Assembly (NCBI RefSeq): GCF_056712565.1
Contig: NZ_CM160072.1
Direction: 5' to 3' (one strand)
Length of the DNA stretch: 64,000 nucleotides
Shown here: positions 1 to 64,000 of the stretch, piece by piece
Layout of the letters: the number at the start of each line of letters is the position of its first letter
How positions within the stretch are numbered: position 1 is the stretch's first letter
The notes under the pieces: model-generated
What the model was told of the DNA's origin: nothing
What the model saw: the letters and a program-made list of their open reading frames with translations, nothing else
The model's database searches: none
Program-made: the position numbers and the translations under genes

Positions 1-1022
1 GCTTCTGCAGTAATCACCGCGTTGCCGCCTACCGCCAGAATATTGGTCAGTTTCGACGGCAATACGGCATCCGCCGCGCCGCGTTTTTGCACCACCAGAT
101 GGCAATCGCCCATCTTCAGCAGTGCGGGTAAAGCGTCATACGATTGCAGCGGGAAGAATTGCATGTTGCGCAGTCCACGCTGTTGCGCCATTTTTTCCAG
201 TCGCGCTTTGCCGCCGCCCTGCCCGACAATGGCAAAAATCAGCGGTTCATCACGCAGGCGTTCGGCAGCTTCAATAACGTTTTCCAGCCCCTGCTTTTCA
301 CCAATATTGCCGGAGTAAAGAATGATTTTTTTGTTATCCGGCAGGCCAAGCTGGTTACGAAGGGCATCAACATCGACATCTGCGACATGCTGAAAACGGG
401 CAATTTCTGACCAGTTGGGGAAGAAGATGACGTTTTCTGCCGCCACGCCTTTTTCGATGGCTTTATTCATCATCGAACGCGAAATCGTGGAGACGTTATC
501 GACGTTATGCAGTCCGCTACGTTCGAACGCCGTTGCCAGCTGTGCCACTTTGCCGCCTTTGCCTTTTCCGGCAAGGCCCAGCCCCAGCATGGCGTCCACT
601 TCGTAATCCTGAATATGCAGCACGGTACGCGCGCCAGAGAGTTTCGCCAGCAGGCGCATTCCCGGCGTGCAAAACAGCGTTGGCACTACGCCGATAATGC
701 GATCCGGCTTCCAGCGACGTTGCGCCATCAACGGGAAAAAACTGCTGGCGGCAAAACTGCCGAGATGCAACAGGCGTTTCAGGGTGCTCGGCTGTTTTGG
801 CACGTACAGCGGGCAGCGCCACACCGTGGCGGCCCCCTCTTCTCGTTTGTACCGCCAGGCGGAATAGTTCTCGCCCACCTGCCATTGCGGGTAGTAAGGC
901 GGTGCGGTAATAACCCGCACCTCATGACCTTGTGCCGCCAGCCATTCCACCATCTCTCCGGTGTATTTGCCGATACCGGTTAACTCCGGCGAGTAGTTAA
1001 TGCCGTAGACCAGTATTTTCAT
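1..1022 (-). CDS. wcaI: Colanic acid glycosyltransferase WcaI; the 3' end runs off the left window edge
   Basis: Hand translation from ATG at 1022 gives [47 protein letters not shown]... and stays open to position 1. It is missing from the ORF track because there is no stop in the window. ATGA overlap with the gmm stop; position after gmm fits the wca cluster. Confidence 0.85.
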
Positions 1023-1501
1023 AATCCGGGTACTCCGGCACGCTTCTCAGCGAGAAAATAGGCGCGGCTGTTAGCGTGAACATTGTCACTGGCGAGCAGT
1101 GCGTCCGGGGTCAGCCAGCGGTAATCGTCATGCTGCTCATCCGGCAGTAACAGATCTTCTTCAGCGACTCTGAAGCGAAAACCGAGCACCACATAGTGAG
1201 TGGTGAAATCCGTGCCGGAGAAGTTATCGTCATAAAAGTGCTGCCAGACACCGTAAAACTGGCCTACTGTTATCGGTAGACGCAGCCCCAGTTCCGCCAT
1301 CGTCAGCCGCTCAAATGCGGCTTCCAGCATTTCGTCTTTCTGCACGCGCCCTCCCGGCACAAACCAGTAACCCTGTGCCGGGCGGTTGGTTCTTTTGCCA
1401 AGCAGAAACTCGCCGCGACTGTTCTCGACAATAAAGTCGAGAGAGACAAGCGGTGTGGAGCGCACTACCGTGGCAAAGTCTTCCTGACGTAAAAACATCA
1501 T
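1019..1501 (-). CDS. gmm: GDP-mannose mannosyl hydrolase (Nudix)
   Basis: 160-aa ORF with a Nudix-like box [23 protein letters not shown]. Overlaps its neighbours and lies between fcl and wcaI. Confidence 0.9.
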
Positions 1502-2466
1502 TACCCCCGAAAGCGGTCTTGATTCTCAAGGAACCACTGGTAAGTGCTGGCAAGCCCCGCTTCCAGTGAGATTTCGTGATACCAGCCAAGCTGATGCAGG
1601 CGCGTCACATCCAGCAGTTTGCGCGGCGTACCATCCGGTTTACTGGCATCAAAAACCACCCGACCTTTGTAACCCACCACTTTGGCGATGGTTTGCGCCA
1701 GCTCGCGGATAGTGCAGTCAACGCCCGTGCCGACGTTAATGTGCGACAGCATCGGCTGGGTGTTCTCCAGCCAGACTTCGTGCGCCAGCTCCATCACATG
1801 AATGCTTGCCGCCGCCATATCATCGACATGCAGAAATTCACGCATCGGTGTACCGCTCCCCCACACCACCACGTCAGGCGCATTCTGTGCCGTCGCCTCG
1901 TGGAAGCGACGCAGCAATGCTGGGATCACATGCGAGTTACTCGGATGGAAGTTGTCGTGCGGCCCGTACAGGTTGGTCGGCATGACCGAGCGGTAATCGC
2001 GTCCGTACTGGCGGTTGTAAGATTCGCACAGTTTGATCCCGGCGATTTTGGCAATGGCATAAGGTTCGTTGGTCGGCTCCAGCGTGCCCTGCAACAACTC
2101 GCTTTCTGCCATCGGCTGTTTTGCCAGTTTCGGGTAGATGCAGGACGATCCGAGAAACAGCAGTTTGTTCACGTCGTTCTGATGCGCAGCGTGAATGATA
2201 TTGCTCTCAATCATCATGTTCTGGTAGATGAAATCCGCCGGATAGGTGTTGTTGGCAACAATGCCGCCCACTTTCGCCGCCGCCAGATAGACCTGGTCAA
2301 TACGTTCGCTGGCAAAGAAATCATGCACGGCGCGGCTGTCCAGCAGGTTCAGCTCGTCGCGGGTGCGTAATACCAGTTCCACATCACCGCGCTGTTCGAG
2401 CTGACGCCTGATGGCGGAACCAACCATCCCACGATGGCCAGCGATAAAGATTCGTTGTTTACGCAT
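1501..2466 (-). CDS. fcl: GDP-L-fucose synthase
   Basis: 321 aa. N-terminal Rossmann motif [13 protein letters not shown] epimerase/reductase layout downstream of gmd. Confidence 0.93.
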
Positions 2467-2468
2467 GT

Positions 2469-3590
2469 TTATGACTCCAGCGCGATCGCCACGTCGTAGC
2501 CGTGAGATTTCAGCAGAGAGTGTTTTTTCGCCGCTTCGAGGTCATTAGCCACCATTTCAGACACCATCTCTCTGAGGGTGATTTCCGGTTTCCAGCCCAG
2601 TTTTTCGTGCGCTTTGGTCGGGTCGCCGAGCAGCGTTTCAACTTCTGCCGGGCGGAAGTAACGCGGGTCAACGGCGATAATCACATCGCCCGGTTTAACG
2701 CCCGGCGCATCATGCCCGGTGACGGAAACCACAATGCCCTTCTCTTCAACGCCCGTGCCTTCAAAGCGCAGTTTGATACCCAACTGTGCCGCCGCCATTT
2801 CTACGAACTGACGCACGGAGTACTGAACGCCGGTAGCAATTACGAAATCTTCCGGCTGTTCCTGTTGCAGCATCATCCACTGCATTTTTACGTAGTCTTT
2901 GGCATGGCCCCAGTCACGCAGGGAATCCATATTGCCGAGGTACAGGCACGACTCCAGCCCCTGGGCGATGTTGGCGATTGCGCGGGTGATTTTGCGGGTA
3001 ACGAAGGTTTCGCCGCGGCGCGGGGATTCATGGTTGAAGAGAATACCGTTACAGGCGTACATGCCGTAGGATTCGCGGTAGTTAACGGTGATCCAGTAGG
3101 CGTACAGTTTGGCGACCGCATACGGAGATCGCGGGTAGAACGGCGTGGTCTCTTTCTGCGGAATTTCCTGCACCAGACCGTACAGTTCAGAGGTGGAAGC
3201 CTGATAGAAACGGGTTTTCTTTTCCAGACCGAGGAAGCGGATCGCCTCCAGCAGGCGTAGCGTACCCATCGCATCGACGTCTGCGGTATATTCCGGTGAC
3301 TCAAAAGAAACCGCAACGTGGCTCATTGCGCCCAGGTTGTACACTTCATCCGGCTGCACTTCACGCAAAATACGCGTCAGGTTGGAGGTATCACTCAGGT
3401 CGCCATAATGCAGATGGAATTTCGGGTTGCAGGTGTGCGGATCCTGATAAATGTGATCCACGCGCTCGGTGTTGAATGACGATGCACGACGCTTAATACC
3501 ATGCACCTCGTAACCTTTTTCCAGCAGAAACTCTGCCAGGTAAGAACCGTCTTGTCCGGTTACACCGGTGATGAGAGCAACTTTTGACAT
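2469..3590 (-). CDS. gmd: GDP-mannose 4,6-dehydratase
   Basis: 373 aa beginning [31 protein letters not shown], matching remembered E. coli Gmd. Confidence 0.95.
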
Positions 3591-3616
3591 GTCTTATTCC
3601 TCTGTATTTTTTGAAT

Positions 3617-4165
3617 TTATTCAGTTTCAACGCGTTCGCGTATCACCACTGCGGGATTCCCCCGGCAAACCACATTTGCCGGAAGCGATTTAAAAACACT
3701 GCTTCGCGCACCCACGACGGTGCCGTCGCCGATCGTGACGCCAGGGGCAACAAAAACATCTGTCGCCAGCCAGCATTTCTCGCCAATCACAATAGGCGTG
3801 GCGTTAATGGTGAAATGTTGACTTGCATGGTCGTGGCTCCCGGTGCATAAATAACTTTTTTGCGATATCACCGAATGTGCGCCAATGGTTATTTCACCGA
3901 GGGTATATAAATTGACGTCATCGCCGACCCACGCGTAATCACCTAAGGTTAATTTCCACGGATAGGTAATTTTTACTGACGGACGAATAACTACGTTTTT
4001 TCCTATTTTTGCGCCGAATAAACGTAATAAAAATGCCCGCCAGCGATACAATACTTGTGGCGACCAGGCAAATATTGTTGCCTGTACTGCCCACCACAAT
4101 TGCACTTTAATAGCGTTGCCACCCCGGAACCCTTTCGGCACCGAGAATCCACTTAAATCCTGCAT
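3617..4165 (-). CDS. wcaF: Colanic acid O-acetyltransferase (hexapeptide-repeat)
   Basis: 182 aa with a left-handed beta-helix type repeat region (IGAHSVISQKSYLCTGSHD...VAPGVTIGDGTVVGARSSV). Cluster position. Confidence 0.88.
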   Translation of the reverse strand: MQDLSGFSVPKGFRGGNAIKVQLWWAVQATIFAWSPQVLYRWRAFLLRLFGAKIGKNVVIRPSVKITYPWKLTLGDYAWVGDDVNLYTLGEITIGAHSVISQKSYLCTGSHDHASQHFTINATPIVIGEKCWLATDVFVAPGVTIGDGTVVGARSSVFKSLPANVVCRGNPAVVIRERVETE

Positions 4166-4180
4166 CGTTTTCCCTTATAT

Positions 4181-4936
4181 TCAGCTTTTGTTATATAAGG
4201 CTTTCGTCTTTGAGGTAGTACGTTGGCGTAAATGCCAGGATAATTCAGCCCAAAAGCCAGGCACGTGCAATATCTGCCGTTGGACTTTTTTGGCGTCAGC
4301 ACACAATTCCATATTATTGGTGGTAGATACCCCACCCATGGAAAATTCAGACACCAGACCATTGAGTTTTTTAAATGCATAACCGGCTTTATACATTTTG
4401 GCCGCCAGCGCGTAGTCGGACGAAACTTTATATTCCAGGTCATAACGCCATTTTTTCAAGCCGGATACCGGGAAAAATATCGCCTGATGACTGGCGGGCA
4501 GGCTGTGATAAATATACCAGCCCGGTTTGGCGCTACGTTTAATTTTATGCCCGTCGCCAAAATCCAGCAGCGCATCGCCAGTGATCATCACGTTATCTTT
4601 TTGTACTTTTAACTTACGGACAAAATTTGCGGCATCCTGATGAAAAATATCACCTGAGTTGAGAAACAACGCGAACTTGCCTTGTGCCATCGCAATGCCT
4701 TTGTTCATGGCGTCGTAGATACCGTTATCTGGCTCGCTGACAAAGCGTAGGTTATAGATACCCTTGAGATTTTCCAGGTACTCACAGGTGCCGTCATTGG
4801 AACCGCCATCGACAACAATCCATTCGAAGCTGATATCGTCCGCCTGCGCCAGATGCGCCAGATGCGCCAGCGAGGCGTGTGTTTTGACTATCCCTGCGAG
4901 GTTACGAAACGCGACAGTGATTATGCTAAGCAACAT
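4181..4936 (-). CDS. wcaE: Colanic acid family-2 glycosyltransferase
   Basis: 251 aa starting [12 protein letters not shown], with DGGSNDGT and a DxD-type GT-A fold. Contains an in-frame 9-bp tandem duplication (see findings). Confidence 0.88.
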
Positions 4937-4946
4937 GTTCTTATTC

Positions 4947-6164
4947 TTACCTCGTAATATTTAACGCTTTTCGCAAAATAAACGGACAGACGATTAAAAA
5001 TGCATATTCCGGGCTAAATATCGAACCGGTAAAAAACAGCGATACCGGAGTAAAAAGATATAATTGCACGCGAAAATTGCGGTTATCACCAAAAGCGTTG
5101 ATCATCATTTTTATCACTTTCCCCATGTACCACAGCGATAAAAACACTGCGAACCAGGAAAAATAAATAATCAGCAGATACAAACCATTGTCTATGGTTT
5201 TTCCGACATCCGCACCGTTAAATATTCCGAATGATGCGACATATTCATAAAGTGAGCCAAATCTGACTACACCGTCAATATGGGTCAAAGAATAACCGAC
5301 CATCACCAGCGGACCGACAATACGATAATACGATGACGATCCTTCCGTGCCTAAATCACCCAGACGGGTGGAAATATAAGGAAATGCAATTACCACACCA
5401 ACCAGGAATACAGCCAGAGAAATCAATGCTAACGGTAACTTTTTCTTAATCGCCTCTTTATTCAGATATTGAAATGCCCACTCCAGCAAATAAAACAGGA
5501 TAAAGGTCATAACCCCTGAAAACGATCCGGATAATATTATCCCTGCGAGAATCATAGCATCGGTTTTAGGCGTTTTGATACCAAACTGTTTGATGCTGAG
5601 CCAAATTGAGATTAATGCCAGAGCGAAAAATGCCGGTTCGAAATAAAGTGCTGTCGTGCGCTTGCCGCCGAATTTGATGAAATTCAGCACATAGCTGTTG
5701 CTGTAAATCAGATATTTCGAAATCGATTCCATAATACTGCTGCCGCCGGTGAGGATAATTTGCGCCATCTCCACCGCCGCCAGCGCCACCACCAACCCGA
5801 CCACCAGATAAAAAAAGCGTAATATCTTGCGGTGGTTGTGGGGCGAAATCGTTTTAAAGCGAATACTCCACACCATGCCAATAATGATCACAATATAGAC
5901 AAACAGCATGGTTGAAGTGACGTATTTACTGGCATCCAACGACTGACCAAACAGGTAGTTAAACGCCGTGAGTCCCGCGCCAATCCCCAGGGCAATCATT
6001 AATTTTTTAACGCTGATGCGCTCTAAAAACAGCAGTAACAAGACAGGTAAAAAAGTGACGATGGTGATGGGGAAACTTTCACCAAGCTGGGCGATTTTGA
6101 CGTTAACCAGCAGGTAGATCAGCGGCAGCAGCAGGTAGCTACAGATTCTGATAGAAGTTGACAT
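4947..6164 (-). CDS. wcaD: Colanic acid polymerase (multi-pass membrane protein)
   Basis: The track ORF is 429 aa. I place the start at internal Met25 ([19 protein letters not shown]), giving 405 aa as remembered for WcaD. Highly hydrophobic. Confidence 0.85.
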
Positions 6165-7356
6165 ACTCCTCCAGCATCTGTTGTCCACTGTAGGCGGCAC
6201 GGCTGCGCTGGCTGAACTCAGCCAGCGTGGTACCAAATACCGCCTGCGCGATTTCCGGTTTGCTTAACTGGACCAGTTGCAGCACGTCTTCTTCACTGAC
6301 GGTTTTACCGCCGGATTTTTGCAGCACTTCCCGCGCCGCGTCGCTATGGGTGGCAATCACCGGCACGCCAATCGATAGCGCCTCACACAAAATTAGCGGG
6401 TAGTTATCGACGCGAGAACTGAATACCAGCGCATCCATCTGATTGAGCGCGCTCATCAACTTGCGCTTGTCAGTTTCAAAGCCGTGATTAACCACGTTGC
6501 CAGCGGTGAACGGCGAGAACTTACCAAAGGTATGCAGTTCGATTTTGTCGCCCAGCGCCATCATCTCGCGTACCAGTTGCTGGTTAGTTTTGCCGTCGTA
6601 ACGCAGGTCATGCGCTACCACCGCGATTTTCGGCTTGCCCTGAGTTTCGCGCACCGGAGGCAAGTCCGCCAGAATCGCTTCGGTTGCCATATCAATGCCA
6701 TTATTGATAATCCGGCAACGCCCTGGACCGTACAGACTATTGAAAGCATCAGCCACATGCTGGCTGGGGGAAATAAACTGACAGCCCAGCGCCAGCATCT
6801 CACGGAATAACTGGCGTTTGCCCGCCACCAGCTGGTGTGCGCGATCAATCTTCACCGGCGGATAATTATTTAAGGTCGGGCATTTCTGGCAGCCCGTTTT
6901 CCAGCCTTCGCAACCGTCGGTAAAGGCGCAGCGTCCGGTAACGCTCCAGTGATCGTGCAGCGTCCAGACCAGAGTGACATCCGGTTTGTGGTTTTTCACC
7001 TTTTCGCAAAAGCGCACCACGCTCTTAAGATTTAGCCAGTAGCTGTGCAGCACATGAAAATGCAGAACCACCGGGCCCGGTGTGCGAGTAATGGTGCGAT
7101 ATAACTCATTGAAATTGCCAAACAGATCGCGATTAAACAGACGAAACAGGGCAATGTTCGCCATCGCGGTCATCTGCGGCGTATGTTTGATGACCTGCGG
7201 ATAGTTTTGATTGCTGACGCTCTCTTTGCCGCCTTTGCCGTAGCCGTAGACAAAATGTGACGCCAGCCCCTGTTGCAGCGCACGCTGGTGGAGATCTAAC
7301 GCCACACCTGCCGCCCCGCCTTCCGCCAGTCGCACATTAAATTGCAAAATATTCAT
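6139..7356 (-). CDS. wcaC: Colanic acid glycosyltransferase (GT4-like)
   Basis: 405 aa starting MNILQFNVRLAEGGAAGVALDLHQ. Cluster position. Confidence 0.88.
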   Translation of the reverse strand: MNILQFNVRLAEGGAAGVALDLHQRALQQGLASHFVYGYGKGGKESVSNQNYPQVIKHTPQMTAMANIALFRLFNRDLFGNFNELYRTITRTPGPVVLHFHVLHSYWLNLKSVVRFCEKVKNHKPDVTLVWTLHDHWSVTGRCAFTDGCEGWKTGCQKCPTLNNYPPVKIDRAHQLVAGKRQLFREMLALGCQFISPSQHVADAFNSLYGPGRCRIINNGIDMATEAILADLPPVRETQGKPKIAVVAHDLRYDGKTNQQLVREMMALGDKIELHTFGKFSPFTAGNVVNHGFETDKRKLMSALNQMDALVFSSRVDNYPLILCEALSIGVPVIATHSDAAREVLQKSGGKTVSEEDVLQLVQLSKPEIAQAVFGTTLAEFSQRSRAAYSGQQMLEEYVNFYQNL

Positions 7357-7841
7357 TTAATTACCTTCACTCGCGCTTTTTCTCCCACCACCAGCGCGTT
7401 GTCCGGGACAGAGTCGAGCACCACGCTGCCCGCGCCCACGGTGACGTTGTTACCAATCGTGATATCACCAAGAATAATGACGTTGGCACCGAGTTCGACA
7501 CCGTTACCAATGTGTGGACATGCCATGTTATCGGCCCCCCGATTGCCGATAGTGACGCCGTGGCGAATGGTGAAATCATCCCCCGCTACCACGTTTTTAT
7601 TGATCACTACGGCGTAACCGTGATGGATAGTGAAACGGCGGCCAATGGTCGCAGCGGCCTGGATTTCATAACCGAAAAAGCCTTCGGTGATAATGCGATA
7701 CAGCACCAGCAGCGGAGCCGCCCACAGATTGTTGAGAACGTTCTTTTTGCGCCACACTGAACAAAAATGGGCGACGCGATAGGCAAGCACCATGCAGCAC
7801 GGGCGTAAACTCCAGCTGTTGGCGCGCAGATCTTCCAGCAT
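7353..7841 (-). CDS. wcaB: Colanic acid acetyltransferase (serine acetyltransferase-like hexapeptide)
   Basis: 162 aa with hexapeptide repeats (GVTIGNRGADNMACPHIGNGVELGANVIILGDITIGNNVTVGAGSVV). ATGA overlap with wcaC. Confidence 0.88.
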   Translation of the reverse strand: MLEDLRANSWSLRPCCMVLAYRVAHFCSVWRKKNVLNNLWAAPLLVLYRIITEGFFGYEIQAAATIGRRFTIHHGYAVVINKNVVAGDDFTIRHGVTIGNRGADNMACPHIGNGVELGANVIILGDITIGNNVTVGAGSVVLDSVPDNALVVGEKARVKVIK

Positions 7842-7843
7842 CC

Positions 7844-8683
7844 TTAACGCCCCCGTATTCCTTCAGCCAGACGTTTGCCGTTACGCACCGATAGCAGCGT
7901 CAACAACGTCCGCCAGGTCATGCGTTTATTGCGGATCTGGTAGAGGGTAAACAGCTGATATTTTTTGCTGGCACGGTCGAATTTGTCTTTGTGCTTGCGG
8001 TAAAAGTGGAAGTATCCGGAGAATTTTTTCGGTGACGAGGTGATCTGCATTTCACCGTGATTGATATGCAGGATCTGCGTCGCCTCTTCCACTTTCCACG
8101 GTTCGCCGTACTCCACCACCATCCGCAGGAAAATGTCGTAATCCTGTGCCGCTTTCAGTTCGGTATCGAACAAACACTCTTTGAAACGCCACGCCCAGGT
8201 AAAGACCTGATTGCCAATGATATTGCGTTTGTAGAACAGGCGGCGTGAATACGGCGATTTGGGATACAGCGGCAAACTTGCCGGTTGGGAATAGACTTCG
8301 CCCTGGCAAACGTAGTCGTTAGCGTACAAAAAGGCGTGTGTGACCAGTTGCTGTTTATGGGCGAGGAAGACGCTCAGGCGGTTGGGTGTCCATTCATCAT
8401 CATCATCGATCCCGGTGATGTATTCCCCTTGCGCCAGCATAATCGCCTGGTTACGTACCGCGCACGCCCCGCTGTTAATGTCGTTGTGAATGTAGGTAAT
8501 ACGCGGGTCGTTGAGGGCTGTAACGTACTGTTGCAGCTGTTCCCAGGAGGTGGAGCAATCATCCACGATGATCATCTCCCAGTTACTGTAGTCCTGGCGC
8601 AGGACCGATTTTATCGCCCGAATCGCCAGTTGTTGGCGGTTCCAGGTCGGCATATAGATTGAGATCAGCGGATTGTCTTTCAT
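7844..8683 (-). CDS. wcaA: Colanic acid family-2 glycosyltransferase
   Basis: 279 aa containing ISIYMPTWNRQQLAIRAIKSVLRQDY...IVDDCS. Cluster position. Confidence 0.88.
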   Translation of the reverse strand: MKDNPLISIYMPTWNRQQLAIRAIKSVLRQDYSNWEMIIVDDCSTSWEQLQQYVTALNDPRITYIHNDINSGACAVRNQAIMLAQGEYITGIDDDDEWTPNRLSVFLAHKQQLVTHAFLYANDYVCQGEVYSQPASLPLYPKSPYSRRLFYKRNIIGNQVFTWAWRFKECLFDTELKAAQDYDIFLRMVVEYGEPWKVEEATQILHINHGEMQITSSPKKFSGYFHFYRKHKDKFDRASKKYQLFTLYQIRNKRMTWRTLLTLLSVRNGKRLAEGIRGR

Positions 8684-8743
8684 AGGTTGTTCTCCCGGAG
8701 TGTCGAGATGTTCTGCCGGTTTATAAGCTTGTTTACGGCTTCT

Positions 8744-8803
8744 GTTGCCGGATGCGGCGCGAACGGAGGTCGGATAAGATGCGTCAGCATCGCATCCGAC
8801 AGC
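8744..8803. repeat. REP/BIME-type extragenic palindromes between wcaA and wzc
   Basis: GCCGGATGCGGCG... and ...GTCGGATAAGATGCGTCAGCATCGCATCCGAC are typical E. coli REP consensus hairpins. Confidence 0.75.
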
Positions 8804-8811
8804 GGATCTCG

Positions 8812-10974
8812 TTATTTCGCGTCCGACTTATATTCGTATTCGTAATAGCCATAATCCTGATACGCGCTGGCGCGGCGGAAGATGGAGTTCAGAATCACCC
8901 CTTTCACCGGAATACCGTTTTGCTCAAAGCGGCTCAGACTGGTTTCCACTTCTTTCAATGTGTTGACCGCATAACGCGCCACCATTAACGTGGTTCCGAC
9001 ATGACGACCAACAATTGCGGCATCGGTCACTGCCAGAATCGGCGGCGTATCAATCAACACCAGGTCGTAGTTTTTACTCGCCCAGTTCACCAGTTCGGCA
9101 AAGCGTTCGCTCATCAACAGTTCAGAAGGATTTGGCGGTACCTGACCGCGCGGGATCAGGTCAAATTTGGCAATAGAGGTCGGTTTAGCCGCGGTAGTAA
9201 TATCGCCCTGACCAATCAGAATTTCCGACAGGCCATTAACGTTATTGGTGCCCAACAGCTCGTGGGTATAACCTTTGCGCATATCGCAGTCGATCAACAA
9301 CACCCGTTTATTGGTCTGACTGATCACCGCCGCCAGGTTGGCGCAGACAAAGGTTTTACCGATTGACGGGCTAACCCCGGTCATCATCAACACATTGTTC
9401 TGCGCCTGCATCATCGCGAAGTGCAGACTGGTACGCAGACTGCGGATGGCTTCAATCGCCAGATCGGTTGGATTCCCCACCGCCAGTAGCTGGCTCTGTT
9501 TATAGCGTTTAATCCCTTTGATGGTTTTGACGCTATCGCGCGCTTTCTGCCATTCCGACAACGGGATGCTGGCATAGACGCTGATACCGTGTTCTTCCAG
9601 CACCTGCGGGCTTTCGATGCCACGATTAAACAACGAGCGCAGCAGTACACCCACGATAGAGAGCATCAGGCCAAGGATAATCGCGCCGAGGATAATCAGC
9701 CCTTTCTTCGGTTTCAGTACACCTGGCTGGGTGATTGCCGGGTCAACAATGCGCACATCGCCGACGGTGCTGGCTTCGGTGATTTTCAGCTCCTGCTCTT
9801 TATTCAGCAGCTGCATATAGACCTGCTGACCAGACTCGACATCGCGGGTCAGACGGACAATCTCCTGCTGGGTTTTCGGCATCGCCGTTACGCGACCATT
9901 AAGTTTGGCTTTTTCGTCTTCCAGCGCCTGCCGTTTCTCCAGCAGCGTGCGATACGCCGGGTGAACTTTGGTGTACAGCTTGGAGATTTCCGCTTCTTTA
10001 AAGGTCAGTTCGTTCAATTGTGCGTCGATGTTCACCATCGAATCGAGCACCGCTTTCGCTTCCAGCGGCAGATCAACAGAATCTTTATCCTGACGGAAGG
10101 CATTCAATTTATTTTCGGCAACATCAAGGCGGCTACGTACTTCCGGTAACTGTTGCGCGAGGAAGGCGAGGCTTTTCGACGCTTCCGCGGATTTGCGCTC
10201 AATATTTTGTTCCTGATAGTTACGGGCGATGCTGTTAAGAATGTCGCGGATCTGTTCGCGATCTTCACCGGTATAAGTCAGGCTCAGTACGCCTGCGTCT
10301 TTGCCGTTCTCCGTTACCGTCAGGCTGTTTTGCAGTTGATTGATCATCCCCAGCGTGGAGTATTTGGTGACGGTAAACTCACTGCCCGGGCGGGCGTGAA
10401 TGGCTTCAACCATCAGCGTGACGCCTTCTTTTTTCAGCATCTGGCCCGCTTGCCCACGGGCGCTAAAGCCGCCATCGCTGCTCAGAGTGTAGTTTTTATC
10501 GTCCAGCACATTAAGCGTAAACACCTGATCCGCCATCTCTTTCGGGCGGTTAAAGGTGGTCACTTTTACCGTCTCGTTCTGGCGTCCCATCAGGCGATCC
10601 CAGCCCGCACCGAAAATCGGGAACGTGTTTTTGCTCACTGCAATATCGAGGTCGAGATCGTCCACCGTTTTACCAAGCACCAGACGCGAACGAATCAACT
10701 GGATCTCGGCGTCCGATGCTGGCGGTTTGTTGGCTAATGCCGAACCAATGTCCTGCACTAACGAATTGCCGCTGTTTTGCTCGATTTGTACCAGTGCGTC
10801 GGCACTATAAATCGGCGTGGCGAAGAAGGTGTAAACCACGGCACAGAGGGCAAATACGGCGGTGATGCCAATTACCCACCAGCGCGCTTCAATGACGGTG
10901 CCGACCAGGCGACCAATATCGATTTCATCACTGCCCGTTACCGGAGCGGCATGTTGTTTTACTTTTTCTGTCAT
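8812..10974 (-). CDS. wzc: Tyrosine autokinase / polysaccharide co-polymerase
   Basis: Start chosen at MTEKVKQHAAPVTG, giving 720 aa. Walker A GVSPSIGKT. C-terminal Tyr cluster YQDYGYYEYEYKSD. Confidence 0.93.
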   Translation of the reverse strand: MTEKVKQHAAPVTGSDEIDIGRLVGTVIEARWWVIGITAVFALCAVVYTFFATPIYSADALVQIEQNSGNSLVQDIGSALANKPPASDAEIQLIRSRLVLGKTVDDLDLDIAVSKNTFPIFGAGWDRLMGRQNETVKVTTFNRPKEMADQVFTLNVLDDKNYTLSSDGGFSARGQAGQMLKKEGVTLMVEAIHARPGSEFTVTKYSTLGMINQLQNSLTVTENGKDAGVLSLTYTGEDREQIRDILNSIARNYQEQNIERKSAEASKSLAFLAQQLPEVRSRLDVAENKLNAFRQDKDSVDLPLEAKAVLDSMVNIDAQLNELTFKEAEISKLYTKVHPAYRTLLEKRQALEDEKAKLNGRVTAMPKTQQEIVRLTRDVESGQQVYMQLLNKEQELKITEASTVGDVRIVDPAITQPGVLKPKKGLIILGAIILGLMLSIVGVLLRSLFNRGIESPQVLEEHGISVYASIPLSEWQKARDSVKTIKGIKRYKQSQLLAVGNPTDLAIEAIRSLRTSLHFAMMQAQNNVLMMTGVSPSIGKTFVCANLAAVISQTNKRVLLIDCDMRKGYTHELLGTNNVNGLSEILIGQGDITTAAKPTSIAKFDLIPRGQVPPNPSELLMSERFAELVNWASKNYDLVLIDTPPILAVTDAAIVGRHVGTTLMVARYAVNTLKEVETSLSRFEQNGIPVKGVILNSIFRRASAYQDYGYYEYEYKSDAK

Positions 10975-10976
10975 TC

Positions 10977-11420
10977 TTATACCTGCTCTGCGTTCAATGC
11001 CTGCGCCCACTGGCGGGCAGACCGTTCAAGTAATGTGTACACCGCTGCAAACGTTTCCCGGCTTTTGCGATACGGATCGGGGATTTCACATTCGTTATCC
11101 CAGTGACCAAACAGCATCACTTTGCCGCGCATCTCGGGTGCCATCTCGCATAAGCGTTCGATATGGCGATTTTCCATGGTCAAAATCAGGTCGTAGTTGC
11201 GACACAGACGGCGGCTGATTTGCCGTGCACAGTGACCTTCCAGAGACAGTTGATGTTCTGCGGCGACGCTGATAGCAGTAGGGTCAGCGCCCTTACCGAC
11301 CAGCGCGCCGAGTCCAGCGGACTCCACTTTCAGCTCCGGGTGATAACGTTGCAGTAAGCGTTCCGCCGTCGGGGAGCGGCAAATATTGCCGACACAGACA
11401 ACTAAGATGTTGTTAAACAT
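10977..11420 (-). CDS. wzb: Low-molecular-weight phosphotyrosine phosphatase
   Basis: 147 aa with the CVGNICRS P-loop (C-X5-R-S). Confidence 0.93.
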   Translation of the reverse strand: MFNNILVVCVGNICRSPTAERLLQRYHPELKVESAGLGALVGKGADPTAISVAAEHQLSLEGHCARQISRRLCRNYDLILTMENRHIERLCEMAPEMRGKVMLFGHWDNECEIPDPYRKSRETFAAVYTLLERSARQWAQALNAEQV

Positions 11421-11425
11421 GACGA

Positions 11426-12565
11426 TTACCAGTTATGAATGTCGCTGGCTGTATCCGTCATGTAACGGACACCGCTAATAGTTGGCAGCAACTGATTGAT
11501 CAGACGGTTCCAGCGGGAAACCGGGGCGGTGGTGACATACACCACGTCATAAGGTTGCAGGCGGAATTCTGTCGCCATCACCAGCGACGTGGCATCGGAC
11601 ATATCCAGCTGGTAGATATTGGCAATCTTGCCATTACGCCCGCCCTCGCCTTTCAGCGGACGAATGACAAAGATGCCGCTGGCGTTGGAGGTGGTCATGT
11701 CGATGCCTTCAGCATTGCCCAGGGCTTCAGTCAGGGTCATGCCGCTAAAGTCCATTTTCAGGGTGCTCTGTTTCTTCACTTCACCCATCACAAATACTTT
11801 CAGATCATCATTACGCGGCACGTAAAGAATATCGCCGGGGTAAAGCAGTCGGTTCTGATTGAGGTCGCCGTTTTGCATCAGCGCCTGCAAAGAAATGCGC
11901 TCTTCACGACCATTGTGTGTTAGCACCACGTTGCGCCAGTCAGCGGTATCAGTCAGGCCACCCGCGGCGTTGATGGCATCGAGAATGGTCAGTGGCACGT
12001 TGGTGATCGCCTGTTGGCCGGATTTATTCACCTGTCCGGAGATATAGGCCTTTTGTGAGCGGAAGGCGGCGATATTAACGTCCACCTGCGGGTCAGCGAT
12101 GTACGTCGCTAAGCGCCCGGTAATATCACTGCGGATTTCAGCGAGCGTTTTCCCCACGACGTGAACCTTGCCGATATACGGGTAGAACATGGTGCCGTCA
12201 GGCTGTACCCAGTTGCCGGTGTCGCTGGAGCTGCGGTACTGACCAGCTGGCGTGGTGAGTTCCGGGTGATCCCAGACGGTGACATTAAGAACGTCCCCCG
12301 GCCCGACGCGATACTGATAATTCGCGATCTCACTTTCCAGCGTCATATTGGGGCGCGCTACGTTGGGGCGTGGGCGTAATTGATCAATCAGGCGCGGGGT
12401 CAGCGGATAAACATTCACCATTTTGTCGAGATCGAAATCAGCGTCCTGCTGTTTGATGACGTCTTTCCCCATCGTCGACATATTGCTGCCCGGAAGTACT
12501 GTGCAACCGCTTATCAAGGTTACTGACACCAATAATGGCATCAATTTCATTTTGGATTTCATCAT
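11426..12565 (-). CDS. wza: Outer-membrane polysaccharide export lipoprotein
   Basis: 379 aa. Lipoprotein signal LISGC. First gene of the cluster. Confidence 0.93.
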
Positions 12566-12743
12566 TGTTTATTTATCACTTTGGCAGAGTAATTATCCTG
12601 TGCACTATTAATAGCAATGTCGCCATGCACATTTACCTTGCAGTTAATTGAATAAAAATTTAACTGGCATCAGTCCTAAAAAAATTGATTTCATCCGCAG
12701 GCTATTGACAGAATAATTCAGACTGGTCTTTCAGGCATCCAGA

Positions 12744-12755
12744 CACGCTACCGCC
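12744..12755 (-). promoter_or_regulatory. ops element (RfaH loading site) within the JUMPstart of the wza leader
   Basis: The minus strand reads GGCGGTAGCGTG, an exact match to the ops consensus, about 180 nt upstream of the wza ATG. Confidence 0.8.
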
Positions 12756-13223
12756 CCTGGCTTTTTAGCTACCAATACACTGATTTAGCTTAATTTTTAA
12801 AACCCTCTCAACATACAGTCGTTGATGAGAAAGGGTTATTGCGGAAATTAACTTCCGAATATAAGGTGACATTATGGTAATTGAATATTGGCTCTCCAAT
12901 AATGCAGGAGGAAGTGTTACAGCTAACGGAATAGCAGGCAAGGTAACAATTCGGCAATTGGCTATTTTTAAGAATTATATTAAGTGTCATTCAATATGGT
13001 TTTTAGGAGTTTCTTTAGGTTGACAATATTTAATATAGTGTCTCCACATGCGATATTTCTTAAATAATGTTTTATTATTACCACTTTTAATTCAGGGATA
13101 ATGTGAGGTTATTACCCTCAAATAATATGAGATAAATAGTGCTGCAACATTGCATTTTTGCCCCGATTTATCCATGATCGAATTGTGACATTTGTCATAC
13201 AACGAATAGGTTTTGTACTTACT

Positions 13224-14807
13224 ATGGAATGGATTGCCGATCCGTCTATCTGGGCCGGGTTAATCACGCTGATTGTGATCGAACTGGTCCTCGGCATTGA
13301 TAACCTGGTCTTTATTGCCATCCTCGCCGAAAAACTACCGCCGAAGCAGCGCGACCGCGCACGGGTTACCGGGCTGCTGCTGGCGATGTTAATGCGCCTG
13401 TTACTGCTGGCGTCAATCTCCTGGCTGGTCACCCTGACTCAACCGCTGTTCAGCTTCCGCTCGTTTACCTTTAGCGCCCGCGATTTAATCATGCTGTTTG
13501 GTGGTTTCTTCCTGCTGTTCAAAGCCACGATGGAGCTGAACGAACGGCTGGAGGGGAAAGACAGCAATAACCCCACACAACGCAAAGGTGCGAAGTTCTG
13601 GGGGGTGGTGACACAAATTGTGGTACTGGACGCCATCTTCTCACTCGACTCGGTGATTACCGCCGTCGGGATGGTCGACCATTTACTGGTCATGATGGCC
13701 GCCGTCGTTATCGCTATCAGCCTGATGTTGATGGCCAGCAAGCCATTAACGCAATTTGTTAACAGTCACCCGACGATCGTTATTCTCTGCTTAAGCTTCC
13801 TGTTGATGATTGGCTTTAGCCTGGTGGCAGAAGGTTTCGGCTTCGTCATTCCGAAAGGCTACCTGTACGCTGCTATTGGTTTCTCGGTGATGATCGAGGC
13901 GCTCAATCAGTTGGCTATCTTTAACCGGCGACGTTTTCTTTCCGCTAACCAGACGCTGCGCCAGCGGACTACCGAAGCGGTAATGCGCCTGCTTAGCGGG
14001 CAAAAAGAAGATGCGGAACTGGACGCCGAAACCGCGTCTATGCTGGTGGATCATGGTAACCAGCAAATCTTTAATCCGCAGGAACGGCGGATGATTGAGC
14101 GGGTACTTAATCTTAACCAGCGCACCGTCAGCAGCATTATGACGTCGCGCCACGATATTGAGCATATCGATCTCAACGCACCGGAAGAAGAAATCCGCCA
14201 GTTGCTGGAGCGAAATCAGCATACGCGGCTGGTGGTTACCGACGGTGATGACGCAGAAGATTTGCTCGGTGTTGTTCACGTTATCGACCTGCTACAACAG
14301 TCTCTGCGCGGCGAACCGCTCAACCTGCGGGTGTTGATTCGCCAGCCGCTGGTGTTCCCGGAAACCTTGCCGTTGTTACCTGCCCTGGAGCAGTTCCGTA
14401 ATGCCCGCACGCACTTTGCTTTTGTAGTGGATGAGTTTGGCTCGGTGGAAGGAATTGTGACATTAAGTGACGTCACTGAAACCATTGCCGGTAACTTACC
14501 GAACGAAGTGGAAGAGATCGACGCCCGCCATGATATTCAGAAAAATGCGGACGGTTCCTGGACGGCGAATGGTCATATGCCGCTGGAGGATCTGGTGCAA
14601 TATGTGCCGCTGCCGCTGGATGAAAAACGTGAATATCACACCATTGCCGGGCTATTGATGGAATATTTGCAGCGTATTCCAAAACCTGGCGAAGAAGTTC
14701 AGGTGGGGGATTATTTGCTTAAAACGTTGCAGGTGGAAAGCCATCGCGTGCAGAAGGTGCAAATTATTCCGCTACGTAAGGATGGCGAGATGGAGTACGA
14801 AGTGTGA
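13224..14807 (+). CDS. yegH: TerC-family membrane protein with CBS pair and CorC/HlyC C-terminal domain
   Basis: Start set at [16 protein letters not shown], giving 527 aa. N-terminal TM-rich TerC-like half, followed by CBS/CorC-like sequence. Confidence 0.88.
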
Positions 14808-14813
14808 TAAAAC

Positions 14814-14850
14814 ATCAAATGCGCAGGTTCAAACTGCGCATTTGATTTAT
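14814..14850 (+). terminator. Rho-independent terminator of yegH
   Basis: 13-bp perfect stem ATCAAATGCGCAG / CTGCGCATTTGAT with a 7-nt loop, followed by TTAT. Confidence 0.7.
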
Positions 14851-14881
14851 ACAAAATTTAGTATAATCTAAGGATGGAGTA

Positions 14882-15220
14882 ATGAGAAAAAAGCTGGCTT
14901 TTCTTGATACCAGTCTTGACGATTTACGCGCATTTCCAGAATCGTCTCGACAGGAAATTGGCTATCAACTCGACAGGATCCAACAAGGGTTAAACCCATA
15001 CGACTGGAAACCTTTTTCAACTATCGGCCCTGGTGTGCGAGAGATTCGTACTCGCGATGCTGATGGGATCTATCGCGTCATGTATATCGCAAAATTTGAA
15101 GAAGCGGTTTACGTATTGCATTGTTTTCAAAAGAAAACACAGACTACCAGTCAATCGGATATTGATTTAGACAAACGACGCTATAAAGAACTTGTTCAGG
15201 AGCGGAAAAATGAAAATTGA
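14882..15220 (+). CDS. RelE/ParE-superfamily (HigB / Gp49-like) type II toxin
   Basis: 112 aa. SD AAGGATGGAG upstream. Toxin-first order with an overlapping small HTH gene. Sequence style (LRAFPESSRQEIGYQL...GVREIRTRDADGIYRVMYIAKFEEAVYVLHCFQKKTQ) is typical of this family. Confidence 0.7.
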   Translation: MRKKLAFLDTSLDDLRAFPESSRQEIGYQLDRIQQGLNPYDWKPFSTIGPGVREIRTRDADGIYRVMYIAKFEEAVYVLHCFQKKTQTTSQSDIDLDKRRYKELVQERKNEN

Positions 15221-15500
15221 AACCTTTGATAGTGTGTGGGATGCGGTGAGTGACACCCCTGAACAAGCGGAAAATATGCGGATCCGTGCCGAACTTGTAA
15301 CGATCATTAATAACTGGATTGAACAACAAGGGTTTAGCCAGGCTCAGGCAGCGTCTGCTTTAGGGGTCACTCAACCTCGCATATCTGAACTTGCCAGAGG
15401 TAAGATCCAGATCTTTAGTATCGATAAATTGATCACCATGATGGCTCATGCAGGATTGCATATTCAACGTATTGAAATTCAATATCCACATGCTGCTTAG
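15210..15500 (+). CDS. XRE-family HTH antitoxin (HigA-like)
   Basis: Start set at MKIETFDS, an ATG inside the toxin 3' end (11-nt overlap). HTH segment FSQAQAASALGVTQPRISELARGK. 96 aa. Confidence 0.7.
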   Translation: MKIETFDSVWDAVSDTPEQAENMRIRAELVTIINNWIEQQGFSQAQAASALGVTQPRISELARGKIQIFSIDKLITMMAHAGLHIQRIEIQYPHAA

Positions 15501-15552
15501 TGCTATAAATACAGATGGCGACAAATTGACGCCGCCATCTGCATAACTTGTC

Positions 15553-17406
15553 TTACATCTTCTCCAGCAACTTCTTCACATCTTTGCCATTGCGGGAATC
15601 TTTATTCCGCTCGGCCCAGTCATTCAGGCGACGTTTCGCTTCGTCCTGTAGATGTTTGCGCAGTAACTGATCCACTTGCAGGCTGTAATTGAGTTGCTGC
15701 CAGTTGCCATAAACCCGCAGCGGTACTGGCGTTTCTTTGAGGAAATCAATCAGTTTGCTTTCTCCGTTCCAGCCACCAATCACACGAATGTCAAACTGGG
15801 TGTCGCAGGTTTGATCTGCCAGATTCAACATGCCTTCCCCTGTCAGCGCCAGCACTGGCGATTGACCTTGCATGTCGTTTAACGTCACGACGCCATCCTT
15901 CAACGTCAAATCGGTGGTAAAGCGGTCAAGACGCGTCACGTTATCAAAGTTTTCAGCGGCCTTCACATCACCACCATTACGTTCTACCGCTTGCTGAATC
16001 ATCTGCTGGAAGTTCATCCCTTCCATGCGTGTGTCGGTCATTTCGACATGTGCCTGTCCTTGCCAGTTGTGGCGGAATGCGTCGGCATCTATGTCAGCAC
16101 CGGAGAAATCACCAGCCAGTGACATCTTTCCGGTCAACGAAATCGGATAGTTAAACGCCTTCAGAATGGTACCAATCTCAACGTTTTCCAGCCGTGGCTG
16201 GAAGTTTATCCGCGGATTTATTGATGTCGCGTCCAGCGTGCCCGGCAGCGAAACCTGTCCACCGTTAAGCTTGCCCTGCAGTTGAGTAATTTCCAGCAAA
16301 CCCGACTTGTTGGTCATTTGCGTGGCAACGTCTGTAAAATTCATTCCGCGCCAGCGCACGTTACTGGCCTGCAACAAAATATCAGCCGTAAAGCCATGCA
16401 ATCCCTGATAGGCCGGTTCATCAATACGCGAAGAAATGACCGGGCGCGGCAACGTGGATTGGCTCTGCCCTTGCTGCGCGGCACCGTTTTCACCGTTCGC
16501 TGTTTCTTTAAGCGGGATGAGGTTGTCAAGATTCAGTTGCGGGAATTGCAGTCTCAGCTGCCATTCCGGTTTCTCTGTCAACGTGACCTGTGCTTGCCCG
16601 CTCAGCGTACTGTCATTGGCGGTCAAACTAATTTGGTTAAATGAAAGGCGTTTATGTGACTCCTGCCACTGGGCCTGGAAACTCCCCTGCCCCTGAATAC
16701 CTTGTTTTGGTAAATCGGCACCCTGCAACTGCCAGTTAATTTGTTCAATAGCCGCCGTTAAATCATGCGGATAATCAGAAGCATCTACCGTACCGTTAAG
16801 GGATATCGTGAGGTCGCGCTGATCGCGATTAACCCGCCCGGAGAACTCAAATGAGCCACGATGTTGGGGATCTTGTTCCATTTGCAGGCGGATATTGCGG
16901 ATTGTCACCTGCTCGTCATCTTCATGCTGGAACACCAGCACGCTGTCCGCCATCTTAAGACTGGATATATCAAACGACCATCCGCGATCGTCTGACAGAT
17001 CCGGCAAGGTATTGTCGCGCGGTGCAACCGGAGCGTCTTCACTGCGCACCGCTTCCGTCTGCGGCGTCAGTTGGATCACAGCCCCTTTTAGCATCACCTG
17101 CTTAACGCTCAGTTGATGACTCAGTAGTGGTAAAAGCGCCACGTCCAGACGCATGTTGTCGGCGCGAACCAGTGGCTGGCTCGCGCCCTGGGCGGTGAGA
17201 GACATTCGCCCGGAGAGGATACTAAGCTGCGGCCAGACGTGCCAACGCAGTGGCCCGTCGAGCTGCAATTGATAACCGCTACGTGCAGCAACTTGCTTGA
17301 CCATATAGTCGCGGAAATCATTCGGATTCACCAGCAACACTAACGCAGATAACCCGGCCACCAGCACGACCAGGAGTATCATCAGCGTCGTCAGAAATCG
17401 TCTCAT
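15553..17406 (-). CDS. asmA: AsmA outer-membrane assembly / lipid transport family protein
   Basis: 617 aa with an N-terminal anchor MRRFLTTLMILLVVLVAGLSALVLL. Synteny with dcd-udk. Confidence 0.92.
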   Translation of the reverse strand: MRRFLTTLMILLVVLVAGLSALVLLVNPNDFRDYMVKQVAARSGYQLQLDGPLRWHVWPQLSILSGRMSLTAQGASQPLVRADNMRLDVALLPLLSHQLSVKQVMLKGAVIQLTPQTEAVRSEDAPVAPRDNTLPDLSDDRGWSFDISSLKMADSVLVFQHEDDEQVTIRNIRLQMEQDPQHRGSFEFSGRVNRDQRDLTISLNGTVDASDYPHDLTAAIEQINWQLQGADLPKQGIQGQGSFQAQWQESHKRLSFNQISLTANDSTLSGQAQVTLTEKPEWQLRLQFPQLNLDNLIPLKETANGENGAAQQGQSQSTLPRPVISSRIDEPAYQGLHGFTADILLQASNVRWRGMNFTDVATQMTNKSGLLEITQLQGKLNGGQVSLPGTLDATSINPRINFQPRLENVEIGTILKAFNYPISLTGKMSLAGDFSGADIDADAFRHNWQGQAHVEMTDTRMEGMNFQQMIQQAVERNGGDVKAAENFDNVTRLDRFTTDLTLKDGVVTLNDMQGQSPVLALTGEGMLNLADQTCDTQFDIRVIGGWNGESKLIDFLKETPVPLRVYGNWQQLNYSLQVDQLLRKHLQDEAKRRLNDWAERNKDSRNGKDVKKLLEKM

Positions 17407-17427
17407 GGTATCCTCAATGGGCCTGAA

Positions 17428-18009
17428 TTAGTCTTTATCGATTCGGCTAGCTACCGCGCCCTGCTGGTTGCGATATTTCGCATCTTCACGGCGGTTGTAA
17501 GGTCGCGCCGCCGGGCCGGAAAGCGGCTCAAAGCTCAGCGCACCAATTAACATGCCCGGACGCAGCGCCAGCGGCAGCTTACCGGAGTTGTAGAACTCCA
17601 GCACAATGCAGCCAGACCAGCCCGGATCGATGCGGTGCGCGGTGACGTGCACCATCAGCCCCAGACGCGCCAGTGAAGAACGCCCGTCCAGCCAGCCCAC
17701 CAGATCGGCTGGCAGCGTCACCGACTCCAGCGTCACCGCCAGCGCCAGCTCTCCTGGGTGAAGATAGAACGCCTCGCTTTCATCGAGAACGATCTCATCG
17801 CTCATCACGCGGTCAAGCGCGGCGCTCACTTCATCTTTGGGACCGCTCAGATCGATAAACGCTGCCGTGTGACCACGGAAGGTACGAAATTTATTGCCCA
17901 GGCGCACATCCACCGTCGCGCCGTTAATACGCTCCACTGGCGGACGTGGGTTGATCGACAAACGGCCTTCATCAAGCCAGGCTTCAATATCTCGGTCACA
18001 CAGACGCAT
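17428..18009 (-). CDS. dcd: dCTP deaminase
   Basis: 193 aa starting [19 protein letters not shown]. Confidence 0.95.
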
Positions 18010-18100
18010 GGCATTTTCTCCTTTCGCGCATCACTCCCTTAACGCCAATTACGTCAAGGGCATACCAGGTTATCACTGAACGGTACACAATTTATCAAGC

Positions 18101-18742
18101 TTATTCAAAGAACTGACTTATTTTCGCTTTCAATATATCGATGGCGATGCGGTTTTTCCCGCCGCGCGGCACGATAATGTCCGCATATTGTTTAGAAGGC
18201 TCAATGAATTGCAGAAACATCGGGCGCACGGTTTTTTGATATTGCGCCATCACTGAATCCATTGAACGCCCACGCTCGTTAACGTCACGCTTGATGCGGC
18301 GCATCAGGCAGATATCCAGCGGGGTATCAACGAAAATTGAGAAGTTAAGTTCGTCACGCAAACGCGCATCCGTTAGCAGCAAAATGCCTTCGAGAATGAT
18401 GACTTTCTTCGGCTCAACCGTCACCGTTTCTTTCATACGCGTATGTTCAACATAGCTGTAAACCGGCAGGTCAATTGCCGAGCCGCGTTTCAATGCTTGT
18501 AAATGCTCAAGCAGCAGGCTGTGATCCATCGCGCTGGGATGGTCGTAGTTGGTCTTAACGCGTTCTTCCATCGACAGATGGCTTTGATCTTTGTAATAGC
18601 AGTCTTCGGGAATTACGCCGATGTGTTCATCACCGACTTGCTCACGTAATTCACGATAAAGGGTACTGGCAATAAGACTCTTGCCGGAAGCCGATGCGCC
18701 AGCGATACCGATAATGACGCACTGATGAGACTGATCAGTCAT
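18101..18742 (-). CDS. udk: Uridine/cytidine kinase
   Basis: Start set at [22 protein letters not shown] (P-loop), giving 213 aa. The track ORF extends 21 codons further upstream. Confidence 0.93.
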
Positions 18743-19059
18743 ATATTTAGCGACCTGATTAACCTGGATGTTAGGAAGGGGGCGACGAAGCGCCAAACGC
18801 GGCAATTATAGGGATTTCATCCGCCTGATACCAGTCGAATAGCGTTGCCGCGCGCTCAGAGTTAATTGTTGACGAAGAATTCCCGGTGGCAAATTACGTT
18901 GATCAGTTTTATACAAGGTAAAAATTGTTATACACAGTTGCGCAAATTATCCGCCTTTACGTCACTTTATGAGCAATTCGCATATAAAATGTAAAACTTT
19001 TGTACTAGCATAAACACAGAAACGAATACTGGCGACCTGGTCTTGCGGATAAAGCGGTA

Positions 19060-22000
19060 ATGAGCAAACAATCACAGCATGTATTAATTGCCCTGCCCCA
19101 CCCGCTGCTTCACCTGGTCAGTTTAGGTTTAGTCTCGTTTATCTTCACCCTTTTCTCACTTGAGCTTTCGCAGTTTGGCACCCAACTCGCCCCACTGTGG
19201 TTCCCGACGTCCATCATGATGGTGGCGTTTTATCGCCATGCCGGGCGCATGTGGCCGGGGATTGCGCTGAGCTGCTCGCTGGGAAATATCGCCGCATCCA
19301 TCCTGCTTTTTTCCACCAGCTCGCTGAACATGACCTGGACGACCATCAATATTGTTGAAGCCGTGGTCGGGGCAGTGCTACTGCGTAAATTGCTGCCGTG
19401 GTATAACCCATTGCAAAATCTGGCTGACTGGCTGCGTCTAGCACTCGGCAGCGCCATTGTTCCACCTCTGTTAGGGGGTGTTCTGGTTATCCTGCTGACG
19501 CCCGGAGACGATCCTCTCAGGGCATTTTTGATATGGGTACTGTCAGAATCCATCGGCGCACTGGCACTGGTGCCGCTGGGATTGTTATTTAAACCACACT
19601 ATCTGCTGCGCCATCGCAACCCACGGTTGCTTTTTGAGTCGCTGCTCACGTTAGCCATCACACTGACGTTAAGCTGGCTTTCGATGCTGTATCTGCCGTG
19701 GCCTTTTACTTTCATTATTGTGCTGTTGATGTGGAGCGCCGTGCGCCTGCCACGAATGGAAGCCTTTTTGATCTTCCTTACCACGGTGATGATGGTGTCA
19801 CTGATGATGGCCGCTGATCCCTCCCTGCTTGCTACGCCGCGTACATACCTGATGAGCCATATGCCGTGGCTACCGTTTTTGCTGATCCTGCTGCCCGCCA
19901 ACATCATGACCATGGTGATGTATGCCTTTCGTGCGGAACGCAAACACATTTCCGAAAGCGAAACCCGTTTTCGTAACGCCATGGAATATTCCGCCATCGG
20001 CATGGCATTAGTGGGCACCGAGGGGCAATGGCTGCAATCCAACAAAGCACTCTGCCAGTTTCTCGGTTACAGTCAGGAAGAGCTGCGCGGACTCACCTTT
20101 CAGCAACTGACCTGGCCGGAGGATCTCAATAAAGATCTCCAACAGGTTGAAAAGCTGATCAGCGGTGAAATAAACACCTATTCAATGGAAAAACGCTACT
20201 ACAACCGCAATGGCGATGTTGTCTGGGCGTTGCTTGCCGTCTCACTGGTGCGCCACACGGATGGCACGCCGCTCTATTTTATCGCTCAGATTGAAGACAT
20301 TAACGAGCTAAAACGCACCGAACAGGTGAATCAGCAACTGATGGAGCGCATCACGCTGGCTAACGAAGCGGGCGGGATTGGCATCTGGGAGTGGGAGCTG
20401 AAGCCGAATATTTTTAGCTGGGATAAGCGGATGTTCGAGCTGTATGAAATTCCTCCGCATATCAAACCGAACTGGCAGGTGTGGTACGAGTGCGTGCTGC
20501 CGGAAGATCGCCAACACGCCGAAAAAGTGATTCGTGATTCGTTGCAATCACGCTCGCCCTTTAAACTGGAATTTCGCATTACCGTGAAAGACGGCATTCG
20601 CCATATCCGCGCCCTCGCTAACCGGGTACTGAATAAAGAAGGCGAAGTCGAACGCCTGCTCGGCATTAATATGGATATGACCGAAGTGAAACAGCTTAAC
20701 GAGGCATTGTTTCAGGAAAAAGAGCGCCTGCACATAACGCTGGATTCCATCGGCGAAGCCGTGGTCTGTATTGATATGGCAATGAAAATTACCTTTATGA
20801 ATCCGGTGGCGGAGAAGATGAGCGGCTGGACGCAGGAAGAAGCGTTAGGTGTTCCGCTCCTGACGGTGTTGCATATTACTTTTGGCGACAACGGACCATT
20901 AATGGAGAACATTTACAGTGCCGACACCTCACGTTCCGCGATTGAACAAGATGTGGTGTTGCACTGCCGAAGCGGCGGCAGCTACGACGTGCATTACAGT
21001 ATTACGCCGTTAAGTACTCTGGACGGCAGCAATATAGGCTCGGTTCTGGTGATTCAGGACGTCACCGAATCACGCAAAATGCTGCGCCAGCTGAGCTACA
21101 GCGCCTCCCATGATGCACTGACGCATCTCGCCAATCGCGCCAGTTTTGAGAAGCAACTACGCATCCTGCTGCAAACGGTAAACAGTACGCATCAGCGACA
21201 TGCCCTGGTGTTTATCGATCTTGATCGCTTTAAAGCGGTGAATGACAGCGCCGGGCATGCGGCGGGCGACGCTTTACTGCGCGAACTGGCGTCGTTGATG
21301 CTGAGTATGCTGCGCTCCAGCGACGTGCTGGCGCGACTCGGTGGCGATGAATTTGGTCTGCTGCTGCCAGATTGTAATGTCGAAAGTGCGCGTTTTATCG
21401 CTACACGCATTATCAGCGCCGTGAATGACTATCACTTTATCTGGGAAGGACGTGTACATCGGGTAGGTGCCAGTGCCGGGATTACCTTGATTGATGACAA
21501 CAATCATCAGGCGGCTGAAGTGATGTCGCAGGCTGATATCGCCTGTTATGCCTCCAAAAATGGTGGACGGGGCCGGGTGACGGTTTACGAACCGCAGCAA
21601 GCTGCCGCACATAGCGAACGGGCGGCGATATCGCTTGATGAACAGAGGCGGATGATTAAAGAGAATCAGTTGATGATGATCGCCCACGGTGTCGCTTCGC
21701 CGCGGATCCCGCAAGCGCGTAATTTGTGGCTGATTTCACTTAAGCTCTGGAGTTGCGAAGGCGAGATTATTGATGAACAAACATTTCGTCGTAGCTTCAG
21801 CGATCCGGCACTTAGCCATGCTCTTGACCGACGGGTATTCCACGATTTTTTCCAGCAGGCCGCAAAAGCGATTGCCAGTAAAGGCTTAAGCATCGCCCTC
21901 CCCCTTTCCGTTGCCGGTTTGAGTAGCGCCACGCTGGTGAATGAACTAATTGAGCAGCTGGAAAATAGCCCTCTACCACCACGGTTATTACATCTGATTA

Positions 22001-22377
22001 TTCCGGCAGACGCGATTTTAGATCACGCAGCAAGCGTGCAAAAACTGCGGCTGGCGGGATGTCGGATCGTATTCAGTCAGGTGGGCCGCGATCTGCAAAT
22101 CTTCAACTCGCTGAAAGCAAATATGGCAGATTACCTGCTACTTGATGGTGAGTTATGCGCCAGCGTGCAGGGTAATTTGATGGATGAGATGCTGATTACG
22201 ATTATTCAGGGGCATGCTCAGCGACTCGGGATGAAAACCATCGCCGGGCCAGTCGTTTTACCCTTAGTGATGGATACGCTTTCGGGCATCGGCGTCGATC
22301 TGATTTATGGCGATGTGATTGTCGATGCCCAACCGCTGGATTTGCTGGTGAATAGCAGTTATTTCGCGATTAACTGA
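19060..22377 (+). CDS. dgcE: Diguanylate cyclase with MASE1, PAS x3, GGDEF and a degenerate EAL domain
   Basis: 1105 aa. N-terminal multi-TM region, PAS-like repeats, an RLGGDEF active-site motif (ARLGGDEFGLLL), and a C-terminal EAL-like region lacking an obvious EAL motif. Confidence 0.9.
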   Translation: MSKQSQHVLIALPHPLLHLVSLGLVSFIFTLFSLELSQFGTQLAPLWFPTSIMMVAFYRHAGRMWPGIALSCSLGNIAASILLFSTSSLNMTWTTINIVEAVVGAVLLRKLLPWYNPLQNLADWLRLALGSAIVPPLLGGVLVILLTPGDDPLRAFLIWVLSESIGALALVPLGLLFKPHYLLRHRNPRLLFESLLTLAITLTLSWLSMLYLPWPFTFIIVLLMWSAVRLPRMEAFLIFLTTVMMVSLMMAADPSLLATPRTYLMSHMPWLPFLLILLPANIMTMVMYAFRAERKHISESETRFRNAMEYSAIGMALVGTEGQWLQSNKALCQFLGYSQEELRGLTFQQLTWPEDLNKDLQQVEKLISGEINTYSMEKRYYNRNGDVVWALLAVSLVRHTDGTPLYFIAQIEDINELKRTEQVNQQLMERITLANEAGGIGIWEWELKPNIFSWDKRMFELYEIPPHIKPNWQVWYECVLPEDRQHAEKVIRDSLQSRSPFKLEFRITVKDGIRHIRALANRVLNKEGEVERLLGINMDMTEVKQLNEALFQEKERLHITLDSIGEAVVCIDMAMKITFMNPVAEKMSGWTQEEALGVPLLTVLHITFGDNGPLMENIYSADTSRSAIEQDVVLHCRSGGSYDVHYSITPLSTLDGSNIGSVLVIQDVTESRKMLRQLSYSASHDALTHLANRASFEKQLRILLQTVNSTHQRHALVFIDLDRFKAVNDSAGHAAGDALLRELASLMLSMLRSSDVLARLGGDEFGLLLPDCNVESARFIATRIISAVNDYHFIWEGRVHRVGASAGITLIDDNNHQAAEVMSQADIACYASKNGGRGRVTVYEPQQAAAHSERAAISLDEQRRMIKENQLMMIAHGVASPRIPQARNLWLISLKLWSCEGEIIDEQTFRRSFSDPALSHALDRRVFHDFFQQAAKAIASKGLSIALPLSVAGLSSATLVNELIEQLENSPLPPRLLHLIIPADAILDHAASVQKLRLAGCRIVFSQVGRDLQIFNSLKANMADYLLLDGELCASVQGNLMDEMLITIIQGHAQRLGMKTIAGPVVLPLVMDTLSGIGVDLIYGDVIVDAQPLDLLVNSSYFAIN

Positions 22378-22395
22378 GGGAGCGTTTGCCCCATT

Positions 22396-22480
22396 GCCTG
22401 ATGCGACGCTAACGCGTCTTATCATGCCTACAAATCGCTCATTCCCCAGGCCGGATAAGGCGCTCGCACCGCATCCGGCG
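22396..22480. repeat. Two REP elements between dgcE and alkA
   Basis: GCCTGATGCGACGCTAACGCGTCTTATCATGCCTAC and AGGCCGGATAAGGCGCTCGCACCGCATCCGGCG. Confidence 0.75.
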
Positions 22481-22487
22481 ACCAACG

Positions 22488-23336
22488 TCATGCTTCGTCT
22501 GGTTGCCAGCCTTCCGTATACCAGATATGCAACAACGCATAAGAACGCCAAGGTTTCCAGCGCTCGGCATAACGGCGGATTTGTGCCGGTGTCATTCCCG
22601 GAAATCGCTGTTTAATCAGATAATCATCCGGCAGAAAAACATCTTTCGCCTGCCAGCCGCGCAAGGCGAAATAATTCGCCGTCCAGCGCCCGATCCCCGG
22701 AAAAGTTTGCAGTTTTTTCATCGCTTGTTCTACGTCGCCCGGTATTGTCATTGGTAAGGTGCCCTCCAGCGCCGCATTTGCCAGATGAATCAGTGCCTCT
22801 GCCCGTTTCAACGGCATACCTAACGCTTTTAATGCCTGCGGGTCGGCTGCAGCCAGCCGCTGAGGCGTGGGGAAGCAGACATAATCCGGAAAATCATCCA
22901 GCCGTTCGCCATAAAGCTGTGCCACTCTGGCGGTCAATTTTGCCGCCATCGCCACGCTCACCAGTTGGCCTAAAATCGCCCGCACGCCCTGCTCAAAAGC
23001 ATCAACACTGCCGGGTAAACGCAATCCGGGCCGCGCCGCGCCTAACTTGCCCAACGCACCGTTAACAATCTGCGGGTTACATTGCAGATCAAACAGGCAG
23101 CTCATTTTCGCCAGACACTCAGCGGCAACAGGTTCTAAACCTGCACTTAAATTTATGTGCAGAGTATGGCGGGCTATATCCGGAATAGCAGTCACCACGC
23201 CGCGATATTCGCCTACCGCCAGACTACAGGCATAATAACTGTCCGCGCCCGTTTCCACGCTGCTCACCGCACGGGCGGCGAGAAATCCCAACATCCACGA
23301 CCAGTCATACGGCGGCTGCCAGTTCAGGGTATACAT
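22488..23336 (-). CDS. alkA: 3-methyladenine DNA glycosylase II
   Basis: 282 aa starting MYTLNWQPPYDWSWMLGFLAARAVSSVE. HhH-GPD region GIGRWTANYFALRG. Confidence 0.95.
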   Translation of the reverse strand: MYTLNWQPPYDWSWMLGFLAARAVSSVETGADSYYACSLAVGEYRGVVTAIPDIARHTLHINLSAGLEPVAAECLAKMSCLFDLQCNPQIVNGALGKLGAARPGLRLPGSVDAFEQGVRAILGQLVSVAMAAKLTARVAQLYGERLDDFPDYVCFPTPQRLAAADPQALKALGMPLKRAEALIHLANAALEGTLPMTIPGDVEQAMKKLQTFPGIGRWTANYFALRGWQAKDVFLPDDYLIKQRFPGMTPAQIRRYAERWKPWRSYALLHIWYTEGWQPDEA

Positions 23337-23469
23337 CGCATCTCCTTGTTAATCCGCTTTCAGCATAAACGTTATTCAGACGCTGCGCTTTGCTTTCATA
23401 TTCCGGTTGTCGCGACGGCAACATTTCGCTAAAGTCACGCCCCTTCTTCACCGGCATGGGGATTATTTC

Positions 23470-24822
23470 GTGTTTATTGGTTTTGATTACGGTACAGCAA
23501 ACTGTTCAGTGGCGGTCATGCGCGACGGTAAACCGCATTTGCTAAAAATGGAAAACGACAGCACGCTGCTGCCTTCAATGCTTTGCGCGCCAACGCGTGA
23601 AGCGGTAAGCGAATGGCTGTACCGCCATCATGACGTTCCGGCAGACGACGATGAAACGCAGGCGCTGCTGCGTCGGGCGATTCGTTATAACCGCGAAGAA
23701 GATATCGATGTTACGGCGAAAAGCGTGCAGTTCGGTCTTTCCTCACTGGCACAGTACATTGATGATCCAGAAGAGGTGTGGTTTGTGAAATCACCAAAAT
23801 CGTTCCTCGGTGCCAGCGGCTTAAAACCGCAGCAGGTAGCGCTGTTTGAGGATCTGGTCTGCGCAATGATGTTGCACATTCGCCAGCAGGCGCAGGCTCA
23901 ACTGCCGGAGGCAATTACTCAGGCAGTGATTGGTCGCCCGATCAACTTCCAGGGGCTGGGCAGCGATGAAGCAAACACCCAGGCGCAAGGGATTCTGGAA
24001 CGCGCGGCGAAGCGTGCCGGGTTTAAGGATGTGGTATTCCAGTACGAGCCGGTCGCGGCTGGGCTGGATTACGAAGCCACCTTGCAGGAAGAAAAACGGG
24101 TGCTGGTGGTGGATATCGGCGGTGGTACGACTGACTGTTCTTTACTGCTAATGGGGCCACAGTGGCGTTCGCGCCTCGATCGTGAAGCCAGCCTGCTGGG
24201 TCACAGTGGTTGCCGTATTGGCGGTAACGATCTGGATATCGCACTGGCGTTTAAAAACCTGATGCCGTTACTGGGCATGGGTGGCGAAACCGAAAAAGGC
24301 ATCGCGCTGCCGATTCTGCCGTGGTGGAATGCGGTTGCCATCAACGACGTCCCTGCGCAAAGTGATTTCTACAGTAGTGCCAATGGTCGTCTGCTTAACG
24401 ATCTGGTACGCGATGCCCGCGAACCGGAAAAAGTGGCCCTGTTACAGAAAGTCTGGCGTCAGCGTTTAAGCTATCGCCTGGTACGTAGCGCAGAAGAGAG
24501 CAAAATTGCGCTTTCAAGCGTAGCGGAAACCCGCGCCTCACTGCCGTTTATCAGCGATGAACTGGCTACGCTGATTAGCCAGCAAGGGCTGGAAAGCGCC
24601 CTCAACCAGCCACTGGCGCGAATTCTGGAACAGGTGCAACTGGCGCTGGATAACGCCCAGGAAAAACCGGATGTCATCTATCTGACTGGTGGTAGCGCCC
24701 GATCGCCGCTGATTAAAAAAGCGCTGGCAGAACAGTTGCCGGGCATTCCGATTGCAGGCGGCGATGACTTTGGCTCCGTCACCGCCGGGCTGGCACGCTG
24801 GGCGGAAGTGGTGTTTCGTTAA
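23470..24822 (+). CDS. yegD: Hsp70/actin-fold ATPase YegD
   Basis: GTG start gives (M)FIGFDYGTANCSVAVM and 450 aa. DnaK-like phosphate-1 motif and DIGGGTTD. Confidence 0.88.
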   Translation: MFIGFDYGTANCSVAVMRDGKPHLLKMENDSTLLPSMLCAPTREAVSEWLYRHHDVPADDDETQALLRRAIRYNREEDIDVTAKSVQFGLSSLAQYIDDPEEVWFVKSPKSFLGASGLKPQQVALFEDLVCAMMLHIRQQAQAQLPEAITQAVIGRPINFQGLGSDEANTQAQGILERAAKRAGFKDVVFQYEPVAAGLDYEATLQEEKRVLVVDIGGGTTDCSLLLMGPQWRSRLDREASLLGHSGCRIGGNDLDIALAFKNLMPLLGMGGETEKGIALPILPWWNAVAINDVPAQSDFYSSANGRLLNDLVRDAREPEKVALLQKVWRQRLSYRLVRSAEESKIALSSVAETRASLPFISDELATLISQQGLESALNQPLARILEQVQLALDNAQEKPDVIYLTGGSARSPLIKKALAEQLPGIPIAGGDDFGSVTAGLARWAEVVFR

Positions 24823-24834
24823 TTGAAAAATGGC

Positions 24835-26775
24835 TCAGCAGCGGCTTAAATCAGCCTTCGCCTGAGCCAGTTTTTCTGCCGCCTGACGTAGCGGCTCCAT
24901 CAACGGCATGGTCCGTGCTGGAGCATGAAGGCGGAATCGCTGCAACTCTGTCGCACCGACAGTCAACGCCGATTCCAGCCGATGTCGTTTGGCGGTCATT
25001 TTCGCCATTACCGCTTGTCTGTCTGCTGGCGTTACCGCTTCATTCGGCCTGAACACAAAACGGCGTTCGCAACTCGCTTTCCAGTCGATAACCGCCTGGG
25101 TCAGATGATCACCAAAACCTTTTACTTGCTTAACGCTCCGTCGGGTAACGTCTGCCGCCGTTTCAATACCAAAGGACCGTAACGCCGCTTTACGCGCAGG
25201 GCCAACGCCGGGAATAGAGGCAACATCAATAAAAAATCCCTCCAGAAACTTCTGCTTCTGCCGTTCCCTTGCGGTGTCCTGAAGTGCTGCCAGATCGCGC
25301 TTTTCTTCTTCCGGTAACCCAAGAATTTCGTCCTTCATTTTTTCGAGCCTCGCCCGTTTGGCGATAAAACCTTCCAGCCCGCCCAACTGCTGGATCTGGC
25401 TGACTAAATGGTCATAGTCCATTTTCGCGCGATTAAACGCCTCACGGCGTTGCTGGATTTCTGCTTTGTACGCTTTGCTTGTCAGGCTGCCAATAATCCA
25501 GATAGCCGCCAGCACAGGAATCAAAATAATATAACTCGGTTCTGCCTGAAGGCCGCAAAACAACAGCGATAACGCTGACAGTGCGATCTCAATCAGAATG
25601 ATGTATTCGCGCCGTAACAGGCCTAAAGGAAGCGACCTGCCAGTCGGTTGGAAATGATCGGGTAATGGCAATTGCAATGCTGGCGGTGCTACTGATGCCA
25701 TCACCATCGCCCAGACTCTCGCCAGCACAAAATCACCGCCGGTGGTAATGACCTCTTCACCGAGATCAATAAAATAGATAACGCCTTGATTATCCAGCGC
25801 ACACCACGGGCAGTCAGTCAAATGAGCGGGGTAAACATGCATTGCCGAAACGGTACATTTCTTTAACTGTTGGCGTAGTAAATCAAGTGCCGCTACCCAC
25901 GCTTTTGCCGTCGGACGCCCGGTTGCCACGCCACTTTCCGTGAATGCCTGCTGAAACATGGCTTCAACATCGCCCGGTAACATCGACAGCGGAATCGATC
26001 GTGGCGGCGGTTTTAAACCACGTCGCTGATTATCTGAGGCGTAGGCATAACGGAAATGGGCAATATCCGTCTCCAGCGCATTACCTGCATCAGAGATAAG
26101 CGGTACACCGGAATAAGGATGCCGCCCACCAAACAAGATGTGAAATATCAGCAACGCAAGGCCAAAATTATCGTGATTTTCTGTGCGTTCAAAGCCGACA
26201 AATGATGGCATGGTTTGCAGCTCTGGCGGCGTAAAATGCGACACGCCGACTTCGCATAAATGCAGTGTACCATTGGCATTAATCTGAAAGGAGTCGCTAT
26301 CAATCAACACCACTTTGCTGTCGCGACCTACCATAAAGCTGTTCTGGTTTACGTCACCCACGACGTGCCCGTGCTCATGAACAGTAGCAAAAGATGAAGC
26401 AATATTGCGCGCAACATAGAGTAGAAAATCCCACGCACAATGAGGGTAACTCTGGCGACGATGTGCCGGGCTATAGATCATATGAATCGGTTCTTTACCA
26501 GAAACTTTTGGCATCATAAAACCGATAACTTTTCCGCCTCGTCCACCGTGAAGCGTTGCCTGCGGCCAGGCGACATAATTCAACAACTGCGCGTCAGCTG
26601 TCGCAGCCATAAAGGCAAGTTTGTCCTGTTTTAAGGCGGGTGGCGGCGTGTGATAAATCTTGGCGACGCTATCGACAAACTCCTCGATATCATAAACCGC
26701 ACCTTCGCCGCCTTTGCCCAGTTCACGGCCAGGCGTAACGCACTCACCAGTAGCAGTATATAAAGTGGGTTTCAT
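24835..26775 (-). CDS. yegI: Eukaryotic-like Ser/Thr protein kinase with 2 TM helices, a coiled coil and C-terminal helix-hairpin-helix motifs
   Basis: Gly-rich loop GKGGEGAVY, Lys in VAKIY, catalytic loop GDVNQNS, DSD for DFG. TM segments YIILIEIALSALSLLFCGL and ILIPVLAAIWIIGSL. HhH motifs IPGVGPARKAALRSFGI and VKGFGDHL. The ATG at 26775 forms an ATGA overlap with the yegK stop; the track uses a GTG 9 nt upstream. Confidence 0.88.
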   Translation of the reverse strand: MKPTLYTATGECVTPGRELGKGGEGAVYDIEEFVDSVAKIYHTPPPALKQDKLAFMAATADAQLLNYVAWPQATLHGGRGGKVIGFMMPKVSGKEPIHMIYSPAHRRQSYPHCAWDFLLYVARNIASSFATVHEHGHVVGDVNQNSFMVGRDSKVVLIDSDSFQINANGTLHLCEVGVSHFTPPELQTMPSFVGFERTENHDNFGLALLIFHILFGGRHPYSGVPLISDAGNALETDIAHFRYAYASDNQRRGLKPPPRSIPLSMLPGDVEAMFQQAFTESGVATGRPTAKAWVAALDLLRQQLKKCTVSAMHVYPAHLTDCPWCALDNQGVIYFIDLGEEVITTGGDFVLARVWAMVMASVAPPALQLPLPDHFQPTGRSLPLGLLRREYIILIEIALSALSLLFCGLQAEPSYIILIPVLAAIWIIGSLTSKAYKAEIQQRREAFNRAKMDYDHLVSQIQQLGGLEGFIAKRARLEKMKDEILGLPEEEKRDLAALQDTARERQKQKFLEGFFIDVASIPGVGPARKAALRSFGIETAADVTRRSVKQVKGFGDHLTQAVIDWKASCERRFVFRPNEAVTPADRQAVMAKMTAKRHRLESALTVGATELQRFRLHAPARTMPLMEPLRQAAEKLAQAKADLSRC

Positions 26776-27533
26776 GGTAACCACAGCGCCAGTGCCAACG
26801 TTTTATCATCATCCGTACGCTCGTTTACCGCCGGGCTGGACAAAAACTGCTTTAACAATTCAGGTAATAAATCGAGTTGTTCCTGCGTTGCTGACGCCAG
26901 TCCATTGAAAAACGGGGTAAAGAAAGGCACATGCGGAGAATTATCCAGCATATTTAACGCCAGTCGCTGAATACCATCCGTAAATGCTGCAACTTTGTGC
27001 GCACGCTCAGTGCTGGTGAAAGTTTCCAGTCTGGAAACGGCATCTTCATCGGTAATGAAGTGCGTCATATTGGTATATTCACCCACCATCGGCGTGAGCG
27101 GCAGTTGCAAACCGTGCCCCAAATCTACCACCACGCCGCCATCGCCAATCTGCATAATCAAGGTGCCATTAGCTGATGAAATCAATCCCAAAAACGTGCA
27201 GGCAAAATCGCGAACCGCTAATTCTTTGGCTTCCGCCTCGGCAAAAAGTCGCTGACGAATGGTCAGCACAATGTCCGTTGCGAGGACATCATTAAGCCCC
27301 AATTCCCCGCCCTGCATTTTTTGCGACATATAAGCCATCGCTTCATTGACGGCGAGCATCGCACCTTCGCCACCCTGCGAGACGCTGCCTGCGCCATCAG
27401 CGACAAATACCGACAATAATGGCTGCTGGTCATTTAGCCAGGCAACCTGCATCTGGCAGGCATCCTGGCAAGGCAAATCAGCGCTAATATGCGACGTTCC
27501 AACGGCTGATGCATAGACCAGTCGCCAGCTCAC
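26772..27533 (-). CDS. yegK: PP2C-family Ser/Thr phosphatase
   Basis: 253 aa. PP2C-like acidic metal motifs (CQDA, VADGAGS, QIGDGG, FTDG). GTGA overlap with the yegL stop. Confidence 0.85.
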
Positions 27534-28189
27534 ACTGACGTCCAGCCTTTTGGCGCTTCCAGCACAACTTCCGTTCCCGGCGTGGAGCGGGAAACCGAAC
27601 GCAGCGAACTGGATAACCAGCTAAACAGTTCACGGAATTGTAATCCCTGCAGAGACAAAGGCTGACGGACGCTGATTTGGGCCAGCGTCTTCATATCCGC
27701 CCCCTGAACACCGATGGTAAAGAAGGCAAACTTCTTATCTTCTTCCCCCTGAAACACTTTGTTGGCGGCAGCCTGCCACTCATCGGTTGGTGCGCCATCG
27801 GTGATCAGGAAAATCCACGGACGATAATAGGAAATACCATTGGCACGATATTCACGTTTCCGCTCCTCAACCATATCCAGGGCTTTGGTAATGGCAGCGC
27901 CCATTGGTGTATCGCCCTGGGCAAACAGGATGGGCGGGAAAAAATTAGCGGCGCTGGTAAAGGGTTGTTCCACATGCACCGGGCCGAACGTCACAATGCC
28001 GAGTTCCACTCTTTTTAAGGCCAGCGAATCGGCAAGCAGCTCATCGCGAAAGGTAACCAATCCGGTGTTAAGTTCATTAATGGGTCTGCCGCTCATCGAG
28101 CCAGAAACATCCAGCAGCAAAATGCAGGGGCAACGTGGTTCCGGGTTACTGGCAAAATCGCTGGTGGCAAACGTGATTTGTTCGCTCAT
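27530..28189 (-). CDS. yegL: von Willebrand factor A (TerY-like) protein
   Basis: 219 aa. MIDAS motif [11 protein letters not shown], later TDG. Confidence 0.85.
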
Positions 28190-28369
28190 AAGAAATCCTT
28201 TCTTAGAGAATTATTGAGGTCCGGTATCATACCGATTGCAATAATGAAATAAGAGCAAACGAAGAAACTTTCAGAATTAGGCCCGGCGGCGCAGAAAATT
28301 TTGCTATTCGCCTCGCAAGAACGGAGAGCCGTCGATTGACACTAAGGGCGGAGTGACATAATTTCAGGA

Positions 28370-28508
28370 GTGAGGGTAGAGCGGGGTTTCCCCCGCCCTG
28401 GTAGTCTTAGTAAGCTGGCCAGCTAATGACTAAGAGCACCACGATGATGAGTAGCTTCATCATGACCCTTTCCTTATTTAAGGCCCCTTCCTCGGGAGGG
28501 GCTTTCCC
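28370..28508 (+). ncRNA. sibA: Sib antisense sRNA, copy 1 (ends approximate)
   Basis: Promoter TTGACA (28336-28341), 17 nt, TAATTT. Fully antisense to the ibs ORF. Terminator GGCCCCTTCCTCGGGAGGGGC plus a T-rich tail. Confidence 0.7.
28407..28463 (-). CDS. ibsA: Ibs type I toxin, 18-aa hydrophobic peptide, copy 1
   Basis: Hand translation gives MMKLLIIVVLLVISWPAY*. Too short for the ORF track. Confidence 0.75.
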   Translation of the reverse strand: MMKLLIIVVLLVISWPAY

Positions 28509-28696
28509 GTTTCAGCGTCCCGCTGAAATCTTCGGCTTACCTCCTTTCGCCCTGTATGCAGTCTATCGCTGACTTGCGGATAAAATAGTTTCAAGTGTGA
28601 TTATTGCGTAACGACTCGCAAAGAATATTTGCTGGCAGGATCGCAGACTGCAAAGTCTGCGGATTGACAATTGGACCGTGAAGGCATACTTTCAGG

Positions 28697-28836
28697 AGTG
28701 AGGGTAGAGCGGGGTTTCCCCCGCCCTGGTAGTCTTAGTATGCTGGGTAGCTAATGACTAAGAGCACCACGATGATGAGTATCTTCATCATGACCCTTTC
28801 CTTATTTAAGGCCCCTTCCTCGGGAGGGGCTTTTCC
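28697..28836 (+). ncRNA. sibB: Sib antisense sRNA, copy 2 (ends approximate)
   Basis: Second unit about 328 bp downstream. TTGACA at 28664-28669 and the same terminator hairpin at 28810-28834. Confidence 0.7.
28735..28791 (-). CDS. ibsB: Ibs type I toxin, 18-aa peptide, copy 2
   Basis: Hand translation gives MMKILIIVVLLVISYPAY*. Confidence 0.75.
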   Translation of the reverse strand: MMKILIIVVLLVISYPAY

Positions 28837-28998
28837 GTTTCAGCGTCCCGCTGAAATCGTCGGCTTATCTCCTTTCGCCATGCAAGCAGTCTATCGCTAA
28901 CGCGTAGATAAAATAGTTTCATGTGTTATTACTGGATGCGTGCTCGCAAATGTGCCCGTCATTCAGACGATTCCCGACAGTGTTTCATAATTCCTCCA

Positions 28999-29016
28999 TT
29001 TTTCTCCCTTATTGGC
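28999..29016 (+). promoter_or_regulatory. BaeR binding box upstream of mdtA
   Basis: TTTTTCTCCCTTATTGGC matches 17/18 of the remembered BaeR consensus TTTTTCTCCATDATTGGC. It lies 54 nt upstream of the mdtA ATG. Confidence 0.7.
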
Positions 29017-29069
29017 TGGCTACACTAGTATCATTCCGCGAAACGTTTCAGGAAGAGAAACTCTTAACG

Positions 29070-30317
29070 ATGAAAGGCAGTTATAAATCCCGTTGGGTAA
29101 TCGTAATCGTGGTGGTTATCGCCGCCATCGCCGCATTCTGGTTCTGGCAAGGCCGCAATGACTCCCAGAGTGCAGCCCCTGGGGCGACGAAACAAGCGCA
29201 GCAATCGCCAGCGGGTGGTCGCCGTGGTATGCGTGCCGGCCCATTAGCTCCGGTTCAGGCGGCGACCGCAGTAGAACAGGCTGTTCCGCGTTACCTCACC
29301 GGGCTTGGCACCATTACCGCCGCTAATACTGTTACGGTGCGCAGCCGCGTGGACGGTCAACTGATGGCGTTACATTTCCAGGAAGGCCAGCAGGTCAAAG
29401 CAGGCGATTTACTGGCAGAAATTGACCCAAGTCAGTTCAAAGTTGCATTAGCACAAGCCCAGGGCCAACTGGCAAAAGATAAAGCCACGCTCGCCAACGC
29501 CCGCCGTGACCTGTCGCGTTATCAACAACTGGCAAAAACCAATCTCGTATCTCGTCAGGAACTGGATGCCCAACAAGCGCTGGTCAGTGAAACCGAAGGT
29601 ACCATTAAGGCTGATGAAGCAAGCGTCGCCAGCGCGCAATTGCAACTCGACTGGAGCCGTATCACCGCACCAGTTGATGGTCGCGTTGGTCTCAAGCAGG
29701 TTGATGTTGGTAACCAAATCTCCAGTGGCGACACCACCGGGATTGTGGTGATCACCCAAACACATCCTATCGATCTGGTCTTTACTCTGCCGGAAAGCGA
29801 TATCGCCACCGTTGTACAGGCGCAAAAAGCCGGAAAACCGCTGGTGGTAGAAGCCTGGGATCGCACCAACTCGAAGAAGTTAAGTGAAGGCACGCTGTTA
29901 AGTCTCGATAACCAAATCGATGCCACTACCGGTACGATTAAAGTGAAAGCTCGCTTTAATAATCAGGATGATGCGCTTTTCCCTAATCAGTTTGTTAACG
30001 CTCGCATGTTAGTCGATACCGAACAAAACGCCGTGGTGATCCCCACCGCCGCACTGCAAATGGGCAACGAAGGCCATTTTGTCTGGGTACTGAATAGCGA
30101 AAACAAAGTCAGCAAACATCTGGTGACACCGGGCATTCAGGACAGTCAGAAAGTGGTGATCCGCGCAGGTATTTCTGCGGGCGATCGCGTAGTGACGGAC
30201 GGCATTGATCGCCTGACCGAAGGGGCGAAAGTGGAAGTGGTGGAAGCCCAGAGCACCACTACTCCGGAAGAGAAAGCCACCAGCCGCGAATACGCGAAAA
30301 AAGGAGCGCGCTCCTGA
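29070..30317 (+). CDS. mdtA: RND efflux membrane fusion protein
   Basis: Start set at [26 protein letters not shown], giving 415 aa. The track ORF starts 49 codons earlier. Confidence 0.92.
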
Positions 30318-33300
30318 TGCAGGTGTTACCTCCGAGCAGCACAGGCGGCCCGTCGCGCCTGTTTATTATGCGTCCTGTCGCCACCACGCTGCTGATGGTG
30401 GCGATCTTACTCGCCGGGATTATCGGTTATCGCGCCCTGCCCGTTTCGGCACTGCCGGAAGTGGATTATCCGACCATTCAGGTGGTCACGCTCTACCCAG
30501 GTGCAAGCCCGGATGTCATGACCTCTGCCGTTACCGCGCCGCTCGAACGCCAGTTTGGGCAGATGTCCGGCCTGAAACAAATGTCGTCGCAAAGTTCCGG
30601 CGGTGCGTCAGTTATCACTTTACAGTTCCAGCTAACCTTACCGCTGGATGTCGCCGAGCAGGAAGTGCAGGCCGCGATTAACGCTGCCACTAACCTGTTG
30701 CCGAGCGATCTGCCTAACCCGCCGGTTTACAGCAAAGTGAACCCGGCAGATCCGCCGATCATGACGCTCGCCGTCACCTCAACCGCCATGCCGATGACCC
30801 AGGTGGAAGATATGGTGGAAACCCGCGTCGCGCAGAAAATCTCGCAGATTTCCGGCGTAGGGCTGGTCACGCTTTCCGGCGGCCAGCGTCCGGCTGTTCG
30901 CGTCAAACTTAACGCTCAGGCGATTGCCGCCCTCGGTCTGACCAGCGAAACCGTGCGCACCGCTATTACCGGCGCTAACGTTAACTCGGCAAAAGGGAGC
31001 CTCGACGGCCCTTCCCGCGCGGTCACGCTTTCCGCGAACGACCAGATGCAATCCGCCGAAGAGTATCGCCAGCTAATCATCGCCTACCAGAACGGCGCAC
31101 CGATTCGTCTGGGCGATGTCGCAACCGTAGAGCAAGGAGCAGAAAACAGCTGGCTCGGCGCGTGGGCGAACAAAGAACAGGCCATTGTGATGAATGTCCA
31201 GCGCCAGCCCGGTGCTAACATTATCTCCACCGCCGACAGCATCCGGCAGATGCTACCACAGCTCACCGAGAGTCTGCCGAAATCGGTGAAGGTGACGGTA
31301 CTTTCTGACCGTACCACCAATATCCGCGCATCGGTCGACGATACCCAGTTTGAGCTGATGATGGCTATCGCGCTGGTAGTCATGATTATCTACCTGTTTT
31401 TGCGCAATATTCCGGCGACCATCATTCCCGGCGTCGCAGTGCCGCTGTCGTTAATCGGCACCTTCGCGGTCATGGTGTTTCTCGATTTTTCAATCAATAA
31501 CCTGACGCTGATGGCGTTAACTATCGCCACCGGATTTGTGGTCGATGACGCCATCGTGGTGATCGAAAACATTTCCCGCTATATCGAAAAAGGCGAAAAA
31601 CCGCTGGCGGCGGCGCTCAAGGGCGCGGGTGAAATCGGCTTTACCATTATCTCGCTGACCTTCTCGCTGATTGCGGTGTTGATCCCCCTGCTGTTTATGG
31701 GCGATATCGTCGGGCGACTGTTCCGCGAATTTGCTATTACCCTGGCAGTCGCGATTTTGATCTCAGCGGTGGTGTCGCTAACCCTGACACCGATGATGTG
31801 CGCACGGATGCTCAGCCAGGAGTCGCTGCGTAAACAGAACCGCTTCTCCCGTGCCTCGGAGAAAATGTTCGACAGGATAATCGCCGCCTATGGTCGTGGA
31901 CTGGCGAAAGTGCTGAATCATCCGTGGCTGACCTTAAGCGTGGCGCTCAGCACGCTGCTGCTTAGCGTGCTGCTGTGGGTGTTCATTCCGAAAGGTTTCT
32001 TCCCGGTGCAGGACAACGGCATTATTCAGGGCACTTTGCAGGCACCGCAATCCAGCTCCTTTGCCAATATGGCCCAGCGGCAACGCCAGGTCGCGGACGT
32101 GATTTTGCAGGATCCGGCAGTGCAAAGTTTGACCTCATTTGTTGGCGTTGATGGCACTAACCCGTCGCTGAACAGTGCGCGTTTACAGATCAATCTCAAA
32201 CCACTGGATGAACGAGATGACCGGGTGCAAAAAGTCATCGCCCGTCTGCAAACGGCGGTGGATAAAGTGCCGGGCGTCGATCTCTTCCTGCAACCAACGC
32301 AGGACCTGACTATTGATACTCAGGTCAGCCGCACCCAGTACCAGTTTACCTTGCAGGCCACGTCACTGGATGCGCTCAGTACCTGGGTGCCACAGTTGAT
32401 GGAAAAACTCCAGCAGCTGCCACAGCTTTCTGATGTCTCCAGCGACTGGCAGGACAAAGGGCTGGTGGCGTATGTCAATGTCGACAGGGACAGCGCCAGC
32501 CGTCTGGGGATCAGCATGGCGGATGTCGATAACGCCCTGTACAACGCGTTTGGTCAGCGACTGATTTCCACTATTTATACTCAGGCTAACCAGTATCGCG
32601 TGGTACTGGAACACAACACCGAAAATACCCCAGGCCTCGCGGCGCTGGATACCATTCGCCTGACCAGCAGCGACGGTGGCGTGGTGCCGTTAAGCTCAAT
32701 TGCCAAAATTGAGCAGCGTTTTGCGCCGCTTTCCATCAACCATCTGGATCAGTTCCCGGTAACGACTATCTCCTTTAACGTGCCGGATAACTATTCGCTG
32801 GGCGATGCGGTGCAAGCGATTATGGACACAGAGAAGACGCTGAATCTGCCGGTGGATATCACCACGCAGTTCCAGGGCAGCACCCTCGCCTTCCAGTCAG
32901 CGCTGGGCAGCACTGTCTGGCTGATTGTCGCGGCGGTGGTGGCGATGTATATCGTGCTCGGCATTCTGTACGAGAGCTTTATTCACCCGATCACCATTCT
33001 CTCGACGCTACCCACCGCAGGGGTCGGCGCGCTGCTGGCGTTAATGATTGCCGGTAGCGAACTGGATGTGATTGCCATTATCGGCATTATTTTGCTGATC
33101 GGTATCGTGAAGAAGAACGCCATCATGATGATCGACTTCGCGCTGGCTGCTGAGCGCGAGCAAGGCATGTCGCCGCGCGAAGCTATTTACCAGGCTTGTC
33201 TGTTGCGTTTTCGTCCGATCCTGATGACCACTCTGGCGGCTCTGCTTGGTGCGCTGCCGCTGATGTTGAGTACCGGGGTCGGCGCGGAACTGCGTCGTCC

Positions 33301-33439
33301 GTTAGGTATCGGCATGGTCGGCGGTCTGATTGTCAGCCAGGTGCTGACGCTGTTTACCACGCCGGTGATTTATCTGCTGTTCGACCGTCTGGCATTGTGG
33401 ACCAAAAGCCGCTTTGCCCGTCATGAAGAGGAGGCGTAA
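30317..33439 (+). CDS. mdtB: RND efflux pump subunit
   Basis: 1040 aa with AcrB-like 12-TM architecture. 1-nt overlap with the mdtA stop. Confidence 0.95.
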
Positions 33440-36400
33440 GTGAAGTTTTTTGCCCTCTTCATTTACCGCCCGGTGGCGACGATTTTACTGTCGGTCGCCA
33501 TTACCCTGTGCGGCATACTGGGTTTCCGTATGCTGCCAGTCGCCCCGCTGCCGCAGGTCGATTTTCCGGTGATCATGGTCAGCGCCTCGCTGCCCGGTGC
33601 GTCACCAGAAACAATGGCGTCTTCCGTTGCCACGCCGCTGGAGCGCTCACTTGGGCGCATTGCCGGAGTCAGCGAAATGACCTCCAGCAGTTCGCTCGGC
33701 AGCACGCGCATTATTTTGCAGTTTGATTTTGACCGGGATATCAACGGCGCAGCGCGCGATGTGCAGGCGGCGATCAACGCCGCGCAAAGTCTGCTACCCA
33801 GCGGGATGCCCAGCCGTCCGACCTATCGCAAAGCGAACCCGTCGGATGCGCCAATTATGATCCTCACGCTGACATCCGATACTTATTCGCAGGGTGAACT
33901 GTACGATTTCGCCTCGACACAGCTGGCTCCGACGATTTCGCAAATCGACGGTGTCGGTGATGTCGATGTTGGCGGCAGCTCGCTGCCCGCCGTACGCGTC
34001 GGGCTGAATCCGCAGGCGCTGTTTAATCAGGGCGTCTCGCTGGACGACGTACGCACCGCCATCAGCAATGCCAACGTGCGTAAACCGCAGGGGGCGCTGG
34101 AAGATGGTACTCACCGCTGGCAGATCCAGACTAACGATGAACTGAAAACCGCCGCTGAATATCAGCCACTGATTATTCATTACAACAACGGCGGCGCGGT
34201 TCGTCTGGGCGATGTGGCGACGGTGACCGACTCAGTACAGGATGTGCGCAACGCCGGGATGACCAACGCCAAACCGGCTATTTTGCTGATGATCCGCAAG
34301 CTGCCGGAAGCCAACATTATCCAGACGGTAGACAGCATCCGCGCCCGTCTGCCGGAATTACAATCCACCATCCCGGCAGCAATTGATCTGCAAATTGCCC
34401 AGGATCGCTCCCCTACTATCCGCGCGTCGCTGGAAGAGGTTGAGCAGACGCTGATTATCTCGGTGGCGCTGGTGATTCTGGTGGTGTTTTTGTTCCTGCG
34501 TTCGGGTCGCGCCACCATTATTCCCGCCGTTGCGGTGCCGGTTTCGCTGATTGGTACGTTTGCGGCGATGTACCTGTGTGGTTTCAGTCTCAATAATCTT
34601 TCGTTAATGGCGCTCACCATCGCCACTGGCTTTGTGGTGGATGACGCCATCGTGGTGCTGGAAAACATTGCCCGTCATCTGGAGGCGGGGATGAAACCGC
34701 TACAGGCCGCGCTGCAAGGTACTCGCGAAGTCGGCTTTACGGTGCTGTCGATGAGTCTGTCACTGGTGGCGGTGTTCCTGCCGCTGCTGTTGATGGGCGG
34801 ATTGCCGGGTCGCCTGTTACGCGAGTTTGCCGTGACGCTTTCTGTCGCCATTGGTATTTCGCTGCTGGTTTCCCTGACGTTAACGCCGATGATGTGCGGC
34901 TGGATGCTAAAAGCCAGCAAGCCGCGCGAGCAAAAGCGACTGCGTGGCTTTGGTCGCATGTTGGTAGCCCTGCAACAAGGCTATGGCAAGTCGCTGAAAT
35001 GGGTGCTCAATCATACCCGTCTGGTGGGCGTGGTGCTGCTTGGCACCATTGCGCTGAATATCTGGCTGTATATCTCGATCCCGAAAACCTTCTTCCCGGA
35101 GCAGGACACCGGCGTACTGATGGGCGGGATACAGGCTGACCAGAGTATTTCGTTTCAGGCGATGCGCGGTAAGTTGCAGGACTTCATGAAAATTATCCGT
35201 GACGATCCGGCGGTGGATAATGTCACCGGCTTTACCGGCGGTTCACGGGTGAACAGTGGAATGATGTTTATCACCCTTAAACCACGCGGCGAGCGGAGCG
35301 AAACGGCCCAACAGATTATCGATCGCTTGCGTAAAAAACTGGCGAAAGAACCGGGAGCGAATCTGTTCCTGATGGCGGTACAGGATATTCGCGTTGGCGG
35401 ACGTCAGGCTAACGCCAGTTACCAGTACACGTTGTTATCCGACGACCTGGCGGCACTGCGCGAATGGGAGCCGAAAATCCGCAAAAAACTGGCGACATTG
35501 CCAGAGCTGGCTGATGTTAACTCCGATCAGGAAGATAATGGCGCGGAGATGAACCTTATTTACGATCGCGACACCATGGCGCGATTGGGAATTGACGTGC
35601 AAGCCGCCAACAGCCTGTTAAATAACGCCTTCGGTCAGCGGCAAATCTCGACCATTTACCAGCCGATGAACCAGTACAAAGTGGTGATGGAAGTTGATCC
35701 GCGCTATACCCAGGACATCAGTGCACTGGAAAAAATGTTCGTTATCAATAACGAAGGAAAAGCGATCCCGCTGTCGTATTTCGCTAAATGGCAACCGGCG
35801 AACGCTCCACTGTCGGTGAATCATCAGGGATTATCGGCGGCCTCGACCATTTCGTTCAACCTGCCGACCGGGAAATCGCTCTCGGACGCCAGTGCGGCGA
35901 TCGATCGCGCAATGACCCAGCTTGGTGTGCCTTCGACGGTGCGCGGCAGTTTTGCCGGAACAGCGCAAGTGTTCCAGGAGACGATGAACTCACAGGTGAT
36001 CCTGATTATCGCCGCCATCGCCACGGTATATATCGTACTGGGTATCCTTTACGAGAGTTATGTGCATCCACTGACGATTCTCTCCACCCTACCCTCGGCG
36101 GGCGTCGGAGCGCTGTTGGCGCTGCAGCTGTTCAATGCCCCGTTCAGCCTAATTGCGCTGATAGGGATCATGTTATTAATCGGCATCGTGAAGAAAAACG
36201 CCATTATGATGGTCTATTTTGCGCTTGAAGCCCAACGGCACGGTAACCTGACGCCGCAGGAAGCTATTTTCCAGGCCTGTCTGCTGCGTTTTCGCCCGAT
36301 TATGATGACTACCCTGGCGGCGCTGTTTGGTGCGCTGCCGCTGGTATTGTCGGGCGGTGACGGCTCGGAGTTGCGGCAACCATTGGGGATCACCATTGTC

Positions 36401-36517
36401 GGCGGTCTGGTCATGAGCCAGCTTCTGACGCTGTATACCACGCCGGTGGTGTATCTCTTTTTCGACCGTCTGCGGCTGCGTTTTTCGCGTAAACCTAAAC
36501 AAGCGGTAACCGAGTAA
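33440..36517 (+). CDS. mdtC: RND efflux pump subunit
   Basis: 1025 aa, GTG start, paralogous to mdtB. Confidence 0.95.
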
Positions 36518-37933
36518 ATGACAGATCTTCCCGACAGCACCCGCTGGCAATTGTGGATTGTGGCTTTCGGCTTCTTTATGCAGTCGCTGGACACCACCAT
36601 CGTTAACACCGCGCTTCCCTCAATGGCGCAAAGCCTCGGGGAAAGTCCGTTGCATATGCACATGGTCATTGTCTCTTATGTACTGACCGTGGCGGTGATG
36701 CTGCCCGCCAGCGGCTGGCTGGCGGACAAAGTCGGCGTGCGCAATATTTTCTTTACCGCCATCGTGCTGTTTACTCTCGGTTCACTGTTTTGCGCGCTTT
36801 CCGGCACGCTGAACGAACTGTTGCTGGCACGCGCGCTACAGGGCGTTGGCGGCGCGATGATGGTGCCGGTCGGCAGGTTGACGGTGATGAAAATCGTACC
36901 ACGCGAGCAATATATGGCGGCGATGACCTTTGTCACGCTGCCCGGTCAGGTCGGGCCGCTGCTTGGCCCGGCGCTCGGAGGTCTGCTGGTGGAGTACGCA
37001 TCGTGGCACTGGATCTTTTTGATCAACATTCCGGTGGGGATTATTGGCGCGATCGCCACACTGATGTTAATGCCGAACTACACCATGCAGACGCGGCGCT
37101 TTGATCTCTCCGGCTTTCTGTTGCTGGCGGTTGGCATGGCAGTCTTAACCCTGGCGCTGGACGGCAGTAAAGGTACAGGTTTCTCGCCGCTGGCGATTGC
37201 TGGCCTGGTCGCAGTTGGCGTGGTAGCACTGGTGCTTTATCTGCTGCACGCCCAAAATAACAACCGCGCCCTGTTCAGTCTGAAACTGTTCCGCACTCGT
37301 ACCTTTTCGCTGGGCCTGGCGGGGAGCTTTGCCGGACGTATTGGCAGTGGCATGTTGCCCTTTATGACACCGGTTTTCCTGCAAATTGGTCTCGGTTTCT
37401 CGCCGTTTCATGCCGGACTGATGATGATCCCGATGGTACTCGGCAGCATGGGAATGAAGCGAATTGTGGTACAGGTAGTGAATCGCTTTGGTTATCGTCG
37501 GGTACTGGTGGCGACCACGCTGGGCCTGTCGCTGGTCACCCTGTTGTTTATGACTACCGCTCTGCTGGGCTGGTACTACGTTTTGCCGTTCGTCCTGTTT
37601 TTACAAGGAATGGTCAACTCGACGCGTTTCTCCTCCATGAACACCCTGACGCTGAAAGATCTCCCGGACAACCTGGCGAGCAGCGGCAACAGTCTGCTGT
37701 CGATGATTATGCAATTGTCGATGAGTATTGGCGTCACCATCGCCGGGCTGTTGCTGGGACTTTTTGGTTCGCAGCATGTCAGCGTCGACAGCGGCACCAC
37801 ACAAACCGTCTTTATGTACACCTGGCTTAGCATGGCGTTTATCATCGCCCTTCCGGCGTTTGTCTTTGCCAGAGTGCCGAGCGATACGCATCAAAATGTG
37901 GCTATTTCACGGCGAAAAAGGAGCGCGCAATGA
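36518..37933 (+). CDS. mdtD: MFS transporter (14-TM DHA2-like)
   Basis: 471 aa, abuts the mdtC stop. Confidence 0.92.
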
Positions 37934-39333
37934 AGTTCTGGCGACCCGGTATTACCGGCAAACTGTTTCTGGCGATTTTCGCCACCTGCATTGTCTTATT
38001 GATCACGATGCACTGGGCGGTACGTATCAGTTTTGAGCGCGGCTTTATCGATTACATCAAGCATGGTAATGAACAACGGCTGCAAATGCTCGGCGATGCG
38101 CTTGGTGAGCAGTACGCCCAGCACGGGAACTGGCGCTTCCTGCGTAATAACGATCGCTTTGTATTTCAGATCCTACGTTCACTGGAGCATGATAACAACG
38201 AAGATAAGCCCGGCCCCGGTATGCCACCACACGGCTGGCGCACGCAATTTTGGGTGGTTGATCAAAATAATAAAGTGCTGGTTGGCCCGCGAGCACCGGT
38301 TCCACCCGACGGCACACGGCGGCCCATTATGGTCAATGGTGCGGAAGTTGGCGCGGTGATCGCCTCCCCTGTTGAACGACTGACCCGTAATACTGATATC
38401 AATTTTGACAGACAACAGCGGCAAACCAGTTGGCTGATTGTGGCTTTATCTACCTTATTAGCGGCGCTGGCGACATTCCCACTGGCGCGCGGTTTGCTGG
38501 CTCCGGTAAAACGACTGGTGGATGGCACGCACAAACTGGCAGCGGGTGATTTCACTACTCGCGTAGCCCCCACCAGCGAAGATGAGTTGGGCAGACTGGC
38601 AGAGGATTTCAATCAACTCGCCAGCACACTGGAGAAAAACCAGCAGATGCGCCGCGATTTTATGGCCGATATTTCTCATGAACTGCGCACGCCTTTAGCA
38701 GTACTGCGCGGCGAACTGGAAGCCATTCAGGATGGTGTGCGTAAATTCACGCCGGAGACGCTGGCTTCTTTACAGGCAGAAGTCGGAACACTGACAAAAC
38801 TGGTTGACGATCTCCATCAATTGTCTATGTCTGATGAAGGCGCTCTCGCCTATCAAAAAGCACCGGTAGATTTGATCCCACTGCTGGAAGTGGCGGGAGG
38901 CGCATTTCGCGAACGATTCGCCAGCCGTGGCCTGAAATTGCAATTTTCCCTGCCAGACAGTATTACCGTATTTGGCGATCGCGATCGTTTAATGCAGTTG
39001 TTCAATAACTTACTGGAAAACAGCCTGCGCTACACTGACAGCGGCGGCAGCCTGAAAATCTCTGCCGAACAGCACGACAAAACGGTGCGCCTGACCTTTG
39101 CCGACAGTGCGCCGGGTGTCAGTGACGATCAGCTACAAAAATTGTTTGAACGTTTTTATCGCACCGAAGGTTCCCGCAACCGCGCCAGCGGTGGTTCCGG
39201 GCTGGGGCTGGCGATTTGCCTGAACATTGTTGAAGCACATAACGGCCGCATTATTGCCGCCCATTCGCCTTTTGGCGGGCTTAGCATTACAGTAGAGTTA
39301 CCGCTGGAACGGGATTTACAGAGAGAAGTATGA
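37930..39333 (+). CDS. baeS: Envelope-stress sensor histidine kinase
   Basis: 467 aa. H-box [15 protein letters not shown] and HATPase motifs (GGSGLGLAI). ATGA overlap with mdtD. Confidence 0.95.
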
Positions 39334-40052
39334 CCGAGTTACCAATCGACGAAAACACACCGCGTATTTTGATCGTGGAAGATGAACCGAAGCTGGGGCA
39401 GTTGCTCATTGATTATCTGCGTGCTGCGAGCTATGCGCCAACGTTGATTAGCCACGGCGATCAGGTACTGCCATATGTGCGCCAGACACCACCGGATCTG
39501 ATCCTGTTGGATCTGATGCTCCCTGGCACCGATGGCCTGACGCTGTGCCGGGAAATTCGTCGTTTTTCTGACATTCCGATCGTGATGGTGACGGCAAAAA
39601 TCGAAGAGATCGACCGCCTGCTGGGGTTGGAGATTGGCGCAGATGACTATATCTGCAAGCCGTACAGCCCACGGGAAGTGGTAGCGCGCGTCAAAACCAT
39701 TTTGCGCCGTTGCAAACCGCAGCGTGAGTTGCAGCAACAGGATGCTGAAAGCCCGTTGATTATCGACGAAGGTCGTTTTCAGGCTTCCTGGCGCGGTAAA
39801 ATGCTTGACCTGACGCCTGCAGAATTTCGTCTGCTGAAAACGCTCTCTCATGAACCAGGAAAAGTGTTCTCCCGCGAGCAGTTGCTGAACCATCTTTATG
39901 ACGACTACCGCGTGGTAACCGACCGTACCATCGACAGCCACATTAAAAACCTGCGCCGCAAGCTGGAATCTCTCGACGCCGAACAGTCATTTATCCGCGC
40001 CGTTTACGGCGTCGGTTACCGCTGGGAAGCCGACGCCTGCCGCATCGTTTAA
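39330..40052 (+). CDS. baeR: OmpR-family response regulator
   Basis: 240 aa. Receiver domain ILIVEDE...[11 protein letters not shown] and a winged-helix C-terminus. Confidence 0.95.
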
Positions 40053-40231
40053 CATTTTTACCTGCCGGAGATGGCCTTCAGACCAGATCCGGCAACATTA
40101 TCCCACGCATGGTCAGCAAACTGACATTATCTCTCCGCCCTGGCAGGCACCAGAAAATCGCTCATACTTTAATTGGCAAACAGTACCTTTAGATGCTGTT
40201 TTCGATACGCAATTTCAATCAAGGAGTCATT

Positions 40232-40564
40232 ATGGCTGGTTGGTTTGAACTCAGTAAGAGCAGTGATAATCAGTTCCGGTTTGTGCTAAAAGCGGGCAAT
40301 GGTGAGACTATCCTCACCAGCGAGCTGTATACCTCAAAAGCCTCTGCGGAAAAGGGCATCGCGTCGGTGCGTAGCAACAGCCCGCAAGAAGAACGCTATG
40401 AGAAAAAAACGGCAAGCAATGGCAAATTCTATTTCAATCTGAAAGCCGCCAATCATCAAATTATCGGCTCCAGCCAGATGTATGCCACCGCGCAATCTCG
40501 TGAAACCGGAATTGCCTCCGTTAAAGTAAATGGCACAAGCCAGACGGTGAAAGACAATACGTAA
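40232..40564 (+). CDS. yegP: DUF1508-repeat protein YegP
   Basis: Start set at MAGWFELSKSSDNQFRFVLKAGNGE, giving 110 aa, after SD AAGGAG. Two internal repeats (FRFVLKAGNGETILTSE / FYFNLKAANHQIIGSS). Confidence 0.88.
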   Translation: MAGWFELSKSSDNQFRFVLKAGNGETILTSELYTSKASAEKGIASVRSNSPQEERYEKKTASNGKFYFNLKAANHQIIGSSQMYATAQSRETGIASVKVNGTSQTVKDNT

Positions 40565-40571
40565 TTACGAT

Positions 40572-40604
40572 GCCGGGCGTAGGTTGTTGGCGTCCGGCTT
40601 TATA
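40572..40604 (+). terminator. Putative yegP terminator
   Basis: Stem GCCGGGCG / CGTCCGGC (one G-U pair) with an 11-nt loop, followed by TTTATAT. Confidence 0.55.
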
Positions 40605-40688
40605 TCAAAATAACGCTTATTTATTGATAATTAAGATTAACCTCCGTCATTAAAATAATGAGTAAATAAGTTTCAGTATCAGAATTTA

Positions 40689-41303
40689 TCACGCCCCACA
40701 ATCACCAATCTGATCCACCACCGTCAGATACCAGTCACTGTCATAACTGTAAAGTTGACTTAAATAAAATACCAGTCCATCGTTACTCTCTTCTGGCGCA
40801 GCGACCACACGCACGGCCCCGTATTCCATTCGACGCGCTGCGGCAATCTGCGCATCAGAAATAGTATTTTGCGGTGAACCAAACATCTGCGTGAAGACCA
40901 AACTACGGCTGACTTTATGGTGAACATCGCTATTGCTAATAAAATACCCCTGCTTATTCCAGCCACGTTCGCAGTTAAATTTCGGGATAGCTTTCTTATT
41001 AAATTCGTCATCTCGCGGAACATGTTCCCCTGCCGAGGGCCATGGGAAATACTCGGGAACAGGTTGCCTGAAATTAATTTGCTTAAGATTTTCAACATCC
41101 ATCGAAGCACCACGGTGGAAAAGAACATACAAACCCGTTTTTTTATCAATTAACGAGTTGATTAATTGGGCATCTTCTTGCTGAAAGCCCATAATCACCT
41201 TTCTGGCTGTTTCCTCCAGCGTACACCCGGCATTGGCGGGTAAAGAAAAGAATATCAGCCCCACCAGCATCATTCCTTTTTTTAACATCAGCATTGTTTG
41301 CAT
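40689..41303 (-). CDS. Exported protein or possible lipoprotein of unknown function (island gene 4)
   Basis: 204 aa. Signal peptide MLKKGMMLVGLIFFSLPANAGC with Cys27. AT-rich codon usage. Last gene of a same-strand four-gene block. Confidence 0.6.
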   Translation of the reverse strand: MQTMLMLKKGMMLVGLIFFSLPANAGCTLEETARKVIMGFQQEDAQLINSLIDKKTGLYVLFHRGASMDVENLKQINFRQPVPEYFPWPSAGEHVPRDDEFNKKAIPKFNCERGWNKQGYFISNSDVHHKVSRSLVFTQMFGSPQNTISDAQIAAARRMEYGAVRVVAAPEESNDGLVFYLSQLYSYDSDWYLTVVDQIGDCGA

Positions 41304-41354
41304 CTTCTCATCATGGGGCTCATATTACACATTTAACAATTTTCAGGATAAACC

Positions 41355-43463
41355 TTACACCATACTGTTAACCTGGCCGGGTAATTCGCTAGCTGGAATA
41401 CGAAAGGTATACCAGGCATAACGACAGCGTTTCCACAGGCTGGAGAAATGGAGATGATAAAGGCAATCTGCAATAATTTCGTTATCTGGATATAAAGACT
41501 CGGCAAAATGTGTCCAGCGCGCACTGAGTTTCATGTTAAACAGTTTTTCATCTTCTTTGTTACCATACAGGCGCGACAAAGTAATCATTGCTTCGAGCGT
41601 ACCTTTATTCGCTTCTTCTTGTACCTGTTGGAGGTGCAAATGAGCAAGTGAGAGTTCTTTCACCTCAAAGATATTAAGTAAAAAAAGCCCCCATGCTTTT
41701 TCATGTCCAGCTTCATGAGCCAGAAATAAATTGTCAAGGAGATTTTTTTCATAAATAGCCCGTGTTTCTTTAGAAATTTCTTGTTTATTTAGTGCCTGGT
41801 AGCAGATAGCAATGCTAAAATAAATATTTTGTAGATCTTGTTGATGTTCGCTATAACCATAATTTTTTACCAGTGGATAAGATACCGAGCTATGGAAATT
41901 TAGGTCATCTTGAAGTATTTTAAGTGCCCGTCGAAAATACTCCAAAGCTGTAGATGGTTCATAAGGTAATTTTGTATTGTCTTCCTTATCCAAATATTCA
42001 AGAGCAACTAAATTTAATGCGGCAGGAATATTTCTTTGCTTACCAATTGTCGCAAGCGGAATGAAATAATCAGAAAGGTCAAACCAACTCAAATCTTTTA
42101 TTGCCGACCGCCAATTATGATTGTATTTAATGTCACTAGCTTTTTCCAGCCAAGCATCGCCCTGCCCTTCATCTTTTTCAAAACCCAAAATACCCTCTCG
42201 CTGGAAAAACCCCCTATAAATAACAGGTGTAGCATAAGTTGTATTCTGTGAATTTTGGCAGATAAAATTATATATCCAGAATGAATCTGGATAATAACTT
42301 AATGCAAATTTTATCGCGTACGCAGTGTAATAATTATTGAGCTTCATGTCTTCCATCACCGCTCGCTGTATACAGCACCACAACTTATCGTGATCGTTCT
42401 GCTTGTTATAGCAGGCAAGTAACCACTCTAGGGCATTATGGCGACATTCCTGAAATTGTGCGTACTGAGCAATATTCTCTGCTAAGTCGATTGCATATTG
42501 TTGCTCCTCGGGCGCAATGTCCTCAATGCTGACATCTCGGTAATCATCCCACCAAAGTAAGAGATCCATATAGTCATGTTCTTCGGTAGATAAGTGCTTA
42601 CAGGTTACTGAATCCAGCAATTCGGAAATTTCTTTATGCGACCCTCCCCAGCGTGGCATTCGAAATGGTATATATTCAACAAAAGGATAAAAAGTGTGAG
42701 GAAAAATAGTCAGGCAAACAGAAAGCCAATATTTTTGCCCACCATCATCATCATACTCAGGAAGTATATTGGGGCGAGGCAAAACGGGGCATATTGCATG
42801 CTCAAACGAAAGTCCGGAATACGCCATCAACGCTTCCACTTCTTGCGGGGAGCGGCGGTGATAATTTTTCAGTGCGATCATTAATGGTATTCCTGCGACA
42901 CTATCACCGTTAAGGTGTGCCGCCAGCCAGGCTGGCTGACCAAATACTTTTGAGTTGGTGCTGGTAAGTAATGCAGCCATCCATTGTCGTGGGTCACAAT
43001 CAATTGCTTTAAGTGTAGCGATGACCATTTGTTCATTACATGCACCAGCACAAAGCCACATTGCATGTGTGGTATCATTTGCCCAGCCATAACTGCGATA
43101 TAACCATGCACGGTGATTCCAGTATTGTGCTTCGGCAAGCCAGGCATGTGTAGAATGAGGTCTTGCTTGCTGCCAGGTTTTAATGAGTCTTAAACCTTCT
43201 GTTCCGGCATCAACTAGCGTGTTCATATCATAAAAATAGTTGCACATTTGGGTCCAGGATAAAAAATAGCGCTTTTCAGCCTGACGAGAAGTGAAACTCT
43301 CCTGTAATACCTGGTTATAAATTTCATCTAGTTCCTGATAACGTTTTTCTTGTAACATATAAGGAATATTTGCGATTTGCCATTTTCTCTCAAGAGTATT
43401 AAGTGGCATTTTTTGGTCACACATCTTTTGCATTGCACTGAGTAAACGAGCATCCTGTTCCAT
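41355..43463 (-). CDS. Large all-alpha repeat protein: DUF4034-like N-terminal half, Sel1/TPR-like C-terminal half (island gene 3)
   Basis: Start moved to MEQDARLL (ATG at 43463, SD AAGGA 6 nt upstream), giving 702 aa. Trp-rich helical repeats AWLAEAQYWNHRAWLYRSYGWA and PRWGGSHKEI. Later Sel1-like units (ALEYFRRALK, GTLEAMITLSRLYGNKED). Family assignment is from memory only. Confidence 0.55.
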   Translation of the reverse strand: MEQDARLLSAMQKMCDQKMPLNTLERKWQIANIPYMLQEKRYQELDEIYNQVLQESFTSRQAEKRYFLSWTQMCNYFYDMNTLVDAGTEGLRLIKTWQQARPHSTHAWLAEAQYWNHRAWLYRSYGWANDTTHAMWLCAGACNEQMVIATLKAIDCDPRQWMAALLTSTNSKVFGQPAWLAAHLNGDSVAGIPLMIALKNYHRRSPQEVEALMAYSGLSFEHAICPVLPRPNILPEYDDDGGQKYWLSVCLTIFPHTFYPFVEYIPFRMPRWGGSHKEISELLDSVTCKHLSTEEHDYMDLLLWWDDYRDVSIEDIAPEEQQYAIDLAENIAQYAQFQECRHNALEWLLACYNKQNDHDKLWCCIQRAVMEDMKLNNYYTAYAIKFALSYYPDSFWIYNFICQNSQNTTYATPVIYRGFFQREGILGFEKDEGQGDAWLEKASDIKYNHNWRSAIKDLSWFDLSDYFIPLATIGKQRNIPAALNLVALEYLDKEDNTKLPYEPSTALEYFRRALKILQDDLNFHSSVSYPLVKNYGYSEHQQDLQNIYFSIAICYQALNKQEISKETRAIYEKNLLDNLFLAHEAGHEKAWGLFLLNIFEVKELSLAHLHLQQVQEEANKGTLEAMITLSRLYGNKEDEKLFNMKLSARWTHFAESLYPDNEIIADCLYHLHFSSLWKRCRYAWYTFRIPASELPGQVNSMV

Positions 43464-43473
43464 AGATATCCTT

Positions 43474-44190
43474 TTAATTAGGTTCAAAAATTTTAAATTC
43501 ATTCCACGGCAATTTTTTCCAGTTACTGGATGGATCTTTCAACCATGCAGTGACTTCCTTTAAATCACGGTTCGCAGTGGCGACGGGGGTATCGTATATC
43601 ATTAACCATTTTTGTCGGGCGCGAACATAAGCACTGGCATAATCTTCCCATGAAGCGAAACAATCTTGTGCTCTTTGAGCATTCAGTAATAACACTATCC
43701 AGGCCTGGTTTTCATCGCACCAGCCTAAACCGGCGATGCAACGAGTTAAAAAAGCAGTGCGCATACAGTCAAACGCCAGCCCATCCAGAACCTGGCCTTG
43801 TGCTGCCAGTTGTTCGTAAAAATCATGTGGAGAATTACCAAGCCCTGTAGCCCAGCGCTGTAATATAACGCCAATTTGTTGACGGAAATCTTCGTTGCTT
43901 TGGTAAGTTTCTGTTCCTAGCTCTTGTTTAACCTGTAGTGCAAGTTGTTGACGCTTATCATCAGTCAACTTTAAATCTAACGTGAAGCCATTTACTGACA
44001 GTCCATTACGACGAGCAACTATATCACCAATTGCTAATGCCCACTTACGTCTCTTTGTTGCTCGTCTTTTGTCCTTGATTAGATCCTTTTCTTTTTCTTT
44101 AGCAATAAAAGCATCGATTTGTGGTTTGTTTTTTTTGTATCTATAGATAAAAATAAATATTGCGACCAGGAGAACAATGATAAGACTCAT
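43474..44190 (-). CDS. Membrane-anchored DUF1266-like protein (island gene 2)
   Basis: 238 aa. N-terminal TM helix SLIIVLLVAIFIFIY, a Lys-rich linker, then GLAFDCMRTAFLTRCIAGLGWCDENQAWIVLLLNAQRAQDCFASWEDYASAYV, which resembles the DUF1266 (YbeR/YbeU) family. Confidence 0.55.
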   Translation of the reverse strand: MSLIIVLLVAIFIFIYRYKKNKPQIDAFIAKEKEKDLIKDKRRATKRRKWALAIGDIVARRNGLSVNGFTLDLKLTDDKRQQLALQVKQELGTETYQSNEDFRQQIGVILQRWATGLGNSPHDFYEQLAAQGQVLDGLAFDCMRTAFLTRCIAGLGWCDENQAWIVLLLNAQRAQDCFASWEDYASAYVRARQKWLMIYDTPVATANRDLKEVTAWLKDPSSNWKKLPWNEFKIFEPN

Positions 44191-45404
44191 TATTTTTCAA
44201 CCTCTGACAGGGGTAAGTAATGAGATGTCTGTAATGTCAAACTCTCTATCTCAAAGGAAATGTTGCTGATATTTTGACCTGCAAATTGCGGATGCCACTC
44301 AGCGCCAGGGAATAACATTTCCGCAGAAGTAGCAACTATAGGGTCAATAGCATTAAGATAATGTAACTTATCAGGTGCGCTGTGTAACAGTAACCACTGC
44401 AACTCCACTGAAGGATTTGTAAAATGTTCTAATAAATGAAAGTTATTATGTAGTACGCTTAGTAAAAAACTGGTTTCGTATACTTCCGTTACATATTTCC
44501 ACCCCTGATATTCAGGTGTATTTTCATAAACAATACCCATACCTTCACAATCACTATGTCGAACTGCTTGTGGTGATAATAGTTGCAAAAGAGACAAAAC
44601 ATCGTCCGCATATTTTTTAACTGGATGACGATTTTGCTTACCTTTTATTTGATCAATTTCAAGTGAATCACCAACAACATTGAGAGCAATAGTAACATGA
44701 GGAATATTATTATTATCACGCAAACTGAATAACCGTAATTTATGTTGCTCAATTTGATTTGCATAATACTCACCATAACCACCGGTAAGATTTTTTCGAT
44801 CATCAAACTGGCCTACGCAATGTTGCATATGCCATGATTCATAAGCCATTTCACGACGAAGGTTCGAATGACTGGCATCAAACTCAACAATTTTTCCGTC
44901 TGGCACATCAAGTATTGACTTTACAGTATTTTGTTCACTCGGCTGCCACCCTTTCTCGCGTCGTTGAAGCATCTTTTCATGCTCTTCTTCACGCATTCTG
45001 AACGCAACGTAGCAGGTTATGCGCTGTAGTTTTGATTCCAGACGGGTACCACATTTCCTGGAAAGAAATTCCACCAACTCCCGTTCTTTGGTTAATATTT
45101 GTTGATGATCGGTTTCGATATAATAAAGTGTCGCAGTTGATACTGAGGCAGTATTAAACTTCGATACCAGCCATTCCGGGATTACATCATCATTTTTATT
45201 AAACAGTGAATATTCTGCAAGCGAGTTAATTTGTTGCACCATTGGAAAGTCACTAATTAGCCATCGATAAAAATGGTTGAGTAACCATTTTTGGATGGTC
45301 TCATTATCCTGGCGAAACAGACTTCTTTGCAAAATTGCTGTTTTTACTTCCGGGGCATTAATTACATCCCTTGCATTATAATTCTGGTGAATATTTCCAG
45401 TCAT
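44190..45404 (-). CDS. PcfJ-like domain protein (island gene 1)
   Basis: 404 aa. The motif region REMAYESWHMQHCVGQF...KLRLFSLRDNNNIPHVTIAL resembles the PcfJ-like family core. TAATG 1-nt overlap with the next gene. Confidence 0.5.
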   Translation of the reverse strand: MTGNIHQNYNARDVINAPEVKTAILQRSLFRQDNETIQKWLLNHFYRWLISDFPMVQQINSLAEYSLFNKNDDVIPEWLVSKFNTASVSTATLYYIETDHQQILTKERELVEFLSRKCGTRLESKLQRITCYVAFRMREEEHEKMLQRREKGWQPSEQNTVKSILDVPDGKIVEFDASHSNLRREMAYESWHMQHCVGQFDDRKNLTGGYGEYYANQIEQHKLRLFSLRDNNNIPHVTIALNVVGDSLEIDQIKGKQNRHPVKKYADDVLSLLQLLSPQAVRHSDCEGMGIVYENTPEYQGWKYVTEVYETSFLLSVLHNNFHLLEHFTNPSVELQWLLLHSAPDKLHYLNAIDPIVATSAEMLFPGAEWHPQFAGQNISNISFEIESLTLQTSHYLPLSEVEK

Positions 45405-45421
45405 AACATCCGCCCGTGTTT

Positions 45422-45450
45422 ATTATATCACTCAAAGCAATAATTGTTGA
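45422..45450 (-). promoter_or_regulatory. Candidate sigma70 promoter of the island operon
   Basis: The minus strand reads TCAACA, 17 nt, then TGATATAAT (extended -10 with a perfect TATAAT), ending 18 nt before the ATG at 45404. Confidence 0.4.
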
Positions 45451-45891
45451 CTATAGATTTTTTATCTAAATCAGCATGGTTGCAGGTACATACTCAAGTA
45501 AGCCACTCAAGAAAATAACGTAAACTCAATAGTGGCAGCGTCACAAACTTTGGAAATTATGTCTTATATTTGCAGTTTATTTTAGTGAATAATTGAGATA
45601 AATGACATTATTTTACATCCTCAATAATTCAGGCTGTAAGAGGACGGCAAATACATTCATAATTATCAGGGGATGAACATTCAGGAAAGTAGTCAGTATC
45701 GTCAACTTTTTCTTTTATCACTACATGAAGATTTCGTGTAGATACTCCCATCTCTGCCACTTCTCCCCTCACATTTACACTGGAGCTAAACCCGCCGATT
45801 GCGCTACAATGCCCGCCCTTAAAGTGGGGGCACTCCCCTAACCGCTTCATCAGGTGAAGCGGCTCTGACCTGTCATCAGAACGAGAGAATT

Positions 45892-47253
45892 ATGTTTAAA
45901 CCGGAACTCCTTTCCCCGGCGGGAACGCTGAAAAATATGCGTTACGCTTTCGCTTATGGCGCAGATGCTGTTTATGCGGGCCAGCCGCGTTACTCCCTGC
46001 GTGTACGCAACAACGAATTCAACCACGAAAATCTTCAGCTCGGCATCAATGAAGCCCACGCGCTGGGGAAAAAGTTTTATGTCGTGGTCAACATTGCACC
46101 GCACAACGCCAAGCTGAAAACCTTTATCCGTGACCTGAAACCGGTGGTGGAAATGGGGCCGGATGCGCTGATTATGTCCGATCCAGGGCTGATTATGCTG
46201 GTGCGTGAACACTTCCCGGAAATGCCAATCCACCTCTCGGTACAGGCTAACGCCGTAAACTGGGCGACGGTGAAATTCTGGCAGCAAATGGGTCTGACCC
46301 GCGTGATCCTCTCTCGCGAACTGTCACTGGAAGAGATTGAAGAGATCCGCAATCAGGTGCCGGATATGGAGATCGAAATCTTCGTTCACGGCGCGCTGTG
46401 CATGGCCTACTCCGGTCGCTGCCTGCTCTCTGGCTATATCAACAAGCGCGACCCGAACCAGGGCACCTGCACCAACGCCTGCCGCTGGGAGTACAATGTC
46501 CAGGAAGGGAAAGAAGATGACGTCGGCAACATCGTACACAAGTACGAGCCGATTCCGGTGCAAAATGTTGAGCCGACGCTGGGTATCGGCGCGCCAACCG
46601 ACAAAGTGTTTATGATCGAAGAAGCCCAGCGTCCGGGCGAGTATATGACCGCGTTTGAAGATGAGCACGGCACTTACATCATGAACTCGAAAGATCTGCG
46701 CGCCATCGCCCATGTTGAACGCCTGACCAAAATGGGCGTGCATTCGCTGAAAATCGAAGGCCGTACCAAATCTTTCTACTATTGCGCACGCACCGCGCAG
46801 GTTTACCGTAAAGCTATCGATGACGCCGCTGCGGGCAAACCGTTCGATACCAGCCTGCTGGAAACGCTGGAAGGTCTGGCGCATCGTGGCTATACCGAAG
46901 GTTTCCTGCGTCGTCATACCCACGACGATTATCAGAACTACGAATACGGTTATTCGGTTTCTGACCGCCAGCAGTTTGTTGGTGAGTTTACCGGTGAGCG
47001 CAAGGGGGAGCTCGCGGCGGTAGCGGTGAAAAATAAATTCTCCGTTGGCGACAGCCTTGAGCTGATGACGCCGCAAGGCAACATTAACTTTACCCTTGAG
47101 CATATGGAAAACGCCAAAGGTGAAGCGATGCCGGTCGCACCAGGCGATGGTTATACTGTGTGGCTCCCGGTGCCGCAGGATCTTGAGCTAAATTACGCGC
47201 TGCTGATGCGTAATTTCTCCGGGGAAACCACGCGTAACCCCCACGGTAAGTGA
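45892..47253 (+). CDS. yegQ: U32-family peptidase-like protein (tRNA U34 hydroxylation factor)
   Basis: 453 aa starting MFKPELLSPAGTLKNMRYAFAYGADAVYAGQPRYSLR, typical of U32 family sequences. Confidence 0.92.
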   Translation: MFKPELLSPAGTLKNMRYAFAYGADAVYAGQPRYSLRVRNNEFNHENLQLGINEAHALGKKFYVVVNIAPHNAKLKTFIRDLKPVVEMGPDALIMSDPGLIMLVREHFPEMPIHLSVQANAVNWATVKFWQQMGLTRVILSRELSLEEIEEIRNQVPDMEIEIFVHGALCMAYSGRCLLSGYINKRDPNQGTCTNACRWEYNVQEGKEDDVGNIVHKYEPIPVQNVEPTLGIGAPTDKVFMIEEAQRPGEYMTAFEDEHGTYIMNSKDLRAIAHVERLTKMGVHSLKIEGRTKSFYYCARTAQVYRKAIDDAAAGKPFDTSLLETLEGLAHRGYTEGFLRRHTHDDYQNYEYGYSVSDRQQFVGEFTGERKGELAAVAVKNKFSVGDSLELMTPQGNINFTLEHMENAKGEAMPVAPGDGYTVWLPVPQDLELNYALLMRNFSGETTRNPHGK

Positions 47254-47337
47254 TTAATTTCGATTATTTTTCCCGGATGGAAAATTCTTAGAAACCGATC
47301 ACATACAGCTGCATTTATTAAGGTTATCATCCGTTTC

Positions 47338-47424
47338 GCTGAAAAACATAACCCATAAAATGCTAGCTGTACCAGGAACCACCTCCTTAGCCTGTGTAAT
47401 CTCCCTTACGCAGGCTTATTTTTT
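47338..47424 (+). ncRNA. cyaR: CyaR (RyeE) Hfq-dependent sRNA
   Basis: GCTGAAAAACATAACCCATAAAATGCTAGCTGTACCAGGAACCACCTCCTTAGCCTGTGTAATCTCCCTTACGCAGGCTTATTTTTT. 87 nt, matching the remembered CyaR almost base for base, including the terminator. Confidence 0.9.
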
Positions 47425-47488
47425 ACGCGTAACACAATGAAATAAAAGGATTTATTTCTGGTCACGTCCACACATTGACCACATCGAC

Positions 47489-47512
47489 AAAAAAGCCCCT
47501 CGACTGAGGGGC
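47489..47512 (-). terminator. Rho-independent terminator after ogr
   Basis: The minus strand reads GCCCCTC-AGTC-GAGGGGC followed by TTTTTT. Confidence 0.8.
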
Positions 47513-47525
47513 TTCCTGTTTGTAA

Positions 47526-47744
47526 TTACATCCACATAATTTGCTGCCCTGACGGCAACGGGTGCGGTCTTACGGCGTGGACTTCTCCCGGCTTCACGAT
47601 GTATCGCTGTACCGACTCATAAGTGATGAATGTGGCGCTGCAATTCACGTTCTGACACTGGTGATAACGCTCTTTTGTCGTGTCAGTGATATAGCGGCTT
47701 GTACGCGCATGTGCGGCATGCTGGCATAAAGGACAATGAAACAT
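47526..47744 (-). CDS. ogr: Late-gene transcription activator Ogr (zinc finger)
   Basis: Start set at MFHCPLCQHAAHARTSRY, giving 72 aa. Cys pattern CxxC...CxxxxC. Confidence 0.92.
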   Translation of the reverse strand: MFHCPLCQHAAHARTSRYITDTTKERYHQCQNVNCSATFITYESVQRYIVKPGEVHAVRPHPLPSGQQIMWM

Positions 47745-47825
47745 CGCGAGCACCTCTTCCGGTTTTGTTGATGGTGCTATTTTAGTTAATTTATCCTTAT
47801 AAAACAAATAGATAAAATAAAAACA

Positions 47826-48989
47826 TCACTCATCATCTTCTGTTTCGTACTCCACATCAGAAAGCCTGACCTCAAGCTCCAAGGACGTCGTGAAGCCGCT
47901 ATTATTCAGAAAATGTGTCACCTTAGTGATTGTCCAGTCCTGCTCGTCTATGACGCGCTTAAAGCCTGACACTTTAACCGGTGTTTCCGTGTAAATATCT
48001 GCCCGACCGGTAGCCAGGCTGATGGAGAACTCCGCAACGCCCCGTTGCAGCTTATCCCACTTCGCCTGAGCGGCGCGCATGGCCTGCGCTTTCGTGGCAT
48101 ATACCGCGGTCAGGGCAAAAACATTGTCAGCCTCACCTGCCATGTATTCACCTTCGCGCGCTTCCGGTACTTTTGGCGCTTTCTTCTGCGTGACTGGTTT
48201 CGCTTTCGGGTGCTCCAGTGCGCGCAGGTGTTTCTCTTTCTTTTTGCGTTTCAGTTTTACCTTCTGCTTTTGTGGCTTCGGGTCTTTGGTGTGTAACCAC
48301 TTTGCCGTTACGCCGGTATAGGCTCCACGGTCAGCAATCGCAAAATGATGGCGGTCGCCGTCGCTGCGGGTGATGGTAATCTGCGGGATTTTTTTACCGC
48401 TGGCCGTCACCCCCTGCCCCGCCTTGAGAAACAACAGTTTTCCCATTTTTACCGACACCTCACCGCCGTTGCGTTCAGCAAGGCGGGTCAGGAATTTTGC
48501 ATCAGACTCCTGCGACTGGTCGATGTGCGGGATTTTAATTCCGGCCAGTGACGGAGCGACACTGGCTTCCAGCCTGTTACGGGAGGCTATCGCTTCAACA
48601 ATCGCACCGAGCGTGGTGTCATGCCAGGAGCCTTCACGGCGGGAATTGAGCGTCCCGCGAAAATCTGCACTCCGGGCGCGGATGGTGACCACATCCGGTG
48701 CGCCCCGGTGTTCAACCTCATCAACGGTAAATTTCCCTTTGCATACCAGGGCAAAACCTTTCCAGCCGATATACACCGTCAGGACAGCGCCACGAACCGG
48801 CAGCCCGACCTGCCCGTCGGCATCGTTCAGTTCAATATCAAGCTGGTCAGCCTCAAAGCCCCGGTTATCCGTCAGGGTCATGCTCATCAGACGGTCGCTG
48901 ATATTGCCGGTAATATCCCTGTTGTCGAGCATCAGCATGTAATCCGGCGTCAGCGTACTGCCTGCATCAAATGTCAGTGCATCCAGCAT
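47826..48989 (-). CDS. D: P2 gpD tail protein
   Basis: 387 aa starting MLDALTFDAGSTLTPDYMLMLDNRDITGN. Lys-rich middle segment. Confidence 0.9.
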   Translation of the reverse strand: MLDALTFDAGSTLTPDYMLMLDNRDITGNISDRLMSMTLTDNRGFEADQLDIELNDADGQVGLPVRGAVLTVYIGWKGFALVCKGKFTVDEVEHRGAPDVVTIRARSADFRGTLNSRREGSWHDTTLGAIVEAIASRNRLEASVAPSLAGIKIPHIDQSQESDAKFLTRLAERNGGEVSVKMGKLLFLKAGQGVTASGKKIPQITITRSDGDRHHFAIADRGAYTGVTAKWLHTKDPKPQKQKVKLKRKKKEKHLRALEHPKAKPVTQKKAPKVPEAREGEYMAGEADNVFALTAVYATKAQAMRAAQAKWDKLQRGVAEFSISLATGRADIYTETPVKVSGFKRVIDEQDWTITKVTHFLNNSGFTTSLELEVRLSDVEYETEDDE

Positions 48990-49468
48990 TATCCCGCCCC
49001 CGTCATATCCGTGAATTTAGTCGCCATACTGCCAGCCTTACCGATGAGCGATTCTGCCTGTTTACCGATATCGCCATAAAGCGCGGCCAGTGATTCATCA
49101 ACGCGGGTGAGCGACAGCGTAAAATCAATTTTCCGGGGTGTGCCGTCTGCAAAGAAAATACTCCCTGTTTCACTCACCCTGCTGATGACATACATGCCGT
49201 AAATCATGCCGGTGCCATCCAGCAACGGCCACGCCCGGCCTTCCTCAGCCATCAGCCTGAGCGTGGTCATCGTCAGCTTGCCGCCGGTCAGTTCGGGATA
49301 AAGCACACCGGCAAGCGTGATATTTTCCTCGCCAACACCGAGAAACTGAAAGGCATCCCGTTTGCCGATACGGGAATTTGACGCCCAGCGATAATCTGAT
49401 TCACGCTGCATGGTCTGGTGTGGCAGCGTCTGGCGCATAAAAACAAACATACCTAACGCGAGCATCAT
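48989..49468 (-). CDS. U: P2 gpU tail protein
   Basis: 159 aa, at the P2 position between T and D. Confidence 0.85.
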   Translation of the reverse strand: MMLALGMFVFMRQTLPHQTMQRESDYRWASNSRIGKRDAFQFLGVGEENITLAGVLYPELTGGKLTMTTLRLMAEEGRAWPLLDGTGMIYGMYVISRVSETGSIFFADGTPRKIDFTLSLTRVDESLAALYGDIGKQAESLIGKAGSMATKFTDMTGAG

Positions 49469-49482
49469 TTTTCGTCACCTCC

Positions 49483-51930
49483 TTAACCGTCATGCATCAT
49501 GCTGGCACGGGCGCGCGCACGTTTATCCCGCTCGTATTTTTCGAGCGCATCCTGTAACTGGCGGTCAAGCTGTGTCCCCGGCGCAGTACCACCCGTCAGG
49601 CTGATGTGATATTCGTTTTTACTCTGGTCCACATAAGAGCGGCCAGCCGGTGCCGTGACCGGCTGATAAGCCTGATAGCCTGCATAAGAGCTGGTCGCCG
49701 GAATATAACCACCGGTGCCATACGTGGCGGCATGAGTTCTGGCGGCGGTCTGGTCAAGTGTGTCTGACTCTTTGTTGATAACACCGAGTTTTTCCAGTAC
49801 CCAGTCAATACCGCTGCGCAGTTTGTTGAACGCATTAAGCGGCAGCATCAGCGCGTCAGCCAGTGCCTGCCCGAACATGACGCCCGTGTCACGGCAACGG
49901 TTCAGGGTGTCCCGGGTGGCTTTAACCGGAGCAATCAGGTTTGTAAACCACTGCCACGCGGCCTGTAACTTTTCGCCCAGCCAGTCAAACACCGGCTTAA
50001 GTGGCGTGAACAGCTCCCCCACCGGCGCAAATGCCGCTTTCAGCCCTTCAACCACACCGCCAAAGAATGCGCTGACAGGCTCCCAGTATTTACGGATAAG
50101 CAACGCCCCGGCGACAATGGCAGCCACCACGGCCACAACCGGCCAGCTAATCGCCCCGATGGCCGTCATAACAGCACTGCCAACCGTCGTGAAGATTGCC
50201 CCCATTGCGCCTGCTGCCGCGATAATAGCATTGATGCCGGTGATAACCGGCCAGGCTACGAGGCCAATGGCACCAATGATGCCAGTCAGCGCCAGTGCAC
50301 CACCGGCAATTAGGCCAATGGTTAACGCCAGTGATTTGTTTTTCTGGATCCAGCCGTCGAGTTTTAACACATACTTTGTGGCCGTCTGCGTGAGCTTACG
50401 CAGTGCGCCTTCCTGCTGGTCAAACAGGTCAGTCCCCACCGCCTCATAAGCGGACTGAAACTCCTTAAAGTCACCGCCGAGGTTGTCCTGCATGATATTT
50501 ACCAGTTCTGCGGTCTTTCCGTCTGAGGCTTTAAACGCAGCGGTCAGTTTGTCCAGCTTTCCGGTTGAGGCGGCAGTCATCAGCACGGCGGCGGCTGAAC
50601 TGGCCTCCTCCCCGAAAATGGTTTTCATGTATTCAGCCTGCTGGGCAGTACCGAGCCGGTTTTTCTCAAAACTGGCCTGCATTTCTTTCAGAATGGTAAA
50701 TACTGGTCGGGTGTTTCCCTTACTGTCTGAGGTTTTCACACCAAGCTCTTTGAGTGCATCCCATGCTTTTCCCGTCGGTGCCTGCAGGCGGCTTAACACG
50801 GCACGGCTTCCCGTTCCCGCCATTGAACCGGTAATTTTTGCATCATGCAGCGCCCCGACCATTGCGGCTGTTTCTTCAATGCTGACACCGGCATTTTTTG
50901 CCACAGGTGCGGCATAGGTCAGCGCATCGCTCATACCGTCAAAATCGGCGGCGGTTTTGTTCATCGTCATGGAGAGAACATCCCCGATATGAGCGACCTT
51001 ATCGTTTGAAAGCTGAAAGGCGGATTTCATCCCCATCAGCAGGGCGGCGTTTTCTTCCATCGTGCGGCGGTTCGCCAGCGCCATATTCAGCGTGACCGGC
51101 GTTGCCGCCTGAATGGCATCAACATCCCCACCGGCTTTCGCAATGATAATCTGCGCACCGGCAGCATCATCCGCCGAGGCGGCTGTGTTGTCGCCGAGCT
51201 GGCGCGCCTGTTTGCGTAGCGCGGCCATTTCGGCAGAATCTTTTGCCACACCGAGCACGGCCTGTAATTCTGAGTTTTTCTGCGCAAACTCATAACCGGG
51301 CATCAGCAGCTTAACACCGGCCATCGTTCCCGCCGCCGCAATCCCCACACCGGCAGCGCCCACTGAGGCCATATTTCCGGCCAGTTCCTTTCCGGCCTGA
51401 TAACGCTGTTTGACTGCGTTAAGTTTTGCCTGTTGCGCACTGACACGCGCCAGCGCGTCACGCTGCCGGTTAAGCTGGGCGGTGGTTTCACTGATACGGT
51501 TTTTCAGTCCCTGCTCATCATGTGCAAGATTGCGGGTATTAATTCCCACAGCGGCCAGTTCCCGCTGCTGGCGTTTAACGGAATCTGTCAGGCGGTTATA
51601 TTTCGCCTGTAAGTCCTCCGCCGCACGCTTTGCGGATTCCAGCACTTTCGCCTGAGCACGGGTCGGGCGTTCGGTGTTTTTAAACTGTGTGGCAAGGGCT
51701 TCGGCCTGCTGCCGTGCCTTTTCAAGTGCATGACCAGTCACGGCGAGCTGTGCACTGGTCTTGCGGAATCCCTCAATACGGGATGCGTGACCGTTCAGCT
51801 CGCGCAGTGATTTTTGTGTTTCCCGGATATCCCCCGACAGCAACTTACTCGCTGTGCGGATGGATTTAAACGGGCGGGACGCCTGGTCAACAGCCCTGAG
51901 CAATACCTGTAATTTTACATTGTTACTCAT
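49483..51930 (-). CDS. T: Tail tape measure protein gpT
   Basis: 815 aa, Ala/Gly-rich with a coiled-coil N-terminus and hydrophobic central segments. Confidence 0.9.
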   Translation of the reverse strand: MSNNVKLQVLLRAVDQASRPFKSIRTASKLLSGDIRETQKSLRELNGHASRIEGFRKTSAQLAVTGHALEKARQQAEALATQFKNTERPTRAQAKVLESAKRAAEDLQAKYNRLTDSVKRQQRELAAVGINTRNLAHDEQGLKNRISETTAQLNRQRDALARVSAQQAKLNAVKQRYQAGKELAGNMASVGAAGVGIAAAGTMAGVKLLMPGYEFAQKNSELQAVLGVAKDSAEMAALRKQARQLGDNTAASADDAAGAQIIIAKAGGDVDAIQAATPVTLNMALANRRTMEENAALLMGMKSAFQLSNDKVAHIGDVLSMTMNKTAADFDGMSDALTYAAPVAKNAGVSIEETAAMVGALHDAKITGSMAGTGSRAVLSRLQAPTGKAWDALKELGVKTSDSKGNTRPVFTILKEMQASFEKNRLGTAQQAEYMKTIFGEEASSAAAVLMTAASTGKLDKLTAAFKASDGKTAELVNIMQDNLGGDFKEFQSAYEAVGTDLFDQQEGALRKLTQTATKYVLKLDGWIQKNKSLALTIGLIAGGALALTGIIGAIGLVAWPVITGINAIIAAAGAMGAIFTTVGSAVMTAIGAISWPVVAVVAAIVAGALLIRKYWEPVSAFFGGVVEGLKAAFAPVGELFTPLKPVFDWLGEKLQAAWQWFTNLIAPVKATRDTLNRCRDTGVMFGQALADALMLPLNAFNKLRSGIDWVLEKLGVINKESDTLDQTAARTHAATYGTGGYIPATSSYAGYQAYQPVTAPAGRSYVDQSKNEYHISLTGGTAPGTQLDRQLQDALEKYERDKRARARASMMHDG

Positions 51931-52350
51931 TCGTGTTTCCGCTTCGCCTGAGCGCCTTTTCGCGCCATGTGATGAGTTCGGTCAGGCTCATGGGATACAG
52001 TTCTGATGGCGGCCAGTGAAATATCACTGCCACATCCGCCATCAGGTCATCGACCGACAGATTTTTCGGAAGCGTCACTGCACCGAGTTCGGCGACAAAA
52101 AACCGACCACCTTACCGGCCAGCGCCACAAGGTCAGGCAGTTCCAGCGCGGCGACTTCCTGCTCGGTCAGCATCGGTGCCGTCATGCGCGGCAGCACCTT
52201 AATCAGTGCATCGACTTCGGAGTTCGCGACCGCAGCCAGACTGACACCGCGCAGCGTCCCGGCATTAGGTTTCATCAGCGTGACCTGTTCGATAACCTGC
52301 TCACCACGCTTGACCGGATTGTCCAGGGTAATCACATTTTCTTTGTTCAT
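51923..52350 (-). CDS. E': gpE+E' -1 frameshift product (142 aa)
   Basis: Slippery heptamer T_TTT_TTG at 52096-52102 (minus strand). The hand-translated -1 frame continues VAELGAVTLPKNLSVDDLMADVAVIFHWPPSELYPMSLTELITWREKALRRSGNTNE* and ends at 51923, overlapping the T start. 85 + 57 = 142 aa. Confidence 0.85.
52075..52350 (-). CDS. E: Tail assembly chaperone gpE
   Basis: 91 aa, immediately upstream of T. Confidence 0.88.
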   Translation of the reverse strand: MNKENVITLDNPVKRGEQVIEQVTLMKPNAGTLRGVSLAAVANSEVDALIKVLPRMTAPMLTEQEVAALELPDLVALAGKVVGFLSPNSVQ

Positions 52351-52406
52351 GGTTTTCTCACTTCTGAATCGGGGTTAACCGGTCAGCCAGGCTGACCGGA
52401 TGAAAA

Positions 52407-52925
52407 TCACAGGCCGATATTGCGGCGGTGTTGCTCCAGCCGGTCGACGCCGTTCACCTTCTCAATCATGTTGATGGTGTCGATTTCGACCAGCTCCTTA
52501 CCGTCCATCGTCAGCCGGAAATAGGTGCAGACCACGGAGATTTTCGACTCGGTGTCTTCTCCCTGTTTGCCCTCGCCGGTGTCGATTTCTTTCTGACGTC
52601 CACGCATGACCACCTCGACGGCCACCGTTTCGCCGGTATCGTCGCGCTGGTAAGAGCCTGCAAAACGAATCGGTACGGAATCCACACCGGTTGCGGCGTA
52701 AAGCTCCCAGATAACCGAATCCGGGAAGCCACCGAGCGACCACTCCATTGACAGCGCATCGTCATCAAGGCCGAGGTCTACCGGTGCGCTGCCGTTCATC
52801 CCCGCACCGCGATAGTTTTCGAGCTTACGGGTCAGTTTTGGTAGCGTGACGGACTTCGCGACGCCCTGATAGCTGTAGCCGTTCAGAAAGACGTTCATTA
52901 ACTTGAGTTTGCGCGGCATTGCCAT
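52407..52925 (-). CDS. FII: Tail tube protein FII
   Basis: 172 aa starting MAMPRKLKLMNVFLNGYSYQG, after SD TAAGGAG. Confidence 0.9.
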   Translation of the reverse strand: MAMPRKLKLMNVFLNGYSYQGVAKSVTLPKLTRKLENYRGAGMNGSAPVDLGLDDDALSMEWSLGGFPDSVIWELYAATGVDSVPIRFAGSYQRDDTGETVAVEVVMRGRQKEIDTGEGKQGEDTESKISVVCTYFRLTMDGKELVEIDTINMIEKVNGVDRLEQHRRNIGL

Positions 52926-54130
52926 CGGTCAGGCTCCTTATAATTGCTGTTAACCGAGGTGACCAGATTTGCCAGGTATTTATCGGTAATACGCTGGCGC
53001 AGGGTCAGGTTTTCAAGAGGAGGCACCGGTGTATAGTCGTAGTCGATATACAGTTTTCCGGCCTTGAGGGTTTCCGCATCGTTGGATTCTTCGCTGAACC
53101 AGCAGGTCGCATCCACGATATAGCCGTTTGTTTTCAGCTCACGGAATTTGGCATTGATGCCGTCAACGATGTCGCGAATCAGCGTTGCGGTGATGGGCTT
53201 GTCCACCGCCCACATGTGCGCCTCAGCCATCGTGTCAGCCAGTACCTGCGCGGTGCGGGTGTAGTTTTCAAAGAGGAACAGCGGGTCATCAGAGCAGGTA
53301 CGGTTACCCCAGAATCGGAAACCGTCGCGGCGAATCAGCGTAGTGACGCCTGACTCGTTAAGCAGGTCAGCATCGGTGCCGGACTCCTGCAAATCCCAGA
53401 ATACAGATGCGCTGATGCCGGTAACACCGTTTACCCCGACGTTGGACAGCGTTTTATGCCAGCCCTGCTCCTGGTCGATTTTAGCGCGCAGACCCAGCGC
53501 ACGGGCGGTGGCATACGCGGTAGCGGTGGTACTGGTGACCGTATCCCATGCGAGGAAATCCGGCCAGATGACCATCAGCTCACGCTGGCTGAAATTCTGG
53601 CGGTAGGCTTTCACCTCGGAAATGGTCTTACAGCCCCATGCGCTGATATATCCGAAAGCGCGCAGCTTCTGACAGACGGATGCCAGTGCAACAGCCACCT
53701 CTTTGGTATCCAGTCCCGGCACACCGAGAATACGCGGTTTAACACCGGTTACCGACTCCGCCGCCAGCAGGGCTTTTAGTCCGGTGTACTGACCGTTTTC
53801 GTCGGTGGTGCCGATGATATTGGAAACGGTCTGCGCGAGTTTCGTTTCCTCGTCATCACCGGTGCAGTCTTCCACGCGCACGACAACGGTGACCGGTTTT
53901 GACTGGTCAGCGATGGCCTGCAACGATGCCGCCAGCGTGCCTTTTTTACCGGCCTTTGCAATTGCGCTTTGCACATTGGTAATCAGCACCGGTTTATTGA
54001 GGGGGAAGGTTTCCGCATCCGCATCGCTGGCCGTGCAGACCATGCCGACAATGGCAGTGGATACGGTGGAAATGACGCGGGTGCCGTCGTTAATCTCCAG
54101 CACCTGCACGCCATGATGATAGTCACTCAT
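52898..54130 (-). CDS. FI: Contractile tail sheath protein FI
   Basis: 410 aa starting MSDYHHGVQVLEINDGTRVIS. The 3' end overlaps the FII start by 28 nt (see findings). Confidence 0.9.
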   Translation of the reverse strand: MSDYHHGVQVLEINDGTRVISTVSTAIVGMVCTASDADAETFPLNKPVLITNVQSAIAKAGKKGTLAASLQAIADQSKPVTVVVRVEDCTGDDEETKLAQTVSNIIGTTDENGQYTGLKALLAAESVTGVKPRILGVPGLDTKEVAVALASVCQKLRAFGYISAWGCKTISEVKAYRQNFSQRELMVIWPDFLAWDTVTSTTATAYATARALGLRAKIDQEQGWHKTLSNVGVNGVTGISASVFWDLQESGTDADLLNESGVTTLIRRDGFRFWGNRTCSDDPLFLFENYTRTAQVLADTMAEAHMWAVDKPITATLIRDIVDGINAKFRELKTNGYIVDATCWFSEESNDAETLKAGKLYIDYDYTPVPPLENLTLRQRITDKYLANLVTSVNSNYKEPDRWQCRANSS

Positions 54131-54225
54131 CCGTTTAACTCCGTGGTTAATGGGTACAACTATTTTCTGTTGTGCAGAGCATAAGACGCTATTTGACCTG
54201 GCTGGTCAGTGGATGAAACAACAGA

Positions 54226-54254
54226 TAAAGAAAAGGCGGGCAATTCGCCCGCCT
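54226..54254 (-). terminator. Rho-independent terminator for leftward transcription entering from the G/cargo side
   Basis: The minus strand reads AGGCGGGC-GAATT-GCCCGCCT followed by TTTCTTTA. Confidence 0.72.
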
Positions 54255-54312
54255 GTCCTGATTTGTACTCACTCATTTTCCGCCTGACAATTTACATAGC
54301 CCAAATGCTATC

Positions 54313-54331
54313 AAACCTGACAGTCTGCTTT
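54313..54331 (+). repeat. 19-bp dyad-symmetric site A (attL-like boundary of the cargo segment)
   Basis: AAACCTGACAGTCTGCTTT. Direct repeat of 57958-57976 (17/19, embedded in a roughly 26-nt similarity CTA(A)TCAAAsCTGACAGTCTGsTTTG). Confidence 0.55.
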
Positions 54332-54460
54332 GAGCGAAAAGTGGACATTAGAGTTACAAAAGCAAGTTTAAATCATCCAAAATATTACAATGTCCTTATC
54401 TATCTGATATCGTTATGATAAAAAGCTCCTGAATATAATCGATAGTAGGTGGTTATTTCC

Positions 54461-54838
54461 ATGAAATCAATTTTAGAGGTCTTTACTCAAGGAAATACTA
54501 AAGAAAAACTGGCTGTTATCGCCGATCTCACAACCATTGCGGGAATATCGATTGCAACTATTATTGCTGGTTTGTTAACCCTAGTTGCAAAAACAGATAA
54601 ACTAGATGTTGGAAATCTGTTTGGAGTTGTCATAATATCTCTGCTCGGATTGGCTGGTGTTTGCTGTTTTGTGGCCTTATTTATTTGGGTTATAACCCAA
54701 ATGTCTAAACCATGGGGAACACCTCGGGGGGTTCAGCCCTTAGTTAAGTGTGCTATTTCCCTTATCTTTATCTGTATGTTTTTGCTGGCTGTCTTTACAT
54801 TTTATGAGTTTATTTCTTCGATGAGCATACGCTATTGA
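54461..54838 (+). CDS. Small 3-TM membrane protein (cargo)
   Basis: ATG at 54461 after AGGTGG; the track starts at a GTG 12 nt earlier. 125 aa with three hydrophobic helices. A perfect TATAAT lies at 54434-54439. Confidence 0.6.
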   Translation: MKSILEVFTQGNTKEKLAVIADLTTIAGISIATIIAGLLTLVAKTDKLDVGNLFGVVIISLLGLAGVCCFVALFIWVITQMSKPWGTPRGVQPLVKCAISLIFICMFLLAVFTFYEFISSMSIRY

Positions 54839-54860
54839 ATATAAAATCAGCCCCCATAAC

Positions 54861-55445
54861 TTAAAAGAGACCTTCTATATCGACTTCAATGCCCAAATAA
54901 CGGACTGTGCTTTCCAGTTTCTTATGGCCCAACAGAAGTTGGATCACCCGGAGACTCTTGGTTTTCTTGTAGATTAAGTAAGGTTTTGTTCTTCTCATGG
55001 AATGTGTGCTGTACAGCGAATCTTCGAGACCAAGCTTTTCTACCCACCCATGAAAAATTCGGTTGTATTGCCGGGTTGATATATGGTGGTTAGTTCCGAC
55101 CCGAGAGCGGAACAGGAAGCCTTTACTATGCCAGTTGCCGAGCTTTATCAATGCAGTAACCGCTTCCCTTGTCCCTTTGGTTATCTCAAATTGGACAGGG
55201 CTGCCGGTTTTCTGTTGCAACACCGTTGCTCTGCTTGAGACAGAACTGCCATATGCAGCATCTGATACTTTGAGTTTGACCAAATCACAGCCCCGTAGCT
55301 TAGTGTCCAAAGCCATGTTGAACAGAGCTAGATCGCGTGTTTTACCTTCCAACTCAAGTCTAATCCGGATCCCCCAGATATGAAATATCTGAAGTGGCCT
55401 TTTTTGACCGATGGTACGGTCTTTATTCCACGGTGACGTTTTCAT
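54861..55445 (-). CDS. Small tyrosine recombinase / integrase (cargo)
   Basis: Start set at MKTSPWNKDR (ATG at 55445, SD AGGAG 8 nt upstream), giving 194 aa; the track uses a TTG 34 codons upstream. Catalytic signature: LRGCDL (Arg I), THSMRRT (H-x-x-R), LLGHKKLESTVRYL (His and the Tyr nucleophile). Confidence 0.8.
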   Translation of the reverse strand: MKTSPWNKDRTIGQKRPLQIFHIWGIRIRLELEGKTRDLALFNMALDTKLRGCDLVKLKVSDAAYGSSVSSRATVLQQKTGSPVQFEITKGTREAVTALIKLGNWHSKGFLFRSRVGTNHHISTRQYNRIFHGWVEKLGLEDSLYSTHSMRRTKPYLIYKKTKSLRVIQLLLGHKKLESTVRYLGIEVDIEGLF

Positions 55446-56291
55446 ATTCAAATCTCCTGCAATGTGGGAGATTTGAGTATGGTTGTCTCTCAAGAGCGAA
55501 AATAAGTCAACTATCACTAGTTGTTGCGCATGTACGTATTCTGTCAATTAATTATTGACAATCATCAATTCTGGAATGATCAAAATCATCATATCGAATT
55601 ATAGTCTGGTTGACTGTATCTATTGTTGGTGTCATTTCTGTTATAATATCCTGATAACCTAAAGAGTTAAATACATTTACTAAGGCCTCACACCGAAGGG
55701 CCGTAGCAATTACAAAATTATAAATTGCCAGCCGTTTATTTTCTTGTTTAACTGCAAGAATGAATTCGATAGCAGTATTTTCATCACTTTGGATTGCATT
55801 ATATAGAGATACTATATTTACCATATCATCAGAGAATGTATGTATTGAATCACAAAGGGGAACGTAATGGGCATGATAGTGTGTTTCCCAGCCAATTAAT
55901 TCAAAAAGTCTTCTGGTTCCTGGATATTCAGGTGTATTTGGCCACAATCTATTAAATAGATCAGTTAGTTCTTTTCCCATGCGAATCCTTTCATTTGCTG
56001 CTGGATTAGTCATTCCTTTGGATTTTAAACACTCCAGCCACCGTTTTCCATTACTATGAACTAATTTCTTACTAGCCTTGAGTAATGCTTGTGCATTTTC
56101 GCCATCATCTATTGCTATATAAAATTGATTGGCAGCCTGTTCTATTATAACCCTAGCTAATACTTCCGATGCTGAAAAGGCTCCTATATTCAAAGAAGAG
56201 ATAGCCTGATTACTAAGTTCATTCAGTACATTAAAGTACTGTAAGACCATCAATTTTTGTTCCACACCCTTTAGGTTGTCTGGATTTGCCC

Positions 56292-57197
56292 CTATATTTC
56301 CAGACACCTGTTATCACTTAACCCATTACTGGCTTGCTGCCGTAGATATTCCCGTGGCGAGCGATAACCCAGTGCACTATGCGGATGCCATTCGTTATAA
56401 TGCTCGAACGCCTCTGCAAGGTTCTTTGCTGCCGTTAACCCGTCTGGTTTGGGCATGACACTGATGTAGTCACGCTTTATCGTTTTCACGAAGCTCTCTG
56501 CTATGCCGTTACTCTCCGGACTCCGCACCGCCGTGCTCTTCGGTTCAAGCCCCAACATCCGGGCAAACTGCCGTGTTTCATTAGCCCGGTAGCATGAACC
56601 ATTATCCGTCAGCCACTCTACTGGAGACGCCGGAAGCTCGTTGCCGAAGCGGCGTTCCACCGCTCCCAGCATGACGTCCTGTACTGTTTCACTGTTGAAG
56701 CCGCCCGTAGTGACCGCCCAGTGCAGTGCCTCACGGTCACAGCAGTCCAGCGCGAACGTGACTCGCAGTTTTTCTCCGTTATCACAGCGGAACTCGAACC
56801 CGTCAGAGCACCATCGCTGATTACTTTCTTTCACAGCCACTCTGCCTGTATGTGCCCGTTTCGATGGCGGTACAGCAGGTTTTCGCTCAAGCAACAGCGC
56901 ATTCTGGCGCATGATCCGGTAAACACGTTTGGCATTGATCGCAGGCATACCATCAAGTTCTGCCTGTCTGCGAAGCAGCGCCCATACCCGACGATAACCA
57001 TACGTGGGCAGCTCTCCGATAACATGGTGTATACGGAGAAGCACATCCGTATCATCAGTGTGACGACTGCGGCGGCCATCCATCCAGTCATCGGTTCGTC
57101 TGAGAATGACGTGCAACTGCGCACGCGACACCCGGAGACAACGGCTGACTAAGCTTACTCCCCATCCCCGGGCAATAAGGGCGCGTGCGCTATCCAC
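56292..57197 (-). CDS. insD: IS2 OrfB (InsD) DDE transposase, made as an OrfAB fusion by -1 frameshift
   Basis: 301 aa. Slippery A_AAA_AAG at 57197-57203 in the orfA/orfB overlap. Confidence 0.92.
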
Positions 57198-57520
57198 TTT
57201 TTTGCCCGTCCATATTCAACGGCTTCTTTGAGGAGTTCATTTTCCATCGTTTTCTTGCCGAGCAGGCGCTGGAGTTCTTTAATCTGCTTCATGGCGGCAG
57301 CAAGTTCAGAGGCAGGAACAACCTGTTCTCCGGCGGCGACAGCAGTAAGACTTCCTTCCTGGTATTGCTTACGCCAGAGAAATAACTGGCTGGCTGCTAC
57401 ACCATGTTGCCGGGCAACGAGGGAGACCGTCATCCCTGGTTCAAAGCTCTGCTGAACAATTGCGATCTTTTCCTGTGTGGTACGCCGTCTGCGTTTCTCC
57501 GGTCCTAAGACATCAATCAT
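57155..57520 (-). CDS. insC: IS2 OrfA (InsC), HTH protein
   Basis: Start set at [26 protein letters not shown], giving 121 aa. Confidence 0.92.
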
Positions 57521-57957
57521 CTGCTCTCCAATGACTAGTCTAAAAACTAGTATTAAGACTATCACTTAAATAAGTGATATTGGTTGTCTGGAGATTCAGG
57601 GGGCCAGTCTATTGTCTATTTTATTTTTATGCTCCTCAAATTTTGCATGGATATATTTATTTATCGCGGCTATTTTTTTTACATCTTCGTCAAGATCAAA
57701 CGGGCAACGTCCAAACAATTCTTTTTTCATATATTTCTCCTGTTGTACAAGCTTCCATAAGTTGGCAGATTATACACTGAAGATTACCTATAAATAGCTG
57801 TGCGGGATAGCAGATCAGTGCAAGAAGTACAACCAAGTGAACTGTGCGTATTCAGATACCTGGCCTAACGTTCGCGATAGCCGTCCCCTGCACGAAGCCA
57901 TATATTAGATGTATTAGCTCAGACCTTATCTGACAGGTTGAGTAGGTAGAATCTAAT

Positions 57958-57976
57958 CAAAGCTGACAGTCTGGTT
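57958..57976 (+). repeat. 19-bp dyad-symmetric site B (attR-like boundary of the cargo segment)
   Basis: AAAGCTGACAGTCTGGTTT, a direct repeat of site A. A lone half-site-like GACAGGTTG lies at 57931-57939. Confidence 0.55.
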
Positions 57977-58080
57977 TGGACTGTGAGTTCAACCGATGGA
58001 TGCAACACACAGCGATCTACGGACATTACTAGCATAGCTGTGTATTAATCATCGGGAAGCAGGTCAGTCCGCTCCTAGCA

Positions 58081-58099
58081 CAGAGCAGACTGTCAGATT
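58081..58099 (-). repeat. Third, inverted copy of the site (site C), in the loop of a 9-bp hairpin downstream of G
   Basis: The plus strand AGAGCAGACTGTCAGATTA matches 16/19 of the reverse complement of site A. It is flanked by AGCACAGAG / CTCTGTGCT (58077-58116). Confidence 0.45.
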
Positions 58100-58151
58100 A
58101 GGCTTTACTCTGTGCTATAGATACGTTAGCTCACTCCAGAGATCATACAAC

Positions 58152-58679
58152 TTATTGCGGCATTTCCGGCCATTCAGGATTTGCAGGATCCACACGGCTG
58201 ACCAGAACACTGTAGCGTTCCCATGCTTCCAGTCGGCTACGCTCCTCATCTGTTGCCATATTCAGTCTGACAGAGCGTTCCAGTGGCTGAATGATAGTTT
58301 CAGCTTCGGAAAGCAAAGCTGACTTCTGTAATTCCGCCAGTTGCAGCTGTTCGTCTGCCGTATAAATCCGCTTAATCACGGCACCATCCTTAAACATCCA
58401 TTTACCTGAGTCATCAGCACGTCGGTTGGCGGTAATATCAGGAACCTCGACAACGCTAAAACCTTCAGGGTTGAGCGTTGAAGCATCTCTGGTGATGCCG
58501 ACAATTATATTATTCTCATCGTAAACAATCTTTATCGTGTCTTCCTGAAAATTACTTACTTCCTCATACCAGTTTTTTCCCTCTTCGGACCATAACCAGA
58601 TAACATCAAAATTTTTTGTCAGTTGATATTGGGCAACAGTTTTTGGATTACCCGCAGTAATATTTTTTAAATGCTGCAT
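58152..58679 (-). CDS. G: Tail fibre assembly chaperone (gpG position; Tfa/Mu-U type)
   Basis: 175 aa immediately downstream of the fibre gene. C-terminus ...[25 protein letters not shown] is typical of the Tfa family. Confidence 0.85.
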
Positions 58680-58682
58680 AAA

Positions 58683-61412
58683 TTACACCTGTGCGACGTT
58701 ATACCATGTGCCATTGATGTATTTTTGTATTGGTCTGAATACTGCGGGGTCATCACCATCGACTTCACCGACAATACCAAGCCCGGTAATTACGTGCCCT
58801 GCTTTCTCATACATCACCCCTTTCTGCATGGTCTGGACAACACGTGTGCCAAGTCTGACATCTCTCACATAGCGGGAATCAAAGTTACCGTAATCCGAGG
58901 GATTAACACGCCCCGTAATATTTATGGTTTTATTACTTTGAACGCTTCCGGAGACAAAGCGCATAACATGGACGCTATTAGCATAAACATCCAGATTACC
59001 ATCACCATTTTGTTTAAAGCCCGTGTCATTATCACCCAAAACAATCGAATTACCGCCAAGAGCACTGGATGTTCCTATACCCAGAGCACCATTCAATTGA
59101 CCACCAGATAACGGCAGTGCACCGACATCTCCCGCTGTAGGTTTTCGCGTTGTGGTATAAAACTCAGACCAGTCAGCCTCGAATCCGTAACCGTCACGAG
59201 CAGAACGATAAAAAATACCACCGTTCTTATAATTAACGCGAAACTGGGCGGCGGGACAACTTCCTTCCCCGATATTAAAATGAAGAATTAACGTTGATGC
59301 CCCACCAATAGTTGCGTTATAGGCTCCGCTACTCCAGTTCCATCCAACGGCTTTATCATTCGCAACGGTGTCTCCTGTTTTTCCTGAAGCAAATGCACCA
59401 ATATTTTTCGGCGTCAGGTTAATATCTGATGTTCCATCAAACGAAACGTTATTAATTTTACGGGCTGTTTTCAGCTTTGTTGCTGTCGCCGCATTGCCGG
59501 ACAGTTCACCAGAAAGGCCAGCACTGAATGTCTGTTTCGCGCCCCATGTCTGGGCTTCGTCGATAATTGGCACACGTCTTGTCGTGATCGTGCGGCTTCC
59601 CGGATTTCCTGAAATACGCACCATAAAAAAGCGGTAGTTGGCTTTACTTACAGTGCTGCGCCATACATGCATTGAGCGTCCCGAACCAGAATCATCACTC
59701 GGACCGACTGAGATGTTTATCAGGTTGCCATCAATGACGCCCCAGTCCATACCGTCGGGAATATTGGTCATGTTATCCAGCCGAACGGTTATCAGACTGC
59801 CCGGCACAAAATCGTATGTCTGCCAGTCCAGGCTGGTGAGTTTTGCCACTGCGCCACCGATACCCAACTCTAACGGCAAAGAGTTTGAGTTATAAATCTG
59901 TCGCCACTCCCCCCACGCGTTAAATGAGCCACCAAGAAACACTCGCTCATATAAACGGTCTTTTGTAGCTGCGCTGGTTCCTGTGGTCGTGTAACGTTGC
60001 AAAACATAGACACCATCCTTGCGCCTGATGACTTCCAGAAAACCAGACTGCCCCTGGATTGGGGTGTGGGTCGCTTTGCCTGTCACACTGTAAATACCTG
60101 GAGACATCAAATCATCCAGGTCATCCTCATAGAAGGTACTACTGGTCTGATAACCAATTTGGATCCAGTCTTCCCACTGTGGATTTTCTGCATCCCATTT
60201 GGCTGTCAGGCCGCGAATATACATAGTCCCGTTACGGGTTGTATAACGCTGTGTGCGTCCATATAGCCCACCTTCGAAAATTTCCAGAATGCCCTGCGCG
60301 TCTCCTCCCTGCTCGGGGTAATGTCGTTCAAAAGAAGCTATTGCTGAACTGCTGTTTCTCCATAGACCTAAATGTTCTGCGCCACCGAGAGAGTTAAGGT
60401 CAATGGTCGTACTTAGAGCTCGCGTTACAGCCTGAACATGGCGCCATGCTCCCCATGGTCCATCATTACCATTCCATGTTCCAATGAGTTTGCGGATATA
60501 CAAATTTCCGTCACGTGTGGTATAGCGTTGCGTGCCTGCAAAATTGCCGCCAGTAAAAACCTCAAGCACACCGACAGCATTATCTTCAGGGAAGTTTTTC
60601 TCCAGTGTTGCGTTGGTGGACGTTGCTTTAGACCAGATACCTGAATAAGCCTTAACAGAACCAAACGTATTCAGATCAGCATCAACCGGCATTTCGCCAT
60701 TGTTTTTCATAAACGTCAGGCTGGTAACGCCAACATTGTCCAGAAAAGCTGATTTATCCTGGATATCTGCACCATTCTGATTTTTCGCCAGACGTGAATT
60801 TGCGTTGTCATTTGCTGCCTTGACCGCTTTTGGCGTTGCTGCCAATGACTCACTGGTGCTGTTTGTTGCACTGCTTAACTGAGTAAAACCTTTTTCTGTC
60901 AGCGTGGCGTCAGGATGGCGGCGGGACTGCTCATGCTCTGCGATTTTGTCATCGACGTAATCCTGCGTCGCCATCACTGTGCTGGCATCAATACTCAGCT
61001 CAACGGACGCCACGTTACTGACAATAATAACCATGCGGCAGGTCTGCGCACGCCCGGAGCCTTCAGCCAGTTCTGGCTTATAGCTTTCAGCCATGTTGGA
61101 TACCGCAATCAGTGTTCCGGCATCGTCATACAGACCAAGCTCACGCATCCAGAAGCCGCCCACTTCGGGCGGTACAACCAGTTCAGCCACGATATAGTTT
61201 TTATTCTTGTTATCCACGCTGACTTTATTCAGAGCGTGACGCCAGACCTCATGCACCAGTTTCGTCTGACCGGCATCCGGCACCGGCAATTTGCCATTAC
61301 CGTCACCCACGGCCATTGCAGACAGGGTTACTTTTTTCCCGCCGGGGACAGTGGCGGCTGCCAGCTTTGCGGCTCCGGCAGTAGTGATAACGGTTTTAAA
61401 TTTCGTGCTCAT
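58683..61412 (-). CDS. H: Tail fibre protein H (mosaic, 909 aa)
   Basis: P2 H-like N-terminus (MSTKFKTVITTAGAAKLAAA...EHEQSRRHPDATLTEKGFTQLSSATNSTSESLAATPKAVK), three internal knob-like repeats, and a Mu/lambdoid-type C-terminus (NAATATKLKTARKINNVSFDGTSDINL...). Confidence 0.9.
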   Translation of the reverse strand: MSTKFKTVITTAGAAKLAAATVPGGKKVTLSAMAVGDGNGKLPVPDAGQTKLVHEVWRHALNKVSVDNKNKNYIVAELVVPPEVGGFWMRELGLYDDAGTLIAVSNMAESYKPELAEGSGRAQTCRMVIIVSNVASVELSIDASTVMATQDYVDDKIAEHEQSRRHPDATLTEKGFTQLSSATNSTSESLAATPKAVKAANDNANSRLAKNQNGADIQDKSAFLDNVGVTSLTFMKNNGEMPVDADLNTFGSVKAYSGIWSKATSTNATLEKNFPEDNAVGVLEVFTGGNFAGTQRYTTRDGNLYIRKLIGTWNGNDGPWGAWRHVQAVTRALSTTIDLNSLGGAEHLGLWRNSSSAIASFERHYPEQGGDAQGILEIFEGGLYGRTQRYTTRNGTMYIRGLTAKWDAENPQWEDWIQIGYQTSSTFYEDDLDDLMSPGIYSVTGKATHTPIQGQSGFLEVIRRKDGVYVLQRYTTTGTSAATKDRLYERVFLGGSFNAWGEWRQIYNSNSLPLELGIGGAVAKLTSLDWQTYDFVPGSLITVRLDNMTNIPDGMDWGVIDGNLINISVGPSDDSGSGRSMHVWRSTVSKANYRFFMVRISGNPGSRTITTRRVPIIDEAQTWGAKQTFSAGLSGELSGNAATATKLKTARKINNVSFDGTSDINLTPKNIGAFASGKTGDTVANDKAVGWNWSSGAYNATIGGASTLILHFNIGEGSCPAAQFRVNYKNGGIFYRSARDGYGFEADWSEFYTTTRKPTAGDVGALPLSGGQLNGALGIGTSSALGGNSIVLGDNDTGFKQNGDGNLDVYANSVHVMRFVSGSVQSNKTINITGRVNPSDYGNFDSRYVRDVRLGTRVVQTMQKGVMYEKAGHVITGLGIVGEVDGDDPAVFRPIQKYINGTWYNVAQV

Positions 61413-61422
61413 TGTTTCTCAC

Positions 61423-61953
61423 TTATCCGGGATAAACAGTAATAACATCACCATCACAGACCACACCGCCTGTATACAGACAGCCGGGAATGTCCTGGAT
61501 AATGTTCAGACCGATAAGGTGGCGACTTGCGGGTTTGGCATCGGCAATAAGCCGTTCCATTTCCAGATACATCTCCTCCGTGATGCCGCTTTCCAGCACA
61601 CCGATATCAAGGCGAAAGGTTCCGGGCGGGTCGTTTGTCTCCCACCATTCCTTTACGTTAATGAGATAGCCGAGCGGCTCCACCACACGCCGGATTGCGC
61701 CTATAGTGCCCTTATGGCAGTGAATGAAATACGCATCGCGGATAACGGCGCGTTTTGTTGCTTCCGGCCACTTTTCATCCCACCTGTCAACAGAAAACGC
61801 CCACGCCAGCCACGGCAGCAGATTTGCCGGACAGGTGTCCGGGTTCCACAGCTCACGAATACTGACCGGCGTTTTTTCAATTTCCGCACAGGCTTTTGCG
61901 GCGGCAACTTCAAGCGGTGATGAGCCGGTCGGCAGCAGGCGCGAATCACTCAT
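61423..61953 (-). CDS. I: Baseplate protein gpI
   Basis: 176 aa at the P2 position between J and H. Confidence 0.85.
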   Translation of the reverse strand: MSDSRLLPTGSSPLEVAAAKACAEIEKTPVSIRELWNPDTCPANLLPWLAWAFSVDRWDEKWPEATKRAVIRDAYFIHCHKGTIGAIRRVVEPLGYLINVKEWWETNDPPGTFRLDIGVLESGITEEMYLEMERLIADAKPASRHLIGLNIIQDIPGCLYTGGVVCDGDVITVYPG

Positions 61954-62854
61954 CAGAGCCTCCGGTCACGACGCGGTATTCGGTACAGAAAGACGCCTGC
62001 GTACTGTTGAGCACGATGTCGGCCAGCGGTGCAGTCAGTTCGACACGCTGCACGCCTTCCACATGCAAAGCGGCATAAATGGCAGACAGACGGATGTCGC
62101 GCCCCAGCCGGTGCTGTGCCGTGATATACGCTTCCAGTTTTTTTACTGCGGCCGCGCGGATGGGTTCGCTTTCGGGACCAGGGTAAAGGTAAAGCGTGGC
62201 GTTTATCTGGTATTCAACGATGGCGGCAGACTGCACGGTCACGCGGTCAGCCACCGGCCTGACATCCTCGCCATTAAGGGCGTTACGTACCACCGCCAGC
62301 AGGTCTTCGGATGCCACACCGTTATTCTCACGTGACAGCACAGAGATGGTGACGCAGGCCGGAGACGGACTGGTGACAGAGATATCCGCGACACGCCCGT
62401 CGGCACTGCGGCCATGATACTGATAGGCACCCACCGACCCGGCGACGCTTAAGCCTTCAAACGCCTGCTGAATACGCAGCCGGTAATCGGTGTCAGACTC
62501 CATCACTGCCGGTGTCGGCGGGATAGTCGAATCATCTGCCGGGGTGATAATCAGGCGCGTGGTGTTGTAATTGGCACCAATCACATCAAGGTCATTACCG
62601 GCAGCACAGGCCAGCATCACCGCCCGTGCGGCCTCATTCACACGCTGACGCCAGATAAGTTCACGATAAGCATTTTCCTCCAGCAGTTTGACGAGAGGCT
62701 CGGATTCCAGCGTCAGGGTACGGGCGACCGCCTCCTGCTGGTCTTCCGGGTAAAGGGAAATCAGTGTCGCCTTGCGTTCGGCAAGAATGGTTTCAAAGTC
62801 CAGCTCCTCGACCACATCCGGTGCGGGTAGCTGGTTCAGGTCGATAATCGGCAT
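61946..62854 (-). CDS. J: Baseplate wedge protein gpJ
   Basis: 302 aa starting MPIIDLNQLPAPDVVEELDFETILAERK. Confidence 0.88.
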   Translation of the reverse strand: MPIIDLNQLPAPDVVEELDFETILAERKATLISLYPEDQQEAVARTLTLESEPLVKLLEENAYRELIWRQRVNEAARAVMLACAAGNDLDVIGANYNTTRLIITPADDSTIPPTPAVMESDTDYRLRIQQAFEGLSVAGSVGAYQYHGRSADGRVADISVTSPSPACVTISVLSRENNGVASEDLLAVVRNALNGEDVRPVADRVTVQSAAIVEYQINATLYLYPGPESEPIRAAAVKKLEAYITAQHRLGRDIRLSAIYAALHVEGVQRVELTAPLADIVLNSTQASFCTEYRVVTGGSDE

Positions 62855-62858
62855 GGTT

Positions 62859-63206
62859 TCAACTCACAGGGATGGTTAACGAAAGTGGCTGGCCGGTGTC
62901 GTTGTGCTGACCGGTTAACGTGACCGTCATTCGCCCGTCAAAACTGCGCTCAGTGGTGACGGATGACAGGGTGACGCGGGGTTCCCATTTCAGCACCGCC
63001 ATGTAACAGGCGACCTTAATCTGCAACTCAAGCGCCGGAGTCTGCGGCTGGTCAATCATTGACGCCAGCAACGAGCCGTAATCACGACGCATCACCCGCG
63101 AGCCGACCGGTGTGCGCAGGATATCGCCGATACTCTGGCTGATATGCTCAAGGTCAGTGACAGTCAGGCCATCACTGCGATTCATTCCGAGATAACGCGC
63201 AGTCAT
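62859..63206 (-). CDS. W: Baseplate protein gpW (GPW/gp25 family)
   Basis: 115 aa. The segment ISQSIGDILRTPVGSRVMRRDYGS is typical of gp25-like lysozyme-fold proteins. Confidence 0.88.
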   Translation of the reverse strand: MTARYLGMNRSDGLTVTDLEHISQSIGDILRTPVGSRVMRRDYGSLLASMIDQPQTPALELQIKVACYMAVLKWEPRVTLSSVTTERSFDGRMTVTLTGQHNDTGQPLSLTIPVS

Positions 63207-63838
63207 AGAGGTCCTCCGGTTGTGCCGCCGCTGTCGCCGGGGTGTTTATGGGTATGCAGTACCTTACCGTTTGATGAGAGTTCACCGCCGGTGTGTTCAA
63301 TGTTGCCGCGCATCGTCCCGCCCTTCTGCACTTCCAGCGTGCCGGTAATCAGCCTGTTGGTGCAGACCACCTCCGGTGTGTCCAGGGTGACGCGGGTTGA
63401 TGCTTTCACCATGACCACCGGCACCGTGGCAGTAACAGAATCAGAAGCCGTCACGCTGGCCGTTTTAATTCCGCTTGCCGTGAGCGCACTGGTTTCGGGT
63501 TCATACTCAATCACCGCCCCGTCAGGGAAACGGATGTACAGGGCATCCGCCGACGCAGACGGCGCGGGGTTATCACCGGAATAAATCCCCGGCAGAACGA
63601 ACGCCGTGTCGAGTTCACCGCCCACGGCCAGAATCAGCACCTGTTCCCCCTCGGAAGGTGCCCACCACGTGCGCGAACGTCCGGCGCGATGGGTCAGCCA
63701 CTGAAGCCAGTCGGTGCACATGCCGCCGGTCTGCACACGGCAGCGACCGGCGTTAAGGTCGGTTTCGACGATAATGCCGGTGCGGATCATGTTGCGCAGT
63801 GCGCGCGCGAGTTCCTGAATATTTGCGAGAGTGTTCAT
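63203..63838 (-). CDS. V: Baseplate spike gpV
   Basis: 211 aa. The C-terminal HTHKHPGDSGGTTGGPL apex motif is typical of P2 gpV. Confidence 0.88.
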   Translation of the reverse strand: MNTLANIQELARALRNMIRTGIIVETDLNAGRCRVQTGGMCTDWLQWLTHRAGRSRTWWAPSEGEQVLILAVGGELDTAFVLPGIYSGDNPAPSASADALYIRFPDGAVIEYEPETSALTASGIKTASVTASDSVTATVPVVMVKASTRVTLDTPEVVCTNRLITGTLEVQKGGTMRGNIEHTGGELSSNGKVLHTHKHPGDSGGTTGGPL

Positions 63839-63904
63839 AACGGGAAGGATGCCGTCGGGTCATACCGGCGGCAATGTGACGATGAGGTGTCGGGAATGGC
63901 ACAA

Positions 63905-64000
63905 CTAACGGTCGAGGTGAGCCAGGATAATCTCTTCAATCATCTGCACATCCTCACCGGTAAAGCCGAGCAGAGGACGCGCCGGATAATCAATTTTCTT
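63905..64000 (-). CDS. S: 3' end of the tail completion gene (gpS position); the 5' part lies outside the window
   Basis: Hand translation gives ...KKIDYPARPLLGFTGEDVQMIEEIILAHLDR*, with the frame open to the window edge. Assigned by P2 synteny only. Confidence 0.5.
   Translation of the reverse strand, partial: KKIDYPARPLLGFTGEDVQMIEEIILAHLDR

Follow-up and report, generated by a model that had tools for sequence, protein, structure and literature searches.

TerY-P Triads and the YegI/PphC Pair

The TerY-P triad, proposed by Anantharaman, Iyer and Aravind in 2012, consists of a vWA protein, a PP2C phosphatase and a Ser/Thr kinase, as summarized in PMC11090510 and PMC4978471. According to these summaries, the kinases carry C-terminal nucleic-acid-binding modules, either a Zn ribbon or an OB fold, and the units are mobile and sometimes located within restriction or DNA-processing neighborhoods. 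An example of such a unit is the TerY-P anti-phage system of Gao et al. (2020), in which, as described in citing work, the kinase tail is an OB fold.

Two proteins of the locus considered here have been characterized biochemically. PphC (YegK) is an active phosphatase which dephosphorylates YegI, and YegI is an active, Mn2+-preferring, autophosphorylating Ser/Thr kinase (Rajagopalan, Nagle and Dworkin, J Bacteriol 2018; Rajagopalan and Dworkin, FEBS Lett 2020; bioRxiv 10.1101/303594, 10.1101/819920). The same authors reported second-order kinetics, and PhoA-LacZ fusions defined YegI as a two-pass inner membrane protein with both termini in the cytoplasm. Both papers describe the 4-nt overlap of pphC and yegI in B and pathogenic strains and its interruption by yegJ in K-12, the latter restated in a 2026 RNA Biology paper; all three report that transcription of the operon is barely detectable in laboratory culture. 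At the level of annotation labels only, COG4248 denotes the kinase and HhH layout and COG4245 the R478-type vWA protein. In Pseudomonas aeruginosa ATCC 27853, these labels fall on ACG06_22770 and ACG06_22780, locus tags that are two apart and in the vicinity of a type I restriction subunit, and a second paper lists both.

Organization of the Operon

The window, a stretch of 64,000 nucleotides, contains three consecutive genes:

27530..28189, minus strand: yegL, 219 aa, ATG start (ORF and Pfam)
26772..27533, minus strand: pphC (yegK), 253 aa, GTG start (ORF and Pfam)
24835..26775, minus strand: yegI, 646 aa from the ATG (ORF; RefSeq name "protein kinase YegI")

The stop codon of yegL overlaps the GTG start of pphC by 4 nt (GTGA, 27530-27533, read on the minus strand from 27533 to 27530), and the stop codon of pphC overlaps the ATG start of yegI in the same way (ATGA, 26772-26775, read from 26775 to 26772). 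The gene identities and both overlaps given in the original prediction are thus confirmed by the open reading frames and the sequence. The ORF list offers an upstream GTG at 26784 as an alternative start of yegI; the ATG is the start in all homologues. E. coli ZJ3920 matches the window at 100% identity, and its RefSeq annotation at the locus includes yegD, yegI, pphC and yegL, and no yegJ. The locus is the already-described yegL-pphC(yegK)-yegI operon, ordinary and correctly annotated. The TerY-P-type architecture expected of it is borne out, with all three enzyme classes present in one operon, and yegL-pphC-yegI fits the TerY-P triad class.

Among 5426 complete E. coli genomes, 5416 have the locus, 5400 with at least 80% query coverage, and the G+C content runs between 48 and 58% along the region without a break. 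The "island-like flavor" once ascribed to the region therefore finds no support in E. coli. Within Escherichia, the dN/dS values of yegL, pphC and yegI range from 0.02 to 0.13, and the three genes are under purifying selection.

The yegJ Replacement in K-12

The K-12 annotation places yegJ on the plus strand between yegI and pphC, in agreement with the original prediction. Pairwise alignment confines the difference to a single segment:

26732..26780, minus strand: junction segment replaced in K-12-type strains (49 bp by 784 bp; pairwise alignment)

The 784-bp segment of K-12 carries yegJ on the opposite strand, a new 3′ end of pphC and a new 5′ end of yegI, which alters the last two codons of pphC (LP-stop to AE-stop) and the first 16–18 codons of yegI. 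YegJ itself matches DUF2314 at 2.2e-25. The difference had been anticipated as either an insertion in K-12 or a clean deletion in this strain; with 784 bp replacing 49 bp, it is neither. The yegJ segment occurs in 1934 of the 5426 complete E. coli genomes, leaving about 64% without it, and yegJ is absent from E. ruysiae, E. whittamii, two other Escherichia lineages and Klebsiella. Since the other Escherichia and Klebsiella lack yegJ, the coupled form is ancestral and the K-12 state is derived, and the window represents the majority, ancestral form. The yegJ difference is already known and is not rare.

YegL and PphC

YegL is a TerY-like vWA protein (Pfam VWA, 2e-10). Its DVSGSMSG motif spans residues 27–34, and the MIDAS motif is formed by D27-x-S29-x-S31, T94 and D131. 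The MIDAS residues and a conserved Ser-rich C-terminal tail of 15 residues are kept at 80–95% or more among 57 sequences, which agrees with the intact MIDAS reported from the sequence. In tblastn comparisons, YegL shares 28–36% identity with the TerY/vWA ("TerY-C metal binding") genes of IncHI2 ter clusters (E 1e-10 to 6e-16). With a median identity of 71%, it is the most conserved protein of the triad and its most constrained component. PphC matches Pfam PP2C_2 at 1.7e-51, and the assignment of YegI and YegK as an active kinase-phosphatase pair accords with the published biochemistry.

Domain Structure of YegI

Six segments are distinguished along YegI:

25876..26775, minus strand: kinase domain, about residues 1–300 (conserved residues and Foldseek)
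25786..25866, minus strand: Zn-ribbon-like motif C307-x5-H313-x8-C322-P-W-C325, about residues 304–330 (conservation and AF2)
25471..25614, minus strand: two-helix membrane hairpin with a 3-residue EPS loop, about residues 388–435 (hydropathy and AF2)
25240..25470, minus strand: long cytoplasmic helices continuing from TM2, about residues 436–512 (AF2)
25060..25233, minus strand: two HhH motifs, IPGVGPARKAAL and VKGFGDHLTQAV, about residues 515–572 (motif conservation; Pfam HHH_5 sub-threshold)
24841..25029, minus strand: terminal helix of about 63 residues, 583–645 (AF2 and published phosphosites)

The sequence check located all motifs named in the original prediction, namely DVSGSMSG, GVGPARKAAL, KGFGDHL and two hydrophobic peaks; the Zn-ribbon-like motif and the terminal helix of about 60 residues had been missed.

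The kinase domain contains the G-loop GKGGEG (residues 20–25), VAK (K39) and TPPE (182–185), while VGDVNQNS (D141) stands in place of HRDxKxxN and DSD (159–161) in place of DFG. These residues are invariant among 63 homologues. Pfam Pkinase gives no significant match in YegI, and its best value in distant homologues (1e-6) is still under the cut-off. The best PDB matches in Foldseek are eukaryotic-type kinases (E of about 4e-6, probability 1.0), and the pLDDT of the kinase C-lobe in the AF2 model is low. The kinase fold is accepted despite the absent Pkinase match because of the Foldseek result and the published enzymology. YegI is an atypical Ser/Thr kinase with the canonical Hanks motifs partly replaced; Rajagopalan and Dworkin likewise concluded that the enzyme is active with non-canonical motifs.

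Residues C307, H313, C322, W324 and C325 are also invariant in the 63 homologues. The AF2 model has short strands at 304–306 and 314–316 and a helix at 323–329, and no Pfam model matches the segment. Because TerY-P kinases are described as carrying a Zn ribbon C-terminally, the C307–C325 segment may by analogy be Zn-ribbon-like. The membrane hairpin is marked by hydrophobic 19-residue peaks at about 389–411 and 410–435 and by AF2 helices at 389–408 and from 413 onward. The HhH tail had been placed on the far side of this membrane anchor. The tail does follow the anchor in the chain, but the hairpin and the reporter fusions put both the kinase and the tail in the cytoplasm. Nor is the combination of kinase and HhH the unusual layout it was called, as it is the long-standing definition of COG4248.

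Behind the hairpin, AF2 predicts helices at 413–465, 467–485, 487–500 and 502–512 (pLDDT 81–94), which suggest a putative coiled-coil or dimerization stalk at about residues 436–512. In the HhH region, GVGPARKAAL lies at residue 523 and KGFGDHL at residue 552, and the hairpins PGVGP and KGFGD are invariant in homologues. Pfam HHH_5, the only Pfam model to match YegI, reaches 21.7 bits on it, under its cut-off of 27, and matches 26 of the 63 homologues, in every case below the cut-off. A profile of the HhH core retrieves 2125 cluster representatives, and HHH_5 matches 28 of 91 such relatives, at best with an E of 1.9e-8. The full-length AF2 model has a pLDDT of 87–93 in this region. A Foldseek search with an AF2 fragment model returned non-significant matches to the thumb region of Y-family polymerases, and hhalign against a Tex HHH_3 profile gave nothing. 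The HhH assignment is thus a transitive one, made through the relatives that match HHH_5. The tail of YegI is putatively DNA-binding. The terminal helix (583–645) is modeled with a pLDDT of 76–94 and includes published autophosphorylation sites, S602 and S644 in the numbering of the source paper.

The tail is found in other contexts as well. A homologue on a Sphingobium plasmid has the YegI layout and an extra topoisomerase-type DNA-binding Zn ribbon (Zn_ribbon_Top1), which reaches the Pfam cut-off. The module of membrane hairpin, helix, HhH-like region and helix also exists without the kinase. Such proteins continue into a further TM helix and peptidoglycan-binding domains in the periplasm (6 of the 10 alternative architectures that were inspected) or into TPR repeats.

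Distribution and Neighborhood of the Triad

Among about 185,000 species representatives, 440 have relatives of the triad. The triad is complete and collinear in 71 of 80 loci, spread over at least six phyla and including Beta- and Gammaproteobacteria, Desulfobacterota, Acidobacteriota, Nitrospirota, Verrucomicrobiota, Planctomycetota and Actinomycetota; its linkage is therefore conserved far outside Enterobacteriaceae, a point on which the original prediction had depended. The 4-nt overlap of yegL and yegK is kept in 69 of the 71 complete triads, which exceeds chance, and yegL and pphC are translationally coupled almost everywhere. No conserved fourth gene was found, as only three protein clusters are common to the loci within the ±8 kb flanks of 72 non-Escherichia loci, and the triad is a self-contained module. 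The suggested association with yegD is restricted to Escherichia and Shigella, where it holds at 8 of 8 loci, and is seen at 0 of 72 elsewhere.

Outside E. coli, the triad is present on about 40 plasmids and megaplasmids. Some triads adjoin genes for type I restriction, Wadjet JetA, QatA, MADS, KAP NTPase, transposase or recombinase; defense genes account for about 8 of 113 immediate neighbors, a share that has no control set for comparison. The adjacent genes in other genomes are mostly unrelated housekeeping genes. DUF4236 proteins adjoin some triads and are also encoded inside the ter cluster, and neither TerD nor TerZ is among the Pfam hits listed for the 113 immediate neighbors. In Shigella flexneri, the triad protein matches are truncated at both loci.

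A Putative Switch Sensing DNA at the Membrane

The preferred reading, to which a probability of about 0.5 is given, is that the locus is an intact ancestral operon encoding a three-protein phospho-switch of the TerY-P class which senses membrane-proximal DNA. In this mechanism, the stalk, the (HhH)2 region and the terminal helix would form a dimerizing, sequence-independent DNA-binding module at the inner membrane face. DNA lying at the membrane, whether foreign and entering the cell or chromosomal and damaged or out of position, would gather YegI molecules and thereby promote their trans-autophosphorylation. YegL might serve as a phospho-acceptor through its Ser-rich tail or as a MIDAS-dependent adaptor relaying the signal, and PphC would reset the switch. 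Its likeliest role would be in responding to conflict or DNA stress, and not in everyday growth signaling.

The DNA-sensing switch is consistent with the published activity, topology and kinetics of YegI, the gene identities and 4-nt overlaps, the collinear triads, the dN/dS values, the homology of YegL to TerY, the nucleic-acid-binding modules of TerY-P kinases and the transitive HHH_5 matches. The Zn ribbon of the Sphingobium homologue, the plasmid occurrence and some of the defense neighbors point the same way, as does an independent screen in which overproduction of YegL and of YegI were each strongly "DNA-damage-up". Several observations argue against it: the sub-threshold HHH_5 matches, the null results of the fragment Foldseek, hhalign and PADLOC comparisons, the mostly housekeeping neighbors in other genomes, and the fusion of tail-module relatives to periplasmic peptidoglycan-binding domains, which could point to envelope biology. 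In addition, the E. coli locus is fixed, near-universal, normal in composition and barely expressed, unlike a variable defense island.

A further-reaching, speculative version takes YegLKI as a distinct stand-alone, membrane-anchored TerY-P subtype sensing DNA at the inner membrane face. Its tail would be an autonomous, membrane-proximal nucleic-acid-binding unit reused in the kinase-less proteins that cross the membrane into peptidoglycan-binding domains. The triad would have been domesticated as a core set in E. coli, and in K-12-type strains it would have been uncoupled or rewired when yegJ replaced the junction. If this were true, the switch, serving immunity or DNA stress, would exist in the standard laboratory strain as a naturally occurring regulatory variant.

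Alternative Functions

The triad could instead be a dedicated anti-phage or anti-plasmid TerY-P subtype of the abortive-infection type, whose kinase would detect DNA injected at the membrane and halt the infection by phosphorylating targets of the host or the phage. Stand-alone TerY-P-like modules with anti-phage activity against T7-like phages have been reported, and the patchy occurrence across phyla, the plasmid-borne copies and the loci next to restriction, Wadjet, Qat, MADS or recombinase genes would suit such a function. Among the PADLOC defense models, YegI has weak generic kinase matches to MkoA (5.6e-5) and PD-T4-6 (1.9e-4). However, no TerY-P component of PADLOC matches significantly: the best is YegL against TerY at E = 0.0089, YegK has no match, and the triad is not recognized by these defense models, TerY included. 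The E. coli triad is moreover core, syntenic, compositionally native and nearly silent, defense genes are few among the immediate neighbors elsewhere, and a phage phenotype of YegLKI was not found in the literature searched. A dedicated defense function is considered unlikely.

Envelope or growth-state signaling, in which the HhH-like region dimerizes or docks proteins and YegI reports the membrane or cell-wall status, is rated as quite unlikely. Such a role would explain the kinase-less tail modules with peptidoglycan-binding domains or TPR repeats, and (HhH)2 domains can serve as dimerization modules. The recurrent yegI mutations in the long-term evolution experiment and the stationary-phase expression (Rajagopalan/Dworkin papers) would also be in line with it. 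Yet YegI has a periplasmic loop of just 3 residues and no sensor domain, a genuine DNA-binding Zn ribbon has been added to the YegI-type tail of one homologue, and overproduction of YegL or YegI raises DNA damage. The TerY-P kinases, in the available summaries, generally carry nucleic-acid-binding tails.

A metal or tellurite-type stress sensor, with the MIDAS of YegL sensing metal as proposed for TerY in Ter systems, appears improbable. YegL is homologous to TerY of tellurite-resistance clusters, its MIDAS residues are strictly conserved, YegI prefers Mn2+, and DUF4236 is shared by the surroundings of some triads and the ter cluster; TerY-P itself was first proposed as a metal-sensing phosphorylation switch, as PMC11090510 and PMC4978471 summarize. 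Against this, the three triad proteins are the only families that recur within ±8 kb of the 72 non-Escherichia loci, which leaves no recurrent ter family, TerD and TerZ are missing from the Pfam hits listed for the 113 neighbors, and the MIDAS is a general ligand-binding device, which is no evidence of metal sensing. Finally, a cryptic, decaying remnant without current function in E. coli, as the low laboratory transcription, the two truncated Shigella flexneri loci and the tolerance of K-12 to the yegJ interruption might suggest, is very improbable and already disfavored by the 5400 of 5426 genomes with at least 80% query coverage, the low dN/dS of all three genes, the published enzyme activities and the gene order, overlaps and catalytic residues conserved across phyla.

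Comparison with Known Systems

The genes are the same as those of the YegI/PphC studies (J Bacteriol 2018; FEBS Lett 2020; bioRxiv 10.1101/303594, 10.1101/819920), and nothing material differs between the loci. YegI of the window shares 95–96% identity with the YegI sequences deposited for E. coli. The gene arrangement is that of B strains and pathogens, and REL606, the source of the published clones, likewise encodes a YegI of 646 aa. The published work does not take up the tail with its HhH motifs, the motif resembling a Zn ribbon, YegL, or how the triad is distributed outside E. coli. With the anti-phage system of Gao et al. (2020), the operon has the three enzyme classes in common. The likeness to TerY-P as a whole lies in the unit of vWA protein, PP2C phosphatase and kinase, in its mobility and in the occasional restriction or DNA-processing neighborhood, and may extend to a nucleic-acid-binding module at the kinase C-terminus. 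The triad differs in standing alone, without McrBC/CoCoNuT, FtsK/WXG or ter genes in the 80 loci, and in being a fixed core locus in E. coli, and YegI adds to the TerY-P layout a membrane hairpin, a helical stalk and (HhH)2 behind the Zn-ribbon-like motif.

Gene organization of the yegL-pphC-yegI locus

The triad consists of the vWA gene yegL, the PP2C phosphatase gene pphC (yegK) and the kinase gene yegI. These genes and the RNA elements recognized in the window are arranged as follows.

Features of the triad and RNA elements of the window
27530-28189, minus strand: yegL, open reading frame of 219 aa with an ATG start
26772-27533, minus strand: pphC/yegK, open reading frame of 253 aa with a GTG start
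24835-26775, minus strand: yegI, open reading frame of 646 aa counted from ATG
28336-28478 and 28664-28806, plus strand: two Sib antitoxin RNAs, opposite the ibs genes and directly upstream of yegL (Rfam, above gathering score)
47336-47421, plus strand: CyaR sRNA (Rfam, above gathering score)
12744-12782, minus strand: JUMPstart element (Rfam, above gathering score)

The triad stretch is 100% identical to E. coli ZJ3920, whose RefSeq annotation gives the order yegD, yegI ('protein kinase YegI'), pphC, yegL, two ibs toxin genes and mdtA. The gene identities of the original prediction agree with this annotation, and the 4-nt start/stop overlaps that it described at both junctions are present exactly, as GTGA from 27533 to 27530 and ATGA from 26775 to 26772 on the minus strand. 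An upstream GTG at 26784 appears as an alternative yegI start in the list of open reading frames; the ATG is taken as the start because all homologues begin M-x-x-T-L-Y/F-T. The mechanical reading frame of the neighboring yegD (23407-24822, plus strand) has a TTG start and 471 aa, and the RefSeq gene, which was also used in the alignment, begins at the ATG at 23470 and encodes 450 aa (MFIGFDYGT…).

The yegJ polymorphism and the K-12 form

The K-12 annotation confirms the noted position of yegJ between yegI and pphC in that strain, where it encodes a 153-aa DUF2314 protein on the opposite strand. The proposed choice between an insertion in K-12 and a clean deletion in the window does not describe the junction, in which 49 bp of the window (26732-26780) are exchanged for 784 bp in K-12 (compared against L001:4583-5307) with altered ends of both flanking genes. 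PphC ends in …ALALWAE* in K-12 and in …ALALWLP* in the window, and the K-12 YegI starts with MKTNIKVFTSTGELTTLGR, two residues longer than its counterpart.

Of the 5426 complete E. coli genomes, 1934 have the yegJ segment, in every case chromosomal, so about 64% of the strains resemble the window. Among the best 80 of the 440 loci, yegJ is confined to the K-12-type E. coli locus. It is lacking from E. ruysiae, E. whittamii, two further Escherichia lineages and Klebsiella spallanzanii, and in all five the pphC stop overlaps the yegI start. This distribution argues that the coupled form is ancestral and the K-12 form derived. The K-12 segment carries its own yegI 5′ end (MKTNIKVFTSTGELTTLGR), diverged yet recognizably homologous, which suggests that recombination brought the segment in from a lineage having a related locus; the 80 loci yielded no donor. 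For yegD through yegL, dS between window and K-12 is 0.14-0.18.

The difference between B and K strains at pphC/yegI was described by Rajagopalan, Nagle and Dworkin in their 2018 PphC paper and restated in 2026 (PMC13232886). In the latter work, YegJ bound RNase E (N-terminal half) in a two-hybrid assay, and yegJ overexpression induced yegD. The absence of yegJ, the headline of the original prediction, is real and is an already published, ancestral and majority state. It is K-12 that provides the atypical background, and its allele also alters the YegI N-terminus and the PphC C-terminus.

Conservation of the triad as a unit

A species scan with one genome per species recovered YegI relatives in 440 genomes, of which the best 80 loci were fetched. 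These come from Escherichia, Shigella, a few Klebsiella and Serratia, many Betaproteobacteria, Pseudomonas and Chromatiales, and further from Desulfobacterota, Geothrix, Nitrospira, Verrucomicrobia, Planctomycetes, Frankia and Georgenia. When the window proteins were searched by tblastn, yegL, yegK and yegI were found in the same order and strand in 71 of these best 80 of 440 loci, so the linkage is conserved across many phyla and well outside Enterobacteriaceae. Several of the other nine loci lie at contig ends (e.g., L049 and L070) or are partial matches (e.g., two from Shigella flexneri). The yegL/yegK overlap of 4 nt is kept in 69 of the 71 complete triads, and yegK and yegI are in most cases separated by 0-27 nt. 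The genes of the triad are inherited together, with translational coupling.

All-against-all clustering of the flanking open reading frames returned only three conserved families, the triad proteins themselves; the other recurrent clusters are antisense shadow frames inside the triad or Escherichia-specific genes. No conserved fourth gene was detected by this clustering or when the 113 nearest neighbors were scanned with Pfam and PADLOC. The functional unit is the three genes. The Hsp70-like gene yegD, earlier noted as a convergent neighbor, adjoins the triad in 8/8 Escherichia/Shigella loci and in 0/72 elsewhere, which rules it out as a component. The suggested island-like character in E. coli is likewise not borne out, since 5416 of 5426 genomes carry the locus and there is no G+C break.

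A DUF4236 protein adjoins the triad in only 5-6 unrelated genomes (e.g., L018:5294-6424, minus strand, divergently upstream) and is also encoded in an IncHI2 ter cluster beside terW and TerY vWA genes (L083:6838-8046); it may be a recurrent accessory partner linking the triad and ter systems. The two Shigella flexneri loci (L004 and L057) give cut-down matches, such as YegK of 193 aa, YegI of 255 aa and YegL at 54% identity over 166 aa, consistent with pseudogenization. In the Candidatus Methylophosphatis locus (L053), the YegI match is limited to residues 1-338, and a second frame of the YegI cluster lies about 6 kb downstream, with cluster frames reaching 14966; the kinase gene may have been split by an insertion.

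The triad proteins and the divergent kinase domain

To our knowledge, Ser/Thr kinases are very few in E. coli, and YegI/PphC is the sole pair with a cognate PP2C phosphatase. In Pfam, YegK matches PP2C_2 (1.7e-51) and YegL matches VWA (2e-10), with DVSGSMSG at YegL residues 27-34. The MIDAS residues and the Ser-rich C-terminal tail (…GW) of YegL are kept across phyla, and the tail (window 27530-27680, residues ~170-219) shows conservation of 80-95% or more in sequences ranging from Escherichia to Frankia and Planctomycetes. Median identity among triads is 71% for YegL, 53% for YegK and 52% for YegI, which makes YegL the most constrained of the three. Together with its conserved tail, this marks it as the obvious first candidate for a substrate or adaptor.

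YegI is unusual in that no Pfam kinase model reaches significance; its sole Pfam match, HHH_5 over residues 515-551, scores 21.7 bits where the cut-off is 27. The NCBIfam scan gave only weak local matches, to lanthionine-synthetase kinase domains and the HhH (helix-hairpin-helix) region of DNA polymerase IV. A profile search of solved structures found no close relative, only a marginal match to TTK kinase (E = 0.02) and HhH-like stretches of Pol IV and L32e (E = 0.1-0.9). The AlphaFold2 model of full-length YegI, built with 63 homologues, averages a pLDDT of 69 with a poor kinase C-lobe, and with it Foldseek retrieves eukaryotic-type kinases at E ~4e-6 and probability 1.0. Invariant in the 63 homologues are GKGGEG (20-25), K39, VGDVNQNS with D141, DSD (159-161) and TPPE (182-185). 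Rajagopalan and Dworkin showed that YegI is an active, Mn2+-preferring kinase despite having neither HRD nor DFG, that it autophosphorylates at S153, S160 and S162 with kinetics consistent with a dimer, and that PphC dephosphorylates it (J Bacteriol 2018; FEBS Lett 2020). The structural match, the invariant catalytic signature and the published activity together uphold the kinase assignment. One deposited E. coli protein of 602 aa (P0035) combines a PP2C Pfam domain with 74% coverage of YegI and appears to be a PphC-YegI fusion or an internal-deletion allele.

Layout and topology of the YegI tail

Following the kinase domain, the motif C307-x5-H313-x8-C322-P-W-C325 is invariant in the 63 homologues. 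It was overlooked in the original prediction and is matched by no model; it looks like a small, putative Zn ribbon. Two hydrophobic helices (~388-435) with a connecting loop of 3 residues come next, then long helices up to residue 512, two hairpin motifs (IPGVGPARKAAL and VKGFGDHLTQAV) and a terminal helix of ~63 residues. The post-kinase part has a pLDDT of 76-94 in the full-length model. In the PhoA-LacZ fusions of Rajagopalan and Dworkin, both termini of YegI were cytoplasmic. The anchor is a hairpin, so the kinase and the tail are placed side by side at the inner membrane face, and YegI has no extracytoplasmic sensor domain. The earlier description of the tail as lying on the other side of the anchor is correct along the linear sequence and incorrect in space.

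The direct evidence for an HhH in the tail is weak, and the indirect evidence is better. HHH_5 is below cut-off in the window YegI and in all of the 26/63 homologues that match it at all. An AlphaFold2 model of fragment 500-646 was worse than the full-length run (pLDDT 72, falling to 44-60 over the second hairpin), and Foldseek found nothing significant with it, the best match being the thumb region of Y-family polymerases at E = 1.4; the fold thus lacks structural confirmation. The hhalign comparison of the core profile with a two-sequence Tex HHH_3 profile gave a probability of 0.6%, both profiles being very shallow. A 71-residue core profile (YegI 508-578) retrieved 2125 cluster representatives at E <= 1e-3; 28 of the 91 scanned match HHH_5 (best E 1.9e-8), and one of the 91 also matches the UPF0758 N-terminal domain. 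Many family members are named 'helix-hairpin-helix domain-containing protein' by NCBI. The homologue on Sphingobium sp. RAC03 plasmid pBSY17_2 (L084:3956-6115, plus strand, 719 aa, 33% identity, collinear over YegI 16-643) has an added C-terminal topoisomerase-type C4 Zn ribbon at residues 682-718 (32.3 bits; Pfam cut-off 32). In an independent genome-wide screen (bioRxiv 10.1101/354589), overproduced YegL and overproduced YegI are each strongly 'DNA-damage-up'. A predicted (HhH)2 fold is probable, and binding of DNA by this putative module is plausible.

The core profile also revealed proteins with the tail module and no kinase domain (P0220, P0223, P0225, P0234, P0260, P0179 and P0168). In these relatives, the membrane hairpin comes first, followed by the stalk, the HhH-like core, the long helix and one more transmembrane helix. 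They end in a Pro-rich linker with a peptidoglycan-binding domain (6 of 10 examined) or in TPR repeats (1 of 10), and P0234 still has the C-x-H-x-CPWC motif before the hairpin. In these proteins, the shared module has no Pfam match. Its presence in non-kinase proteins indicates an independent evolutionary module that is always membrane-adjacent. If the peptidoglycan-binding domain is periplasmic, the core of these proteins would face the cytoplasm as well, in agreement with the topology of YegI.

Proposed mechanism and alternatives

YegI and PphC are an autophosphorylating kinase/phosphatase pair at the inner membrane (Rajagopalan and Dworkin), and the position of the probable nucleic-acid-binding tail on the kinase's side of the membrane leads to the hypothesis of activation by DNA there. 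The tail would dimerize and bind nucleic acid without sequence specificity, and DNA at the membrane would concentrate YegI and promote trans-autophosphorylation. YegL would serve either as the phospho-acceptor, through its Ser-rich tail, or as a MIDAS-dependent adaptor. PphC would reset the switch, and the output would be a response to foreign or damaged DNA. This scheme as a whole is given a probability of about 0.5.

In 57 other genomes, the genes closest to the triad are a heterogeneous set, with a minority from defense systems or mobile elements (type I restriction R subunit, Wadjet JetA, QatA, MADS mad3/mad8, PDC-S35, a KAP NTPase, DDE transposases and TraC). The COG4245 and COG4248 genes of P. 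aeruginosa ATCC 27853 are strain-specific and have locus tags near that of a type I restriction subunit. Outside E. coli, ~40 plasmids and megaplasmids also carry YegI-type kinases, among them pQBR103 and rhizobial, Deinococcus and Cupriavidus replicons. On pBSY17_2, the triad is preceded by a HerA/FtsK-like ATPase and followed by a tyrosine recombinase and a GIY-YIG nuclease. Such neighborhoods, a set taken without a matched control, are suggestive of conflict systems. A phage origin is ruled out, as YegI-type kinases are essentially absent from phages (1 weak partial match among 50,697 phage records).

A dedicated anti-phage system is an unlikely alternative to this mechanism. Somewhat less probable still is envelope signaling in which the tail would bind no DNA, a reading favored by the reuse of the module in proteins ending in peptidoglycan-binding domains. 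YegL matches three vWA/'TerY-C' genes of IncHI2 ter clusters by tblastn at 28-36% identity (E down to 6e-16) and, on this comparison, is a genuine TerY homologue; a Ter-like sensing of metals by the triad is considered improbable. A cryptic remnant is hardly credible, because dN/dS within Escherichia is 0.02-0.13 for all three genes, which places them under purifying selection and not in decay.

Relation to known systems

The locus, its biochemistry, the membrane topology and the yegJ polymorphism are already published, and the picture of YegI/PphC is unchanged. The original observation is accurate and, as a genome-scan finding, ordinary; the YegLKI locus is still a reasonable experimental target. 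By definition, a TerY-P triad combines a vWA protein resembling TerY with a PP2C phosphatase and a Ser/Thr kinase (PMC11090510, PMC4978471). The kinase carries a C-terminal Zn ribbon in the CoCoNuT-associated examples and is fused to an OB fold in the stand-alone TerY-P validated as anti-phage by Gao et al. (same sources). YegL is homologous to TerY, and the gene content and gene order of YegLKI fit this class, as had been proposed for the trio; its predicted nucleic-acid-type kinase tail would fit it too. The title of COG4248 has also long covered a kinase-plus-HhH architecture, and the triad architecture is already covered by the TerY-P concept together with COG4245/COG4248. In a PADLOC scan of the three proteins, YegL reached only E = 0.0089 against TerY, YegK matched nothing and YegI showed only generic kinase similarity, so the locus does not qualify as the Gao/PADLOC TerY-P defense system. 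As it fits the class and is not recognized by these models, the triad is best placed as a separate branch of TerY-P, distinct from the validated defense system.

Follow-up and report, generated by a model that had tools for sequence, protein, structure and literature searches.

The DNA between genes FI and G in the window, i.e. the whole 64,000-nucleotide stretch analysed here, lies in a P2-like prophage and is its Z/fun slot, a locus already known to be variable. Two kinds of core site, their ordered grammar, cassettes shared between unrelated elements and the positions of breakpoints together suggest, with a probability that we put at about 0.6, that this is a cassette slot with heterospecific type-1 and type-2 cores whose cassettes are swapped by a small tyrosine recombinase. 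Sites of the same family separate the cassettes of ordered arrays in gammaproteobacteria (chiefly Enterobacterales), in the arrangement type 1 -> cassette <- type 2, and comparison of the loci indicates that the exchange of defence-gene cassettes between phages and chromosomes is probably the work of the recombinase. More tentatively, and with the odds somewhat against it, these loci may represent an undescribed platform of Enterobacterales and related gammaproteobacteria, in which a 200-aa recombinase made of the catalytic domain only would use two heterospecific 24-bp cores to excise, insert and swap defence cassettes among chromosomal arrays, lambdoid prophages, plasmids and the P2 Z/fun slot. 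The features of the slot are listed in Table 1.

Table 1. Features of the Z/fun slot (positions refer to the window).
Feature	Position	Strand	Remarks
FI-side inverted repeat of the slot (backbone)	54256..54346	+	contains repeat A (54313-54331)
Type-2 core	54323..54346	+	GTCTGCT TT GAGCGAA AA GTGGAC; faces cargo; 4 mismatches to consensus (site scan)
3-TM cassette	54347..54880	+	ORF 54461-54838, 125 aa
Small tyrosine recombinase	54861..55445	-	194 aa; PF00589
Hairpin over recombinase RBS and start codon	55443..55481	-	inverted repeat I9
Degenerate type-2 core upstream of recombinase	55485..55508	+	GTCTCTC AA GAGCGAA AA TAAGTC
DUF5677 gene	55552..57732	-	IS-split; exons 55552-56280 and 57617-57732
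IS3-family insertion sequence (IS2 in the sequence-only reading)	56281..57611	-	1331 bp; TTGTC target duplication
DUF5677 cassette 5' leader	57733..58066	-	contains repeat B (57959-57977), a half-site
Type-1 core	58067..58090	-	GTCTGCT CT GTGCTAG GA GCGGAC; faces cargo; 3 mismatches (site scan)
G-side inverted repeat of the slot (backbone)	58067..58179	-	contains copy C (58082-58100)

A profile search placed the sheath gene FI at 52898-54130 and gene G (Caudo_TAP) at 58152-58679, and the flanks of the slot match the stretches annotated as repeat_region in AJ512677 and AJ512685, i.e. the inverted repeats of the Z region: the FI-side repeat corresponds to the 91-nt 'right inverted repeat' of these records and the G-side repeat, which overlaps the end of gene G, to the 113-nt 'left inverted repeat'. 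The repeats flanking the Z region were described by Nilsson, Karlsson and Haggard-Ljungquist (2004, Mol Biol Evol 21:1), who, according to the summary in PMC8987985, proposed that foreign genes enter Z/fun by site-specific recombination; the statement of the sequence-only reading that no cassette exchange had been described at this locus therefore does not hold. No recombinase is named in the GenBank records or in later summaries of that work, and two core types, arrays outside P2 and a recombinase inside the slot are likewise absent from these sources. A 2026 survey of P2 hotspots describes the recombination process there as still unresolved. The Z-region repeats were known; what appears new is the link to a recombinase, together with the grammar of the sites.

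About 900 E. coli genomes whose cargo differs have conserved the FI-side repeat, as have 45 of 80 P2-like viral loci. In these E. coli genomes similarity extends from FI through repeat A and ends at about 54337-54352, and on the G side it resumes at about 58067-58078, leaving B out and including C. This distribution bears on the interpretation first given to the segment, namely a single self-integrating 3.66-kb mini-element whose ends, A (AAACCTGACAGTCTGCTTT) and B (AAAGCTGACAGTCTGGTTT), would be attL and attR, produced by crossover in the core CTGACAGTCTG between a symmetric attP and a symmetric attB. A lies exactly where it had been reported; the sequence of B was also correct, but its coordinates had been set one base too far left. 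The two repeats are identical at 17 of 19 bases and enclose a recombinase gene, as such an element would have it, but A is backbone that occurs next to unrelated cargo, B is specific to the DUF5677 cassette, in which it is carried, and the empty G-FI junctions that we found contain no copy of the 19-mer, one of which had been predicted there. The pattern of an attL/attR pair, i.e. direct repeats bounding the element with one copy in the empty site, is therefore absent. Moreover, the segment consists of two separable cassettes, each of which was seen without the other, and the model leaves out a third copy of the motif. The core CTGACAGTCTG has three exact copies in the 64 kb (four matches with at most one mismatch, versus 0.66 expected), the third of which is inverted at 58086-58096 within C; A and C form a 33-nt inverted repeat (54314-54346 versus 58067-58099), and it is C, overlooked previously, that is the true partner of A. 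The differences between A and B at positions 4 and 16, taken as the reciprocal signature of hybrid sites, do not have this meaning: most P2-like relatives read AAATCTGACAG, with T at position 4, versus the window's A copy, which makes this difference a lineage SNP, and the G of B at position 16 departs from the family consensus C. Nor did the 19-mer behave as a meaningful palindrome, its DNA fold energy (0 to -1.3 kcal/mol) being no better than that of shuffles. Since the family-wide crossover position, in addition, is in GAGCGAG / GTGCCAG and not in CTGACAGTCTG (see below), we consider the mini-element highly improbable. The broader idea behind it, recombinase-type site-specific exchange at this locus, is supported by the comparative evidence.

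A and C end in 24-bp palindromic cores, and the slot accordingly has a type-1 end on the G side (C) and a type-2 end on the FI side (A), both facing inward. The type-1 consensus is GTCCGCT-YY-GTGCCAG-RA-GCGGAC, and type-2 cores have the same arms (GTCCGCT / AGCGGAC) around GAGCGAG, each core being an inverted-arm palindrome (7-9 bp). A total of 337 cores were detected in 913 kb of recombinase loci, compared with none in shuffles; 129 had the central heptamer GTGCCA[GA] and 140 had GAGCGA[GAT]. Nearly all type-1 sites were on the same strand as the recombinase gene, and nearly all type-2 sites on the opposite strand. Among 42 close site pairs, 40 showed type 2 followed by type 1 (38-43 nt from start to start); in a junction, a spacer of 14-19 nt separates the type-2 site from the type-1 site that follows. 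A total of 84 cassettes had the form type 1 ... type 2, with a median length of 1.5 kb. P2's own fun(Z) gene has a type-1 core on one side and a type-2 core on the other, and multi-cassette P2 slots contain the predicted composite junctions. Neighbour pairs outside the simple grammar (30 type 1-type 1 and 30 type 2-type 2) may reflect undetected degenerate sites; one outer arm is missing from the slots of loci L093, L094 and L146. No Rfam family matched within 54000-58400. The inverted arrangement of A and C, together with a recombinase of the size of FimB and FimE, would also be expected of a DNA switch that a FimB-like invertase inverts. However, A and C differ in their central heptamers, all 35-36 genomes with the window's cargo have it in one orientation relative to FI and G, and the DNA-invertase model NF007371 gave 22.9 bits versus a cut-off of 222, which leaves such a switch with very little probability.

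The cores are also where cargo changes. On the type-2 side, column identity across 32 distinct cargo types was at least 94% through GAGCGA and then 47%; on the type-1 side (31 cargo types), the backbone was conserved through GTGCCA and identity then dropped to 48-55%. Backbone identity is therefore lost directly after the sixth base of the heptamer, where it falls from at least 94% to about 50%, with a breakpoint spread of about 2 nt within a 24-bp core. In line with this, identity between L015 and L042 and between L033 and L062 stops within the type-2 core, and the window's DUF5677 cassette matches a cassette of a Buttiauxella array from within the type-1 core. A cassette beside the recombinase in an E. 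coli lambdoid prophage (L087) is 99.1% identical over 1917/1917 bp to one in a P2 slot (L142), a cassette from Erwinia (L061) is 92.5% identical over 984/984 bp to another P2-slot cassette (L096), and the PD-T7-1 cassette was found both in a P2 slot and beside the recombinase in a lambdoid prophage. Such exchange might need no dedicated recombinase if general or relaxed homologous recombination acted across the flanks of about 90-110 nt and the palindromes were terminators or structural elements. The flanks are indeed well conserved among P2-like phages, and relaxed recombination is documented as a source of phage mosaicism in PMC3945230, but neither breakpoints confined to about 2 nt in 31-32 independent cargo types nor a two-class, strictly oriented grammar would be expected from it, and the identical cassettes of P2 slots, the lambdoid prophage and chromosomal arrays of other genera have nothing in common beyond the cores. 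We consider this explanation unlikely.

The candidate enzyme is the 194-codon tyrosine recombinase, which had been recognized correctly: residues 35-184 match PF00589 (65 bits, cut-off 27.1, E 9.6e-18), and the catalytic residues Arg ... Lys ... His-x-x-Arg ... His/Trp ... Tyr are present by inspection (LRGCDL, QQKTG, HSMRR, LGH, VRY). Because only 34 residues precede the catalytic match, the N-terminal core-binding domain of Xer, Cre and lambda Int is probably absent. A PDB sequence search with the recombinase returned nothing at E <0.001. Across 80 loci from many genera, mostly Enterobacterales, the protein is 72-96% identical, its C-terminus reads ...RYLGIEVDDALEISESIEV, and a type-1 site follows in about 70 of the 80; after the stop the loci continue ...CCCTGTGCCAGAAGCGGAC-RTT and then run into unrelated DNA. 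This stop-adjacent site has a GGGCTGC...GCAGCCC hairpin in place of the usual inner arm, so the binding logic is not uniform across sites. Upstream, 63 nt before the start codon, most recombinase loci have a type-2 site on the opposite strand ('<2'); the degenerate core in the window occupies its place, with about 10 mismatches to the consensus (by inspection). The hairpin at the start codon, a 14-bp RNA stem covering GGAG and AUG (z = -2.7), is kept in sequence upstream of the recombinase gene in other loci. The expectation that homologues would be flanked by the motif was borne out for related sites; homologues with 57-64% identity (Cupriavidus, Phaeobacter) showed no obvious equivalent motif.

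The cores might be real and yet be used by host XerCD, P2 Int or another protein, with the small recombinase as merely frequent cargo. In line with this, 79 of the 80 P2-like viral loci have no recombinase in cis; recombinase-like DNA was detected in only about 970 of 5426 E. coli genomes, and the enzyme would therefore have to act in trans. Xer-dependent modules and IMEX elements also set a precedent for host-driven module exchange (xerC is discussed in PMC7067168). Against another enzyme, the recombinase gene lies between a type-2 and a type-1 core in fixed polarity in essentially every locus across genera, no second recombinase recurs in the loci examined, and the cores do not resemble E. 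coli dif (by inspection). The protein itself scored 43 bits versus 335 with the XerC model and 25.6 bits versus 330 with the XerD model. We regard the use of the cores by a different enzyme as improbable, about as much so as homologous recombination, and favour the small recombinase as the catalyst.

The cargo of the slot comprises two cassettes. The convergent 125-aa membrane-type ORF of the 3-TM cassette was present as claimed and had no match in Pfam, PADLOC or NCBIfam. In L002, L128 and L135 this cassette, including its outer arm AAAAGTGGAC-ATTAGAG, follows an internal junction; the recombinase is absent there and the terminator hairpin is intact. In the window the 3' end of the cassette is cut off within this hairpin. 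The 280-codon gene directly upstream of the recombinase was also confirmed: after removal of the insertion sequence, which has terminal repeats and rve / HTH_Tnp_1 ORFs, the restored 280-aa ORF matched DUF5677 (PF18928, E 8e-10), and an uninterrupted copy of the gene is present in E. coli ATCC 11775 and in no fewer than 35 further genomes. L003 (lambdoid prophage) and L006 (Buttiauxella) have the recombinase-DUF5677 module but not the 3-TM cassette, and the DUF5677 leader aligns with both base for base from directly after the type-1 core; the leader contains the box GGGAAGCAGGTCA (58054-58066), which recurs about 29 nt inside cassettes. None of the window's 3-TM, DUF5677 and recombinase proteins matched a PADLOC defence model; other cassettes of the same site family carry defence genes, including PD-T7-1 (E 7e-157) and HEC-08.

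We infer that the recombinase would pair sites with like centres and exchange strands in the central heptamer, so that the outer arm would move with the cassette and the inner arm would stay with the platform. Two like sites next to each other form direct repeats, which would allow a cassette to be excised together with one junction as a circle; this circle could then enter any like site, and two successive events of this kind would result in a net cassette swap; a single cassette would be neither inverted nor lost, because its two ends have unlike centres. The same recombinase and sites could alternatively operate on folded single-stranded DNA, as in integron attC, with the junction forming one long imperfect hairpin. 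The arrays are integron-like, the reverse complement of the type-2 core pairs with the type-1 core at 21/24 positions (three mismatches, by hand), and the 66-nt junction folds as DNA at -18.5 kcal/mol (z = -4.3); however, the predicted minimum-energy fold has two separate short hairpins rather than one long one, both arms are conserved in sequence beyond what structure alone demands, which suggests duplex recognition, and the protein scored only 18.3 and 18.2 bits with the integron-integrase models NF011946 (cut-off 435) and TIGR02249 (cut-off 265). A folded substrate is therefore less likely still than a different enzyme.

On the preferred reading, i.e. exchange at duplex cores, the ancestral slot would have been type 2 -> 3-TM cassette <- type 1, recombinase, type 2 -> DUF5677 cassette <- type 1, two cassettes joined by a recombinase-bearing junction that has since decayed. 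A later deletion outside the sites would have fused the 3-TM terminator to recombinase codon 189 and removed the type-1 site of the recombinase, after which the insertion sequence would have split DUF5677. The window recombinase reads RYLGIEVD followed by IEGLF, in place of the 12 C-terminal residues found in the 200-aa family form, and the type-1 site expected after its stop is deleted. With a clipped recombinase, a lost type-1 site and a split DUF5677 gene, the window copy is probably inert, and the altered C-terminus makes this recombinase uninformative on activity; a recombinase produced elsewhere in the cell could nevertheless exchange it.

Anti-phage defence genes have a major reservoir in P2-like prophages, and for one of the two P2 hotspots the present model offers a concrete, testable mechanism with defined 24-bp sites, a defined crossover position and a candidate enzyme found in about one in five E. 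coli genomes. If true, it would supply the missing mechanism for rapid defence swapping at a P2 hotspot. If confirmed, the cores would be a search key for unannotated defence cassettes, the sites would explain cargo exchange between unrelated mobile elements, and the system would provide a compact natural tool for two-site cassette exchange.

Among known systems, the P2 Z/fun region of Nilsson 2004 is the same G-FI locus with the same inverted repeats that hold A and C. The R64 shufflon (Rci, sfx) also employs a tyrosine recombinase on asymmetric short sites, and the sfx core GTGCCAA appears to resemble the type-1 centre GTGCCA(G/A), but Rci, with about 384 aa, does no more than invert segments of a single gene. 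Xer-dependent pdif modules of Acinetobacter plasmids and IMEX elements are similar in that small gene modules with short inverted recombination sites move between replicons; they rely on host XerC/XerD and dif-like 28-bp sites, whereas the cores described here do not look like dif (by inspection) and the arrays include a dedicated recombinase gene. Integrons share a tyrosine recombinase beside an ordered, co-oriented array of short cassettes with structured imperfect palindromes between them, a recombinase-adjacent site unlike the between-cassette sites, and anti-phage defence genes among the cargo. In contrast to integrons, the protein here has 200 aa, consists of the catalytic domain alone and fails the IntI models, the sites are not attC but 24-bp cores of two kinds, conserved in sequence, a site lies downstream of the recombinase gene, and cassette genes may point either way, with leaders of their own. 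Recombinase-mediated cassette exchange with heterospecific lox or FRT sites, a laboratory design with Cre or Flp, places sites with the same arms and incompatible spacers around a cassette, which is then swapped without excision or inversion. The form type 1 ... type 2 matches this arrangement, GTGCCAG and GAGCGAG being presumably incompatible to judge from their two base differences, and the Z/fun slot would, if the model is true, be its natural counterpart.

The variable Z/fun slot between gene G and the sheath gene FI contains the genes and repeats listed in the table. The recombinase gene of 194 codons, the gene of 280 codons directly upstream of it and the 125-aa ORF with three transmembrane segments (3-TM) were all found by ORF and Pfam analysis where the sequence-only reading had located them, as was repeat A, and repeat B is present one base further right than had been proposed. 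The core CTGACAGTCTG occurs a third time in the window, inverted, at 58086-58096 (repeat C), a copy absent from that reading, and a 33-nt inverted repeat has its arms at A (54314-54346) and C (58067-58099). The DUF5677 reading frame was restored to its full length by removal of the insertion sequence and one copy of the TTGTC duplication, and E. coli ATCC 11775 and no fewer than 35 further complete genomes contain the IS-free version as one contiguous stretch. An Rfam scan of 54000-58400 (E up to 1) gave no match, nor did the 3-TM and DUF5677 proteins match PADLOC or NCBIfam. The sheath ORF (3' end at window 52898-52940) is 410 aa long in the window and in the viral locus L088, and the match ends at residue 395-396 in 70 other viral loci, which suggests that the sheath protein of the window lineage is extended at its C terminus or that its stop has changed.

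Features of the G-FI interval in the window
Feature	Position	Strand	Remarks
Sheath gene FI	52898-54130	minus	
Repeat A	54313-54331		
3-TM, membrane-type ORF, 125 aa	54461-54838	plus	
Tyrosine recombinase, 194 codons	54861-55445	minus	PF00589
DUF5677 gene	directly upstream of recombinase		280 codons after IS removal
Insertion sequence, 1331 bp	56281-57611		encodes rve and HTH_Tnp_1 proteins
Repeat B	57959-57977		
Repeat C	58082-58100		inverted
Gene G, tail-fibre assembly	58152-58679	minus	Caudo_TAP

A search with the 350 nt nearest to FI matched 920 E. coli genomes, only 44 of which carried the window cargo; in nearly all of the remaining genomes, similarity spanned FI through A and ended at window 54337-54352. 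On the G side of genomes with other cargo, similarity started at 58067-58078, placing C within the backbone and B outside it. Judged from these alignments, A and C are backbone and B is cargo. The same backbone stretches are annotated as 'right' and 'left inverted repeat' in the P2-like Z-regions AJ512677 and AJ512685 (GenBank). In phage P2 itself, GTCCACTCTGTGCCAAAAGCGGAC flanks fun(Z) towards G, and GTTTCCTTTGAGCGAGAAGCGGAA, reverse-complemented, flanks it towards FI. The DUF5677 cassette including B, up to 58066, aligned base for base with a Buttiauxella chromosome (L006), the common sequence starting within the flanking core (...AGGAGCGGAC/TGACCTGC), so that B is an internal feature of the cassette leader. 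As its likeness to A is limited to the 5' extension and the inner arm, B is regarded as a half-site or footprint; we call it a half-site and claim nothing more. The view of A and B as reciprocal attachment-site hybrids does not hold: the 19-mer folded no better than shuffled sequence, and at A position 4, on which the argument rested, most relatives have T. Joining B and the distal ...CGATCTACGGAC into a single core split by a 32-nt insert was rejected, the agreement with the consensus being only 13-14/24 by hand count. A 32-nt segment with inverted ends (CTGTGAGTTCAACCGATGGATGCAACACACAG) adjoins B at window 57982-58013 and also occurs in L001 (NZ_CM194837.1, about 4020-4050), where a B-containing leader (3940-4160) lies upstream of an 858-aa AAA ATPase in an island with an integrase, a replication gene and a serine recombinase; in L016, another comparison locus, it lies in the opposite orientation (about 4853-4882), abutting the type-1 outer half CCAGAAGCGGAC.

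Among 80 P2-like viral contigs retrieved with the sheath protein, several have G directly upstream of FI without the slot (L127, L095, L157, L137, L155, L161), with about 8 nt between the G stop and the terminator ahead of the FI promoter region, GCCCGCCTGT-RTT-TATTGCGG. An empty site retaining one 19-mer had been predicted; slot-free junctions exist, but no copy of the 19-mer was found in the G-FI junctions of these contigs, and the site in its predicted form does not exist. The entire slot, with both sites and flanks of roughly 80 nt, is therefore an insertion relative to slot-free genomes.

The backbone repeats belong to a family of 24-bp cores, which were defined as GTCCGCT-YY-GTGCCAG-RA-GCGGAC (type 1) and GTCCGCT-RT-GAGCGAG-RA-GCGGAC (type 2). 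Scanning the recombinase loci detected 337 cores in 913 kb, compared with 0 in shuffled sequence, and A and C were the only sites of the 64-kb window to score well. The central heptamers fell into two sharp classes, GTGCCA[GA] (n = 129) and GAGCGA[GAT] (n = 140), with type 1 almost always on the strand of the recombinase and type 2 on the opposite one. Close site pairs were type 2 followed by type 1 in 40/42 cases, 38-43 nt apart, and cassettes with a type 1 ... type 2 arrangement (n = 84) had a median length of 1.5 kb. The recombinase gene has an outward-facing type 2 site 63 nt upstream of its start and an outward-facing type 1 site beyond its stop, and thus lies where a junction has its spacer. 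The cores are short palindromes with arms of 7-9 bp, the usual core-site layout of tyrosine recombinases. On the evidence of these scans, the cores form a two-class palindromic family ordered around a conserved recombinase gene. Across the 80 P2-like loci, the slot site next to G is of type 1 and the one next to FI of type 2, and multi-cassette slots (L089, L123, L128, L135, L141, L154 and, in E. coli, L002) have a composite junction between cassettes.

Several further features of these sites were noted. In the P2 slots L093, L094 and L146, the FI-side core ends after GAGCGAG without an outer arm, and an aberrant or secondary-site event may have given rise to these slots. The sole other core-like 24-mer of the window (40274-40297, TTCCGGTTTGTGCTAAAAGCGGGC, 6 mismatches) is probably a chance match. 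A box, GGGGAGCAGGTCA, at window 58054-58066 has 80 copies across L006-L085; in 27 of 39 cases within 90 nt of a site it lies 28-30 nt inside the cassette, from either core type, and RTTRCTAAC...TTAATCA often stands in front of it. The box may be an accessory component of the site or belong to a leader that cassettes share. The idea that TGGCAC within the cores marks a sigma-54 promoter was dismissed by inspection, its spacing being wrong.

Breakpoints were analysed on an alignment in which each distinct cargo (31-32 types) was represented once. Identity per column stayed at or above 94% across the backbone and the first six bases of the central heptamer, dropped to 47-55% at the two positions that follow, was intermediate over the outer arm and reached about 35% in the cargo. 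Entire cassettes, from one site to the next, were shared between unrelated contexts: a cassette beside the recombinase in an E. coli lambdoid (Qin-like) prophage (L087) was 99.1% identical over 1917/1917 bp to that of P2 slot L142, an Erwinia array cassette (L061) was 92.5% identical over 984/984 bp to that of P2 slot L096, and more such pairs were found across genera and at differing array positions. In the locus pairs L015/L042 and L033/L062, identity stops within the type-2 core, after ...TCGCTCA. The L087/L142 cassette (L087 15885-17234, L142 4864-6780) encodes the validated defence gene PD-T7-1 (E 7e-157), and the cassette beside the recombinase in CFT073 matches HEC-08. By this comparison, cassettes move between platforms, with breakpoints in the centre of the core. 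Homologous recombination at the flanks is unlikely to drive the exchange of cargo, as it would leave unexplained both breakpoints within about 2 nt and sharing with contexts that lack flank similarity.

In the exchange that we propose, the recombinase would bind the core arms and exchange strands in the heptamer, with pairing between sites that have like centres. As neighbouring like sites are direct repeats, recombination between them could release a circle made up of a cassette and one junction, and this circle could then enter any like site; a cassette would be protected from inversion or loss by the difference in centre between its ends, and two events would amount to a net cassette swap. 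This scheme would explain slots with one cassette, slots with several cassettes and composite junctions, and the acquisition of a recombinase-bearing junction by a slot such as that of the window. Action of another enzyme on the cores appears improbable, since no second recombinase recurs in the loci examined and the fixed place of the recombinase gene inside the junction argues for a cognate gene-site pair. Folded single-strand DNA is a possible substrate, but its predicted fold consists of two short hairpins. That A and C form an inversion switch is very improbable, given their unlike centres and the single orientation found in 35-36 genomes.

The slot content of the window had been read as one element; it consists of two separable cassettes, each found without the other. 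The 3-TM cassette occurs without the recombinase in L002, L128 and L135, as the second cassette of a two-cassette slot beside a DUF6650 cassette, and the recombinase-DUF5677 pair is also carried by a lambdoid prophage (L003) and by the Buttiauxella chromosome. The 3-TM terminator hairpin AAAAGAGGCCTTCTATAAGGTCTCTTTT is complete in those three slots; in the window it is severed after CCTTCTATA and fused to recombinase codon 189, so that the protein reads RYLGIEVD-IEGLF where full-length relatives end RYLGIEVDDALEISESIEV. The window copy has since decayed via deletion and IS insertion, and probably depends on recombinase supplied in trans.

Recombinase-gene DNA was detected at 88-90% identity in about 970/5426 complete E. 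coli genomes, mostly without DUF5677, two examples being a CFT073 island and a Qin-like prophage. A scan of one genome per species yielded 80 loci (protein identity 72-96%), most in Enterobacterales and a few in other gammaproteobacteria (among them Pseudomonas, Idiomarina, Colwellia and Alteromonas). All database names in the recombinase cluster (3385 members) are generic, and a PDB sequence search gave no match. In about 70/80 loci the stop is followed by GGTTGTCAGGGCTGCAACAGCAGCCCTGTGCCAGAAGCGGAC-RTT, a motif with many further copies per locus, and then by unrelated DNA. A hairpin at window 55443-55481, conserved at the same position in L006-L085, pairs the Shine-Dalgarno sequence and AUG of the recombinase with an upstream complement, which suggests tight translational control or repression. 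In Colwellia and Pseudoalteromonas (L083, L084), the hairpin that lies 3' of the stop, ahead of the gene-proximal type-1 half-site, is changed from GGGCTGCAACAGCAGCCC to GAGGCAGATAATCTGCCTC, its pairing preserved via changes on both strands. Among 72,556 plasmids, 444 from alpha-, beta- and gammaproteobacteria, with hosts including Sinorhizobium, Phaeobacter and Cupriavidus (pMOL30), encode homologues of the 200-aa recombinase with 43-64% identity. Cupriavidus pMOL30 and a Phaeobacter plasmid (L170, L171) have a hairpin 3' of the stop; no clear equivalent of the enterobacterial-type cores was found at these two homologues, and the site grammar is therefore not claimed beyond gammaproteobacteria. 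The mcr-10 'xerC' lead gained no support from the protein search of the 72,556 plasmids, which gave no mcr-linked match.

A full-text literature search with the core sequences returned unrelated papers only, and no named integron-like or cassette-exchange system in Enterobacterales was found in the literature. A 2026 study of P2 and P4 hotspots left the exchange mechanism open. The P2 Z/fun slot with its inverted repeats has been known since 2004, as has the proposal of site-specific exchange (Nilsson, Karlsson and Haggard-Ljungquist 2004; AJ512677, AJ512685). No description of the recombinase, of the two classes of core, of arrays outside P2 or of the exchange pathway was found in the literature and, although part of this may already stand in the 2004 paper, these points may be what is new relative to the known slot, repeats and idea of exchange.

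Follow-up and report, generated by a model that had tools for sequence, protein, structure and literature searches.

An IS2 element in the cargo of a P2-like prophage

The window analysed here is a stretch of 64,000 nucleotides of contig NZ_CM160072.1 (RefSeq assembly GCF_056712565.1); its relevant features are collected in Table 1. They lie in the interval bounded by G (tail-fibre assembly) and FI (tail sheath), a position taken from gene order and from the RefSeq annotation of E. coli S88. Homology to the P2 backbone stops at 54349-54352 and resumes at 58067. FY26 displays the cargo-free state of this hotspot, and in cargo-free phages the stop codon of G falls about 10 nt from the P2 terminator hairpin. 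GC content is 52-56% in the backbone, 39% in the cargo and 34% in the interrupted gene.

Table 1. Features of the interrupted gene and its surroundings (positions in the window)
Feature	Position	Strand	Remarks
P2 backbone terminator hairpin	54234..54254	(-)	upstream of FI
Site A, decayed 10-8-10 palindrome CAGTCTGCTT TGAGCGAA AAGTGGAC	54314..54346	(+)	FI-side cargo edge
3-TM gene, 125 aa	54461..54838	(+)	phrog_4155; outside the unit that recurs in other backbones
Small tyrosine recombinase, 194 aa	54861..55445	(-)	sole domain Phage_integrase; N-terminal core-binding domain absent
15-9-15 palindrome over recombinase ribosome-binding site and ATG	55443..55481	.	kept wherever the recombinase occurs
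3' fragment of DUF5677 gene	55552..56280	(-)	D39 to Q280 and stop
Target-site duplication, copy 1, TTGTC	56276..56280	.	single TTGTC in intact alleles
Intact IS2, 1331 bp	56281..57611	(-)	ends, full-length TnpA/TnpB, frameshift site
Target-site duplication, copy 2, TTGTC	57612..57616	.	single TTGTC in intact alleles
5' fragment of DUF5677 gene	57612..57730	(-)	codons 1-39 and 2 nt; ATG 57730, AGGAG upstream
TATAAT hexamer upstream of DUF5677 gene	57769..57774	(-)	kept in E2348/69 copy
Site B, third related copy within DUF5677-recombinase unit	57960..57987	(+)	travels into lambdoid and Tn3 contexts
Site C, 10-8-10 palindrome CAGTCCGCTC CTAGCACA GAGCAGACTG	58067..58099	(-)	G-side cargo edge, inverted relative to site A

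The single IS2 copy in the window has its transposase genes on the minus strand, and the gene it interrupts reads in the same direction. Its IRL end is at 57611 and its IRR end at 56281, with termini TGGATTTGCCCCTATATTTCCAGACA... and, as the reverse complement, TAGACTGGCCCCCTGAATCTCCAGACA..., which form the expected terminal inverted repeats. Both proteins are full length: TnpA (121/121 residues) matches NCBIfam PRK09413 with 275.8 bits against a cut-off of 229, and TnpB (301/301) matches PRK09409 with 713.1 bits against 597. The A6G site for the programmed -1 frameshift between orfA and orfB is present, and 1,048 records match the element at 99% identity or more. Coordinates and ends agree with the original prediction of an IS2 with intact inverted repeats at this position.

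Both copies of the predicted perfect TTGTC duplication were found, where S88 and 19 identical genomes carry one. Deleting IS2 together with one copy exactly reproduced the predicted reconstruction, a single frame of 843 nt and 280 aa running from the ATG at 57730, with AGGAG 6 nt 5' of it, to a stop at 55552. The start codon, ribosome-binding site and TATAAT had all been predicted and are all there as sequence. A promoter scan left the hexamer unscored and gave no usable -35; we therefore regard it as a fact of sequence and as a putative promoter only. The 251-aa open reading frame in the program-made list is, as had been proposed, a chimera: its GTG start at 56307 lies 27 nt inside the IS2 end, which supplies the first 9 codons (MSGNIGANP). 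The recombinase follows the DUF5677 gene at 4 nt if its TTG-start frame is taken, and at 106 nt (about 100 nt had been estimated) from the ATG at 55445, the start used by RefSeq.

Most E. coli carry several copies of IS2, and 4,383 of 5,426 complete genomes match it, so that an assembler might have collapsed the repeat and misplaced it in this contig. Against this, the 5-bp duplication is exact, empty alleles have its sequence once, and the two junctions are in register; such a pattern is the signature of real transposition, and we judge an assembly artefact to be extremely improbable.

Intact alleles and the age of the insertion

Two observations could have overturned this picture, namely uninterrupted homologues with another N-terminus or frame, or an empty site that already held both TTGTC copies. 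In E. coli S88 the 843-nt gene is uninterrupted, with the same N-terminus and frame and one TTGTC at the junction; two nucleotides separate it from the rebuilt gene, with one residue changed (K162R). Across the rebuilt junction, 800 nt match at 100% identity in nineteen complete E. coli genomes. The search for uninterrupted alleles that the original prediction had called for returned 56 in complete genomes, every copy (56/56) continuous across the junction; identity is 99.6% or above in 36 genomes and about 89.6% in 20. At least 1,000 contigs in public collections encode exactly the rebuilt 280-aa protein. The IS2 junction is absent from all 5,426 complete E. coli genomes, and the chimeric frame is missing among 15 billion proteins.

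Both halves of the gene flanking IS2 show zero substitutions relative to the intact alleles of the 19 genomes. Because the duplication is perfect, IS2 is intact, the halves are unsubstituted, and neither junction nor chimera was found elsewhere, the insertion is, as read from the sequence, recent and private to this strain, which bears out the earlier suggestion of a recent event.

The interrupted gene encodes a DUF5677 protein

The rebuilt protein had been described as belonging to no nameable family. In fact it matches Pfam DUF5677 (PF18928) over residues 50-194, with 39.5 bits against a gathering threshold of 27.1 (E = 8e-10), and phrog_4167 from end to end (1-280/280); RefSeq already annotates the intact gene as DUF5677, and all 60 aligned relatives match the family. 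This family is small (82 representative clusters) and its invariant residues are R81, E85, Y173 and H185, all of which the 3' fragment retains together with the entire Pfam domain. An NCBIfam scan of the rebuilt protein gave no match, and neither did tblastn against 50,697 phage genomes. PADLOC-DB v2 returned no family at E up to 1 for the DUF5677, recombinase or 3-TM protein.

A structure model built from 60 sequences (pLDDT 95.2) replaced one built from 8 (pLDDT 66). Foldseek comparison of the model with PDB and BFVD found no relative, with nothing below E = 0.08, and PDB chains searched by sequence and by profile gave noise only (E of 0.5 or more). In the model helix 1 (residues 13-40) is a confidently placed part of the bundle. 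This bears on whether the insertion might have created something new, whereby read-through from IS2 or a hybrid promoter at IRR would express a truncated protein, either the 251-aa chimera or a product of 232-237 aa, in which the DUF5677 domain is complete, or would alter recombinase expression. IS2 and the gene are co-oriented, residues 41-280, and with them the domain at 50-194, survive in the remainder, and an in-frame GTG sits within the IS end. A truncated product would nevertheless be predicted to lose helix 1, and the promoter scan found no outward promoter-like site at the IRR end, so that we consider such a regulatory or neo-functional role very unlikely.

The gene's contexts are always mobile: the P2 hotspot, the lambdoid post-replication hotspot, a Tn3-family transposon and a TrbL conjugative region. 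In the lambdoid context it stands beside an AAA_15/21 ATPase with an HNH, DUF4365 or GAPS4-type PDDEXK protein. A locus finder run with the close alignment returned just two loci. The mobile contexts, the small family and the confident structure model are our circumstantial reasons for suggesting an accessory or conflict role. Tentatively, the protein might act on its own as an effector of defence or exclusion in conflicts among mobile elements, its fold an all-helical bundle that carries an R/E/Y/H polar cluster.

A chance insertion or a selected one

In our reading, an IS2 with the look of an active element entered the 280-aa DUF5677 accessory gene at codon 39/40 and duplicated TTGTC. The target gene shares its place, the G-FI (Z/fun) hotspot for cargo in a P2-like prophage, with the small tyrosine recombinase and the 3-TM gene. 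The insertion truncates the DUF5677 gene, and the downstream recombinase is probably affected by polarity. A chance, near-neutral hit in AT-rich, non-essential prophage DNA would account for this more simply than selected removal of a harmful gene.

The original prediction had favoured the latter, arguing that IS inactivation is what one might expect of a costly or toxic gene of the abortive-infection type, with the knock-out favoured in this lineage. The hotspot is indeed known for defence cargo (PMC9122126; bioRxiv 10.1101/2024.10.15.618418), and the E2348/69 clade carries the linked recombinase as a pseudogene. Besides IS2, just two lesions were found at the locus, an ISEc12 in the single strain 98208, upstream of the gene, and an A8-to-A7 frameshift in one draft lineage (L029), and on their account the gene may carry a cost under some conditions. 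The ISEc12, however, sits upstream of the putative promoter, where it could leave the gene functional, and the frameshift sits in a homopolymer, where it could be a sequencing error. Set against selection are also the 56 of 56 intact copies in complete genomes, the exact intact allele on so many contigs and the zero matches in PADLOC. Moreover, the only DUF5677 ORF with a published test, which comes from a Bacillota species and was assayed in E. faecalis against six phages, was inactive and not among the protective candidates (PMC12632615). The toxicity argument is not supported, and we judge selected inactivation improbable.

Since a single IS hit in non-essential DNA of 34% GC requires no selective explanation, we consider it highly likely that this is a recent, private and near-neutral chance insertion of IS2 into a DUF5677 cargo gene of a P2-like prophage. 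The insertion is probably neutral, although on this point we infer beyond what sequence can show.

The neighbouring recombinase and its palindromic sites

The recombinase downstream of the broken gene matches only the generic Phage_integrase domain. It falls under the NCBIfam cut-offs for XerA (49 bits against 220), invertase (22.9 against 222) and integron integrase (18 against 265-435). From 54879 on its C terminus departs from the common 200-aa form. This recombinase, 194-200 aa long, occurs in 772 of 5,426 complete E. coli genomes (about 14%), where it is surrounded by variable defence-like genes bracketed by lox-like 10-8-10 palindromes. A remnant of the 15-9-15 palindrome that covers the recombinase start is present in phage vB_YpM_22.

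Written out, a 10-8-10 site reads CAGTCCGCTC-CTGGCACA-GAGCGGACTG. Sites A and C were considered as plain P2 backbone and rejected as such: cargo-free phages lack both, and the site recurs in the Nissle island and a Tn3 transposon. A Fim-like invertase that flips cargo or promoter was provisionally rejected, as all 35 full-length matches have the same orientation relative to FI, the orientation of the B-C segment is constant in all copies, and the invertase model scores far below its threshold. Nor is DUF5677 functionally tied to the recombinase, relatives at 41-54% identity occurring without it.

From these sites a wider reading can be put forward, as a possibility we rate well below even: the broken gene would be one cargo of an undescribed, widespread Enterobacterales site-specific cassette system, in which the recombinase may act on lox-like 10-8-10 palindromes of about 28-40 nt. 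A simple empty site with A joined to C was not found in any complete genome, and no inversion or excision product was seen among the genomes examined. Work by Nilsson et al. in 2004 reportedly may already cover part of the cassette and palindrome idea. If the reading is true, defence-type cargo would be moved or swapped among P2-like prophages, lambdoid prophages, Tn3-family transposons and chromosomal islands. Turnover at the P2 Z/fun hotspot would then be explained by recombinase-mediated cassette exchange occurring in nature. The discussion in Rousset et al. (2022, PMC9122126) leaves open how cargo is exchanged at that hotspot; recombinase and palindromes together could explain entry and exit of cargo there and at other prophage hotspots.

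Implications

The main value of the finding is for annotation: the 251-aa frame is best annotated as a DUF5677 pseudogene disrupted by IS2, with RefSeq WP_000711880.1, which differs by one residue (K162R), as the intact reference. The disruption should not be counted as evidence that the gene is toxic. Synthetic repair is unnecessary for functional work, because type and reference strains carry identical intact alleles (ATCC 11775, IHE3034 and, apart from K162R, S88). The broader value lies in the recombinase and its palindromic sites.

Comparison with known systems

The insertion resembles insertional inactivation by IS2 of the IS3 family in its 1331-bp length, imperfect terminal repeats, orfA/orfB organization, A6G site and 5-bp duplication. 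Compared with a typical case nothing is unusual, and what is specific to this strain is the target alone, a DUF5677 gene in a P2 hotspot. The cargo resembles that of the P2 Z/fun locus (fun(Z) of P2; Rousset et al. 2022, PMC9122126; iLund4u preprint) in its G-FI position, its AT-rich foreign DNA and its variability from phage to phage. The DUF5677, small tyrosine recombinase and 3-TM genes found here have no sequence relation to Fun(Z) and no PADLOC match.

The DUF5677 protein differs from HEPN RNases (such as minimal HEPN of the AF0298/2hsb type or sacsin HEPN): the Rx4-6H motif is absent, with no Arg 4-6 residues before a conserved His in the family alignment, and no sequence or profile search matched HEPN families. 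The subfamily represented here has additional conserved His and Cys residues (HYHAHYVPLCDSIH), which are not invariant in the family as a whole.

The recombinase is set apart from Xer proteins, integron integrases and DNA invertases by scores far under the respective NCBIfam cut-offs, and its palindromic sites, unlike those of integron arrays, are not attC-like. As a catalytic-domain-only protein of 194-200 aa it resembles Cre/loxP, Flp/FRT, recombinases of FimB/FimE size and integron cassette arrays. The likeness to Cre/loxP-type systems extends to its 10-8-10 palindromes with asymmetric spacers, which bracket single genes or small sets in arrayed segments.

Sequence and allelic evidence for an IS2 insertion

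Direct reading of the sequence and a scripted rebuild bore out the position, ends and flanking TTGTC copies of the IS2 element described in the original prediction. Its A6G frameshift site is intact, and the 64-kb window holds no second IS2 copy. Excision in silico of IS2 with one TTGTC joined the 5' and 3' pieces in frame, giving 843 nt and exactly the 280-aa sequence that had been proposed, with the same ATG and AGGAG. The start codon of the 251-aa ORF in the ORF list is a GTG lying 27 nt within the IS2 end, so that its first nine residues are IS-derived and it is, as claimed, a chimera. The TATAAT noted upstream of the gene is present but lacks an acceptable -35 and received no score in a promoter scan; we therefore treat it as a sequence fact only.

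Features of the insertion and of the surrounding cargo (window coordinates; L-numbers denote comparison loci from other genomes or phages, with local coordinates)
Feature	Coordinates	Strand	Description
IS2	56281-57611		1331 bp; imperfect IS2 terminal repeats at ends
IS2 ORFs (n = 2)		-	full-length matches to NCBIfam IS2 TnpA and IS2 TnpB, above curated cut-offs
TTGTC target duplication	56276-56280 and 57612-57616		either side of IS2
5' piece of DUF5677 gene	ATG at 57730		AGGAG 6 nt upstream of ATG
TATAAT	57769-57774		
15-9-15 palindrome	55443-55481		CATATTCAAATCTCC...GGAGATTTGAGTATG; spans recombinase ribosome-binding site and ATG
Site A	54314-54346 (15-mer 54332-54346)	+	brackets cargo with site C
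Site B	57960-57987		lox-like palindrome, part of shared unit
Site C	58067-58099 (15-mer 58067-58081)	-	brackets whole cargo with site A
15-mer copies elsewhere	L023 3906, 4923, 7109; L026 3546, 6781; L024 5616, 8764; L010		six copies in L010

Both outcomes that the original prediction listed as refuting the rebuilt gene were looked for, and the reconstruction held. Escherichia coli S88 carries in the same place an unbroken 843-nt gene (RefSeq WP_000711880.1, 'DUF5677 domain-containing protein') with the start and frame of the rebuilt gene and a single TTGTC at the junction; the differences between the two amount to 2 nt and one residue (K162R). An 800-nt query spanning the rebuilt join matched in one piece in 56 complete E. 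coli genomes, 36 at no less than 99.6% identity (19 of them at 100%) and 20 at about 89.6%. A sequence identical to the rebuilt protein occurs on at least 1,000 contigs in a collection of 15 billion proteins, in which the chimeric 251-aa ORF was not found, and the protein's match to phrog_4167 covers residues 1-280 of 280.

The gene halves flanking IS2 show zero substitutions relative to 19 intact genomes, the TTGTC duplication is perfect, the element looks functional and a 300-nt probe for the left IS2 junction was covered in 0 of 5,426 complete genomes. Together these observations argue that the insertion is recent, as had been suggested, and, on present public data, confined to the source strain.

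The further suggestion that disruption by an IS element points to a costly or toxic effector finds no support in the allele census. Two further lesions were found. ISEc12 (IS21-family) has inserted independently in E. coli 98208 (L022 4901-7203, equivalent to window about 57924), where it lies about 190 nt upstream of the DUF5677 ATG, beyond the putative promoter and adjoining site B. The A8 run at codons 17-20 (window about 57670-57680) is A7 in one draft lineage (L029, GCA_053942915.1, about 3001 upstream), which brings in an early TAG and shortens the call to 237 aa; the change may reflect a second loss-of-function allele or a homopolymer sequencing error. The gene is uninterrupted in 56 of 56 complete-genome copies, the intact allele is abundant, the GC content of the gene is 34% (backbone, 52-56%) and the prophage can dispense with it. 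The economical reading is therefore a chance, near-neutral hit, and we regard selected loss as improbable. The finding is accurate but ordinary: a textbook IS2 insertion into a gene already represented in databases by its intact form and its family.

Family and genomic contexts of the DUF5677 protein

The rebuilt protein, for which no family had been named, matches Pfam DUF5677 (PF18928) over residues 50-194 (39.5 bits; cut-off, 27.1). The family is a small one: 82 clusters at E ≤0.001 were recovered when 1.84 billion representative proteins were searched exhaustively with a profile. Each of the 60 full-length relatives in the alignment hits that Pfam model, with no other notable match. R81, E85, Y173 and H185 are invariant across the family, and L79, N89, W119, P158, F164, S183, D190, N193 and Y225 nearly so (≥90%), while the His-rich patch pointed out earlier (HYHAHYVPLCDSIH) is kept within the close subfamily. 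AlphaFold2, run with the 60-sequence alignment, predicted a confident, all-helical model of ten helices (pLDDT 95.2, pTM 0.92), for which Foldseek returned no relative among solved or viral structures. We considered a HEPN assignment and did not adopt it because the defining Rx4-6H motif is missing. PADLOC has no model for the DUF5677 protein, the recombinase or the 3-TM protein. A 2025 preprint (PMC12632615) reports that DUF5677 is enriched beside serine recombinases in Bacillota; one such ORF, assayed there in E. faecalis with a panel of six phages, was not among the five candidates that gave protection. Our literature search found no experimental mention of DUF5677 beyond that study.

In the window the gene lies between FI (tail sheath) and G (tail-fibre assembly) of a P2-like prophage, the classical Z/fun hotspot. 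E2348/69 and some 20 further strains have a copy at about 90% identity in a lambdoid prophage, where it comes just after replication gene P and adjoins an AAA_15/21 ATPase with an HNH protein; another, at about 95%, lies within a Tn3-family transposon of a Buttiauxella MAG. Relatives at 41-54% identity have DUF4365, NADAR/PRTase and GAPS4-type genes as neighbours in lambdoid prophages, or lie in a TrbL conjugative region or a chromosomal islet; tblastn of the protein against 50,697 deposited phage genomes gave no match. The gene is distributed as a mobile accessory gene would be, and much of its company is defence-like, which lends circumstantial support to its taking part in conflicts among mobile elements.

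In the lambdoid context (L002 1638-3633; L016-L021) the unit is followed by a conserved AAA_15/AAA_21 ATPase and HNH endonuclease pair, which looks like a defence system, and then by hokD and rem. The 8461-bp circular record of plasmid pZ1323HEC0067-2 (L003) consists of such a lambdoid segment and nothing else (cro/cI, replication genes, DUF5677, a recombinase pseudogene, ATPase-HNH, hokD and rem) and could represent a prophage fragment that was excised or misassembled.

A widespread recombinase and lox-like sites

The P2-like, lambdoid and Tn3 contexts share a unit with reproducible ends (window 54879 to 58067-58090) that comprises the recombinase, DUF5677, the region upstream of both and site B; the 3-TM gene lies outside it. 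The recombinase beside the broken gene, a tyrosine recombinase of 194-200 aa, is far commoner than its cargo in the window. Of 5,426 complete E. coli genomes, 772 (Nissle 1917 among them) carry window 54879-55499, the gene with the 15-9-15 palindrome spanning its start, at 88-90% identity, and clustering at 90% identity puts the protein in a group of 3,385 from across Enterobacterales. In the loci examined (L023-L026) homology ends sharply at 54879 and about 55499, with both flanks variable and often defence-like (restriction endonuclease, CBS-domain protein, ETEC_3214-family protein, hypotheticals). The 15-9-15 palindrome is conserved in all recombinase copies and might serve as an operator, a hairpin affecting translation or a recombination site; in the Yersinia phage vB_YpM_22 (L009 about 1085-1160) a remnant of about eight first recombinase codons and this palindrome adjoins a different cargo gene.

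The window recombinase ends in ...GIEVDIEGLF (54861-54879) rather than the ...GIEVDDALEISESIEV of the common 200-aa form, and is without the hairpin CAGGGCTGCAxCAGCAGCCCTG and the half-site that come after the stop codon in other copies. It is exactly at this breakpoint that the 3-TM gene segment starts. A frameshift or an internal stop codon makes the recombinase a pseudogene in the lambdoid-prophage clade (E2348/69, L002 4046-4566) and in strain 2013C-3033 (L026 4965-5567), and the cargo genes beside these pseudogenes are intact.

A degenerate 15-mer, GWGCBARRWGYRKAC, marks the edges of variable segments. It has exactly two matches in the 64-kb window (0.01 expected), sites A and C, two or three copies in three of four other recombinase loci examined, and none in ten loci without recombinase or hotspot. 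All copies have a 10-8-10 palindromic layout (for example, CAGTCCGCTC-CTGGCACA-GAGCGGACTG), as in core sites of the loxP or FRT type. The six copies in the Tn3 locus (L010) delimit three consecutive segments, each between one + and one - copy, and in unrelated islands variable segments of about 3 kb lie between lox-like palindromes. In P2-like phages with different cargo, homology ends at the inner edge of sites A and C. Cargo-free P2-like prophages such as that of E. coli FY26 (L028 690-860) lack both, the G stop codon lying about 10 nt from the backbone terminator hairpin (compare window 54234-54346 and 58067-58151). Sites A and C thus arrive with the cargo, so that what look like conserved edges of the hotspot in most P2-like phages are themselves inserted DNA.

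The recombinase and sites form a possible, still tentative, candidate system for inserting or exchanging cargo. No recombination product was seen, all copies share one orientation, and a similar pattern would result from homologous recombination between shared palindromes. Both the recombinase and the sites merit follow-up in their own right.
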